DNA from: Candidatus Saccharimonadota bacterium
GTDB taxonomy: Bacteria > Patescibacteriota > Saccharimonadia > Saccharimonadales > Saccharimonadaceae
Direction: 5' to 3'
NCBI GenBank assembly: GCA_016700015.1
Contig: CP064995.1
Location: 1-32,000 of the forward strand
DNA length: 32,000 nt
Below the pieces are notes generated by a model. The model saw nothing but the letters and a program-made list of their open reading frames with translations, was not told where the DNA came from and did not search any database. Below, in pieces: positions 1 to 32,000 of this stretch. Both the position numbers and the translations under genes were made by a program. Positions within the stretch are counted from its first letter, which is position 1, and each line of letters begins with the position of its first letter.

Positions 1-1032
1 GAGATGAGTTTTGTCGAAGACGGCGAAGAAGTGCGCAGTACCGTCGAGCCACTCATCAAAACGCTTGTCACAGACTTCGCTGGATTGTCACTCAAGTTCG
101 GTGATGATGTGCCGCGTATTCCGTATGCGGAAGCCATGGAAACCTACGGCAGCGACAAACCCGACCTGCGCTTCGATATGAAACTGGTCGAGCTGACCGA
201 TGTATTCGCAAACACCGAATTCGGTGTGTTCCGTAGTGCCGAGTGTGTGAAAGCAATTTGTGTGAAAAACGGTGCCAGCCTGAGTCGCTCGCAAATCGAC
301 GGCTTCACAGAAATTGCCAAGGGCGAGGGCGCTGGCGGACTGGCGTACATTACCTACGAAAACGGCGAAAGCAAGTCGCCAATTGCGAAGTTTTTGAGTG
401 AAGGCGAGTTGTCGGCTGTGAAAGAACGCCTGGGTGCTACTGATGGCGATGCCGTATTTTTCGGCGCCGACAAACGCAGTGTGGTAAACGCCGTGCTCGG
501 TAAACTGCGCAGTGAATTTGCGACCCATTTCAACCTGAAAGACCCGAACGTCGTAGCACTTGCCTGGATAATTGATTTTCCGTTTTATGAACTCGATGCC
601 AAAACTAACAAAATGGACTTTGGCCACAATCCATTTAGTATGCCAAAGGGCGGCATGGACGCACTCGAACACACCGAAAACAAGCTCGACATTGTGGCCG
701 ATCAGTACGACATGGTGATGAACGGCTATGAAATCTGTAGTGGCGGTGTGCGCAACCACAACCCAGACGTGCTGTACAAAGTTTTCGGCCTGCTCGATTT
801 CTCACCCGAATACGTGGAAGAAAAGTTTGGTGCCATGTTAAACGCATTCAAATTTGGTGCACCGCCACACGCCGGCTGTGCCTTCGGTGTTGACCGCATA
901 TTTATGGTACTCATCGGCGAGGACAACATCCGCGAAGTTGTGGCTTTCCCCAAAAACGGTAGCGGTGTCGACGTGATGATGAACAGCCCCTCGACCGTCG
1001 ACCCAGCACAGCTGAAAGAGTTGGGGCTATAG
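1..1032 (+). CDS. aspS: aspartate--tRNA ligase, C-terminal ~343 aa (5' end lies outside the window)
   Basis: The frame is open from base 1. The translation shows the bacterial AspRS insertion domain and the class II motif 3 region (GGVRNH...FGAPPHAGCAFGVDRIFMVL...FPK). TAG stop at 1030-1032. Confidence 0.93.
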   Translation, partial: EMSFVEDGEEVRSTVEPLIKTLVTDFAGLSLKFGDDVPRIPYAEAMETYGSDKPDLRFDMKLVELTDVFANTEFGVFRSAECVKAICVKNGASLSRSQIDGFTEIAKGEGAGGLAYITYENGESKSPIAKFLSEGELSAVKERLGATDGDAVFFGADKRSVVNAVLGKLRSEFATHFNLKDPNVVALAWIIDFPFYELDAKTNKMDFGHNPFSMPKGGMDALEHTENKLDIVADQYDMVMNGYEICSGGVRNHNPDVLYKVFGLLDFSPEYVEEKFGAMLNAFKFGAPPHAGCAFGVDRIFMVLIGEDNIREVVAFPKNGSGVDVMMNSPSTVDPAQLKELGL

Positions 1033-1623
1033 GTGGAGCAGTACCTGCTCGCGTTATTCGGAATTGCTTCGGCTGTTGTAAACACCATCGGACTTGTGCC
1101 GTATCTACGGGATATATTTCGACATAAAACGAAGCCTGAGCGTGCAACGTGGTGGATTTGGCTAACGCTTAATTTGATTGCTTTTTTTGCTCAGCTTGCT
1201 GCTGGTGCTACTTGGTCGCTAGGGCTTATGGCTGGCCAGTTGTTGGCGGTCGGATTAATCGCGATACTATCGCTTCGATACGGCTACGGACATTTTCATC
1301 GTAAGCACTACTTATCATTAGCTTTCGCTGCAGTCGGGATAGTATTATGGCGGCTGACAAAGGACCCGCTCGCTGCGCTAATTGTGGTTGTAATAGTAGA
1401 TTTCGTTGCATTTTACTTGACCATCACCAAAACATGGCGAGCACCAGACACCGAGACGCTTAGTGCCTGGATATTTGCATCAATTGCTGGGTTGTGTGGT
1501 CTACTTGCGGTTGGAGATTACGGTGACGTTACAAAGATGATCTACCCCGTCTATATTTTTATAGGCAATACATTCCTCGTATGGGTTATTTTAGCCCGAC
1601 GCAAAGCACTTGATAATAAATAA
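1033..1623 (+). CDS. polytopic membrane protein, function unknown
   Basis: 196-aa ORF starting at a GTG directly after the aspS stop, with about six hydrophobic segments and no catalytic motif I recognise. The start codon is uncertain. Confidence 0.55.
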   Translation: MEQYLLALFGIASAVVNTIGLVPYLRDIFRHKTKPERATWWIWLTLNLIAFFAQLAAGATWSLGLMAGQLLAVGLIAILSLRYGYGHFHRKHYLSLAFAAVGIVLWRLTKDPLAALIVVVIVDFVAFYLTITKTWRAPDTETLSAWIFASIAGLCGLLAVGDYGDVTKMIYPVYIFIGNTFLVWVILARRKALDNK

Positions 1624-1697
1624 CTAACTAAATTGTTTCTAAAAGCAGCTATATGCTACGATGAAATAACTACAAGCGGGTGGAAAAGGACAAATAT

Positions 1698-2075
1698 ATG
1701 GCTGAATCATGGCAGGTTACAGGTAACAAACCCAAAAATAACCCCAGTCGTGTCTTAACCGAACGACAGCAACGATTTCTCGATTTGGGGGTAGCGATGG
1801 GGCACCTTTCCCGGTTTGCTGAGGGGGATATTGGCGATAAATGCTCAGGGTGCCGCTACAGGGGAGCTATTGCTGGTGATATTGGTGCCGCTGCAATCGA
1901 CGGAATTATGACACCTGAAGAAGCCGAGGCATTTGCGATGCAGACATTTGATAACTGTAGTGGGGCCGTATACGACAGGACGCGTTATGATGCAACACCA
2001 CGTTGTCCAACGTATGAGCGGGGTGCTTATAAAGGTACTATTGATGCACTTCAAAGCGGTGCGCCATCGTCATAA
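1698..2075 (+). CDS. hypothetical soluble protein (125 aa)
   Basis: ATG 1698 is preceded by AAGGA (1686-1690, 7-nt spacing); the track ORF begins at the upstream GTG 1680. No family recognised. Confidence 0.5.
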   Translation: MAESWQVTGNKPKNNPSRVLTERQQRFLDLGVAMGHLSRFAEGDIGDKCSGCRYRGAIAGDIGAAAIDGIMTPEEAEAFAMQTFDNCSGAVYDRTRYDATPRCPTYERGAYKGTIDALQSGAPSS

Positions 2076-2079
2076 GCAA

Positions 2080-3204
2080 TTATCGTGCGGCATTGAGTAT
2101 TGCGATATCGCGTGTTTTCATCATGGCAAGGCCGCTGGCGCTGCCATCTTCGTCGACAGTATTACCACTCTGTATCCAGGCTATGGCCTCGTCGATAGAG
2201 CTGGCCCAGCGTAGGTTCATGCCCTCACTCGCTTCTTTTTCGGTGAGCTGCGTGCCCACAAAGTCGACCACCCGTGCCGTAAAGCAATACGACACTTGGT
2301 GCATACCGCAAAAATACCGGTTTTCGTCTACCGTGCCGAGCGGTCGAATGTCAGTTATCGTATGGCCGGTTTCTTCTAACACTTCGCGCTCAAGTGCAGC
2401 GATGATTTCTTCGCCTTCATCAATTCCACCGCCCGGCAGTTTGTATGACCCGGTTTTGGTGAAGTGCATCACGGCCACTTGGCCTTTGTCATTCGTCAGA
2501 ACAGCGCGAGCGGCGAGCCGCGTAAAGTGAATCGGCCCATCGCTTGTTTCGGCAAGTCCCATTTCGTGCTGGTCCTGCGAAAGAATAACAGCAAAGCTAA
2601 TTCGCTCATATATCGTTCCTGATTTTTCGGCTGCCTGCTTCATCCAGTTGTCGACGAATTGTTTACCAGCTTCGCTCAGCACGGCATCATGTGTGGGGAA
2701 GGCGCGTATCGGTCGAACTTGTATAAGATAATCCATGGCTTCTGCAGTTTTCATCCATGGCGCTGCTATGGGAACGGCAAGTGTTTCTATTGGCATACCA
2801 GCTGACGCAAATGAGTCACCGGGGTAGTACACTTCACCATCATTTATCAGCACGCCGACGTTTCGACACATAGGTATGTCGGGGTGAATGAGCGCATGCT
2901 CGCCGCCAGTGAAAGTGAGTTTGAAATTACCTACTTGTTTTGTTTCCCCTGGCTTAACAACTGTCACGTTAAGGTTGAGTTCGCGTAGCCGATTGGCCGC
3001 ATCGTCAGGAGCAAATACTGGTACATTTGGCATCTGGGTAAGGTAATTAGCACTCCAATGGTCACTATGAATATGCGTGACAACCACGGCGACTGGGTTT
3101 TTAGGAACAGTAAAGTCGCTAGATAGCTCACCCGGGTCGACAACCACCGATTGGCCATCTTTGGTTGCGATAAAACAGGCATGGGCGTATTTCGTAATTT
3201 CCAT
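2080..3204 (-). CDS. MBL-fold metallo-hydrolase fused to a NUDIX hydrolase domain
   Basis: The N-terminal half has the HxHxDH motif (VTHIHSDHW). The C-terminal half has a canonical Nudix box (GGGIDEGEEIIAALEREVLEETG). I set the start to ATG 3204 (MEITKYAHA...) rather than the track start 3279, because a TATAAT lies 6 nt upstream. Confidence 0.8.
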   Translation of the reverse strand: MEITKYAHACFIATKDGQSVVVDPGELSSDFTVPKNPVAVVVTHIHSDHWSANYLTQMPNVPVFAPDDAANRLRELNLNVTVVKPGETKQVGNFKLTFTGGEHALIHPDIPMCRNVGVLINDGEVYYPGDSFASAGMPIETLAVPIAAPWMKTAEAMDYLIQVRPIRAFPTHDAVLSEAGKQFVDNWMKQAAEKSGTIYERISFAVILSQDQHEMGLAETSDGPIHFTRLAARAVLTNDKGQVAVMHFTKTGSYKLPGGGIDEGEEIIAALEREVLEETGHTITDIRPLGTVDENRYFCGMHQVSYCFTARVVDFVGTQLTEKEASEGMNLRWASSIDEAIAWIQSGNTVDEDGSASGLAMMKTRDIAILNAAR

Positions 3205-3210
3205 ACAGCT

Positions 3211-3220
3211 ATTATATAAT
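3211..3220. promoter_or_regulatory. palindromic ATTATATAAT forming two overlapping divergent -10 boxes
   Basis: TATAAT at 3215-3220 (plus strand) and TATAAT as the rc of 3211-3216 (minus strand). The ATGs lie 7 nt (3228) and 6 nt (3204) away. Confidence 0.5.
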
Positions 3221-3227
3221 GCAGAGC

Positions 3228-3479
3228 ATGGTAGCACGAAAAACATCGAAAAAACATTCATCAAACACAACATATGCATGGTTTCGCCCGCTGCGCGGTA
3301 GCTATATTCCGGTGCATTGGAAGGGCTGGCTGACGTATGTACCCTATGTGGCGTACCTGTACTTCACCTACATGCTGCTAGTGCCAAACCGCTCATTACT
3401 CGAAACAATCCTGTTCCTTGTACCATACTGGGTAGCGGGCGTGATTGTGATGCACTGGGTAGCAAAGCAAAAAAGCTAA
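3228..3479 (+). CDS. small membrane protein (83 aa), hypothetical
   Basis: The ORF has two hydrophobic segments. ATG 3228 lies 7 nt after TATAAT 3215-3220. Its TAA stop overlaps the next ATG (TAATG at 3477-3481), which suggests coupling. Confidence 0.4.
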   Translation: MVARKTSKKHSSNTTYAWFRPLRGSYIPVHWKGWLTYVPYVAYLYFTYMLLVPNRSLLETILFLVPYWVAGVIVMHWVAKQKS

Positions 3480-4303
3480 TGCAGCCAAATGAGTTTCGCG
3501 AGTTGGTGTGGGACAAAGCGCGCCAGCTGTACCGAGACATGCCCTGGCGCGATGAGCCGACGTTTTACCACGTGCTGGTAAGTGAACTGATGTTGCAACA
3601 AACCCAGGTTTCACGCGTATTGGTAAAATACGCCGAATTTATGGAAGTGTTCCCAACCATTCAGGCACTGGCGGCGGCTAGCTTGGCAGATGTATTAAAA
3701 GTGTGGACAGGCCTCGGCTACAACCGTAGGGCTAAGTATCTGCACTTGGCAGCAAAACAGGTGGTAGAGCACGGCGAACCGGCAACACTCGAAGGACTAG
3801 TTGCCTTACCAGGAGTCGGCAAGAACACGGCCGGTGCCATCATGAACTATGTTTACAATAGTGCGACGCCGTTTGTTGAAACCAATATTCGCTCTGTGTA
3901 TTTTCACCATTTTTTTGCAGGCGAAACGACAGTGAGTGATAAAGAGCTGCTAGAGCTAGTAGCAGCAACTATCGACCCCGAACACCCGCGCGAATTTTGC
4001 TGGGCGCTCATGGACTATGGTGCCGAGCTAAAAGCCGCTGGCCTGGCACGGCTTGGCACCAGTAAACACTACAAGAAGCAACCGCCGCTTGCGGGCAGTG
4101 TGCGTGAAGTGCGCGGCCAGGTAGTACGCCTACTAGCTGCTGGTCCGCTGACTTTGCGAGATCTCAAAGTGAGGGCCGGGGCAGACGAACGATTTGAGCG
4201 TGCACTGAACGGTCTTGTTGACGATGGGTTGGTGAGAAGACAAGGTACAATGATTTGTTTGACCGATGATGGGGTGGTGGGGGATAATAGGAATGATGAC
4301 TAA
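3479..4303 (+). CDS. HhH-GPD base-excision glycosylase, MutY-like catalytic domain (A/G-specific adenine glycosylase family)
   Basis: LVSELMLQQTQVSRVLVKYAEFMEVFPT and LPGVGKNTAGAIM (helix-hairpin-helix) match MutY. I set the start to ATG 3479 (MQPNEF...), not the track start 3317. There is no C-x6-C-x2-C-x5-C cluster motif, and a short winged-helix-like tail replaces the MutT-like domain. Confidence 0.78.
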   Translation: MQPNEFRELVWDKARQLYRDMPWRDEPTFYHVLVSELMLQQTQVSRVLVKYAEFMEVFPTIQALAAASLADVLKVWTGLGYNRRAKYLHLAAKQVVEHGEPATLEGLVALPGVGKNTAGAIMNYVYNSATPFVETNIRSVYFHHFFAGETTVSDKELLELVAATIDPEHPREFCWALMDYGAELKAAGLARLGTSKHYKKQPPLAGSVREVRGQVVRLLAAGPLTLRDLKVRAGADERFERALNGLVDDGLVRRQGTMICLTDDGVVGDNRNDD

Positions 4304-4832
4304 AGTAATCGTCGCAACTATTCTTGGTTTGCTTATCGCATTCAGCCCGGTTGTGCATGCTGAAGATGCGCAAACACTGGTTCTCACCGACGAGAACATT
4401 GCTCAGATTCGTGTGAACTGTATTGGCGTCCAGTCGACCATGCAGCGGGTGCATTCGAGTGATGCCCTGGCTCGGTACAACCTAGCGCAGCAGTACAATA
4501 TTATTTCAACCAAACTCATGGCACCTATGAACAGCCGGATATCACTCAACAAACTAAATGGTGTAGCGATGACACAAACGACGGTCGATTTTGATAGTAC
4601 TGTCAGCGAGTTCAAACTTATGTACCAACAGTACGAAGAAACGACGAGCCGCGCACTCAAAATGAACTGCAAAGATCAGCCGGTAGCGTTTTACGATACG
4701 CTCACCATGGCACGCACGCAAAAAGCAGCGGTGCGCGACGCTATCAACCGTATCAATACCTTGCTGAAACAGTACGATACCCAGTTCGATCAATTACGCG
4801 CACAGTCATTACCAACAGGAGTTTCACAATGA
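4293..4832 (+). CDS. secreted hypothetical protein
   Basis: Signal-peptide-like N-terminus (MMTKVIVATILGLLIAFSPVVHA/EDAQ). The start overlaps the upstream stop codon. Confidence 0.6.
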   Translation: MMTKVIVATILGLLIAFSPVVHAEDAQTLVLTDENIAQIRVNCIGVQSTMQRVHSSDALARYNLAQQYNIISTKLMAPMNSRISLNKLNGVAMTQTTVDFDSTVSEFKLMYQQYEETTSRALKMNCKDQPVAFYDTLTMARTQKAAVRDAINRINTLLKQYDTQFDQLRAQSLPTGVSQ

Positions 4833-5215
4833 GCGAGCCTGCTCAGCACGAAGTAAACGAACTACCACGCTGGCAACAACACCGCTTCTTTTTGCTGATA
4901 GCTGGTGTTATAGGCATTGCACTGTTTTTGGTGAGTGTGGCGCTTAGCCTGTATAACAACAGTGGCGCTGCCCAGCTCGATTTTAGTAGTCCTGCCTACC
5001 AAGACATTCGCAAACAAGCCCGACGCGACACGACCACAGTCGACTTTGCTGCTACTGGCAAACTCGATAAAGCTGCCTACGACCAGTTTAAGAAAATGTA
5101 TACCGAACGCATCGGTAAGGTTGTCGATGTCAACAGTTTTGATGCAGCAGCACTAAGTGAAGATTCGCTACAGCTACTCACTGACCACAGCACAGATCAG
5201 CCACCTGCTCAATAG
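4829..5215 (+). CDS. membrane-anchored hypothetical protein
   Basis: ATGA overlap with the upstream gene and AGGAG at 4817-4821. One N-terminal transmembrane helix (FFLLIAGVIGIALFLVSVALSL). Confidence 0.6.
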   Translation: MSEPAQHEVNELPRWQQHRFFLLIAGVIGIALFLVSVALSLYNNSGAAQLDFSSPAYQDIRKQARRDTTTVDFAATGKLDKAAYDQFKKMYTERIGKVVDVNSFDAAALSEDSLQLLTDHSTDQPPAQ

Positions 5216-6046
5216 CTAGCGGCTCTTTTTAGCGGGTGCAACATGCGTGACAGGCGCGGTACCTATTGCAATATTTTCGTGCTCAAATTTTTCCAAAATA
5301 CGTCTTCGCATTTCGGCAATGACAGACCATTGATCCGATGGTTGCGTTTTGCCTGAAATAATAAGGTTCACGGCAGTTGCAGTAAATTCACCCATCATTA
5401 TGTAATGTGGTGCTTCGAGAATTTTATTTTCCCAGTTTGGCTCTTCGGCAAGGTGAAGCCCAATTTTATCGATCAGCTTGGCGACACGGTCGATATCGGT
5501 ATCGGGCGCCACGGCAACAGTAAAGCGGGCCATACTATAGCCCATGGTCTTGTTGATAACATGCTGTACCATACCATTGGGGAAATAGTGCACATTGCCA
5601 TCAATATCGCGAATGACGGTAGAGCGAATGCCAATGCGCTCGACAGTACCGCCAAAGCCTTCGATTTCGATCACGTCACCAACGCGGTATTGATTTTCGC
5701 TGATGATAAATACGCCACTGAGGAAATCTTTGACAAGCGACTGAGCACCAAAGCCGAACGCAACCCCAAGGATGCCTGCACTAGCAAACAGTGGCGCTAG
5801 CGCTGTGGGGTCGAGAAACCGTGACACAATATAATATACCACGCCAAGTATCGCCAAAATTCGCAGCACATTGGTGAATAGCGAGCCGAGTGTGCGCTGG
5901 CGTTTTTCAAGGTCCTTTTTATGTAGTGTGCGCTGATAGGGTGTAACAAATGCATGCAACATGAGCCAATTAATGACCATTGGCACCAGTGAGTAAATAA
6001 TAACGCCAATGATGATTGCAATGCTTATGCTCGTATATTTTTCCAT
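5216..6046 (-). CDS. small-conductance mechanosensitive channel (MscS family)
   Basis: GFGAQSLVKDFLSGVFIISENQYRVGDVIEI is the MscS pore-helix/beta-domain signature. I prefer ATG 6046 (MEKYTS...) over the track's TTG 6076. Confidence 0.85.
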   Translation of the reverse strand: MEKYTSISIAIIIGVIIYSLVPMVINWLMLHAFVTPYQRTLHKKDLEKRQRTLGSLFTNVLRILAILGVVYYIVSRFLDPTALAPLFASAGILGVAFGFGAQSLVKDFLSGVFIISENQYRVGDVIEIEGFGGTVERIGIRSTVIRDIDGNVHYFPNGMVQHVINKTMGYSMARFTVAVAPDTDIDRVAKLIDKIGLHLAEEPNWENKILEAPHYIMMGEFTATAVNLIISGKTQPSDQWSVIAEMRRRILEKFEHENIAIGTAPVTHVAPAKKSR

Positions 6047-6094
6047 ATATGGTAGTATAACAGAGATGAAAAGCAAGCGCGAACATCGTGTGTA

Positions 6095-7783
6095 TTAGGC
6101 CTTTAGTGCTTGCCGGCCGATAGTGATGAGATGTTTGTCACGGTAGTTCGCGAGCGCTTCATGGTCGATACCGTGGCGCTTAATGAAGCTGCTGACACGC
6201 TCGCTCCCAATGTAATGCGGTAGGCTGACGTAGCTCGCACCGTGTTCATAAAGTAGTGCCGCCTCGGTGTAGTTATTGGCGTGGCAGATGAAACTGCTTT
6301 TTTGGTTGTGACGACGAATGTACTGGAGTAGCATACGATTGGTCTCGACGTCGGTCATGGTGCTAACGACCAGCTGCGCTTTGCCGGCATTGATTTCGTC
6401 GAGAAACTCGTCGTCAGTGGCATCGCCATAAGCATGACGAATGCCCTGTTCTTCGAGTGTCTCGATAATTTCAGGATCATAGTCGACTACCAGGTATTTT
6501 TGATTCATATCACGAAATGTATTCAGGAATTCATGTCCGCCTTTGTGATAGCCGACGAGAATAACTGGGTAATAGACAGCACGGCGCGCTGGCTCATGTG
6601 CCGTGGATCGTTCGAAATGCCGCAACGGTTTCTCGAATACTTTGTAGAGTTTGTCCGCATGTTTCATGAGGTACGATGACACACCGATAGTGATGAATGC
6701 AGTTAAGGTGATCAGGGCTACGGCATCCTGTGAGATGAGCTGCTTGCTGGCTGCGATGGTGATAAATATAATCGAGAACTCGCTGATTTGTGAAAGATGA
6801 AGCGCAGTCTTAAAGCTGGTAAGTTTCGTATAGCGCTGGATACCGAGACTAAGCATCACGAGTATTGGCTTGCCGACAATCACAACAGCGGCTAGTACGT
6901 GCGCCGCCAACAGGTTTTTGCCGATGCTGTCGAGTGTGAATGATTCGCCGAGAGTGACAAAAAAGATTACGATGAAGAAATCGCGCAACGGTTTGAGTTT
7001 GGCGGCCATCTCAGTTGCATAGGGAAGTCCGGCCAGCGACACGCCAGCAAATAGCGCTCCGACTTCATGGCTAAAACCAGCGATGTCGAACAGTGTCGCG
7101 ACCGCTAGGCCCCAACTGAGAGAGAATAAAAATAGTAGCTCTTGGCTCTTGGCGGCAAAACGTGCGATGTGCGGCATAAGGTAGCGACCTGCGATAAATA
7201 GACCGACACCTAGTGCCAACGCCTTGAAGAGAATCTGCCATCCTTCAGTCGCTCCGCTGCCAGGTGACGCCATCATGGCCAGTATCACCACGGCACTGGT
7301 CGCGACGACATCTTCAATCAGTAGCACACCTAGCGTAATCTGTCCGAATAGTCGAGTCGTTTGCTTGGCATCAGATAGTGTTTTGAGCACAATAATTGTA
7401 CTGCTGAAGAACAAGGCCATTGCCATGATAATGCTCTTTTGGAGGTCAAATCCAAGCAGCCAGCAGGCGCCAAATGATAATAATCCAAGGAAGGGTAGGA
7501 TTGACATGCTTGTTATGATAGACACACGCCCGAGACTTTTGACCACACCGGCATTGAGACCGAGACCGATGATAAACAACAGAAGTGTGATGCCGATCGA
7601 ACTGAACGAGTCAAATGCTGATTGGTTACGCGTAATATGGAAAAAGCTGAAGCTCGGACCGACCAGCACGCCCGTTATGATGTAGCCCATAATAAGTGGC
7701 TGGCGAAGCAGCTTCATAATCGCAGACACGAGCACCACAATCGTGACGACAACGGCGAGCTCGGTAAAAATTGATGCATGCAT
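6095..7783 (-). CDS. CPA2 cation:proton antiporter with C-terminal RCK/TrkA-N domain (Kef-type)
   Basis: An approximately 12-TM Na+/H+-exchanger-like N-terminal part is followed by a Rossmann-like C-terminal domain (VILVGYHKGGHEF...VVDYD). AAGGA lies upstream of ATG 7783. Confidence 0.85.
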   Translation of the reverse strand: MHASIFTELAVVVTIVVLVSAIMKLLRQPLIMGYIITGVLVGPSFSFFHITRNQSAFDSFSSIGITLLLFIIGLGLNAGVVKSLGRVSIITSMSILPFLGLLSFGACWLLGFDLQKSIIMAMALFFSSTIIVLKTLSDAKQTTRLFGQITLGVLLIEDVVATSAVVILAMMASPGSGATEGWQILFKALALGVGLFIAGRYLMPHIARFAAKSQELLFLFSLSWGLAVATLFDIAGFSHEVGALFAGVSLAGLPYATEMAAKLKPLRDFFIVIFFVTLGESFTLDSIGKNLLAAHVLAAVVIVGKPILVMLSLGIQRYTKLTSFKTALHLSQISEFSIIFITIAASKQLISQDAVALITLTAFITIGVSSYLMKHADKLYKVFEKPLRHFERSTAHEPARRAVYYPVILVGYHKGGHEFLNTFRDMNQKYLVVDYDPEIIETLEEQGIRHAYGDATDDEFLDEINAGKAQLVVSTMTDVETNRMLLQYIRRHNQKSSFICHANNYTEAALLYEHGASYVSLPHYIGSERVSSFIKRHGIDHEALANYRDKHLITIGRQALKA

Positions 7784-7814
7784 AGTACTTATCCTTATTG
7801 TAACAGATAGCTAG

Positions 7815-7823
7815 TGGTATAAT
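7815..7823 (+). promoter_or_regulatory. extended -10 (TGgTATAAT) 10 nt upstream of the trmB ATG
   Basis: Read directly from the sequence, inside a 50-bp divergent intergenic region. Confidence 0.45.
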
Positions 7824-7833
7824 ACCCTTCATA

Positions 7834-8487
7834 ATGCCCGGAGTAGTCGATCCCAATGATTTCATCATCACCCGCAAACGTAAAAAATACAAGTTTGCGA
7901 AATTTCATAATGCGCCGAACTGTTTCGAACTAAGCCAGTGGAGCAAGCGGCCGGCTAACATAGTAGAAGTTGGTGCGGGAAGTGCACTGTTCAGTGTGGA
8001 GCTGGCAGCTCGCCACCCAGACAAAACAATAGTAGCACTCGATGTAAAAGCCGATCGTTTGCAGCATGGTGCCTATAAAGCGATCGAACGCGGTATTTCA
8101 AATGTCTACTTTGTTCGTGCCCGAGCTGACCAAATTGACGAGCTATTTGAACCAACAACAGTAGAGCAGCTGTGGGTGACATTCCCCGACCCGTACCCTA
8201 AAAGGCGCAGTGCGGCCCGTCGCTTGACCCACCCGAACTTCCTGAAAAAGTATTCATCTCTCCTCTCGCCGACAGGAGCATTGTGTGTAAAGCACGACAG
8301 CCGCGACTTTTTTTGCTGGAGCCTCGAACAACTCGTCGCCGAGCGGTGGGCAATACAAGAGCTATCGTTCGATTTGCACGACTCGCCCCTACCTGACGAT
8401 TACAAAATTATCACAACCTACGAAGAACGCTGGCGCAGCACTGGCCTAGTTACCCACTTTGTGAAAGCGGGAAAGCGGGTTCTTTAA
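7834..8487 (+). CDS. trmB: tRNA (guanine-N7)-methyltransferase
   Basis: SAM-binding VEVGAGSALFSVELA and the TrmB signature WVTFPDPYPKRR. Confidence 0.85.
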   Translation: MPGVVDPNDFIITRKRKKYKFAKFHNAPNCFELSQWSKRPANIVEVGAGSALFSVELAARHPDKTIVALDVKADRLQHGAYKAIERGISNVYFVRARADQIDELFEPTTVEQLWVTFPDPYPKRRSAARRLTHPNFLKKYSSLLSPTGALCVKHDSRDFFCWSLEQLVAERWAIQELSFDLHDSPLPDDYKIITTYEERWRSTGLVTHFVKAGKRVL

Positions 8488-9598
8488 CCCATGTTTCGAC
8501 GTGCTCGGAGAACCAGCTATCGCGTGCGCGTCGGAAGTTTTCGGCGAAGAGAAGCGGCGTAGCCAAGCTGGCTTTATCGCTGATAATCCACGGCTGCTCG
8601 CGGTCAAGTATCACTCGGTTGGCGGCAATAAGCGTGCGCACGGCGTCAGATGAATGTGGAACAGTAGGAATAAATCGCTCGTCGATGCTTGCACCGTTTG
8701 CAGCCACACGCCCAAGCACAAAGCGCGCTTTGGTGTTGGTAGCATATTGTTCATGAACGAGCTGGTAGCTATAGCTGCCCTGAGAAAGCATTTCATTGAC
8801 AGCTTCGGTATTCCCCGTGCCATCAATCAGCGCTTGCGCGGCACTACCGAGTTGCTGGTAGAGTGCGGTTTCATCAGCAATGGGATGGTGGTAAAATTCA
8901 ATGTCATCAAGCGGCACCCAATCAGTGACGCTATAGTCTGCACCTTGGTAGCTACCACGCATTACTACCTGTACAAGGGTCTGACCATTCGTTTCATCGT
9001 ACATGCTTTGAACGCCGACAATAGCGGTGGATTTGAGCCCTTTCTTGCCATACGCGTCACCATGTACGGATACCGGTGAGGAAATTGGATGAGCAGATCT
9101 GACGCCAATGGAGCTATTCCACTTTTGTAGTGTATGCAGGTAATCTGCCGTCAGCCACACCGTAGGCTGAGCACTAAGCTGCTGATGCAACTGCTGAGTG
9201 AGCGCACTATCTTCGGGACTTGGCAGTTCTATGAAGAACTTTGCGATCTGTAAGTTATCGGGTGTCAGAGTAGTCGTGTAGCCATAGTCCTCGTCACCAT
9301 TTGGGGAAACATCTAGCTGGATCTGTCCTTTACCAACTGCCAGCTTGGCGATAAACTGCGGCTGGTCGGGGAGCACGTAGCTACGTTTCTCTGTCCAATG
9401 GCCATGACAATCTGAGTCGTGGACACTATAGCTAATAGTGTGTCCTGGAAGATATAGGTAGAACCCCGCTGGGTGTGAGGTGATGACCGTGTCTCGTTCA
9501 CGAGCCTGCAAGAGTGCATGAAGCATGTCGGTGGTGATGTCCTGTAAATTTCCATCGATGCTTTCGATTGCTCGTAGTGGTGCTATTTCGTTATTCAT
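8450..9598 (-). CDS. hypothetical protein (382 aa), second gene of the CYTH-kinase operon
   Basis: Long ORF with an ATGA start/stop overlap with the upstream gene at 9595-9598. No domain recognised. Confidence 0.6.
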   Translation of the reverse strand: MNNEIAPLRAIESIDGNLQDITTDMLHALLQARERDTVITSHPAGFYLYLPGHTISYSVHDSDCHGHWTEKRSYVLPDQPQFIAKLAVGKGQIQLDVSPNGDEDYGYTTTLTPDNLQIAKFFIELPSPEDSALTQQLHQQLSAQPTVWLTADYLHTLQKWNSSIGVRSAHPISSPVSVHGDAYGKKGLKSTAIVGVQSMYDETNGQTLVQVVMRGSYQGADYSVTDWVPLDDIEFYHHPIADETALYQQLGSAAQALIDGTGNTEAVNEMLSQGSYSYQLVHEQYATNTKARFVLGRVAANGASIDERFIPTVPHSSDAVRTLIAANRVILDREQPWIISDKASLATPLLFAENFRRARDSWFSEHVETWVKEPAFPLSQSG

Positions 9599-10755
9599 TG
9601 CGCAACTCCTATAGGACGTAGTTGGTCGCGATAGGCCGGTTCAGCTTCGGTGAGCATGTAGTGAAGGCTTTTTATGGGGTCGGCAAACTCTGGTCGCTCG
9701 CGCATATCGCGCAGCAGTCGTCGTCCGACACAGGTAGCGAGCGGGGTCGTCATTTCGTAGCGGCGGGCAGATGGATGGTAAATGTCTGGACTAAACGCGT
9801 AGATACCCTCGATCAAAATGACCGGCGCGGGCTGCAAGACACCGTCGTAGGTTGGCTCGCAGTTGGTGAAGTTGATATGGCGGCTCCAGACAGGCCGACC
9901 GGCTCGTAGCTCGGCCAGGTCGGCAGCCATGGCCTTAGTGTCGTAAACAATCGGATCATCCCACTTTTCCCAGGGCTGACCTTGGTTATACGCGGTAAGC
10001 CACGTGGCGCCGCGGTGATAATCGTCGGTCGAGATGACAAGGCAGGGCACTCCATGCCGCTCAAGCTGCGTGCGAACTTCCGCCACTAGCGTGCTTTTGC
10101 CAGAGCCTGATCGGCCAGCAATATGCGCCGAGACTACTTCGCCACTTGCTGCGTCAGCGAGCAGATCATTGACTATGTCTGCTGCGACGAGTTCGGGAGA
10201 GAGACTGAATGCTTCGTTGCCGCTGTGTTCGCGACGGAAGCTGAGGTGGGCGATCCACTCATTGCTTGCCGATCGGTCACCGGTAACCTCCATGCAAGCG
10301 ATCGAGTACAAACGATCGAATTCTTCCCAGTTAGCTAGGTTTTCGCTTTCAATGAATACCTGGCCGTTCTCATAGAAATCAATCATGATACCGGGCAGCG
10401 GCTCGGCGCGAAGTTTCCTAACGATTGGCGGCCTACCTTGGCTGTCGCGGTAGTGTCTATAGAGCGCAGCGGGCACCGGAGTTTCAACTTCGATGCGCTG
10501 CATGCCATCGGCGGTTATTGTGCCATTGTCTTTAAGTGTTGCTATGTAGGCAAGTTCGCCCTCGGCATTCAACATCTCACGTAGTCGAAGGCTGAATGGC
10601 TCATCAGGATGACTAAGATAAAACTGCTCGACCGGACGAGCTTCGGCACGAAATTGTTCGAGTTCTTGTGGGAATACGGGCACAAATTTTCGTTCTATTT
10701 CATAGGGCAAATTTCGCTCAAATTCTTTTCTATTTATTATTTTGTCGATCGTCAT
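9595..10755 (-). CDS. CYTH (triphosphate tunnel) domain fused to a uridine kinase/PRK-family P-loop kinase domain
   Basis: N-terminal EIERKF (the ExExK CYTH signature). The C-terminal half has Walker A GRSGSGKST, STDDYH and VILIEGIYAF, typical of the uridine kinase/phosphoribulokinase family. GAAAGG lies 8 nt upstream of ATG 10755. Confidence 0.75.
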   Translation of the reverse strand: MTIDKIINRKEFERNLPYEIERKFVPVFPQELEQFRAEARPVEQFYLSHPDEPFSLRLREMLNAEGELAYIATLKDNGTITADGMQRIEVETPVPAALYRHYRDSQGRPPIVRKLRAEPLPGIMIDFYENGQVFIESENLANWEEFDRLYSIACMEVTGDRSASNEWIAHLSFRREHSGNEAFSLSPELVAADIVNDLLADAASGEVVSAHIAGRSGSGKSTLVAEVRTQLERHGVPCLVISTDDYHRGATWLTAYNQGQPWEKWDDPIVYDTKAMAADLAELRAGRPVWSRHINFTNCEPTYDGVLQPAPVILIEGIYAFSPDIYHPSARRYEMTTPLATCVGRRLLRDMRERPEFADPIKSLHYMLTEAEPAYRDQLRPIGVAQ

Positions 10756-10794
10756 GCAACTAACCTTTCTGTACTAATTTAAGAGTACAATAGC

Positions 10795-10802
10795 AGTATA
10801 AT
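10795..10802. promoter_or_regulatory. overlapping divergent -10 boxes (TATACT minus / TATAAT plus)
   Basis: AGTATAAT: TATAAT at 10797-10802 on the plus strand; the rc of 10795-10800 is TATACT. Both flanking genes also have GAAAGG SD sequences. Confidence 0.4.
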
Positions 10803-10845
10803 GTGTTACCATATCAATAAATAGAAAGGTAATTTTGAGTCAAAT

Positions 10846-11511
10846 ATGATTGAGTTTCATTCCATCGAGCACCATATTCAGCGACATATCATGGGTTACT
10901 TGATGCACCACGAAACCGCTCGCTTCCGTGACCTGCGTCCGCCGCGTGTAGACACCAACTTATTTAGCTATCACCTTAAGTTGCTGCAAAAATCTCACTT
11001 TGTTGAAAAAGGAGAATTGGGCTATACATTAGGCGCCAAGGGGCTGCAATACGTCGACAGAGTCACTGCCGACAAAATGCGGGTGCGCACGCAACCCAAA
11101 ATCATCACGATGCTTCTTGTGCAGGACGGCTATGGTAAAGTGCTTTTGCAAAAGCGTGATAAACAGCCCTACATTAACACCTGGACATTACCCTACGGCA
11201 AACTTCATATCGACGATGTGTCGGTACTGGCAGCGGCTCGTCGCGAGGCAAATGAAAAGTTGAGCTTTGATCCGCATAAGCTTTCACATGTCGGTGATTG
11301 CTATATTAGAGTGATGCAGAACGATGAGGTCGAAAGTACCACGCTTGTGCATGTGGTGCGGTTTGAAACTGATGCCGTGCTTGCCACTGACAGCCTGCAG
11401 TGGGTAGAGCCGCTCGAACTTTCCACACTTCGGCTTGCCCCGGCTGTAGAAAAAATCGTCACCAGAGCTTTTTTTGGCGACGATTTCTTTTTCGAAGAAT
11501 TTGTAGCTTAG
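10846..11511 (+). CDS. winged-helix (MarR/ArsR-like) N-terminal domain plus degenerate Nudix-like domain; putative regulator
   Basis: The N-terminus (HIMGYLMHHETARFRDLRP...FSYHLKLLQKSHFVEK) looks like a wHTH. The C-terminal part has a partial Nudix box (GKLHIDDVSVLAAARREANEKLSF). Confidence 0.55.
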   Translation: MIEFHSIEHHIQRHIMGYLMHHETARFRDLRPPRVDTNLFSYHLKLLQKSHFVEKGELGYTLGAKGLQYVDRVTADKMRVRTQPKIITMLLVQDGYGKVLLQKRDKQPYINTWTLPYGKLHIDDVSVLAAARREANEKLSFDPHKLSHVGDCYIRVMQNDEVESTTLVHVVRFETDAVLATDSLQWVEPLELSTLRLAPAVEKIVTRAFFGDDFFFEEFVA

Positions 11512-12014
11512 GTCGATAGATAACAAGTGATGTTGTAGCCGGCAGAGCTGTTGCCCGATGTGCCACCGACATTAACCGTGGCAAAGTTTGAGTTTGTGTA
11601 GTCGTAGTAGCGTATTTGCGCACCGGTTACAACAGTGACAGTCGCAAGGCTTGTCGCGGCTGCAGCTGCAGCGGTCCCGCACCGGTAGTAATTATGCGTA
11701 GAAGGAGTTGCCGGGGCGGTGGTAGTAATGGCCGTTCCCGATACAGTAACACCAGTAAGATAATAGGAAAGTCCAGCGGCACCAGCACCGGTGAGTGTGG
11801 TTGAGACAGCAGGATAACTGCCTTGCTCAGTTGCATAGAGGTGCGCTTTTTTGGCAAAGCTATTGGCAGAGCTCTGGGCACTCGATGTATTAGCGCGTCG
11901 CTGAACACCGTTGAATGCCACGATAGTGATAGCCGCCAGAATAGCGATGATAATAATGACGATGAGGAGTTCGATAATAGTGAAAGCTGGTTGAGTAGTA
12001 TGCCCACGTTTCAT
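11508..12014 (-). CDS. type IV pilin / pseudopilin-like protein (prepilin-type N-terminal methylation domain)
   Basis: MKRGHTTQPA-FTIIELLIVIIIIAILAAITIVAF is a class III signal peptide followed by a hydrophobic alpha-1 helix with Glu at +5. Confidence 0.85.
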   Translation of the reverse strand: MKRGHTTQPAFTIIELLIVIIIIAILAAITIVAFNGVQRRANTSSAQSSANSFAKKAHLYATEQGSYPAVSTTLTGAGAAGLSYYLTGVTVSGTAITTTAPATPSTHNYYRCGTAAAAAATSLATVTVVTGAQIRYYDYTNSNFATVNVGGTSGNSSAGYNITCYLST

Positions 12015-12020
12015 AACGAT

Positions 12021-12049
12021 AGTGTAACAAGCATAACAATAATCAGCAA
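12021..12049 (-). promoter_or_regulatory. pilin gene promoter (TTGCTG-17-TACACT), with the ATG 6 nt downstream
   Basis: The rc of 12044-12049 is TTGCTG, the spacer is 17 nt, the rc of 12021-12026 is TACACT, followed by ATCGTT and ATG 12014. Confidence 0.5.
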
Positions 12050-12093
12050 TAGGCGATGTGTTTTTGTGGTGAACACTGACGAGTGGTCACCAC

Positions 12094-13359
12094 TCAGTCG
12101 ATTGATTGGGGATGAACCGCTTGACGAACCCACTCGTCAATATCGCCCGCACCCATACACACCACCAGCTTGCCATTGGTGCGAGCCCATTCTATGTGTT
12201 CCCGCAGTTTGTCGTCTAGTTCGGCGTAGGTTACACGGTTGCGGTTGGTTAGGCGTGCCGTTAATTCTTGCGGCAGTAGCATTGGCAGCGAGGGGTCTTC
12301 GCGGGACCGATAGGTAGGTAGCCAATAGATTTCCTCAGCCAGCTCCATACAGGTGGTGTAGCCACTGCGCACATTGTGTTGACGAGTATTTTGATGTGGT
12401 TGGTAAACGAGTACGACGTGTTCGCTTAGCTCTCTCGCGAGTTGCAATGTAGCGGCAATCTCGACAGGGTGGTGGCCATAGTCGGTGTATAAGTTATCTG
12501 CGAGCTTCTCAAATCGCCGCGATGTTCCCGGGAACGATTCCACGGCGTGCTTTATAAGCGCAGCATCTCCGAAGCCAAGGTATTCGCAGAGCTTTGCTAC
12601 CAGTGTAGCATTTGCACGATTATGTTGTCCGGCGATTGAAAAGTCGAGTATCTCTGGGTCATGTAATAGCCATGAATGACGGCTGGGTCGAACATCGATT
12701 ACTGTATCACGTTCCCACATAATTGTGTGTTGCGACTGAGCGATAAACTGAGTAAACGCGTCGGCATAGGTACGCTGAGTGGGGTAGGTGTCGGGGTGAT
12801 CATAGTCAATGCTGGTAATCAGTGAAACATAGGGGTTAAAATGCAGAAAATTGCGATCGTACTCGTCGCATTCGTAGACAAAGTAGTCGCTTTCTGGATC
12901 GAGGTGTCCACTGGGGGCGAAGCTCATTGTACTGCCCACTGAGTAGCTCACTGGCACACCAAGCTGGCGTAATGTCCAGACCGCCATAGCTGTTGTGGTT
13001 GTTTTGCCATGTGTACCTGCGACAGCAATAAGCTTTAAATCTTTTTCTTTGATAATACGACCGAGCAGCTCGTCACGCTTGGCAGTATAAATGCCCATTT
13101 CGCGAGCCTTAGTGAGCTCGGGGTGGTCGGAGGGGAGCGAAGCGGTGTAGACGACCATGTCGATCGGCTGACTCACGTGACAACGCTCCAAAAACGCTCC
13201 AGACTGGTCGTTTGAGATTGCGACTCCCTGTGCGCGCAGCTCATTAGTAACAAGACTGTCATGGAGGTCACTCCCCTGAATTTTGTGTCCTGCGTCGCGA
13301 GCAATCTCGGCCAAAGGGCCAATTCCGACGCCACCAATGCCGGAGAAGTAGATGTTCAT
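12094..13359 (-). CDS. murC: UDP-N-acetylmuramate--L-alanine ligase (Mur ligase family)
   Basis: MNIYFSGIGGVGIGPLA (Rossmann), VAGTHGKTTTTAM (P-loop), ECDEYDRNF and IDYDHPD motifs. I set the start to ATG 13359, not the track start 13419. Confidence 0.8.
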   Translation of the reverse strand: MNIYFSGIGGVGIGPLAEIARDAGHKIQGSDLHDSLVTNELRAQGVAISNDQSGAFLERCHVSQPIDMVVYTASLPSDHPELTKAREMGIYTAKRDELLGRIIKEKDLKLIAVAGTHGKTTTTAMAVWTLRQLGVPVSYSVGSTMSFAPSGHLDPESDYFVYECDEYDRNFLHFNPYVSLITSIDYDHPDTYPTQRTYADAFTQFIAQSQHTIMWERDTVIDVRPSRHSWLLHDPEILDFSIAGQHNRANATLVAKLCEYLGFGDAALIKHAVESFPGTSRRFEKLADNLYTDYGHHPVEIAATLQLARELSEHVVLVYQPHQNTRQHNVRSGYTTCMELAEEIYWLPTYRSREDPSLPMLLPQELTARLTNRNRVTYAELDDKLREHIEWARTNGKLVVCMGAGDIDEWVRQAVHPQSID

Positions 13360-13407
13360 ACGTGTAGTATACCACGAGCGGTATGATATACTACGGAGTA
13401 GAAACTG

Positions 13408-14634
13408 GTGGAAATACAAATAGATATGTTAAGGCGAATTATATATAGGTTACTGCGCCATCGTCATTATTGGCGTTACGTCAATTTCAGTGAGATGGCC
13501 GAGCTATACACCTCACGTCTCATGACGATCTTTGCTGCTAATCTAGTCAACCTGTTTGCAGCGGTGTATTTGTATAAGTTGGGCTATGGCGTCGCGTTCA
13601 TCGCATTATTTTATGCGGCAACTTTTTTGCTGAAAGTCCCGGTTTCGTATCTCGCCGCACAGTATGCGGCTTTCTTTGGTCCTAAGCACGGCATTTTGCT
13701 TGCTAATATACTCCGTATACCCTCGCTGGTCGCGTTTGCGCTCGTGCCGCTTTATGGCCTACCTGCACTGCTTGTATTCGGTGTGCTCCAGCAGATTTCG
13801 ATAGCTATCTACGATCTGTGTTACATGGTTGATTTTTCTAAAGTGAAACATAGTATGCATGCGGGTAAAGAGCTTGGCATGATGCAGATTGTCGAAAAGA
13901 CTGCTCGCGTAGGCAGCCCGTTGATTGGTGGTGTGATTGCATCGCTGTACTCGCCACAGGTGACAATTGTGCTCGCGAGCGTGATGTTCCTGCTTGCGGC
14001 GGTGCCACTATTCAAAACAGTCGAGCCAACGATGACACGTGTCCCGCTGCGTATGTCAGGCTTTCCGTGGCGGCTTGCGATGCCGAGTCTTTTGGGACAA
14101 AGTGTGGTTGGTTTCGATTTTATTATCAGTGGTATGGCCTGGACTCTTTTTGTCACCATCGTGATCTTTAGTGGTATGGGTGACGCAGTTTACGCAGCAC
14201 TTGGAGCTCTCGCGTCACTTGGCGTACTAGTGTCAATGCTTACCGCGTGGGTATTTGGGCGTATTGTAGATAAGAATCAGGGTAAAATACTGCTTACAGT
14301 CGGCATTGTGCTAAATACTATCCTCCACATGTTCAGACCATTTGTCACATCTGTCGCTGGGGTCTTGGGAGTAAATATTGTCAACGAAACCGCGACGAGC
14401 GCTTATGTGCTGCCGTTCATGCGACATGTGTTTGATGTTGCCGATACCTCTGGTTTTCGGATTACCTACATGATGTATATGGAAGTCGCACTCAATATTG
14501 GTGCAGCGCTGGGTTGCGCGGTGTTGTACCTCTGTGTCGTATCACTTGGTGTGCAGTACGGCCTCATGGCGACGTTTGTGATGGCGGCTGTCTACGAATT
14601 GCTACTTTTGGTTTCGCGTCGAGCAGTTCGGTAG
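13408..14634 (+). CDS. polytopic membrane transporter, MFS-like
   Basis: About 400 aa with 10-12 hydrophobic helices. GTG 13408 has GGAG 9 nt upstream; the alternative is ATG 13426. The family assignment is tentative. Confidence 0.55.
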   Translation: MEIQIDMLRRIIYRLLRHRHYWRYVNFSEMAELYTSRLMTIFAANLVNLFAAVYLYKLGYGVAFIALFYAATFLLKVPVSYLAAQYAAFFGPKHGILLANILRIPSLVAFALVPLYGLPALLVFGVLQQISIAIYDLCYMVDFSKVKHSMHAGKELGMMQIVEKTARVGSPLIGGVIASLYSPQVTIVLASVMFLLAAVPLFKTVEPTMTRVPLRMSGFPWRLAMPSLLGQSVVGFDFIISGMAWTLFVTIVIFSGMGDAVYAALGALASLGVLVSMLTAWVFGRIVDKNQGKILLTVGIVLNTILHMFRPFVTSVAGVLGVNIVNETATSAYVLPFMRHVFDVADTSGFRITYMMYMEVALNIGAALGCAVLYLCVVSLGVQYGLMATFVMAAVYELLLLVSRRAVR

Positions 14635-14676
14635 GTGCTATACTATAAATACTAGCAGATAGGTGGGGTATTTTTA

Positions 14677-15309
14677 GTGGCCGATAGGCAAAGTGTAAAA
14701 AAAAGCATCAAACGGCTACAGCGGGTAAGGACCTGGCAGCTTTTGATAGTTCTGATACTTATGTGTTTTGTCGCAGCGACGTTTTTGCGGCTCAACAACA
14801 CTGGTATGATCGCCAGGCGCAATGCTGTCGCCGATGCTGACAAATCTGGTAACACCAATGAAATCGCTGCGCGTATATACGATTTACAGCGCTTTTCATC
14901 AGCCCATATGAATGCCGATAGCGGCGTATTCTACCTACAGGAGCAGTACAATCGTGACGTTAAAAAGCAGGCTGACGAAGCAGGTACAAATGGCTCAGTT
15001 CGAGCACTAGCGATCCGTAAAGAAGCCGATGCAGTCTGTAAACCACAGTTCTATGGCTGGTCGCCAGCATACGTGCGTTGTTATGTGAATGAACTTAATA
15101 AACACGGTGCCAATGAAATCAGTGAATCTGAGCTTCTGTTACCCAATTCCGCGCTTTATCGCTACAGCTTTGTATCGCCGCTGTGGTCGCCGGACTTTGC
15201 TGGCTGGTCTATAGTTGGTTGCTTGGTTATTCTGATTATGATTACGACTCGACTGATCACCCTAGGGATACTACGGCTTTTGCTCCGCCGTCACTACGAA
15301 CAACTGTGA
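14677..15309 (+). CDS. hypothetical membrane protein (N- and C-terminal TM helices)
   Basis: GTG start with AGGTGGGG upstream and a TGA stop. No family recognised. Confidence 0.5.
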   Translation: MADRQSVKKSIKRLQRVRTWQLLIVLILMCFVAATFLRLNNTGMIARRNAVADADKSGNTNEIAARIYDLQRFSSAHMNADSGVFYLQEQYNRDVKKQADEAGTNGSVRALAIRKEADAVCKPQFYGWSPAYVRCYVNELNKHGANEISESELLLPNSALYRYSFVSPLWSPDFAGWSIVGCLVILIMITTRLITLGILRLLLRRHYEQL

Positions 15310-15338
15310 CATTTATAGCAACTTGGGTGTAATACCTG

Positions 15339-15367
15339 TTGACACCACCTCTAGGGTACGCTAAGCT
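15339..15367 (+). promoter_or_regulatory. sigma-70-type promoter (TTGACA-17-TAAGCT)
   Basis: Consensus -35 at 15339-15344, exact 17-nt spacer, -10 at 15362-15367, upstream of the 68-aa gene. Confidence 0.55.
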
Positions 15368-15401
15368 AACTCTGTAAGACGCTAATAGGAGGTATAACTT
15401 T

Positions 15402-15608
15402 ATGGCTTACAAGCACACTAACTCAAAGGGTGTAACATACTACCTGCACAAGACCGAAGTCACTCTTCGCGGTGGTAAACCACAAACTATCTACTTCTTC
15501 GCGAAGGTAGAAAAGAACGCTAAAGGGACTCCAGTAGACCTACCTAGCGACCGCGTAGTCAAAGAAAACCCACGCAACGGTTTCTTGACTGTATCAAAGA
15601 AAAAATAG
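15402..15608 (+). CDS. small basic protein (68 aa), conserved-hypothetical type
   Basis: It has its own near-consensus promoter, AGGAGG at 15387-15392 (9-nt spacing) and an intrinsic terminator directly downstream. Confidence 0.65.
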   Translation: MAYKHTNSKGVTYYLHKTEVTLRGGKPQTIYFFAKVEKNAKGTPVDLPSDRVVKENPRNGFLTVSKKK

Positions 15609-15634
15609 TTCGTACCTTTTTGGTCGAAACCGCA

Positions 15635-15658
15635 CCCCCAGCTACGGCTGGGGGTTTT
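15635..15658 (+). terminator. intrinsic terminator after the 68-aa gene
   Basis: CCCCCAGC (15635-15642) / GCTGGGGG (15647-15654), loop TACG, then TTTT. Confidence 0.75.
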
Positions 15659-15778
15659 GCGTAGGGTGTGGAAAACTATATTTCACAAAAAGCTTGCGCT
15701 TGTTTCAATACCATAGTATGCTAGGGGTACAAACAAACAGGTGCTAAATTAGTCCCTTTAGGGCTATCCGTGTTGGAC

Positions 15779-15796
15779 GCCCTTAAGGGGCTTTTT
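15779..15796 (+). terminator. second small hairpin with T-run (orphan terminator or leader element)
   Basis: GCCCTTAAGGGGC followed by TTTTT, located 120 nt after the first terminator and 30 nt before the ABC ATPase start. Confidence 0.4.
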
Positions 15797-15827
15797 GTTA
15801 TAGTTGACGATCGGTTATACTAGGGCC

Positions 15828-16583
15828 ATGAGTACTATCATTAACGTCAAAAACTTGACCAAGTGTTACGACGATAAGCCCGTCGTCGACGGAATCAGCT
15901 TCGAGGTCAAAAAGGGTGAAATATTCGGTATTCTCGGCCCTAACGGCGCAGGCAAGACAACCACGCTTGAAATGATGGAAGCCTTGCGACCAATCGACCA
16001 AGGCAGTGTAACGATTGCCGGCATTGATGTCGCGTCGCGACCAGCTGAAATCAAGGAAATTGTCGGCATTCAGTTACAATCGACCAGCTTTCTCGATAAG
16101 TTGACACTACGTGAGCAGCTACGGATGTTTGACAGTCTGTATGGTACCGAAGCCAACCCAGATGAGTTACTGGCCGATGTTCAGCTAAGTGATAAAGCCA
16201 AAAGTTACGTCGAACAGCTCTCTGGTGGTCAGCAACAGCGCTTTAGTATCGCTGCGGCGCTTATTAATCAGCCGAAGGTATTATTTCTTGACGAGCCCAC
16301 CACTGGGCTTGATCCGCAGGCCCGTCGCAATCTTTGGGAACTAATTCAGGGGATCAAGAAGCGAGGAATTACGGTGGTGTTAACCACACACTATATGGAA
16401 GAGGCAGAACTGCTGTGTGACCGACTGGCAATTATGGATGAAGGTAAAATCATCACCATCGACACACCAAAAAATCTCATCAAACAGCTGCTGAGGCGCG
16501 GATTTACCAAGCCGCAAACGGTACAGCAGGCGAATTTGGAAGACGTGTTTATTGATCTGACAGGAAGGGCGATTCGAGACTAA
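15828..16583 (+). CDS. ABC transporter ATP-binding protein (ABC-2/DrrA-like)
   Basis: Walker A GPNGAGKTT, signature LSGGQQQR, Walker B VLFLDEPT. I prefer ATG 15828 (MSTIINVKNL...) over the track's TTG 15804. Confidence 0.9.
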   Translation: MSTIINVKNLTKCYDDKPVVDGISFEVKKGEIFGILGPNGAGKTTTLEMMEALRPIDQGSVTIAGIDVASRPAEIKEIVGIQLQSTSFLDKLTLREQLRMFDSLYGTEANPDELLADVQLSDKAKSYVEQLSGGQQQRFSIAAALINQPKVLFLDEPTTGLDPQARRNLWELIQGIKKRGITVVLTTHYMEEAELLCDRLAIMDEGKIITIDTPKNLIKQLLRRGFTKPQTVQQANLEDVFIDLTGRAIRD

Positions 16584-16585
16584 TT

Positions 16586-17689
16586 ATGAAACGATACATA
16601 CAAGGAGTAGTTGGCCTTTTCGTAGCGTATCAGCGCCGCTTTTATCGCGACAAGACTGCTATGTTCTTCACTTTTCTATTCCCATTGATTTTTCTGTTTG
16701 TGTTTGGCTCAATTTTCAACAACAACGATATCAGCTTTCGGGTAGCATTGATAAACCGTTCGCAGAATCAGTTTGCAACTGACTTTGTTGCCAAGATTAA
16801 AAAAGACAGCAGCTTCAAGGTCAGCGAAAGCATCACGACATTCGATGATGCTAAGCTTCGGATGAGTCGGGGCGAGATTGATACTATCATTGAGCTACCA
16901 GAATCTTTTGGTGCCATTAATCCTCAACAAGTGCCAGCGGGTGCATTGAAGGTCTATTATCAGCAGGGCAGCGAGCAATCGGGTCAAACAGTTGCCGCGG
17001 TGATGCAGCAGGTGCTCGACGGCATTAATCGGCAGCTTGGTCGTCCCGACCCGGCGCTCAGTGTTGAACGGGTATCGACAGGCGCCAAGGGTGCCAGTAG
17101 TTTCGACTATACCTTTTCGGGCTTACTCGGATTTACCATCTTAAGTATGGGTATTTTTGGGCTTGCAAACTCGATGCCACAAGAAAAGCAAAAAGGTGCG
17201 TTTCGACGGCTGCGTGCTTCGCCATTTCGCACCAGCCAGCTCATCAGTGCAAATGCATTGCACTACTTGGTGGTTGGCGTGCTGAGTGTTGCGCTTATGG
17301 TGATCATCGGTGTGACAGTGTTTCACTTCCAACTTCGCGGTAGTTGGCTGGTCTTTGCGGTATATACACTCGTGTCGGTTGCCACGATGCTTGGTTTTGG
17401 GTTGCTGATTGGTGGTTGGGCCAAGAACGAAAATCAGTCGGCGCCGTTATCGAACCTCGTGTCGTTTCCTATGATGTTTCTCTCGGGTACATTTTTCCCA
17501 CGCTTCTTGTTCCCGGAGTGGCTACAGGGCGTGACCGCCTACCTACCGCTCACCCCAGTCATAGAGGGTTTGCGACGGATTATGACCGAGCATGCCACGT
17601 TGATTGATGTATTACCTCAGTTTGGGCTGATAGTGCTCTGGGGTATTGTAATCTACTTCTTGGCGATTCGACTGTTCCGCTGGGAATAA
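16586..17689 (+). CDS. ABC-2 type transporter permease
   Basis: It starts 2 nt after the ATPase stop. One N-terminal TM helix, a large extracytoplasmic loop and five C-terminal TM helices, which is the typical ABC-2 layout. Confidence 0.85.
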   Translation: MKRYIQGVVGLFVAYQRRFYRDKTAMFFTFLFPLIFLFVFGSIFNNNDISFRVALINRSQNQFATDFVAKIKKDSSFKVSESITTFDDAKLRMSRGEIDTIIELPESFGAINPQQVPAGALKVYYQQGSEQSGQTVAAVMQQVLDGINRQLGRPDPALSVERVSTGAKGASSFDYTFSGLLGFTILSMGIFGLANSMPQEKQKGAFRRLRASPFRTSQLISANALHYLVVGVLSVALMVIIGVTVFHFQLRGSWLVFAVYTLVSVATMLGFGLLIGGWAKNENQSAPLSNLVSFPMMFLSGTFFPRFLFPEWLQGVTAYLPLTPVIEGLRRIMTEHATLIDVLPQFGLIVLWGIVIYFLAIRLFRWE

Positions 17690-17737
17690 CGACATACTAT
17701 TGCATTTTATTAAAGCTTGTGCTATAATAGTGTACAT

Positions 17738-18364
17738 ATGGCCAATGCGATCAAAGAAAAACTCATAACCGGTGACTATATCGACAGTGAAGGTGACGTG
17801 CGTACTCCTGATGACTTTGGCTTTCAGGCAGTCGGACCAAATCGATATGGCAGCAGTGATGAACTACTTCCATCAGATGTAACTACGCACATCGACGGGG
17901 AGCGTGAAGACTACCTTAATTATGAAGCAACGCGTGATACCATCCGTGTATTGTCGCATGACATAGGCATACATGGTCTCGTGTTGTGCGAAATGGCTGA
18001 TATCGAAGTAAGTCCAAGGGATAGAGCTATTGCGCTCGAAGATGCCCTGTGGCATACGCTTCGTACCAATCGAAACGTTCATTTTGTTAAAACGAGTAGG
18101 GCTCATCATCCTGCTGCTGTTGCTCGATCTGTTGTTGAGCACGCCCTAAAAGCAAACGAAGCCCTTGCTCGTGCGCAAGGTTTAGATCGGCTAGCAGCAG
18201 AAGGACTCATGGATCCAATTGACGTTCGCTATAGACAAGTTCAAGCACGTCGCGCTATGTTCGACCAATACGCCGGTGCACATAACCGGAGAAAACGTGC
18301 GGAGTTCCGTCGTCGATTGCGACGTCAACAGCAAACTAACCAAGACGAAATAACTCCTCGTTAG
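17738..18364 (+). CDS. hypothetical protein with Arg-rich C-terminal tail
   Basis: ATG 17738 lies 9 nt after TGcTATAAT. The protein ends in NRRKRAEFRRRLRRQQQ. No family recognised. Confidence 0.55.
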   Translation: MANAIKEKLITGDYIDSEGDVRTPDDFGFQAVGPNRYGSSDELLPSDVTTHIDGEREDYLNYEATRDTIRVLSHDIGIHGLVLCEMADIEVSPRDRAIALEDALWHTLRTNRNVHFVKTSRAHHPAAVARSVVEHALKANEALARAQGLDRLAAEGLMDPIDVRYRQVQARRAMFDQYAGAHNRRKRAEFRRRLRRQQQTNQDEITPR

Positions 18365-18378
18365 ACGAGGAGTTATTT
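18348..18378. terminator. bidirectional hairpin between the convergent CDS and tRNA
   Basis: AAATAACTCCTCG (18348-18360) pairs perfectly with CGAGGAGTTATTT (18366-18378), giving a 13-bp stem with A/T runs on both sides. It overlaps the TAG stop. Confidence 0.6.
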
Positions 18379-18381
18379 AAT

Positions 18382-18457
18382 TGGTGGGGGTGGAAGGGAT
18401 TGAACCTTCGACCAACAGGTTATGAGCCCGCTGCTCTAACCACTGAGCTACACCCCC
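18382..18457 (-). tRNA. tRNA with anticodon CAT (elongator Met or lysidine-dependent Ile2)
   Basis: 76-nt cloverleaf: acceptor GGGGGTG/CACCCCC, D arm GCTC-AGTGGTTA-GAGC, anticodon loop CTCATAA (CAT = rc of 18422-18424), T arm GAAGG-TTCAATC-CCTTC, CCA encoded. G1-C72 is paired, so it is not an initiator. Confidence 0.9.
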
Positions 18458-18513
18458 AGGGTCTACGCGGTATTATAGCCTATTTTTCTCTGTTAGACTA
18501 TAATGTTATTACC

Positions 18514-18969
18514 ATGAGCATTGCTGGCAGTATCAGGATTGTCGTCCATTTGTGGCGGCGCTACGGCACGATGAACAATATCGTGACCGCTGGGGCATTA
18601 CTCGTTGCTGCGGGCTGGGCATGGGGTTCGGTCACAACGATGCAGCGTAACTTTACCTTGCAGCGCGAGGTCGATGCCAAGCGCCGCGAGCTTGAGCTAA
18701 CTGACCTTGAAGTGCAGACACTGCGATATCAGCAAAATTACTATAGGAGTGATGAGTACAAAGATCTCGCTGCCCGCGAACACCTGGGTTTAGCTTCACC
18801 TGGGGAGAAGGTATTGCTACTTCCCCCTAATAGTGAAGCTGTGACTCAATCTGACGCTCGTGCCGCACAGGTAGTGCAGGTCACTAGCGGTGCGACGCTG
18901 GCAGCGAGTAATTTCGACCAGTGGATGAACTTTCTATCGGGTGCCAGTGCGAGGGATTTGCAAAACTAG
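18514..18969 (+). CDS. septum formation initiator family protein (FtsB/DivIC-like)
   Basis: One TM helix followed by a coiled coil (LQREVDAKRRELELTDLEVQTLRYQQNYYRSDEYKDLAAREHLGL). The track ORF start (18400) runs through the tRNA gene, so I used ATG 18514. Confidence 0.68.
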   Translation: MSIAGSIRIVVHLWRRYGTMNNIVTAGALLVAAGWAWGSVTTMQRNFTLQREVDAKRRELELTDLEVQTLRYQQNYYRSDEYKDLAAREHLGLASPGEKVLLLPPNSEAVTQSDARAAQVVQVTSGATLAASNFDQWMNFLSGASARDLQN

Positions 18970-18997
18970 TTTATATCTGGTAAGATGAAGTTTGTGC

Positions 18998-19075
<78 letters not shown>

Positions 19076-19080
19076 TAGAA

Positions 19081-19116
19081 AAATGCCGTGCCCTTTATGG
19101 GCAGGGCATTTTTCTT
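19081..19116 (+). terminator. intrinsic terminator after tRNA-fMet
   Basis: AAATGCCGTGCCC/GGGCAGGGCATTT stem (one G-G mismatch), loop TTTAT, followed by a T-run. Confidence 0.65.
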
Positions 19117-19123
19117 TAGGTTA

Positions 19124-19147
19124 TGCGGTGGCAGGATTTGGTTCTGC
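19124..19147 (-). repeat. inverted, degenerate copy of the tRNA-fMet T-arm/3' acceptor segment
   Basis: The rc reads GCAGAACCAAATCCTGCCACCGCA, versus GCAGGTTCAAATCCTGCCCCCGCA in the tRNA (19046-19069). Confidence 0.7.
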
Positions 19148-19251
19148 GACAGCACGCGAAGCGTGCGTAGTCGCTGGTTCGTGTAGCGCAGTGAAATTCT
19201 GGAAGAGCTTGCTCTTGCCAGAATAAGCAAGCGGAAGAGGCTTTAGCCGAT

Positions 19252-19265
19252 AATCCTGCCCCCGC
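19252..19265 (+). repeat. exact 14-nt direct repeat of the tRNA-fMet 3' end (AATCCTGCCCCCGC)
   Basis: Identical to 19057-19070, which lies inside the tRNA gene. Confidence 0.85.
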
Positions 19266-19303
19266 TAGATTTTGTATTACAACTTATCCCATCTTCTAAG
19301 GGA

Positions 19304-19585
19304 CTATCCTTGCTTGTCCGCCCGAATAATCATAGTTTGCCTCGTCTTCACTTCTTGGTAACATGCTTCGTCGACCTCTGCCATGTACGGGCCGGTCGCC
19401 TCTTCAAACGTAACGAAACCGTATTGCTCATTCAGGCTGTGAAGAAGCTTGGTATAACGTCCCAAGGCTTCGATTGAGATATGGTAGACGGTATACCATT
19501 CGGGTAGGGGGTTCCAGTAACCTGGGTCAAATTCGTACCAGTCTTGTGCGTACACAGCATGCATTTTAGTTGGTATTTCAGTCAT
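19304..19585 (-). CDS. hypothetical protein (93 aa)
   Basis: ATG 19585 has AAGGAGG 5 nt upstream, and the track ORF's longer N-terminus is unlikely. Aromatic-rich (DWYEFDPGYWNPLPEWY). Confidence 0.5.
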   Translation of the reverse strand: MTEIPTKMHAVYAQDWYEFDPGYWNPLPEWYTVYHISIEALGRYTKLLHSLNEQYGFVTFEEATGPYMAEVDEACYQEVKTRQTMIIRADKQG

Positions 19586-19769
19586 AGCGACCTCCTTGTT
19601 GGACATGCGCAACAAAAAAGGTTGCACGAATCCGATTAGTTTCGAATATCGCAGCAACCGCACTGGACGCTTCATCTTGCGATGGAAGCCGCAGACCTAC
19701 TACATAGCTAGTATAGCACTATACGTCCGAAGCACGCATAGACGTTTACAATAGTCGCCATAAAGGCAT

Positions 19770-20408
19770 ATGATGAGCGATATGACCTATGAAAAACCTG
19801 CAAAAGAGTCGCCCAATACAATCGCTCGGTTAGCGATCATACGTCTGCTCGACAGGCATAACATTGATTATTCATGCTGGGGATATGATGGCTCTAAGGC
19901 AGTTGATCAGCTTGTAGAGGAGTTGCTGCAGCAAGAGAGCGTGCTAGAAATTCGCGGTGACATGCTGGTACGACGTGTCGACGGCGTAGCTGTTGACGTT
20001 TTTGCAGAAGTGAACGGGCAATATTACAAACTAGTAGAAGACCGACAAGAATACCGTAGTGACGGGGCGGTTCGACGCCGAGAGTTATCGACATCGCTTG
20101 GCGAAAAAATGCGGACGGGGGAGGACGCGCTTATGGTCATGGTGCGCGCACTACAAGAAGAACTAGGCATTGCCGTCGACCAGGCTGAGTTTCAGGTGGG
20201 TGATACATCGCGAGTGCTCGAGCCGTCGAAGGCATTCCCGGGTCTCATGATCGACCGCGGGCTCACGTACGGGGTAATTATGATAGGCGAGCATGATTTT
20301 GTCGCCTATGGCTACAAGGAAGTTCAGCCGACAAAGACCGTGTATTTCGTGTGGGAACCAGTGGATGTTGGTATGTTCATCACTAGCGACGCTTTAAAGC
20401 CAAATTAA
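19770..20408 (+). CDS. hypothetical protein with degenerate Nudix-like box
   Basis: GEKMRTGEDALMVMVRALQEELGI approximates GX5EX7REUXEEXGU, with RA in place of RE and one extra residue. The start may be ATG 19770 or 19773 (AAAGG upstream). Confidence 0.5.
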   Translation: MMSDMTYEKPAKESPNTIARLAIIRLLDRHNIDYSCWGYDGSKAVDQLVEELLQQESVLEIRGDMLVRRVDGVAVDVFAEVNGQYYKLVEDRQEYRSDGAVRRRELSTSLGEKMRTGEDALMVMVRALQEELGIAVDQAEFQVGDTSRVLEPSKAFPGLMIDRGLTYGVIMIGEHDFVAYGYKEVQPTKTVYFVWEPVDVGMFITSDALKPN

Positions 20409-21570
20409 GCGGGATAAGAAGCACTATTCCGATACCTAATACCGCTAACCCATAGCTTAAATAGCCATTGGAATAGCCTTCACTGTGTATGAAATAGGCA
20501 AGTATGGTTACGGCAGCGACCTCGCTAAGTGGAGTGAAAAGACTGAGTGCAGACAGCATCGTTGATTTGTAGGTGTGCTCCATTGACGCCAACAACTTAG
20601 ATTGCACGACAATGAGCCGTATACGATAATACGCAAGCAATACAACAGAAGCTGCCACAACCACAACTGGGTCGCGTGACCATCCCATGATGATAATCGG
20701 CAGGCAAGTAACAATGAGGTCGAATAGATAGAACGTGCGTGCACTCATCCGGTCGAACCAATGGGTAATGAATCCAAGACCGGCCCCGAGCAGGCTCGAG
20801 AGCGCCTGGATTGCTCCAAATAGTGTAACCGCGACGCCTAGCGACTGGAAAAGCAGTGTGGTGTACTCACCAGACTTGCTATTGATGGCCGCCATAAATC
20901 CGGCAAAAAGAAACAACAGAATGTTTGCCATACTACCGATAGCGCGTAGCGCGTGTAGGGGGTTCTTGCTTATTTTACGATGTTGCTGAATATGAGGGTC
21001 AGCGAGTGAAATTGCAAGCCACACCATCGTTACGAGCGAAAGGGTACCAATCAAGAAGGGTAGTCGCGTATCAAGTTCGTACGTCATTGGCACAAGTGTA
21101 ATCAATACGATATTGCCAATAAGGCCGAAGCTTTGTGAGCGTCCCATAACGCGGGTGTAGTCCTTTTCCCGCTTGAGAGCGATGAGCGTGTCATGAATAA
21201 ACGCTTCGATCGCGCCAGATTGGAACGCCCAACCGCCAAAAAATAATAGGCTGGCGAGCAAACCACCAAGGAAATTTGGCATAACAATATAAAACAGTGG
21301 TGAAGGTGCGGCGATAAGCGCCCCGATAACAATTGCCCGCTTGTTGCCAAAACGATCGGCAAAATAGCCTGTCGGGAGCTGCAGAATAATTTGGGCGAGC
21401 GACGTGATAATAGCAATTTGAGCAATTTCGCCAACGGTAACTTGGCCGGCGTTGACAAGTTGAATAGCGATAAGTGGTAGAAAGACACGCTTTGTGACAA
21501 CTTTATACCACGCATATTTAATAATGTTACGTTCGAGTGACGTTTGTCGCGGAGTAGACACCCGCGCCAT
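20383..21570 (-). CDS. MFS transporter
   Basis: MFS motif A (GYFADRFGNKRAIVIG) and about 12 TM helices. The start overlaps the upstream stop (TAATG). Confidence 0.8.
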   Translation of the reverse strand: MARVSTPRQTSLERNIIKYAWYKVVTKRVFLPLIAIQLVNAGQVTVGEIAQIAIITSLAQIILQLPTGYFADRFGNKRAIVIGALIAAPSPLFYIVMPNFLGGLLASLLFFGGWAFQSGAIEAFIHDTLIALKREKDYTRVMGRSQSFGLIGNIVLITLVPMTYELDTRLPFLIGTLSLVTMVWLAISLADPHIQQHRKISKNPLHALRAIGSMANILLFLFAGFMAAINSKSGEYTTLLFQSLGVAVTLFGAIQALSSLLGAGLGFITHWFDRMSARTFYLFDLIVTCLPIIIMGWSRDPVVVVAASVVLLAYYRIRLIVVQSKLLASMEHTYKSTMLSALSLFTPLSEVAAVTILAYFIHSEGYSNGYLSYGLAVLGIGIVLLIPLNLALKRR

Positions 21571-22946
21571 TATTTTGCTAGCTTACCGCAAGCGACGCGA
21601 ACGGCTTCGCTCCAGCTGAGGAAGGCATGAGGCGTGGCGGCGACCTGGCTGGCGGTGAGGCCGTATTTTACGGCCAGCGCTAGCTCGTGAATGATTTCGG
21701 CGGCATGCGGTGCAACCACGGTTGCGCCAAGTATGACACCCTTTTTGTCAGTGACGACCTTCACGAAGCCGTCGCGGAAATCACTGGTGTTGCTGCGGGC
21801 AATCATGCCGAGCGGGGCGACCGCTTTGTTGATACGGAGGTCACGTTTCAAACAATCATCTTCACTGAGGCCTACACTTGCCACGCCAGGGAAAGTGAAG
21901 GTGAGTCGGGGGCTGGCAGTATAGTCAGGTGTTACCTTATTTTTCATGAGGATGTTGTGGGCCGCTACGCGACTTTCGTGCAGCGCCATGTGCGTGTGAC
22001 GGCTGTGGCCAAGTACATCGCCAGCAGCAAAGATATGTTTGGCGCTCGTCTGAAGGTGTTCATTCACCTCGATACCAACTGGTGTGTAGGTGATAGAAGC
22101 ATTTTCGAGTCCCAGATCGGTAGTAGGAGTTCGTCCAGTAGCGATGAGCACTTCGTCGACTCGTACGCTTTTTTCGACACCGCCGCGTAGGTATGTGACT
22201 TTGGCACCGAGCCCGTCTTTCACGACAGAAAGCGTACGGGTTTGGGTCAGTGACATCACGCCCTTTGTTTCTTGGAGCAACTGCTCCATGAGCTCTCCAA
22301 CTTCCTCATCTTCTTTGGGCAGAAGCCGTGCGGCGATTTCGGCCAGGTAGACTTTCGTCCCAAAAATTGCCATCAACTGTGCTATCTCAACACCAATCGT
22401 GCCGGCTCCAATAATATACAGACTCTTAGGTGGCCGAATTGCCTCAAGGATACTCCTCGGCGTCAGGTAGCCGACATCAGCTAGACCCTGAATGTCGGGA
22501 GCGACCCAATGCGAGCCGGTAGCAACGATGAAATTAGCCGCAGACAGGTGTCGACGATTGACGGTGACTTCATGGGGAGATAGAAAGTGAGCAGTACCCT
22601 CAAATGTAGTAATGCCTTGTGCTTCATAGAACTTTTTGTTGCCGGCTGCACCGGTGCGTTTGACGGCTAACTCTTTCCAGGCGCGGATGCTGGGATAGTT
22701 AAAGCCGAGTGCTGCGCTACGAAGACCAAATCGTGCGCCATGCCGTGTTTCGTCGTAGAGCTGGGCCGCATGGAGCAAAGCCTTGGTGGGCACATCACTC
22801 CAGTTTGGGCTATCACCACCAAAAGTATCGGCTTCGATGATGGCAACTCTTTTACCCTCACGTGCGGCAATTGTCGCTGCAGCAGAGCCACCGGCGCCAC
22901 TGCCGATGACAATAAGGTCGTAGTCAAAATGAGCTTTTTTTGCCAT
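21570..22946 (-). CDS. FAD/NAD(P)-binding pyridine nucleotide-disulfide oxidoreductase family protein (Lpd/SthA-like) lacking the redox-active Cys pair
   Basis: DLIVIGSGAGG (FAD), YIIGAGTIGVE (NAD(P)), FAAGDV, and a C-terminal dimerisation domain with PHAFLSWSE. The usual GGxCxNxGCxPSK reads GGDSPNWSDVPTK. AAGGAGA lies upstream. Confidence 0.85.
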   Translation of the reverse strand: MAKKAHFDYDLIVIGSGAGGSAAATIAAREGKRVAIIEADTFGGDSPNWSDVPTKALLHAAQLYDETRHGARFGLRSAALGFNYPSIRAWKELAVKRTGAAGNKKFYEAQGITTFEGTAHFLSPHEVTVNRRHLSAANFIVATGSHWVAPDIQGLADVGYLTPRSILEAIRPPKSLYIIGAGTIGVEIAQLMAIFGTKVYLAEIAARLLPKEDEEVGELMEQLLQETKGVMSLTQTRTLSVVKDGLGAKVTYLRGGVEKSVRVDEVLIATGRTPTTDLGLENASITYTPVGIEVNEHLQTSAKHIFAAGDVLGHSRHTHMALHESRVAAHNILMKNKVTPDYTASPRLTFTFPGVASVGLSEDDCLKRDLRINKAVAPLGMIARSNTSDFRDGFVKVVTDKKGVILGATVVAPHAAEIIHELALAVKYGLTASQVAATPHAFLSWSEAVRVACGKLAK

Positions 22947-22961
22947 GATACATCGGTCTCC

Positions 22962-23246
22962 TTACATAATCATTCGGTGGTGTTTATATAAATACGCAGC
23001 CTCGGGATGAAACATGACTAAAGTAGCACTGGCTTGACGGCGGATATCCTCACTAGTGATTTCATGCTTGTTGGCAAACCATTTCTCTACACTGCTGCAT
23101 ACCTGCTGAGCAATCTGCGTAGCCTGGCCTTCGGGACAACGCTCGCCAACGCAAGCAGCGAAGACACTTCGCCGTAATTTTTCCGGATCGAATAGCTCGC
23201 TTTTACGCCTGCCGCGCTTTACAACATCAACAACATGATGCATCAT
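22962..23246 (-). CDS. stand-alone ATP-cone domain protein (94 aa)
   Basis: VVKRGRRKSELFDPEKLRRSVFAA...ITSEDIRRQASATLVMFHPEAAYLYKHH fits the ATP-cone pattern (KRdG..e.Fd.eKl..si). Confidence 0.72.
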   Translation of the reverse strand: MMHHVVDVVKRGRRKSELFDPEKLRRSVFAACVGERCPEGQATQIAQQVCSSVEKWFANKHEITSEDIRRQASATLVMFHPEAAYLYKHHRMIM

Positions 23247-23968
23247 AGACCCCCGCGCAGTGCAACCGTTGTTGCCACGACCTCATTGACATAGATGAAG
23301 AATCCGAGGATAACTAGCGCGCTGCCCGCTGCGAACTGCAAGAATCGGCGGTTGGATTCACGCCATTTTTGGATACGACTCAGGCTGCGTCCGCTACCGA
23401 TGAGTACGGCTACTATGACAATACCGAGCGAGGCAATCAAAGTATAGAGTCCCGCACCAGCCAGCTGCAGCGGCACGGGCAGGTAGACCAGAGTAAACGC
23501 AGTAGCCAGTGTAGGGCCGATGACAAATATGCCCTCGGCAATAACACTGACCAGCCCAAGGCTGAAGCTTTCGGCACTGTAGTGAGTGGCTTTTGCGCGC
23601 TCTGCCAAAAAACGTGCCATACCGCGAGGAATCCACAGCGATGTGCCCGCTCGTTCGCGCCGATAATAAAATGCCCATACAGCAACACCGAGGCCAATCA
23701 TGAGCCCAGACACCATTGACCATGCAATGGGCGATACTGTGCTTTTGTTGAACTGACTAACAACGAAGGTGGTGAAGCTAACACTGAGAAGTGTCATGAC
23801 TATTGTGCCGAAAAGAAAACTGCCGACAAGACGTAGCAGTCGTGAGGCTTTGTCCTTACGGCCGATAGCATGACTTGTTAGGAGCGTTACCATACTAACG
23901 CTAAGTTGGAAGCTGGCATGAATAAGCGCAGCGAGTGCGATGATGCCAAAAGCGGTTATGTAATCCAT
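23243..23968 (-). CDS. six-TM membrane protein, function unknown
   Basis: 241-aa hydrophobic ORF. Its stop overlaps the start of the ATP-cone gene (ATGA). Confidence 0.6.
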   Translation of the reverse strand: MDYITAFGIIALAALIHASFQLSVSMVTLLTSHAIGRKDKASRLLRLVGSFLFGTIVMTLLSVSFTTFVVSQFNKSTVSPIAWSMVSGLMIGLGVAVWAFYYRRERAGTSLWIPRGMARFLAERAKATHYSAESFSLGLVSVIAEGIFVIGPTLATAFTLVYLPVPLQLAGAGLYTLIASLGIVIVAVLIGSGRSLSRIQKWRESNRRFLQFAAGSALVILGFFIYVNEVVATTVALRGGL

Positions 23969-24050
23969 GTTTGTCTTGCTATCCTCTTCACTATGTATAC
24001 CATAAGCATATCGGTAAAGTCAAAAAGGACAATGATTTTTTAAAAAGGTA

Positions 24051-24079
24051 TTGCTTTTTTTGCAAGTTTGTGCTATATT
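24051..24079 (+). promoter_or_regulatory. sigma-70-type promoter (TTGCTT-17-TGcTATATT)
   Basis: -35 TTGCTT at 24051-24056, a 17-nt spacer ending in TGc, and -10 TATATT at 24074-24079, in an A/T-rich divergent region. Confidence 0.5.
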
Positions 24080-24123
24080 AAATTCATAAGACAATAAAAA
24101 CAAATAAAGGCAATATAAACGAT

Positions 24124-24270
24124 ATGACCACCACCGAAACCGAATTAGTCACTCTCAGCGACATCTTGGGTCTTGCAAGCTGGAATCGTCCTCGTAGTAC
24201 CGTCGAACTTCGCTCCTTCGTAAACAACCACGACGATGCGCTCGATGTCGAAGATTTTAATCTCGACTAG
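24124..24270 (+). CDS. candidate small acidic ORF (48 aa)
   Basis: MTTTETELVTLSDILGLASWNRPRSTVELRSFVNNHDDALDVEDFNLD. It is below the track's length cut-off, lies downstream of the 24051-24079 promoter, and has only a weak, distant SD (AAAGG, 13 nt). Confidence 0.25.
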   Translation: MTTTETELVTLSDILGLASWNRPRSTVELRSFVNNHDDALDVEDFNLD

Positions 24271-24367
24271 TTTCACTGATTGAATTTTGTGAAAATTCTC
24301 CTAATTTTTGCTCTCAGTAGCACCGTATACTGAGCCATGTAAGCAAGAATAAAAGGAGATTTTTACT

Positions 24368-24760
24368 ATGAATGAACAACGACAAACAACAGAAGTACGT
24401 GAAACCAATGTGCAAGATGGTGCAACCAGTGTCCAGCGTCAGACAGTTCATCAGAGTGCACGCGCTGACGGCAGGGTAGTTGCTAGCCGTGTTGTGTGGT
24501 ATATCGTCGGCTTTATTCTAGTACTGCTTGGGCTAAGGGTGTTGCTATACCTACTTGGCGCCAACCAGGGTTCAGGTTTTGTTGACTTCATTTATGCCAT
24601 CAGCAGTGTGTTTGCAGCACCATTTTATGGTATCTTTGCTCAGCCCGCTTATGGTAAGTCGGTGCTTGATAGTGCTAGTTTGGTCGCAATGGTCGTGTAT
24701 GCCCTTGTGGGTTGGGGGGTTGCAAAACTATTCACACTGAATAGTACGCACGACGAATAA
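24368..24760 (+). CDS. YggT-like membrane protein
   Basis: AAAGGAG lies upstream. LLGLRVLLYLLGAN...FVDFIYAISSVFAAPFYGIF...LDSASLVAMVVYALVGW resembles the YGGT repeat pattern. Confidence 0.55.
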   Translation: MNEQRQTTEVRETNVQDGATSVQRQTVHQSARADGRVVASRVVWYIVGFILVLLGLRVLLYLLGANQGSGFVDFIYAISSVFAAPFYGIFAQPAYGKSVLDSASLVAMVVYALVGWGVAKLFTLNSTHDE

Positions 24761-24779
24761 AAACCCCATATGCTCATTG

Positions 24780-24811
24780 GCCCTGTCACTAGTAGCTGTG
24801 GCAGGGCTTTT
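24780..24811 (+). terminator. intrinsic terminator
   Basis: GCCCTGTCAC/GTGGCAGGGC 10-bp stem (one G-U), 8-nt loop, then TTTT. Confidence 0.65.
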
Positions 24812-24869
24812 AGGATGTACCGTACCTAGTGTATACTAGGGTCAACAATAAGCGGGATGGTACAAGGCA

Positions 24870-26147
24870 ATGGACGAGATGAACAATAAAAAAGATGATG
24901 AGTTTGCGGTGACGGTGCGCACCGATAAACCTACCGAAGATAAAACAGACGAACAAGTATTTGATGAAGTAGTGGAAGCAAATGATGAGCCCACACCTGC
25001 GCCAGAAGCTGTTAGCACTCAAGCAACACCCGAACCGGTTGCTGTCGAACGAGAAGTAACTGCGCATCCCACTGTAGCGGTGACAGCTCCGGCTAGTCAT
25101 GTAGTGGCTGACGACCCTAAGCCTGCTCGCTCTAACTCGCCGGGTATGCTAGTGCTCCAATGGGTGACCTACGCTTTCTGGGGGTGGTTTGCACTTGCCA
25201 TGCTATGGCTCATTGTATTGACATTTAGTTACTTTATTGCAGGTAATGATTCTCAGTCGTGGGGAGATGCCTTGGCGTATCCGCTCGCATCGGTAATCGT
25301 TATGCTTATCTTTGCAGTGGTGGCAGATTTATTCTACGCAAAGCATGAGCCTGAACAGAAGAGTGGTGGGAGTAGCGTGATCATGCTAATTCATGCAGTA
25401 TTGTTTGTTCTGCTGACTGTGGGCTCATTGGTCGTAGCGGTATTTTCACTCATTAATATGTCGATCAACAGTGGTCCAACATCAGGTGCCGATGGCCCGA
25501 CTGTTGCCCTACTAAGCTCACTTTCAATGCTATTGCTCTATAGTTTGGCATCCGCTCGTGTACTCTTCGGTGGCCGAAAGACAATACTTCGAACAGTTCT
25601 TTTAGGAGTATCCACGGCAATGGCAATAGGATTTACTCTCGCGTGTATTATTGGTCCAGCGACTCGCGCTAATGTGACAAAAGATGATCGATTGATTGAA
25701 TCGGGACTAAGCTACCTTGCCCAAGATATCCAAAGCTATACCCGCGAAAACGATAAATTACCAGCCACCTTGAGCGACGTAAAGTCAACATCGAACTATA
25801 CGAAAGACAAGGTACAGGCACTGATTAGCAAAAAGTTAGTTGAATACAAGCCAAATAGCAAACCAGCCACGACGGATGGTGGCGGTGTCTACTACTCGGA
25901 TGACCGGACGACTACAGGAACGAGCACTAAGTTGCCGTCGGGACAAACATTCTATTTCCAGCTGTGTGTCGACTATAAGGCCGAAAAAAACCCTGATTAC
26001 TACTACTACAAAACCAATAGTATCGATGGGTCAGAAGGTGACTATAGTAGTTATATCGACGTGTCATCACACAAAAAAGGTAATGTTTGTTACGACGTGT
26101 CGGCAACTGGCAAATACCCTGATTACGGTGGCGTGAAGCCACTGTAG
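24870..26147 (+). CDS. polytopic membrane protein with acidic/Pro-rich N-terminus and Tyr/Asp-rich C-terminal domain
   Basis: 425-aa ORF with four or five TM helices in the centre. No family recognised. Confidence 0.6.
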   Translation: MDEMNNKKDDEFAVTVRTDKPTEDKTDEQVFDEVVEANDEPTPAPEAVSTQATPEPVAVEREVTAHPTVAVTAPASHVVADDPKPARSNSPGMLVLQWVTYAFWGWFALAMLWLIVLTFSYFIAGNDSQSWGDALAYPLASVIVMLIFAVVADLFYAKHEPEQKSGGSSVIMLIHAVLFVLLTVGSLVVAVFSLINMSINSGPTSGADGPTVALLSSLSMLLLYSLASARVLFGGRKTILRTVLLGVSTAMAIGFTLACIIGPATRANVTKDDRLIESGLSYLAQDIQSYTRENDKLPATLSDVKSTSNYTKDKVQALISKKLVEYKPNSKPATTDGGGVYYSDDRTTTGTSTKLPSGQTFYFQLCVDYKAEKNPDYYYYKTNSIDGSEGDYSSYIDVSSHKKGNVCYDVSATGKYPDYGGVKPL

Positions 26148-26153
26148 CCAATA

Positions 26154-26188
26154 CGAAAAATACTCACACAAAAGGTGAGTATTTTTCG
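26154..26188. terminator. bidirectional hairpin between the convergent CDS and tRNA
   Basis: CGAAAAATACTCAC (26154-26167) pairs perfectly with GTGAGTATTTTTCG (26175-26188), a 14-bp stem that abuts the tRNA 3' end. Confidence 0.65.
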
Positions 26189-26265
26189 TGGTAGCAGCGA
26201 CAGGGAACGATCCTGTGACCTTAGGCTTATGAGTCCTACGCTCTAACCAACTGAGCTACGCTGCC
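26189..26265 (-). tRNA. tRNA with anticodon CAT (elongator-Met-like), non-canonical T loop
   Basis: 77 nt: GGCAGCGTAGCTCAGTTGGTTAGAGCG-TAGGA-CTCATAA-GCCTA-AGGTC-ACAGG-ATCGTTC-CCTGT-CGCTGCT-ACCA. The 5' half resembles E. coli elongator tRNA-Met. Oddities are listed in the findings. Confidence 0.75.
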
Positions 26266-26315
26266 TTATATAACCGAACAGGTGCGCGAAGAGTCTCGCT
26301 TCGTTTTGGTAATCT

Positions 26316-26332
26316 GCAGTTGGTTAGAGCGC
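26316..26332 (+). repeat. inverted copy of the D-arm segment of the adjacent tRNA
   Basis: The rc of 26318-26332 (CGCTCTAACCAACTG) is identical to 26239-26253 inside the tRNA gene. Confidence 0.75.
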
Positions 26333-26361
26333 TGACGCTACTCTATCTCGCTCAAGGCTGT

Positions 26362-26380
26362 CCAACTGAGCTATGCTGCC
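26362..26380 (+). repeat. direct copy of the 5' acceptor plus D-arm segment of the adjacent tRNA
   Basis: CCAACTGAGCTATGCTGCC versus CCAACTGAGCTACGCTGCC (26247-26265): 18 of 19 identical. Confidence 0.8.
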
Positions 26381-26597
26381 ATAAACTCAGGCAATTATAG
26401 CAGAGGTCGGGGAGAATTGCCAGGGGGTGGGGACGAGCGTCTATTAGTGTGGAGCGTGAGTCCTATCGATAGATATTTTTACAACATCTACACTGATCAA
26501 TGGAAGATGTTTATGTTTCTAACAGAGTAATATGTTGTGTTATTTACTTTCCCCTTTCTCTTTTTTATAGCTAGACTTGAGTTGAAAGGAGAACGAT

Positions 26598-27521
26598 ATG
26601 GTTCACACGCGAGGAAAGACGCAGGAATTAGTACCTGATATCCAAGAGCTAAAGAATGAGCTCGAATGGCATCGACTGGAGGAGATTAAACGTAACCGTG
26701 AACAGATCCAGCAACAAATTGCGGAGCTCGCTGCCCGAATGGAACAGCTTGAGGCTGAGCTACGAGACCCATCGAGTATAGCTAACTCACCGCGTCAGCA
26801 CCGCTATGTGCTCGATGATCGCGGAAATGAACTAGCACGTGCATACGAGTTGCAGAAAAAAAGTGAACTACTCGCAGCCCTCGGTAGTCTGGGAATAGAC
26901 TGTGGTGAATATATTACGGTAGAGTACGAAGTAACACGTGGATTTGATATAGAATATACAACGCTGCGCCGTAACCGGATTACGAGGGGTGTGGGTGTGT
27001 ATGCATGTGATTTTTCTTCAAGCCCAGCTACTATGCCGTACATCGGTGTCGGAGTAACTCGCTCACGCATAGTGATTGGTGATGATTTGGCAGCGCCGGT
27101 TGTTTTCGAGAGTCCTAGTACACAGCCAAAGCCAAAAAGCTACTCTCTGGTGCGACCAGACATTATGACTACCCTTGAAGCGCTTCGGCATAGTGAATGT
27201 GTTGCGAAGGCCGAAGCATGTATGAGTATGGTGCCGCCTGCATCTATCTCGGTACACACATCGAGCTACGCGGAGCATCGGTGCCTCGATCTCGATATGG
27301 GTGCAGAGACAGTGGGGCTTGCAATGCAGTATGAGGTAGAGAGCGGAGTTGCTGGAGTGAGACCATCTAAAGTTATGCTGTACCGCACAAGACCTGGCTA
27401 TAAAAGGCGTAGCTATACAATCGACGTTCGTGAATTGCGGTCGACTGGTTTTGGCGACGAGGGTATCGAATTTGCCGAGGACATTCTCGCGAAGATTACT
27501 CAGCCGCAGGAAGCGCAGTAG
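26598..27521 (+). CDS. hypothetical protein with N-terminal coiled coil
   Basis: GAAAGGAG lies upstream. The N-terminus (ELKNELEWHRLEEIKRNREQIQQQIAELAARMEQLEAELR) is heptad-like. No family recognised. Confidence 0.6.
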   Translation: MVHTRGKTQELVPDIQELKNELEWHRLEEIKRNREQIQQQIAELAARMEQLEAELRDPSSIANSPRQHRYVLDDRGNELARAYELQKKSELLAALGSLGIDCGEYITVEYEVTRGFDIEYTTLRRNRITRGVGVYACDFSSSPATMPYIGVGVTRSRIVIGDDLAAPVVFESPSTQPKPKSYSLVRPDIMTTLEALRHSECVAKAEACMSMVPPASISVHTSSYAEHRCLDLDMGAETVGLAMQYEVESGVAGVRPSKVMLYRTRPGYKRRSYTIDVRELRSTGFGDEGIEFAEDILAKITQPQEAQ

Positions 27522-27535
27522 TATATAGTAAAGAC

Positions 27536-28099
27536 ATGTATTTCATCACAGGCAACGCAGGCAAGTTTCGGGAAGCGAGTGCCTTTATCGACGGGCTGCA
27601 GCAGCTCGATATCGATCTCACAGAGCCACAGTCACTCGATCCGCGGGAGGTAATTGAATTTAAACTACTTGAAGCGCGCAAACATCACACTGGCGGGTTT
27701 ATTGTCGAAGACAGGTCGCTCTACCTCGACGGGCTCAATGGTTTTCCCGGTCCACTTATCAAATGGATGCTTAAAAGTGTCGGGCAGCAAGGCATTTACA
27801 ACCTGTGCCGCGATATCCGCAACATGAGAGCGCATGCCAAAACGGTCATCGGTTATTCTGACGCCACCGGACATATTAAATATTTTGAGGGAGACATTGG
27901 CGGGGATATTGTGTTGCCCGCGGGTGAGTATGGTTTTGGTTGGGACCAGATATTTAAACCTGATGGTTTTGAAGAAACGTTTGGCGAAATGGGGCAGGAG
28001 TTCAAGGGCAAATTTAGTATGCGGAGTCTCGCGTTTAAGCAGCTGCGAGAGTACCTTGATGGTAACATATTGCAAAAGCTTAAAAACACTTTACAATGA
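27536..28099 (+). CDS. non-canonical purine NTP pyrophosphatase (HAM1/RdgB ITPase family)
   Basis: FITGNAGKFREA..., EPQS..., FIVEDRSLYLDGLNGFPGPLIKW and FGWDQIF match HAM1-family motifs. Confidence 0.85.
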   Translation: MYFITGNAGKFREASAFIDGLQQLDIDLTEPQSLDPREVIEFKLLEARKHHTGGFIVEDRSLYLDGLNGFPGPLIKWMLKSVGQQGIYNLCRDIRNMRAHAKTVIGYSDATGHIKYFEGDIGGDIVLPAGEYGFGWDQIFKPDGFEETFGEMGQEFKGKFSMRSLAFKQLREYLDGNILQKLKNTLQ

Positions 28100-28127
28100 A
28101 AGTACATTTACATAAAGGGAGATGAAT

Positions 28128-28631
28128 ATGGAACAACTGCATAAGCTTGAAACAATGATAGCAGGATGGATGAAAGACCTCCCGCACCTACCAAGAAATT
28201 TCACAAAATGGCTCGCCGAAAACGCATGGTGGCTGGTAATTATTGGTGTAGCGCTCGGTGTGCTCGCGCTAATGACGACACTTAGTGCGATGACGGTTGG
28301 TTCTGCGGTTCTCGGTGCACTGGGGGCTCCAGTGCTGGGTGGTGCATTCCTGATTAGCTCAGTAGTATCCCTAGTTGGTGCGGGAATCTCGGTGGTGGTT
28401 GAGGCTATGGCTATATCGCCTCTCAAAACAATGCAGAAAAAGGGCTGGGACTTGTTGTTTCTATCAACTCTTGTAAGCTTTGCTGGTGCGGTGGTATCGT
28501 CGCTGGTGAGTGTGAATATCATTGGCGTTGTATGGGCAGCACTTGCAGCTGCAATTAGCTTTTACATACTACTTGAAGTCAAGAGCTATTTTGGTGCGAA
28601 GGCTAAGCTTGCCGAAAAATCTGCTGAGTAG
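28128..28631 (+). CDS. membrane protein, function unknown
   Basis: AAAGGGAG lies 7 nt upstream of ATG 28128; the track start at 28122 is too close to the SD. About four Gly/Ala-rich TM helices. Confidence 0.55.
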   Translation: MEQLHKLETMIAGWMKDLPHLPRNFTKWLAENAWWLVIIGVALGVLALMTTLSAMTVGSAVLGALGAPVLGGAFLISSVVSLVGAGISVVVEAMAISPLKTMQKKGWDLLFLSTLVSFAGAVVSSLVSVNIIGVVWAALAAAISFYILLEVKSYFGAKAKLAEKSAE

Positions 28632-28652
28632 ATAACAGTAGAGATAAAATGA

Positions 28653-28681
28653 GGCGCGCTCCTTGTGGTAAGGTGCGCGCC
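28653..28681. terminator. G+C-rich hairpin between convergent genes
   Basis: GGCGCGC-T-CCTT / AAGG-T-GCGCGCC, preceded by an A-run. There is no T-run on the plus strand, so it may act mainly on the minus strand. Confidence 0.45.
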
Positions 28682-28687
28682 AAGTCG

Positions 28688-28948
28688 TTAGTTGTAGAGC
28701 GACACCGCGACCTGGCGAAATCCAGCCAGCAACTGGGCCTGGAATCGGTGGCGGCCATCGCGGACCGTGTAGAACGTGCCGCAATCCTCGACGACGATGG
28801 GCGGGAAGGTATCTCCCCGGTCGTAGTCGCTCAGGTAGCGGGCAATCTTGGCCTGCGACAGCTTGCGCAGCTTTTTCGGGTTGACCCGAACCAGCTGGAC
28901 GTCAACATAACGGATCTCGCCATCGGGGCGAGCATGAACATCGTACAT
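28688..28948 (-). CDS. small ParB/sulfiredoxin-fold (ParB-like nuclease domain) protein (86 aa)
   Basis: PPIVVEDCGTFYTVRDGRHRFQAQLLAG matches the ParB N-terminal domain core (DGxHR). AGGAG lies 7 nt upstream. Confidence 0.62.
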   Translation of the reverse strand: MYDVHARPDGEIRYVDVQLVRVNPKKLRKLSQAKIARYLSDYDRGDTFPPIVVEDCGTFYTVRDGRHRFQAQLLAGFRQVAVSLYN

Positions 28949-29052
28949 GAGGGGCTCCTATCACTAGGCTAACCTCATGTGATCACCTCCTCGCGGTGGA
29001 TGGTAAATAATATTATACAACTATGTTCTATATATTACAAATACAGATTCAA

Positions 29053-29448
29053 CTAATCTGCCGTCTCTAAGGCAAGGAGCGCGGCGACTCGCTCCGCAAG
29101 AAGCCGGTATCTCCGGCGTGTATTTTCGTTTTCTAGTACGTACTCTCGCGTATCACCGTCGACAGGTGCTGGCTCAAATTGCTGGTCGACGGGGTATTGA
29201 TCGCGCGAGATATCAATGACGGTACCGTCCCCAAGTATGTTGCGATAATGCGTTTCGCGGGTGCCGTGAAATTCTGTTGCGAGGCGGTCGAGTGTGCCGC
29301 CAAGGTAATCCTGTACTACCAGCGAAGTCGGTACGCACTGTCCGCGTGCAGGAGTGAGGCCCGCGTCCCATTCATCGGGGCTACTGGTGGTATCTTTCGA
29401 CCAGCTCTTACGAACGATATGGGTGAGTGTGTCGGGTGAAAATGACAT
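29053..29448 (-). CDS. uncharacterised protein, YunG-like (family assigned from memory)
   Basis: ATG 29448 has AAGGAGG 6 nt upstream. WSKDTTSSPDEWDAGLTPARGQCVPTSLVVQDYLGG resembles the W..W...P..GQC..T.LVV.D.LGG pattern. Confidence 0.5.
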   Translation of the reverse strand: MSFSPDTLTHIVRKSWSKDTTSSPDEWDAGLTPARGQCVPTSLVVQDYLGGTLDRLATEFHGTRETHYRNILGDGTVIDISRDQYPVDQQFEPAPVDGDTREYVLENENTRRRYRLLAERVAALLALETAD

Positions 29449-29498
29449 AGGTTGCCTCCTTTCCACCCAGTTAGCTATAGCTAGTATAGCAGGGGATT

Positions 29499-29507
29499 TG
29501 CTATAAT
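29499..29507 (+). promoter_or_regulatory. extended -10 promoter element (TGcTATAAT) for the polymerase locus
   Basis: TG at 29499-29500 and TATAAT at 29502-29507. It is the only promoter-like element I can see upstream of 29673-31947. Confidence 0.45.
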
Positions 29508-29672
29508 AATACGTACTTCCAGGTGATACTCACTGTTCGCCAGCTGGCGGATAAGCGTCCCTCGCCATAGGATCATCAGTTGTCTACGGACGAATCGCTA
29601 GAAACGGGCGAGGGGACGGGCAACACATTTCAACCAACGTTTCTCTGACAACCTAATCGGAGATAATTTGAA

Positions 29673-29822
29673 ATGAACGATGAATCGGTACTACCTGTGT
29701 TCTATATTGAAACGCCACGCACTTCGGGGCGGCTGGAAAAAATCGATGTATTGCTCGAAAAGCGTATGCGCGAGTTTTTGCTCATGAGGCGCCAAAAGGT
29801 CTGGCGCAAAGCGACGGACTAG
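29673..29822 (+). CDS. candidate small ORF (49 aa)
   Basis: MNDESVLPVFYIETPRTSGRLEKIDVLLEKRMREFLLMRRQKVWRKATD. GGAG lies 10 nt upstream, and the stop is 1 nt before the next ATG. Confidence 0.3.
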   Translation: MNDESVLPVFYIETPRTSGRLEKIDVLLEKRMREFLLMRRQKVWRKATD

Positions 29823-29823
29823 C

Positions 29824-30090
29824 ATGGATAGCGAAATCATGCTTGATGAGCGGGTACAGGTAGTAGCAGTATTTAGTACTGGGCTGCATCCGTGCCAGCC
29901 GGTACGATTTCGGCGCAGCAGCGGCAGGGAAGTGACGATTACCGAGATTGGCCTGTGTCACCCTACAGTACACGGCCGACGAACCGTCCATGTGTTCGAT
30001 GTGACGGATGGCGGTGCTGACTACCGACTGGTGTTTGATACTGAGCGGCTGACGTGGACGCTTGTTATGGAGGCGGATCATGGCAATTAA
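29824..30090 (+). CDS. hypothetical protein (88 aa) upstream of the Y-family polymerase
   Basis: Track ORF with an ATG start immediately after the 49-aa ORF. No family recognised. Confidence 0.45.
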   Translation: MDSEIMLDERVQVVAVFSTGLHPCQPVRFRRSSGREVTITEIGLCHPTVHGRRTVHVFDVTDGGADYRLVFDTERLTWTLVMEADHGN

Positions 30091-30663
30091 TCCTTTCTTT
30101 TCTTTATTCTTGAAAAGAAACAAAAGAAACGACATCCTTTTGTGCGACAAAAGGATGCAAAAACATGGGGGTAGGCTTCGGTCCGCGGTGAGTTTCGCGC
30201 TCAAAGTATCCGGTTGCCTGCGGAACTCGCGCCAACAGACGCCACTGTTGGGCTCAAACAGTCCTCGGCAAGCCGTATACTTTTCCCACTCTACTCCCGG
30301 GGCCTGCAGATTACCCCCATACCCCCAGCCATATGTGCGGCTTTGCCGCAATCATATCATGAACCATGCGGTGCATGGTTCATGTGGGTCCAGGGAGCCA
30401 GCTGGCCCAAGAATGAAATCAGCAAGCTCATGGAATCATTCACGAAACTTTGTCCGCAACCAACAATATCGACATTGTTGCGGACCGATCCCTTCAGGGT
30501 CGTTGTTTCGTGACTATGAGCTTGCCGATTTCATACATGGCGCCAGGCGGATATCCTTGGTCGTGTTTGCTTCTTTGCTCGAAACAAAGAAGAGTTTTGC
30601 TCCTTTTGCTTCAAAAGGAGTCGTTTTTTGCTTCTTTAGCGAAATAAAAAGAAGGAGATTTTT
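30091..30663 (+). ncRNA. candidate large structured RNA / cis-regulatory leader (unassigned family)
   Basis: More than a dozen nested helices, including perfect 11- and 12-bp stems and an 18/19 long-range helix. It is stop-free in several frames on both strands. A terminator-like hairpin with a T-run lies at 30600-30629. The strand is inferred from the flanking genes only. Confidence 0.45.
30600..30629 (+). terminator. terminator-like hairpin inside the leader, 35 nt upstream of the polymerase start
   Basis: CTCCTTTTG (30600-30608) / CAAAAGGAG (30612-30620), followed by TCGTTTTTT. Confidence 0.5.
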
Positions 30664-31947
30664 GTGTTGATAAAACACAATTATAATCCAAATCGGCCGC
30701 TGGTGATGCATATCGACCTCAATAGCTGTTTTGCCACAGTCGAGCAGCAGGCCAGGCCGCTTCTGCGCGGTCGTCCAGTAGCGATCGTCAACCGCCGCAC
30801 CGAGCATACCATGATTGTCACCTGTAGCTACGAGGCTAAGGCTATGGGTGTCAAGCTTGGCATGCGCCTGCGTGATGCTAAGAAGCTGTGTCCCGACCTG
30901 ATCGGGCTCGAGAGCGATCCGCCCAAGTATCGGTACGTGTATCACAAGATGATGGCTATCATGCGTGATTACAGCCCAAGCTTTACGATGAAGAGTATCG
31001 ATGAGGGGGTGATTGACTTTGCCCAGGCACCGGCCAGTATGCGTGACCGCGATATGGTAGAAATTGCCAAAGAGATCAAGGGTCGTCTGCTAGGCGAAAT
31101 CGGTTGCTGGATGCGCTGCAACATTGGTATCGCACCAAACCGCTTCTTGGCTAAAACTGCTGCTGGGCTGAACAAACCTGACGGCCTGACAGTGATTAGT
31201 CACGAGAATTTGCGCGAAGTACTAGGTAAGATGGAGCTGCAAGATCTCACGGGCATCGCCGCGCGCAATGAACATCGACTCAATATGGTGGGGATTTATA
31301 CGCCACTGCAGTTTATTGATGCCGACCCGCAAATTCTACAAAAAGTGGTATTTAAGAGCATCTGTGGTTTGCAGTGGCATCAGCGTTTGCGGGGGTGGGA
31401 AGTTGACGATGTGAGTTATGACCTGAAAACTTGTGGGCGGCAGTACGTGCTTGAGAGCCGAGATCTGACGAAACAACAGGTGGCGCAGCGATTGCATCAT
31501 TTGGTCGAATCGGTGGGTGCCAAGCTGCGGAGTCAGGGTAAATGCGCGCGGGGTGTTGGCGTGTATGTACGGTTTTATGGTGCTGAAGGACTGGCTGAGA
31601 CAAACGGACGATGGGGAAGAAAGGGAAGCTATTGGCACGGCAAATACCTCGCTCCCCTGCCCTTTTACTCTGATACAGCGATTTGGGCGATTGCCAGCCA
31701 ACTGTTTCGTCATGCTCCGCCTGGCAGTATGCGCGAAATCGGTATTCATGTGTACCATTTACACGATGACTCTGGCGACCAGCTAAGTTTATTTGGCGAT
31801 GAGCTCGCGAAAGAACAGCACGTCGTATGGGCGATTGATGAGATTAATGCTCGCTACGGTGAACGCACCATTCACAGTGCCGACACATTGGGAACTGGCC
31901 ATTTCGTGAAACAAAAAATCCCCTTTGGCAGTACCCGCTATTTATAG
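30664..31947 (+). CDS. Y-family DNA polymerase (UmuC/ImpB/DinB superfamily)
   Basis: VMHIDLNSCFATVEQ (first catalytic Asp and steric-gate region, with the D-x-N found in UmuC), SYEAKAMGVKLGM, AKKLCPDL and SIDEGVIDF (catalytic D-E). GTG start with GAAGGAG 6 nt upstream. Confidence 0.9.
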   Translation: MLIKHNYNPNRPLVMHIDLNSCFATVEQQARPLLRGRPVAIVNRRTEHTMIVTCSYEAKAMGVKLGMRLRDAKKLCPDLIGLESDPPKYRYVYHKMMAIMRDYSPSFTMKSIDEGVIDFAQAPASMRDRDMVEIAKEIKGRLLGEIGCWMRCNIGIAPNRFLAKTAAGLNKPDGLTVISHENLREVLGKMELQDLTGIAARNEHRLNMVGIYTPLQFIDADPQILQKVVFKSICGLQWHQRLRGWEVDDVSYDLKTCGRQYVLESRDLTKQQVAQRLHHLVESVGAKLRSQGKCARGVGVYVRFYGAEGLAETNGRWGRKGSYWHGKYLAPLPFYSDTAIWAIASQLFRHAPPGSMREIGIHVYHLHDDSGDQLSLFGDELAKEQHVVWAIDEINARYGERTIHSADTLGTGHFVKQKIPFGSTRYL

Positions 31948-31967
31948 CCAGATGCTATGATAGGACT

Positions 31968-32000
31968 ATGAAGAAAAGTCTTATGATTGTACTCCTAGCT
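31968..32000 (+). CDS. possible 5' end of a secreted/membrane protein (runs off the window)
   Basis: ATG followed by KKSLMIVLLA. Only 11 codons are visible and the SD spacing is poor. Confidence 0.2.
   Translation, partial: MKKSLMIVLLA

Follow-up and report, generated by a model that had tools for sequence, protein, structure and literature searches.

What kind of operon contains the Y-family polymerase gene at the end of the window, and which of the structured segments in front of this gene is its regulatory RNA? The window is the whole stretch of 32,000 nucleotides that was analysed. A previous sequence-only reading had listed a promoter box, a structured leader, two tiny ORFs, a giant RNA element and a UmuC-like polymerase. 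It suggested either a riboregulated damage-tolerance cassette with novel small accessory proteins, or an RNA that serves the polymerase as substrate, template or scaffold. All of the listed features were found in the sequence at the positions given (Table 1); their meaning differs from that first reading. We consider it quite probable that these genes form a translesion-synthesis operon in which, as in others of a known type, a standalone ImuB-C protein is combined with an active Y-family polymerase, here in a Candidatus Saccharibacteria genome. The conserved core of this operon is the 88-aa ImuB-C protein together with the polymerase.

Table 1. Features of the polymerase operon and their positions in the window.
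Feature	Position	Strand	Details and basis
Extended -10-like box TGCTATAAT	29499-29507	+	read from sequence
Conserved structured 5' leader RNA	29517-29649	+	~130 nt; alignments, covariation, covariance model
Leader P1	29522-26/29562-66	+	
Leader P2 hairpin	29535-52	+	
Leader P3	29580-84 and 29587-88 with 29617-23	+	
Leader P4	29600-06/29638-44	+	
Hairpin P5, sequestering the ribosome-binding site	29642-29663	+	UCUCUG 29642-47 / CGGAGA 29658-63; GGAG 29659-62
orf49, lineage-restricted small protein	29673-29822	+	49 aa
orf88, standalone ImuB-C domain protein, putative polymerase accessory subunit	29824-30090	+	88 aa
Composite structured element, orf88/polymerase junction	30091-30663	+	~573 nt
Left terminal hairpins	30091-30132 and 30133-30157	+	inverted repeats I6, I10
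Rod module	30391-30562	+	long stem with two capping hairpins, A (30452-30485) and the invariant B (30486-30502)
Apex motif GGACCGATCCCTTCAGGGTCG	30482-30502	+	
Right terminal hairpin array	30566-30655	+	direct repeat family D1; three TTTGCTYCTTT-led units, 30-31-nt spacing
Y-family DNA polymerase	30664-31947	+	427 aa, GTG start; Pfam
QLSLF beta-clamp-binding motif	31780-31794	+	residues 373-377; read from sequence
RecA-NT-like/DUF4113-like motif VVWAIDEINARYGERTIHSA	31822-31881	+	C-terminal extension

The polymerase and its small upstream partners

The polymerase was matched by the Pfam families IMS (2.5e-36) and IMS_C (1.9e-11), while the best NCBIfam models were Pol IV types with 211 bits, which is below their cut-off. 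An assignment as UmuC equivalog was rejected, since the score with the NCBIfam UmuC model was no more than 76 bits, where 431 are required. The residues D18, D113 and E114, which from knowledge of Dpo4 and DinB we take to be the catalytic ones, sit in HIDLN and SIDE motifs and were conserved in the 11 aligned relatives. We infer from the sequence that the polymerase is catalytically active. Relatives also kept the clamp motif in the form of the pattern Q-L/M-S/T-L/I/F-F/Y; the beta-clamp binding of QLSLF-type motifs is established knowledge and is described in PMC6511836. In the C-terminal extension Pfam DUF4113 matched residues 390-406 weakly (E 0.042, 14.3 bits, cut-off 24). The pattern A-I/V-D-x-I-N-x-R-Y/F-G-x-R-T-I/V-H was kept there in all 10 Saccharibacteria-type relatives, and the polymerase of the distant locus L024 carries a diverged but recognisable form of it, ALQSVNDRYGELTL. 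The tail is probably RecA-NT-like, in the sense of the RecA-NT motif described in PMC6511836.

Directly 5' of the IMS polymerase a homologue of orf88 was found in 21 of 21 Saccharibacteria-type lineages and also at the distant loci L021, L024 and L025. The earlier proposal would have failed if the small ORFs were not conserved or lacked coding signatures; both proved to be real genes. The homologues of orf88 with an identity of about 70% number at least 200, and a search of 1.8 billion representatives gave 266 matching clusters (E<=1e-3). Using hhalign we compared the family with the 84-aa middle gene of a lexA-X-polY operon on the Geobacter anodireducens plasmid pSD. The wide orf88-family alignment (A5) aligned with this gene over 81 columns with a probability of 98.3% (E 2e-14), and the Saccharibacteria alignment (A3) with 89.5% (E 2e-6). 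From the organism and the operon structure, the Geobacter gene appears to be the orthologue of GSU0042. In PMC3765255 and PMC6511836 ImuB-C is defined by operons of this type, with GSU0042 as prototype; it is a globular, mostly beta-stranded domain of ~80 aa (PMC3765255).

The AF2 model of orf88 (pLDDT 84) is all-beta with seven strands and no helix, and no fold match was found in the PDB. W78 is the sole invariant column in the wide alignment of 66 sequences, whose consensus also contains a G-R pair at positions 34-35; within the close family three arginines (R31, R53, R68) do not vary at all and R35 hardly varies. A protein of ~80 aa with an all-beta fold, a conserved C-terminal Trp and no relative in the PDB fits ImuB-C as characterised in PMC12926913. 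Pfam DUF6504 gave sub-threshold matches in 17 of the 66 distant relatives (best 1.7e-5), while the window's own orf88 protein had no Pfam match, DUF6504 included. By its profile match to the Geobacter gene, orf88 is a member of the known ImuB-C family, which makes the statement that the locus has no known accessory genes wrong. Members of this family, which was described in PMC3765255 and PMC6511836, are known to accompany Y-family polymerases, though their function is poorly understood.

The gene orf49, separated from orf88 by a single base, is restricted to some lineages: it is missing from most, and the leader there runs directly into orf88. Its homologues form eight clusters, in which Y11, I12, E13, T14, P15, I24, D25, R31, M32, R33 and W44 are invariant. 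Substitutions fall mostly on third codon positions and many are synonymous; judged by this pattern orf49 is a real gene. The AF2 model (pLDDT 78) contains one long basic helix (18-48), preceded by an N-terminal arm that is predicted to be disordered and that holds the invariant YIETP. No match was obtained in Pfam, NCBIfam or PADLOC.

As the sequence-only reading had already noted, no gene for an UmuD/LexA-type S24 peptidase, YolD, ImuA/ImuB or RecA adjoins the operon, which holds for Pfam scans of the window and of the neighbour genes in relatives; a lexA gene or S24 domain was likewise absent among the neighbours in both. A YolD/YqjX-PolY2 module was ruled out since neither small ORF gave a YolD match in Pfam, nor did any of 57 scanned family members (up to E 10).

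A conserved leader RNA with a predicted ribosome-binding-site hairpin

About 10 nt upstream of the structured leader lies the promoter box. All 8 aligned relatives have a TATAAT/TATACT-type box with the same spacing to the leader. No -35 match was found for the TGCTATAAT box and a two-hexamer promoter scan did not list the site, such that the promoter is called solely from a conserved -10 box.

RNAalifold on the leader alignment recovered P1-P3 with compensatory changes. The pair cells of the alignment were paired in 96.6% of cases, compared to 35-44% when the partners were slid, and nine pairs were changed on both sides, which was equalled by none of 500 shuffles. Since P3 and P4 are mostly invariant, covariation says little for these two helices: P3 contains one covarying pair, and the two column pairs of P4 that changed on both sides come from a single sequence, with each arm one base shorter. 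The order of P3 and P4 is that of a pseudoknot, for which reason they may coexist rather than alternate. A covariance model of the leader gave one match per locus in ~291 kb searched, and each match preceded this operon. L008 and L009, which were both outside the training set, were recovered as well. Rfam contained no match for the leader at E<=10. The DNA identity of the leader is 91% in L017-L020 and 86% in L001; for comparison, the identity of the orf88 protein is 84% and 70%, respectively. The leader is a new RNA motif and the likely regulatory RNA of the operon, a role that does not fall to the 573-nt element.

The leader helix of 11 bp that had been proposed before (29556-66/29607-18) can indeed form and is part of the minimum-energy fold of the leader in the window's own sequence, in which this clade-specific helix replaces P1 and P3. 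Of the 15 aligned lineages just three (the window, L017 and L001) have its complementary 3' arm GCGAGGGGACGG. The conserved structure must be another one, since this helix overlaps those for which covariation was seen in the family as a whole.

Downstream, each of 13 relatives examined can fold a hairpin of 7-9 bp around a GGAG/GAGG site, and the arms of this P5 hairpin covary (e.g. CUCUAA/UUAGAG and CUCAAA/UUUGAG). The 5' arm of P5 and the 3' arm of P4 have 3 nt in common, and the predicted energies of both are equal (-5.7 kcal/mol each). P4 and P5 would thus compete for the same three nucleotides: with P4 held by the upstream domain the ribosome-binding site would be free for translation, while without this hold P5 would shut it. 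Like a riboswitch, the leader combines a covariation-supported secondary structure in a 5' UTR with a predicted expression platform, i.e. P5 over the ribosome-binding site and its 3-nt overlap with P4.

The same conservation could have another origin, if the leader acted mainly as a DNA operator for a repressor that replaces LexA, rather than through RNA structure. Long invariant blocks (AAGCGTCCCTC, GTCT.CGG, AACGG and ACGG.C) that lie just 3' of the promoter would agree with this, being a conservation of sequence rather than of pairing. A DNA operator does not account for the nine pairs that changed on both sides with pairing kept, for the shuffling result or for the covariation of the ribosome-binding-site hairpin in all 13 sequences. 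In addition, 130 nt would be unusually long for an operator. We regard it as unlikely, and prefer the leader as a regulatory RNA.

The 573-nt element at the gene junction

The large structured element that had been postulated between orf88 and the polymerase was confirmed: its fold of -248 kcal/mol lies far beyond that of shuffled sequences (z = -12.6; none of 100 as good). Rfam contained no match for it. At its left end 31 of 32 nt are identical to an end of the L001 copy, and the CTTTTG..CAAAAG hairpins of the window are confined to the element. The rod architecture is common to the subfamilies, whose stem sequences differ yet stay complementary in the folds. In 25 of 26 copies the strand carrying the motif folds better, by a mean of -12 kcal/mol, and contains more G-U pairs. 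This strand asymmetry together with the covarying rod and its invariant apex indicates selection on RNA or single-strand structure. The right array contains terminator-like sites at 30570-92 and 30599-621 and ends with AAGGAG, 8 nt 5' of the polymerase GTG; dispersed copies have a 3' tail of the same kind after their rod.

Comparison of the relatives shows that orf88 and the polymerase gene ancestrally shared an ATGA stop/start overlap, with translational coupling. The element is missing in 20 of 21 related lineages, in which the two genes overlap as ATGA or are 1-108 nt apart. The one other carrier, L001, holds it in inverted and shorter form (~400 nt; 417 nt between tblastn matches), with ~71% identity to the window copy and a 150-nt module difference. 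Both copies are flanked by imperfect direct repeats of 10-13 bp, which in the window are CAATTAATCC (30084-93) and CAATTATAATCC (30678-89), and the inverted ends of the element are imperfect as well. The apex motif occurred exactly in 28 metagenome loci, none of them with orf88 or the polymerase. In 17 dispersed copies about 92% was conserved over ~250 nt while the flanks were unrelated. One contig (L040) holds two copies and the 32-kb window one; no transposase was among the 10 proteins scanned that flank dispersed copies. By this comparison the element is a secondary insertion at the ancestral ATGA overlap, and the polymerase does not have in it an RNA partner of its own. A dispersed, strand-specific structured repeat would have inserted at the ImuB-C/polymerase junction and broken the coupling, and would now itself provide the AAGGAG for the polymerase.

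Three other roles of the element were weighed against such an insertion. It could have been recruited as an adaptive regulator of this locus that uncouples translation of the polymerase from that of ImuB-C, attenuates read-through or supplies a promoter or ribosome-binding site. The insertion junction is near-identical in two lineages, a purine-rich, Shine-Dalgarno-like end precedes the polymerase start in both orientations, terminator-like hairpins lie inside the element, and the polymerase ORF is still intact with all motifs. We nevertheless consider this improbable, given the 20 of 21 related lineages that manage without the element, a core that adjoins unrelated genes, and the opposite orientation in L001, by which the operon mRNAs carry different strands of a strongly strand-asymmetric family. 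The imperfect inverted repeats at the ends and the two orientations at the same junction would also be expected from an invertible DNA switch, in which terminal inverted hairpin arrays flip the polymerase on and off. This appears very improbable: identity between the two copies is no higher than about 71%, one of them lacks the 150-nt module by which they differ, their direct repeats are different and a few bases apart, such that independent insertions fit better, both independent assemblies of the window's strain show the window orientation, and no recombinase gene was found among the neighbour genes by Pfam. The proposal that the RNA is template, substrate or scaffold of the polymerase, as in retron or DRT systems, drew on the position of a large structured non-coding region directly 5' of the polymerase gene. 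Some Y-family polymerases are reported to accept RNA templates in vitro. The polymerase here is a Y-family enzyme and not a reverse transcriptase, none of the three proteins matched a PADLOC family, and Rfam gave neither a retron nor any other match. Close polymerase homologues lacking the upstream element, which the proposal itself had named as evidence against it, are the rule; together with the inverted L001 copy and the core at 28 loci without these genes, comparative genomics effectively refutes this role, to which we give hardly any probability. The preferred reading thus remains that of a secondary insertion, for which parallels exist. ERIC/IRU, BOX, Correia and RUP are likewise non-coding, structured and modular; they are scattered over many unrelated intergenic regions, some within operons, and can point either way. 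The present element differs by its strong strand asymmetry and covarying rod and has no sequence relation to any named family. Its inverted ends, imperfect as they are, and the short direct repeats that may flank it would be in keeping with a MITE-like element.

Relation to known damage-tolerance systems

The closest counterparts of the gene pair are operons of the Geobacter sulfurreducens lexA-GSU0042-polY type, in which an all-beta protein of ~85 aa with a C-terminal Trp is likewise encoded directly 5' of the polymerase. PMC6511836 and PMC12926913 describe a PolY-[ImuB-C]-RecA module whose coupled polymerase is also catalytically intact and has a clamp motif; its RecA-NT-like tail is a trait that the present polymerase probably shares. 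LexA is often, not universally, encoded in its operon, whereas here there is none in or beside it. Compared with ImuB-C/PolY operons the present locus has a structured RNA leader, an extra 45-59-aa protein in some lineages and the 573-nt split. In the accessible parts of the ImuB-C literature (Timinskas & Venclovas 2019/2026; Aravind et al. 2013) we found no mention of Saccharibacteria/CPR.

Pol V of E. coli (UmuD'2C-RecA-ATP) resembles the locus in a small beta-rich accessory protein encoded just 5' and probably in a C-terminal motif of the DUF4113/RecA-NT type. Its partner is an S24 autopeptidase, whereas orf88 gave no S24 match in Pfam, and the ImuB-C fold is reported as distinct from the UmuD' barrel in PMC12926913. 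The ImuA-ImuB-DnaE2 mutasome contains the ImuB-C domain, here present as a separate protein; no ImuA or DnaE2 gene lies nearby, and the Y-family member is catalytically intact. YqjW-YqjX and UvrX-YolD of B. subtilis also combine a small upstream partner gene with a Y-family polymerase, without UmuD. The unstructured N-terminal arm of the YqjX/YolD-type partner probably inserts into the polymerase. A likeness of this arm to the predicted disordered arm of orf49 is speculation. Translational riboswitches share with the leader a promoter-proximal multi-helix domain, invariant unpaired blocks and a subsequent overlapping ribosome-binding-site hairpin, though the leader has no Rfam family and is tied to a single operon type.

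Considering its intact catalytic residues, the beta-clamp motif and the probable RecA-NT-like tail, the polymerase most likely acts as a clamp-bound enzyme at stalled forks together with ImuB-C and RecA. Joint action of ImuB-C and RecA in such modules is proposed in PMC6511836 and PMC12926913. A riboregulated damage-tolerance cassette, as first suggested, holds in outline for the covarying leader and the real small genes, but the family of orf88 was already known and the regulator is not the 573-nt element. The gene pair is of an already known damage-tolerance kind; its novelty lies in the folded RNA leader that is conserved ahead of the genes. The operon contains no lexA; in Saccharibacteria a promoter and the structured leader precede it instead, and in some lineages a small protein of 45-59 aa (arm and basic helix) was added between leader and ImuB-C. 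Tentatively, and with more doubt than confidence, the leader may represent a new riboswitch or effector-sensing class that replaces LexA/SOS control. The ribosome-binding site, which it would open or close, would then make the synthesis of ImuB-C and the polymerase depend on a signal, either a small molecule or a protein, that reports damage to DNA or the nucleotide pool, and orf49 would be a further new subunit of that translesion complex.

The operon and its ImuB-C-polymerase pair

All features that the sequence-only reading had named were found in the sequence where it had placed them, and the nearest relatives of the polymerase come from Saccharibacteria MAGs. The earlier description of this enzyme as UmuC-like is imprecise: the highest-scoring NCBIfam models are those of Pol IV types, with 211 bits and thus under their cut-offs, and the UmuC model reaches only 76 bits.

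Features of the operon and of its leader RNA
Feature	Position	Strand	Remark
-10-like promoter box TGCTATAAT	29499-29507	+	sequence read
Leader	ends 29672	+	sequence read
P1	29522-26 / 29562-66	+	leader helix
P2	hairpin 29535-52	+	leader helix
P3	29580-88 / 29617-23	+	long-range
P4	29600-06 / 29638-44	+	leader helix
RBS hairpin	29642-47 / 29658-63	+	3 nt common with the 3' arm of P4
orf49 (49 aa)	29673-29822	+	sequence read
orf88 (88 aa)	29824-30090	+	starts one base after orf49
Non-coding element, 573 nt	30091-30663	+	folds far better than shuffles, z = -12.6
Y-family polymerase, 427 aa	30664-31947	+	Pfam IMS 2.5e-36, IMS_C 1.9e-11

The homologues of orf88 with about 70% identity number at least 200, and an orf88 profile search of 1.84 billion representatives matched 266 clusters of 80-120-aa proteins. 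All 14 genome loci found via the polymerase have a homologue immediately upstream of that gene, as do seven further lineages retrieved via orf88. Distant members with 30-38% identity are likewise found immediately upstream of a polymerase (the downstream fragment at locus L021 matches IMS at 5.8e-37, and locus L024 is arranged alike). One distant member matches an 84-aa "hypothetical protein" of the Geobacter anodireducens plasmid pSD, whose gene has lexA on one side and a frameshifted Y-family polymerase gene on the other. The wide family profile aligned to this protein over its full length with a probability of 98.3% (E 2e-14); profile comparison using the Saccharibacteria orf88 sequences alone gave 89.5% (E 2e-6). 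The pSD polymerase gene (L025:3252-4480) is split into two overlapping ORFs of 288 and 128 aa, which indicates a frameshift or pseudogene, and it is absent from the gene table of the plasmid.

PMC3765255 and PMC6511836 name as prototype of the ImuB-C superfamily GSU0042, the middle gene of the Geobacter lexA-X-polY operon, and describe beta-rich proteins of about 80 residues with a conserved C-terminal Trp that mostly adjoin a Pol IV-type gene. The AlphaFold model of orf88 is all-beta with seven strands (pLDDT 84), and W78 is the sole invariant column in the wide alignment. Foldseek of the model against the PDB returned no match at E<=0.001, and sequence and profile searches of the PDB with orf88 gave none or chance matches only. 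This agrees with ImuB-C being reported, in PMC12926913, as a beta-barrel without close PDB relatives. Sub-threshold matches to Pfam DUF6504 occurred in 17 of 66 distant orf88 members; the window orf88 gave no DUF6504 match, and its Pfam and NCBIfam scans were empty. When the wide alignment was used for a profile search, the best 120 matches all belonged to the close clade. As judged by sequence comparison, orf88 is a standalone ImuB-C protein, the link being made via profile comparison with the Geobacter protein from pSD.

The catalytic motifs HIDLN and SIDE of the polymerase (D18, D113, E114) are intact, as well as conserved in the relatives, such that the enzyme should be active. C-terminal of the little-finger domain it carries a beta-clamp motif (QLSLF, residues 373-377), followed by VVWAIDEINARYGERTIHSA, a stretch that is conserved in relatives and matches DUF4113 weakly (E 0.042). 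According to PMC6511836, DUF4113-type tails are homologous to the RecA N-terminal oligomerisation motif and are a hallmark of Y-family polymerases presumed to cooperate with RecA, ones paired with ImuB-C among them. With its ImuB-C partner, clamp motif and probable RecA-NT-type tail, the locus core thus falls into the published "PolY-[ImuB-C]-RecA" module type, for which we infer a physical complex. PADLOC gave no match for orf49, orf88 or the polymerase.

The smaller protein, orf49, is identical to NCBI IPM09_00205 of a Candidatus Saccharibacteria bacterium and has eight homologue clusters. Its substitutions are biased to third codon positions, and the residues YIETP, ID, RMR and W are invariant. 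These sequence data indicate that orf49 is a genuine, lineage-restricted gene. Where it is absent, the leader runs straight into orf88. The likeness between its N-terminus (MNDES) and that of orf88 (MNDE) suggests that orf49 originated from an insertion where orf88 begins. The predicted structure comprises a disordered N-terminal arm and one long basic helix, and scans of orf49 with Pfam and NCBIfam returned nothing; that it serves as an additional subunit binding the polymerase is speculative.

Shortly before the translesion operon the window contains a Ham1/ITPase-type nucleotide-pool sanitising gene (27536-28099, plus strand, Pfam 3.6e-35) and a YunG-family gene that is divergent from the leader promoter (29053-29466, minus strand, 1.7e-25). 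In other lineages the operon has different neighbours. An 86-aa ORF (28688-28948, minus strand), also gene-called in the sister assembly L015, shows a weak sub-threshold match to the ParB N-terminal domain (E 0.053). Three tRNA genes within 8 kb all have a CAT anticodon (18382-18457, minus; 18998-19075, plus; 26189-26265, minus) and could represent initiator, elongator and possibly tRNA-Ile2 precursor types.

The leader RNA

The leader DNA is 91% identical in the related loci L017-L020 and 86% in L001, where the orf88 protein is 84% and 70% identical, respectively. An alignment of 15 lineages revealed the invariant blocks AAGCGUCCCUC, U.GUCU.CGG, AACGG and ACGG.C between covarying helices. In P3 one pair changes from U-A to C-G in 6 of the 15 sequences, and in the lineage L058 both arms of P4 are one base shorter. 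For the 13-sequence alignment, 96.6% of the cells are paired compared to 35-44% when the partners are slid; nine pairs changed at both sides, and none of 500 shuffles reached the observed values. The covariance model built from the leader finds one match per locus, always upstream of this operon, and nothing else in 291 kb searched. L008 and L009, although no part of its training set, are recovered by the model as well.

Two other foldings were considered. An 11-bp helix (29556-66 / 29607-18), which had been highlighted in the sequence-only reading, dominates the minimum-energy fold of the window. Only three of the 15 lineages aligned have the 3' arm that complements it, and the helix is in competition with P1 and P3; being clade-specific, it was rejected as functional structure. 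A local UNCG hairpin at GUCUNCGG was ruled out as well, since the long-range pairing of this segment with ACGGGCRA covaries (of 15 sequences, 9 have UA and 6 have CG).

In all 13 sequences P4 is directly followed by a hairpin of 7-9 bp whose arms covary and which encloses the GGAG/GAGG site. P4 and this RBS hairpin have equal predicted energy and would form as alternatives, with the upstream leader domain deciding whether P4 forms. From these alternatives we infer that the leader may gate translation of the operon. The proposal of a riboregulated damage-tolerance cassette with small accessory proteins is borne out in outline, as the leader is conserved and covarying and orf49 and orf88 are genuine genes. 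The regulating RNA would, however, be the 5' leader rather than the 573-nt element, and the chief accessory protein is a member of the known ImuB-C family instead of a novel one.

In the more distant lineages L010-L014 the leader is shorter and of a different kind, lies about 130 nt ahead of the orf88 homologue (e.g. L013:95-200) and is not detected by the leader model. It contains one hairpin that covaries, GAGYCA-YRCUUCGGYCMC-UGRYUC, and another, CGACGCCAAUAUUGCGUC. In two further loci (L005:3634-3740 and L055:2388-2500) an extra hairpin-rich insertion of about 90 nt lies between P4 and the RBS and ends with GGAGGGGC-GA-GCCCCTCC just before GGAGA.

The element between orf88 and the polymerase gene

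The sequence-only reading had also considered, by analogy to retrons, that the 573-nt element provides an RNA serving the polymerase as substrate, template or scaffold. By the standard which that reading had set itself, namely that close polymerase homologues usually lack the element, the idea is refuted. In relatives the orf88 and polymerase genes abut or overlap without the element: the stop codon of orf88 and the start codon of the polymerase gene share the sequence ATGA, or 1-108 nt separate them. In L017-L020, the lineage nearest to the window, the two genes overlap. Among the loci compared, only the strain of the window (with the identical L015 and L016) and L001 carry a large insert. 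That of L001 is about 400 nt long (417 nt between tblastn matches), has the opposite orientation and lacks a 150-nt module. Imperfect direct repeats of about 10-13 bp flank both inserts and lie a few bases apart where the polymerase gene begins: CAATTAATCC (30084-93) and CAATTATAATCC (30678-89) in the window, and ATGAGG at both sides in L001. The inverted copy and the different, slightly displaced repeats would fit two independent insertions. Judging from this comparison, the element is a secondary insertion and no dedicated partner of the polymerase. Its insertion broke the translational coupling from orf88 to the polymerase; it contains terminator-like hairpins and places AAGGAG 8 nt before the polymerase GTG. 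An ORF of 196-202 aa across the element (window 30062-30670, plus strand; L015:5257-5847; L016:455-1045) is gene-called in public assemblies and is almost certainly a spurious call over non-coding sequence.

Between the window and L001 copies, hairpins are preserved through compensatory changes, which is evidence for selection on the element structure. Metagenome contigs contain 28 exact matches to the invariant core GGACCGATCCCTTYAGGGTCG, and orf88 and the polymerase are absent from all of these contigs. Seventeen copies are about 92% conserved over about 250 nt with unrelated flanks. Element copies adjoin unrelated housekeeping genes; the neighbours include DnaE, ribosomal protein S1, a sigma-like protein and an oxidoreductase. 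No transposase was found among ten neighbouring proteins scanned, and viral contigs scanned for the core gave no match. One contig has two copies on opposite strands (L040:2414-2606 and 3568-3760), which flank a 255-aa ORF (2656-3423, minus strand) without Pfam match at E<=1e-5; the arrangement (L040:2414-3760) resembles a composite or invertible unit.

Common to the subfamilies is a long rod whose sequence varies yet stays paired (e.g. CACGAAAC/GUUUCGUG, CGAAAAAC/GUUUUUCG, GCCGGAAG/CUUUCGGC, CGUCGUGG/CCACGGCG), with a cap made of a variable hairpin closed by GUCC/GGAC and the invariant hairpin CGAUCCCUUYAGGGUCG. The rod structure was derived from single-sequence folds and strand asymmetry, as a cross-subfamily MAFFT alignment was structurally inconsistent. 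This dispersed family of rods of about 250 nt with the invariant apex GGACCGAUCCCUUYAGGGUCG is represented in the metagenome contigs L027-L054 (e.g. L052:8806-8998) and in the window (rod at 30391-30562); after the rod come hairpins of the ACTTTTG..CAAAAGT and ATTTGCTTCTTT..AAAGAAG types. The motif-bearing strand, which carries GGACCGAUCCC, is the operon strand in the window and antisense in L001. It folds better than its complement in 25 of 26 copies, many of them closely related to each other, by a mean of -12 kcal/mol and with more G-U pairs. This asymmetry indicates that selection acts on a structure which the motif strand forms as RNA or in single-stranded form. Rfam scans of the window (gathering and E<=10) gave only three tRNAs and two chance matches, and no family matched the element there or in eight element-bearing loci. 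The element may represent an sRNA gene family, an RNA-structured mobile repeat or a single-stranded DNA element.

Significance of the locus

What is known here is the pair of ImuB-C and an active Y-family polymerase; worth pursuing are the leader motif and the dispersed element family. Once the element is recognized as an unrelated insertion, the retron-like reading, however appealing, falls away as wrong. The element also draws attention to a family of dispersed structured RNAs or repeats that Rfam lacks, and it exposes an annotation problem, as gene callers make a spurious 196-aa "gene" out of it. Few components of the mutagenic polymerase systems of bacteria are as poorly understood as ImuB-C, and a clade with genomes of about 1 Mb in which it is strictly paired with and translationally coupled to an active polymerase offers a clean setting for its study. 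The leader is a new candidate structured RNA that is directly testable. Translesion polymerases are classically under LexA control. No lexA was found in or near the operon at any Saccharibacteria locus examined, and the conserved leader with its RBS hairpin suggests that control in the Candidate Phyla Radiation is of another kind and acts after transcription.

Follow-up and report, generated by a model that had tools for sequence, protein, structure and literature searches.

A nested palindromic element at the start of a Y-family DNA polymerase gene in Saccharibacteria and the reading frame that may bridge it

What is the 573-nt sequence that lies between a gene for an 88-aa protein and the Y-family DNA polymerase gene downstream of it in a Candidatus Saccharimonadota bacterium? 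The sequence (30091–30663) is part of a 32,000-nt stretch, here called the window, that comprises positions 1–32,000 of the forward strand of contig CP064995.1 (assembly GCA_016700015.1). An original prediction had described it as hairpin-dense and apparently non-coding, possibly a structured RNA coupled to the polymerase. We favor, with a confidence a little better than even (roughly 0.55), a model in which it is a composite, nested palindromic DNA insertion at the polymerase start codon that is tolerated by virtue of a translational-coupling relay through a bridging open reading frame.

The two flanking genes are constant partners. The 88-aa protein has more than 200 homologues with 66–95% identity, and a Y-family polymerase gene lies directly downstream in all of its 276 genome and 426 metagenome relatives; no match to the protein was found in Pfam, NCBIfam or the PDB. 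The polymerase matches the Pfam families IMS (2.5e-36) and IMS_C (1.9e-11) and, below their cut-offs, NCBIfam models of the Pol IV/UmuC type, and orthologues were found in all loci compared. Since the 88-aa and polymerase genes overlap by 4–17 nt, without any spacer, at 124 of 153 related Saccharibacteria loci, this comparison of sequences indicates that the 573 nt is an insertion splitting two operon genes that normally overlap. In the closest sister lineage (L104–106) the site is empty and the genes meet in an ATGA overlap, and the polymerase start in the window lies 573 nt downstream of its ancestral position. The last codons of the 88-aa gene (E-A-D-H) contain an embedded GGAGG Shine-Dalgarno sequence (30069–30073) for the next cistron.

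The exceptional density of hairpins claimed for this region was borne out. All 15 helices that had been listed are present where they were placed. Twelve of them pair without gaps and are perfect or have one G-T or one mismatch, including the long-range helix 30413–30431/30516–30534 (18 of 19 pairs), and the helices at 30331–30357 and 30386–30408 need a bulge, as had been said. Many stems close on loops of 0–3 nt. The + strand of 30091–30663 folds at -246.6 kcal/mol (RNAfold), compared with -165.7 ± 6.9 for dinucleotide shuffles (z = -11.8), and the - strand at -259.7 (z = -13.0); none of 100 shuffles folded as well. The G+C-richer core with A/T-rich hairpin modules on either side is also real. 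In line with the original prediction, a search with Rfam 15 recognised no tmRNA, RNase P RNA, 6S RNA, T-box or group II intron here: only three tRNAs in the window reached gathering score, and no family did so in the 573-nt region, including group I introns, HEARO, OLE, GOLLD and ROOL. At E ≤ 10, positions 29500–30900 gave four weak, irrelevant matches (15–20 bits against cut-offs of 35–55), and eight related loci at E ≤ 1 gave tRNAs only.

Table 1. Coordinates of the features at the insertion locus, in window positions.
Feature	Position	Strand	Details	Basis
88-aa gene	29824–30090	+	conserved upstream partner of the polymerase gene	homologue searches
Bridging ORF	30080–30670	+	196 aa; ATG 30080, TGA 30668–30670	ORF list, public gene calls
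Left A/T-rich hairpin array	30091–30163	.	left terminal inverted repeat of the composite; hairpins 30094–30102/30112–30120 and 30133–30143/30147–30157	repeat search, fold
Domain A	30165–30320	+	expanded form of the small hairpin found at the junction; outer stem 30165–30173/30312–30320; conserved core halves GGCTTCGGTCCGC (30174–30186) and CTGCAGAT (30304–30311); branched interior with helices 30190–30198/30220–30228 and 30232–30238/30245–30251	core pattern, family alignment, covariation, model
Two neighbouring hairpins	30321–30384	.	30331–30341/30345–30357 (bulge); 30358–30369/30373–30384 (perfect 12 bp, 3-nt loop)	
Domain B	30386–30561	.	stacked-helix rod with a three-way junction at its end	alignments, RNAalifold
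Right A/T-rich array	30566–30660	+	right terminal inverted repeat; three tandem units of about 31 nt: 30570–30577/30585–30592, 30600–30608/30612–30620, 30631–30637/30648–30654	repeat family, spacing 30–31 nt
Y-family DNA polymerase gene	30664–31947	+	427 aa; GTG start	Pfam IMS, IMS_C

The element is built from separable parts (Table 1), with A/T-rich hairpin arrays as terminal inverted repeats around domains A and B. Its ends, TCCTTTCTTTTCTTTATT and AAATAAAAAGAAGGAGA, together with the arrays, are inverted copies of each other, and the two ends pair in the minimum free energy (MFE) fold. On the - strand, 30158–30132 and the T-run that follows resemble an intrinsic terminator; at the right end each unit is followed by a T-run, making that array terminator-like on the + strand, and its last unit partly sequesters the polymerase Shine-Dalgarno sequence AAGGAG (30652–30657). 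The core pattern of domain A occurs once in the window, with zero occurrences expected by chance, and the domain is present in L072 and L136. Both L072 and L019 carry equivalents, of different sequence, of the two hairpins that follow it. Domain B has kept its length without indels in L072 and L019. Its unpaired blocks GGGAGCC, TGGAATCATTC, CGATCCCTTYAGGGTCG and GGATATCC are conserved, and the helices between them differ in sequence while their pairing is kept; by hand count in the aligned sequences the spacing between blocks is invariant at 31, 44 and 46 nt.

Running through all of these parts is a complete reading frame. The ATG of the bridging ORF occupies the ancestral polymerase start position, with the GGAGG 6 nt upstream. 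The ORF shares 11 nt with the end of the 88-aa gene (stop codon 30088–30090) and 7 nt, at its TGA, with the start of the polymerase gene (GTG, 30664), and gene callers list it in public records as a product of 196 aa. The earlier view that no convincing gene lies here was therefore right in that the product is not a conserved protein and wrong in that an intact ORF with an ATG and a Shine-Dalgarno sequence spans 30080–30670. In 5.8 billion clusters the 196-aa sequence matched nothing beyond its own entry and a strain variant with 86% identity, and phmmer against 1.84 billion representatives returned its own entry alone. It matched no Pfam or NCBIfam family; copies of the element sought through their mis-called ORF proteins came from the same species group only.

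Could this ORF nevertheless be a genuine gene for a basic protein, a third member of the operon with incidental hairpins? We consider this scarcely credible. Its ATG, good Shine-Dalgarno sequence, overlap with both neighbours and prediction by gene callers are those of a gene, and in L101 the frame stays open despite an insert of 84 nt. However, the protein is an orphan outside its species group, with no homologue found that shares its amino-acid sequence in this frame. In L072 and L019 the homologous DNA is read on the opposite strand and the frame equivalent to that of the window is broken. In the small hairpin family described below, conserved nucleotides are read in varying frames, with L027 and L148 differing from the rest. 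The 196-aa product is rich in Cys, Arg, Ser and His, and a coding sequence would not be expected to fold with a z of -12. The public "hypothetical protein" of 196 aa is, in our view, an artefact of a translational relay.

What recurs is the bridge rather than the peptide. A bridging ORF is present in 20 of the 20 lineages with a separate insert (11 from genomes and 9 from metagenomes). Counted from the end of the 88-aa stop codon, these ORFs start at -3 to -16, and they run 3–13 nt beyond the first base of the codon that starts the polymerase, with two exceptions: in L044 the stop directly abuts the start, and in L186 it lies at +28. The chance of such a stop-free frame is 0.0015 in the window, 0.0004 in L072, 0.0036 in L019 and 0.01–0.26 in the smaller inserts. 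The several stop-free ORFs reported on both strands are real, but they had been put down to composition or structure, and that explanation does not hold for the linking frame: in every lineage it is exactly the operon-sense frame joining the two genes that is open. In L072 and L019 the bridging ORF uses the other DNA strand of the shared element, and the corresponding frames in the window contain 3–9 stops. Judged from these sequence features, the bridging ORF is probably translated. A group I or II intron and a translational bypass were rejected: the orientation flips, the Rfam result is negative, and a frame that is open throughout and ends in a stop of its own where the polymerase begins points to ordinary translation.

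The orientation of the element differs among species. Compared with the window, it is reversed in L072 (611 nt aligned, 67% identity) and in L019 (349 nt aligned); the eight contigs from the window's species and two strain relatives (L001, L003, L004, L101–103, L107 and L108) all show a single orientation. The full element is confined to one small clade. The idea of a conserved RNA linked to the polymerase is not supported: L072 and L019 carry the element inverted with respect to this gene, and most loci lack it. Both orientations among species, together with terminal inverted repeats, a purine-rich Shine-Dalgarno-like arm that each end would place beside the polymerase start and reports that Correia elements invert (PMC10969869), raise the prospect of an invertible DNA switch, in which the segment between the terminal arrays flips and alters polymerase expression. 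We regard such a switch as very improbable: the orientation is uniform within the species group, there is no promoter inside and no recombinase domain in the neighbouring genes, and a flipped window element would lack an open bridging frame.

The helices themselves are maintained. In a comparison of the core of the large element (the BIG core) across three lineages, the window, L072 and L019, RNAalifold gave 113 pairs, of which 42 are changed on both sides against 15 expected; none of 500 shuffles scored as high, slid controls reached at most 9, and 91.7% of cells are paired compared with 80.5% in shuffles. The covariation that had been proposed as a check is thus present, with compensatory changes in both other lineages carrying the element, and it favors neither strand. 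Which strand forms the helices is less evident. Counts of G.U on the + and - strands are 10 versus 6 (intersection) and 32 versus 17 (union) in the BIG core, and 12 versus 23 and 27 versus 26 in the small family; the strand that is more stable by MFE varies among lineages. Assigning a strand by MFE or by G.U/A.C counts gave inconsistent results and was abandoned. The G.U and A.C counts show no clear strand preference and therefore suggest a palindrome kept at the level of DNA rather than an RNA-specific fold. Conserved unpaired blocks, an invariant core and covarying stems are nonetheless the pattern of functional RNAs and count against the DNA-insertion reading, and a function at the RNA level is possible.

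One such function would be that of an independent structured RNA gene, whose product acts in trans as an ncRNA or is a mobile RNA of the ribozyme or guide type. It would be bounded at both ends by its own terminators and would lie between the two genes by chance or by homing. The outward-facing terminator-like hairpins, the conserved blocks with their length-invariant spacing and covarying helices, and an orientation independent of the host operon are what an autonomous gene would have, and without an Rfam match it would be new. Yet no sigma-70-like promoter was found in the element on either strand, neither strand is consistently more stable, no associated protein gene travels along, and the build is modular (L019 lacks domain A, L136 lacks domain B and L101 has the additional 84 nt). 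An RNA gene would also have no need of an operon-sense frame purged of stops in each orientation. We therefore judge this alternative improbable.

Domain A is an expanded form of a smaller hairpin found at the same junction in other lineages. Members of this family share the layout outer stem – ACGGCTTCGCGCCGC – inner hairpin – CTCGGGCTGCAGATG – outer stem, with an invariant core. A loose regular expression for the core motif was too noisy, and a covariance model was used instead; 14 of its 15 matches in about 1 Mb of related loci fall at this junction, always on the sense strand. Pairing is kept in 86% of cases compared with 65% in shuffles, the covariation score is 0.58 compared with 0.20, and 27 of 34 pairs have compensatory changes. 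The suspected tie to the polymerase thus stands where the family is present, and fails as a rule for the operon, given the loci without a spacer, the sister lineage among them.

These properties give substance to a possible, though unlikely, alternative in which the region is a cis-acting RNA in the operon transcript that regulates the translesion polymerase, either as an attenuator or by offering a site to RNase III or a binding protein and so fixing the proportion of 88-aa protein to polymerase. In the attenuator version, polymerase expression would depend on how closely translation of the bridging ORF trails transcription. The junction-bound, sense-only distribution of the small family and its invariant core flanked by hypervariable covarying stems are as expected of such an RNA, as are the three hairpin and T-run units directly before the polymerase start, one of them over the Shine-Dalgarno sequence. 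UUCG-type and GCGA loops occur in the window's + orientation, and the element is much less diverged than its flanks. The same RNA would, however, be lacking in about 80% of the species with the same operon, with empty sites in close relatives scattered over at least seven clades. The operon transcripts of L072 and L019 carry the complement of the large element, G.U does not outnumber A.C on the sense strand, and the antisense strand gives the more stable fold of the small family (-36.0 versus -28.7).

Returning to the insertion model, the pattern of divergence bears on how the element moves. Compared with two strains the element has 0 and 5 substitutions in 573 nt, beside flanking genes that differ by 2–9%, mostly at third codon positions; beyond the element, identity continues for about 30 nt and 85 nt of flanking sequence. 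This could reflect recent spread or, alternatively, strong constraint, with divergence 10–17-fold below that of synonymous sites. No target-site duplication was detected across 20 insert-bearing loci, where the similarity of left and right flanks was 6.25 compared with 5.83 ± 1.41 between mismatched loci; an apparent 10–16-nt repeat, CAATTAATCC / CAATTATAATCC, was rejected as a duplication, being no better than the similarity of start regions between loci. Neither the rest of the 32-kb window nor the sequence flanking the element in L072 and L019 contains another copy. The dispersed copies away from polymerase genes that would have spoken against the original prediction were not seen in about 1 Mb of related loci, save for one copy of the small family in L044. 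Genes within 10 kb encode no transposase domain. The most conserved 17-mer had 16 matches in viral contigs, all attributable to chance and none extending beyond the 17-mer; the small-family core pattern had no match in viral contigs, a two-block pattern had none in metagenomes, and BLASTN against phage and plasmid collections returned nothing relevant.

How could such an element persist between two coupled genes? We envision that ribosomes finishing the 88-aa gene, or binding the Shine-Dalgarno sequence embedded in it, would translate the bridging ORF and in doing so open up its hairpins, among them the terminator-like units and the one over the polymerase Shine-Dalgarno sequence. They would then terminate on top of the polymerase start, restoring translational coupling, and the encoded peptide would be irrelevant. 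The palindromes may be kept by a need for them at the DNA level in the spread or retention of the element, or by palindrome-correcting replication errors. Site-specific insertion and homologous recombination through the conserved flanks are candidate routes of arrival. The site fidelity of the family and the constant sense orientation of its small members also fit a function tied to the polymerase. We raise, as a speculative extension, that the small hairpin and its expanded form in the window are an undescribed functional element, or a single-site "homing" palindrome, at the translesion-polymerase start in Saccharibacteria. A functional element could control synthesis of the error-prone polymerase, as an attenuator that depends on translation or as a processing site; a homing palindrome could spread between strains by some sequence-specific mechanism. 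Either would make the bridging ORF an obligatory part of the design.

Among known repeats, Rickettsia palindromic elements (RPEs) resemble the arrangement in that selfish palindromic inserts survive within translated sequence by means of an open frame. RPEs are about 150 bp long, occur in many unrelated genes and become an in-frame part of the host protein, whereas the frame here forms a cistron of its own, in a different phase from the polymerase, at a constant site. The precedent for the proposed relay is provided by mycobacterial interspersed repetitive units (MIRUs), start-codon inserts whose internal ORF is coupled to the gene that follows, in units of 46–101 bp that are often tandem and occur at dozens of loci per genome (PMC12548453, citing Supply et al. 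1997). The two share insertion at a start codon within an operon and a same-direction internal ORF overlapping the neighbours' stop and start, and in both downstream expression would be little disturbed and the ORF product beside the point. They differ in that MIRUs are not strongly palindromic, whereas the present element is a 573-nt nested palindrome, single-copy as far as seen, at one junction across many species; its only tandem part is the set of three units of about 31 nt at the right end.

MITEs nest, invert and carry terminator-like hairpins (PMC10969869). Like MITE-type repeats (Correia, BOX, ERIC and SPRITE), our element is small and of non-coding origin, with terminal inverted repeats and long transcript hairpins, and is modular or nested (as in BOX A-B-C), with terminator-like hairpins (SPRITE), inversion (Correia) and, as in some of these repeats, an orphan ORF (PMC10969869). 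Unlike MITEs, it showed no target-site duplication, dispersed copies or cognate transposase in the searches described here; no partner transposase is known for it, and two defining MITE features are therefore missing. Typical MITEs also have conserved ends and a variable middle, whereas the small family has variable outer stems and an invariant inner core. With OLE, GOLLD, ROOL, HEARO/omega RNA and group I/II introns the element shares size (400–650 nt), nested helices and covariation, and several families of large RNAs are likewise associated with mobile DNA. It differs from these structured RNAs in having no Rfam match, flipping orientation, showing no strand-specific pairing signature and consisting of separable modules with no partner protein gene.

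These findings indicate how a large, strongly folded insert is accommodated in a very compact genome, even at the overlapping stop and start of coupled genes: a throw-away frame is kept open across it, and an inverted element has such a frame re-created on its other strand. The recurrence of this pattern in about 20 independent lineages is natural evidence that selection acts on the translational coupling of the Y-family polymerase to the 88-aa protein. To our knowledge, little is known about stress regulation in these organisms. The 196-aa entry in public records is a warning to annotators, and the junction-specific hairpin family with its invariant core is a testable candidate for regulation of a mutagenic polymerase or for a new mechanism of site-specific mobility.

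We favor, with a probability of roughly 55%, a model in which the 573 nt (hereafter the element) that separate the stop of an 88-aa ORF (30090) from the GTG start (30664) of a Y-family polymerase gene in this Saccharibacteria (candidate phyla radiation) genome represent a composite palindromic insertion accommodated by an open reading frame that provides translational coupling. The hairpin-rich structure in front of the polymerase gene is real and unusual. All 15 helices listed in the original prediction are present, the majority of them perfect, and the element folds to -246.6 kcal/mol on the plus strand and -259.7 kcal/mol on the minus strand by RNAfold, compared to about -166 to -170 ± 7 for dinucleotide shuffles (z = -11.8 and -13.0, respectively). 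It also matched no described RNA family: Rfam returned no match at gathering score and four weak, irrelevant matches at E <= 10, ruling out a known RNA family. The same polymerase gene, whose product contains Pfam IMS and IMS_C domains, lies in an identical gene order on a 44.6-kb ENA contig.

The comparison loci, 80 from species-representative genomes and 80 from metagenomes, were retrieved via the 88-aa protein, and 153 could be scored. Of these, 124 show a 4-17-nt overlap (ATGA and similar) between the 88-aa and polymerase genes, and the 88-aa gene's conserved E-A-D-H codons include the polymerase Shine-Dalgarno. The closest non-identical lineage (L104-106; 88-aa protein 84% identical) has the same gene order, an empty site and an ATGA overlap. 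Thus the 573 nt did not belong to the ancestral locus. In Saccharibacteria the 88-aa gene is an uncharacterised but highly conserved partner, always directly upstream of a Y-family polymerase gene with stop and start overlapping. Its product has more than 200 homologues (66-95% identity) and a predicted all-beta fold (AlphaFold pLDDT 74) but no Pfam, NCBIfam, PDB-sequence or Foldseek-PDB match; it may be an accessory subunit with a role comparable to UmuD or YolD. A 49-aa ORF located 1 nt further upstream (49-74% identity, kept only in closer relatives) may be an additional small operon member.

Coordinates of features in the window and in related Saccharibacteria loci (L-numbers)
Feature	Position	Strand	Remarks
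tRNA gene	18998-19075		anticodon CAT
Inverted partial copy of its 3' end	19124-19150
Direct copy of AATCCTGCCCCCGC	19252-19265
tRNA gene	26189-26265		anticodon CAT
Inverted 15-nt copy	26317-26331
49-aa ORF	29673-29822
88-aa gene	29824-30090	+
Bridging ORF	30080-30670	+	ATG; GGAGG Shine-Dalgarno 6 nt upstream, within last 88-aa gene codons
Element	30091-30663
Left end (A/T-rich hairpins)	30091-30163		scores as terminator on the minus strand
Domain A	30165-30320
Part common to three lineages	30321-30665
Domain B	30386-30561
Right end (A/T-rich hairpins)	30566-30660
Right units 1-2	30570-30592, 30599-30621	+	both score as intrinsic terminators
Right unit 3	30631-30654	+	followed by T-run; partly covers polymerase Shine-Dalgarno AAGGAG (30652-30657)
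Polymerase gene	30664-31947	+
84-nt insert, L101	~6234-6317		window equivalent ~30311
Contig break, L002	1		window 30643
Small-family copy, L044	105-199	-
Palindromic insert, L011	3393-3670
Palindromic insert, L118 and L121	3271-3548
Palindromic insert, L167 and L169	3268-3555
Degenerate repeats, L030	4262-4335
Degenerate repeats, L125	771-837

The original prediction saw no convincing gene between the 88-aa and polymerase genes, a claim that survives only in part. A complete ORF with an ATG and a Shine-Dalgarno (the bridging ORF) spans the element, its start overlapping the 88-aa stop and its stop the polymerase start, and public gene callers annotate this frame as a 196-aa protein; the product, however, is not a conserved protein. 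It has no family match and no homologue beyond its own species group among 5.8 billion clusters and in a full phmmer search over 1.84 billion representatives, and we reject the idea that the ORF encodes a conserved protein. In every lineage with a separate insert (11 genome and 9 further metagenome), an ORF begins at an ATG or GTG that overlaps the stop of the 88-aa gene. The starts lie at the ancestral polymerase start position, -3 to -16 from the end of this stop codon, and the ends 3-13 nt beyond base 1 of the polymerase start codon, except in L044, where the stop directly abuts the polymerase start, and L186, where it lies at +28. In dinucleotide shuffles, the probability of a stop-free frame by chance is 0.0015 for the window insert, 0.0004 and 0.0036 for those of two other species (L072 and L019) and 0.01-0.26 for smaller inserts; jointly it is negligible. 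L072 and L019 have their open frame on the other strand of the homologous element: the equivalent of the window ORF is broken, and the equivalents of their frames contain 3-9 stops in the window. An open frame on either strand, together with an orphan product, indicates that the frame is maintained open in situ regardless of its coding content. The open frame, not the peptide, is under selection. We reject an intron or bypass element, since the orientation is not constant and the frame is complete and translatable.

The two A/T-rich ends, one an inverted copy of the other, have hairpin arms that resemble Shine-Dalgarno and anti-Shine-Dalgarno sequences (CTCCTTTT / AAAAGGAG), and a purine-rich arm adjoins the polymerase start in either orientation of the element. 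No sigma-70-like promoter was found on either strand. We envision a scenario in which a ribosome on the bridging ORF would melt the end hairpins, so that polymerase output would depend on translation of this ORF. We interpret the open frame as a probable relay restoring translational coupling. The main rival is that the element has a polymerase-specific regulatory role, which we consider unlikely. We are somewhat more doubtful still that it serves the polymerase start as a dedicated functional element, be it a translation-dependent attenuator or a palindrome that homes to a single site, the two taken jointly.

The part common to the three lineages (window, L072 and L019) contains the conserved blocks GGGAGCC, TGGAATCATTC, CGATCCCTTYAGGGTCG and GGATATCC, with identical spacing of 31, 44 and 46 nt (a manual count in the alignment), and the helices between them differ in sequence and retain pairing. 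RNAalifold predicted 113 pairs, 42 of them changed on both sides, whereas slid controls had at most 9 double changes; 91.7% of cells were paired versus 80.5% in column shuffles, none of 500 as high. The result for the reverse strand was nearly identical, with 110 pairs, 42 compensatory (-115.5 versus -121.5 kcal/mol). Since an A.C on one strand is a G.U on the other, we compared the two over pairs predicted for both strands and found 10 G.U versus 6 A.C in the intersection and 32 versus 17 in the union. The strand with the lower MFE is not the same one across lineages. Neither these counts nor the MFE nor the reverse-strand fold provides positive evidence for one strand: compensatory changes maintain the helices, with no clear preference for either strand. 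In many stems the loop measures 0-3 nt. This pairing pattern looks like that of DNA-level palindromes and remains compatible with an RNA role.

Inserts of 100-290 nt are found at exactly this junction in many other loci. Thirteen have one invariant core in common (outer stem - ACGGCTTCGCGCCGC - inner hairpin - CTCGGGCTGCAGATG - outer stem) in which both stems are hypervariable and covarying. For this small family, RNAalifold predicted 34 pairs, 27 with double changes; 86.4% of cells were paired versus 65.4% in shuffles, and the covariation score was 0.58 versus 0.20 in shuffles and 0.11-0.18 in slid controls. The family shows no clear sense-strand bias (G.U versus A.C 12 versus 23 in the intersection, 27 versus 26 in the union) and folds slightly better on the antisense strand. 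In L027 and L148 the conserved nucleotides fall in a different reading frame from the other members, arguing that the peptide is not what is conserved. Carriers are spread over at least seven clades, with close relatives empty. Domain A contains the core halves around an expanded interior, a pattern that occurs only here in the window and is not expected there by chance, and L136 connects the small and expanded forms. A covariance model run over ~1.0 Mb of Saccharibacteria DNA identified 14 junction copies, each on the sense strand, and a single copy at another place. This sole off-junction copy (L044), intergenic, with an outer stem of ~29 bp and lacking a bridging ORF, shows that the small element can exist away from the junction. 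Five other loci have strongly palindromic junction inserts of 278-288 nt that are unrelated or only distantly related, each with a bridging ORF (L011 z = -9.4); the junction thus accumulates several kinds of palindromic DNA. In L030 and L125, degenerate short repeats (GGTAGC / AGGTAAC-like) in place of a palindromic insert lengthen the polymerase N-terminus in frame.

BLASTN against all retrieved DNA detected the large element in the same orientation as the window in strain-level relatives (L107 and L101-103). L101-103 carry an extra in-frame 84 nt; in L101 this stop-free insert in domain A extends the ORF from 196 to 224 aa and the frame stays open, showing continuing accretion under the open-frame constraint. 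L072 matches over 611 nt (67% identity), L019 has the domain B part and hairpin arrays without domain A, and L136 has the left hairpins and the beginning of domain A. Relative to the flanking genes, the element is inverted in L072 and L019. An invertible switch, in which the element would flip in place, is nevertheless unlikely: all eight species-group contigs have one orientation, the element contains no promoter-like site, and the neighbouring genes include no recombinase domain. One public contig of the same strain (L002) breaks within the last hairpin unit, consistent with assembly difficulty in repeated hairpin modules, with no sign of an alternative allele. Neighbour-joining of the flanking proteins places all large-element carriers in one small clade, together with L043/L153 and L104-106, whose sites are empty. 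The element may have been gained once, with later losses and an inversion, or twice at this site, in opposite orientations. Viral contigs, phage and plasmid collections, and a metagenome collection searched with a two-block pattern contained nothing similar.

Between the window and strain L107, the element has 0/573 substitutions, while the 88-aa and polymerase genes differ by 4.9% and 2.2%; the corresponding values for L101 are 5/573 (0.9%), 9.0% and 6.3%, with 65 of the 81 polymerase changes at third codon positions. The substitution-free tract runs ~30 nt to the left of the element and ~85 nt to the right. The low divergence fits recent between-strain transfer via recombination in conserved flanks, and also very strong constraint.

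Among known systems, the mycobacterial MIRU comes closest in function: according to a recent review, MIRUs insert at start codons and their internal ORF is then coupled to the downstream gene (PMC12548453). MITE-type repeats of bacteria, among them BOX, Correia and SPRITE, are reported to nest and invert and to carry terminator-like hairpins and orphan ORFs, and Rickettsia RPEs to maintain open frames through palindromic inserts (PMC10969869). The element differs from all of these in the size and depth of its palindrome, its adherence to one gene junction in many species, and its invariant core with variable stems. A classical MITE is not demonstrable: there is no target-site duplication above the background likeness of start regions, no dispersed copy in the available related DNA, and no transposase near the element.

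Elsewhere in the window, three tRNA genes, all with anticodon CAT, lie within 18998-19265 and 26189-26331. The first is followed by a terminator-like hairpin, then by the inverted partial copy of its 3' end and, beyond this, by the direct copy; an inverted copy likewise follows the tRNA at 26189. These tRNA-linked copies may mark past integration or recombination events at the tRNA genes.
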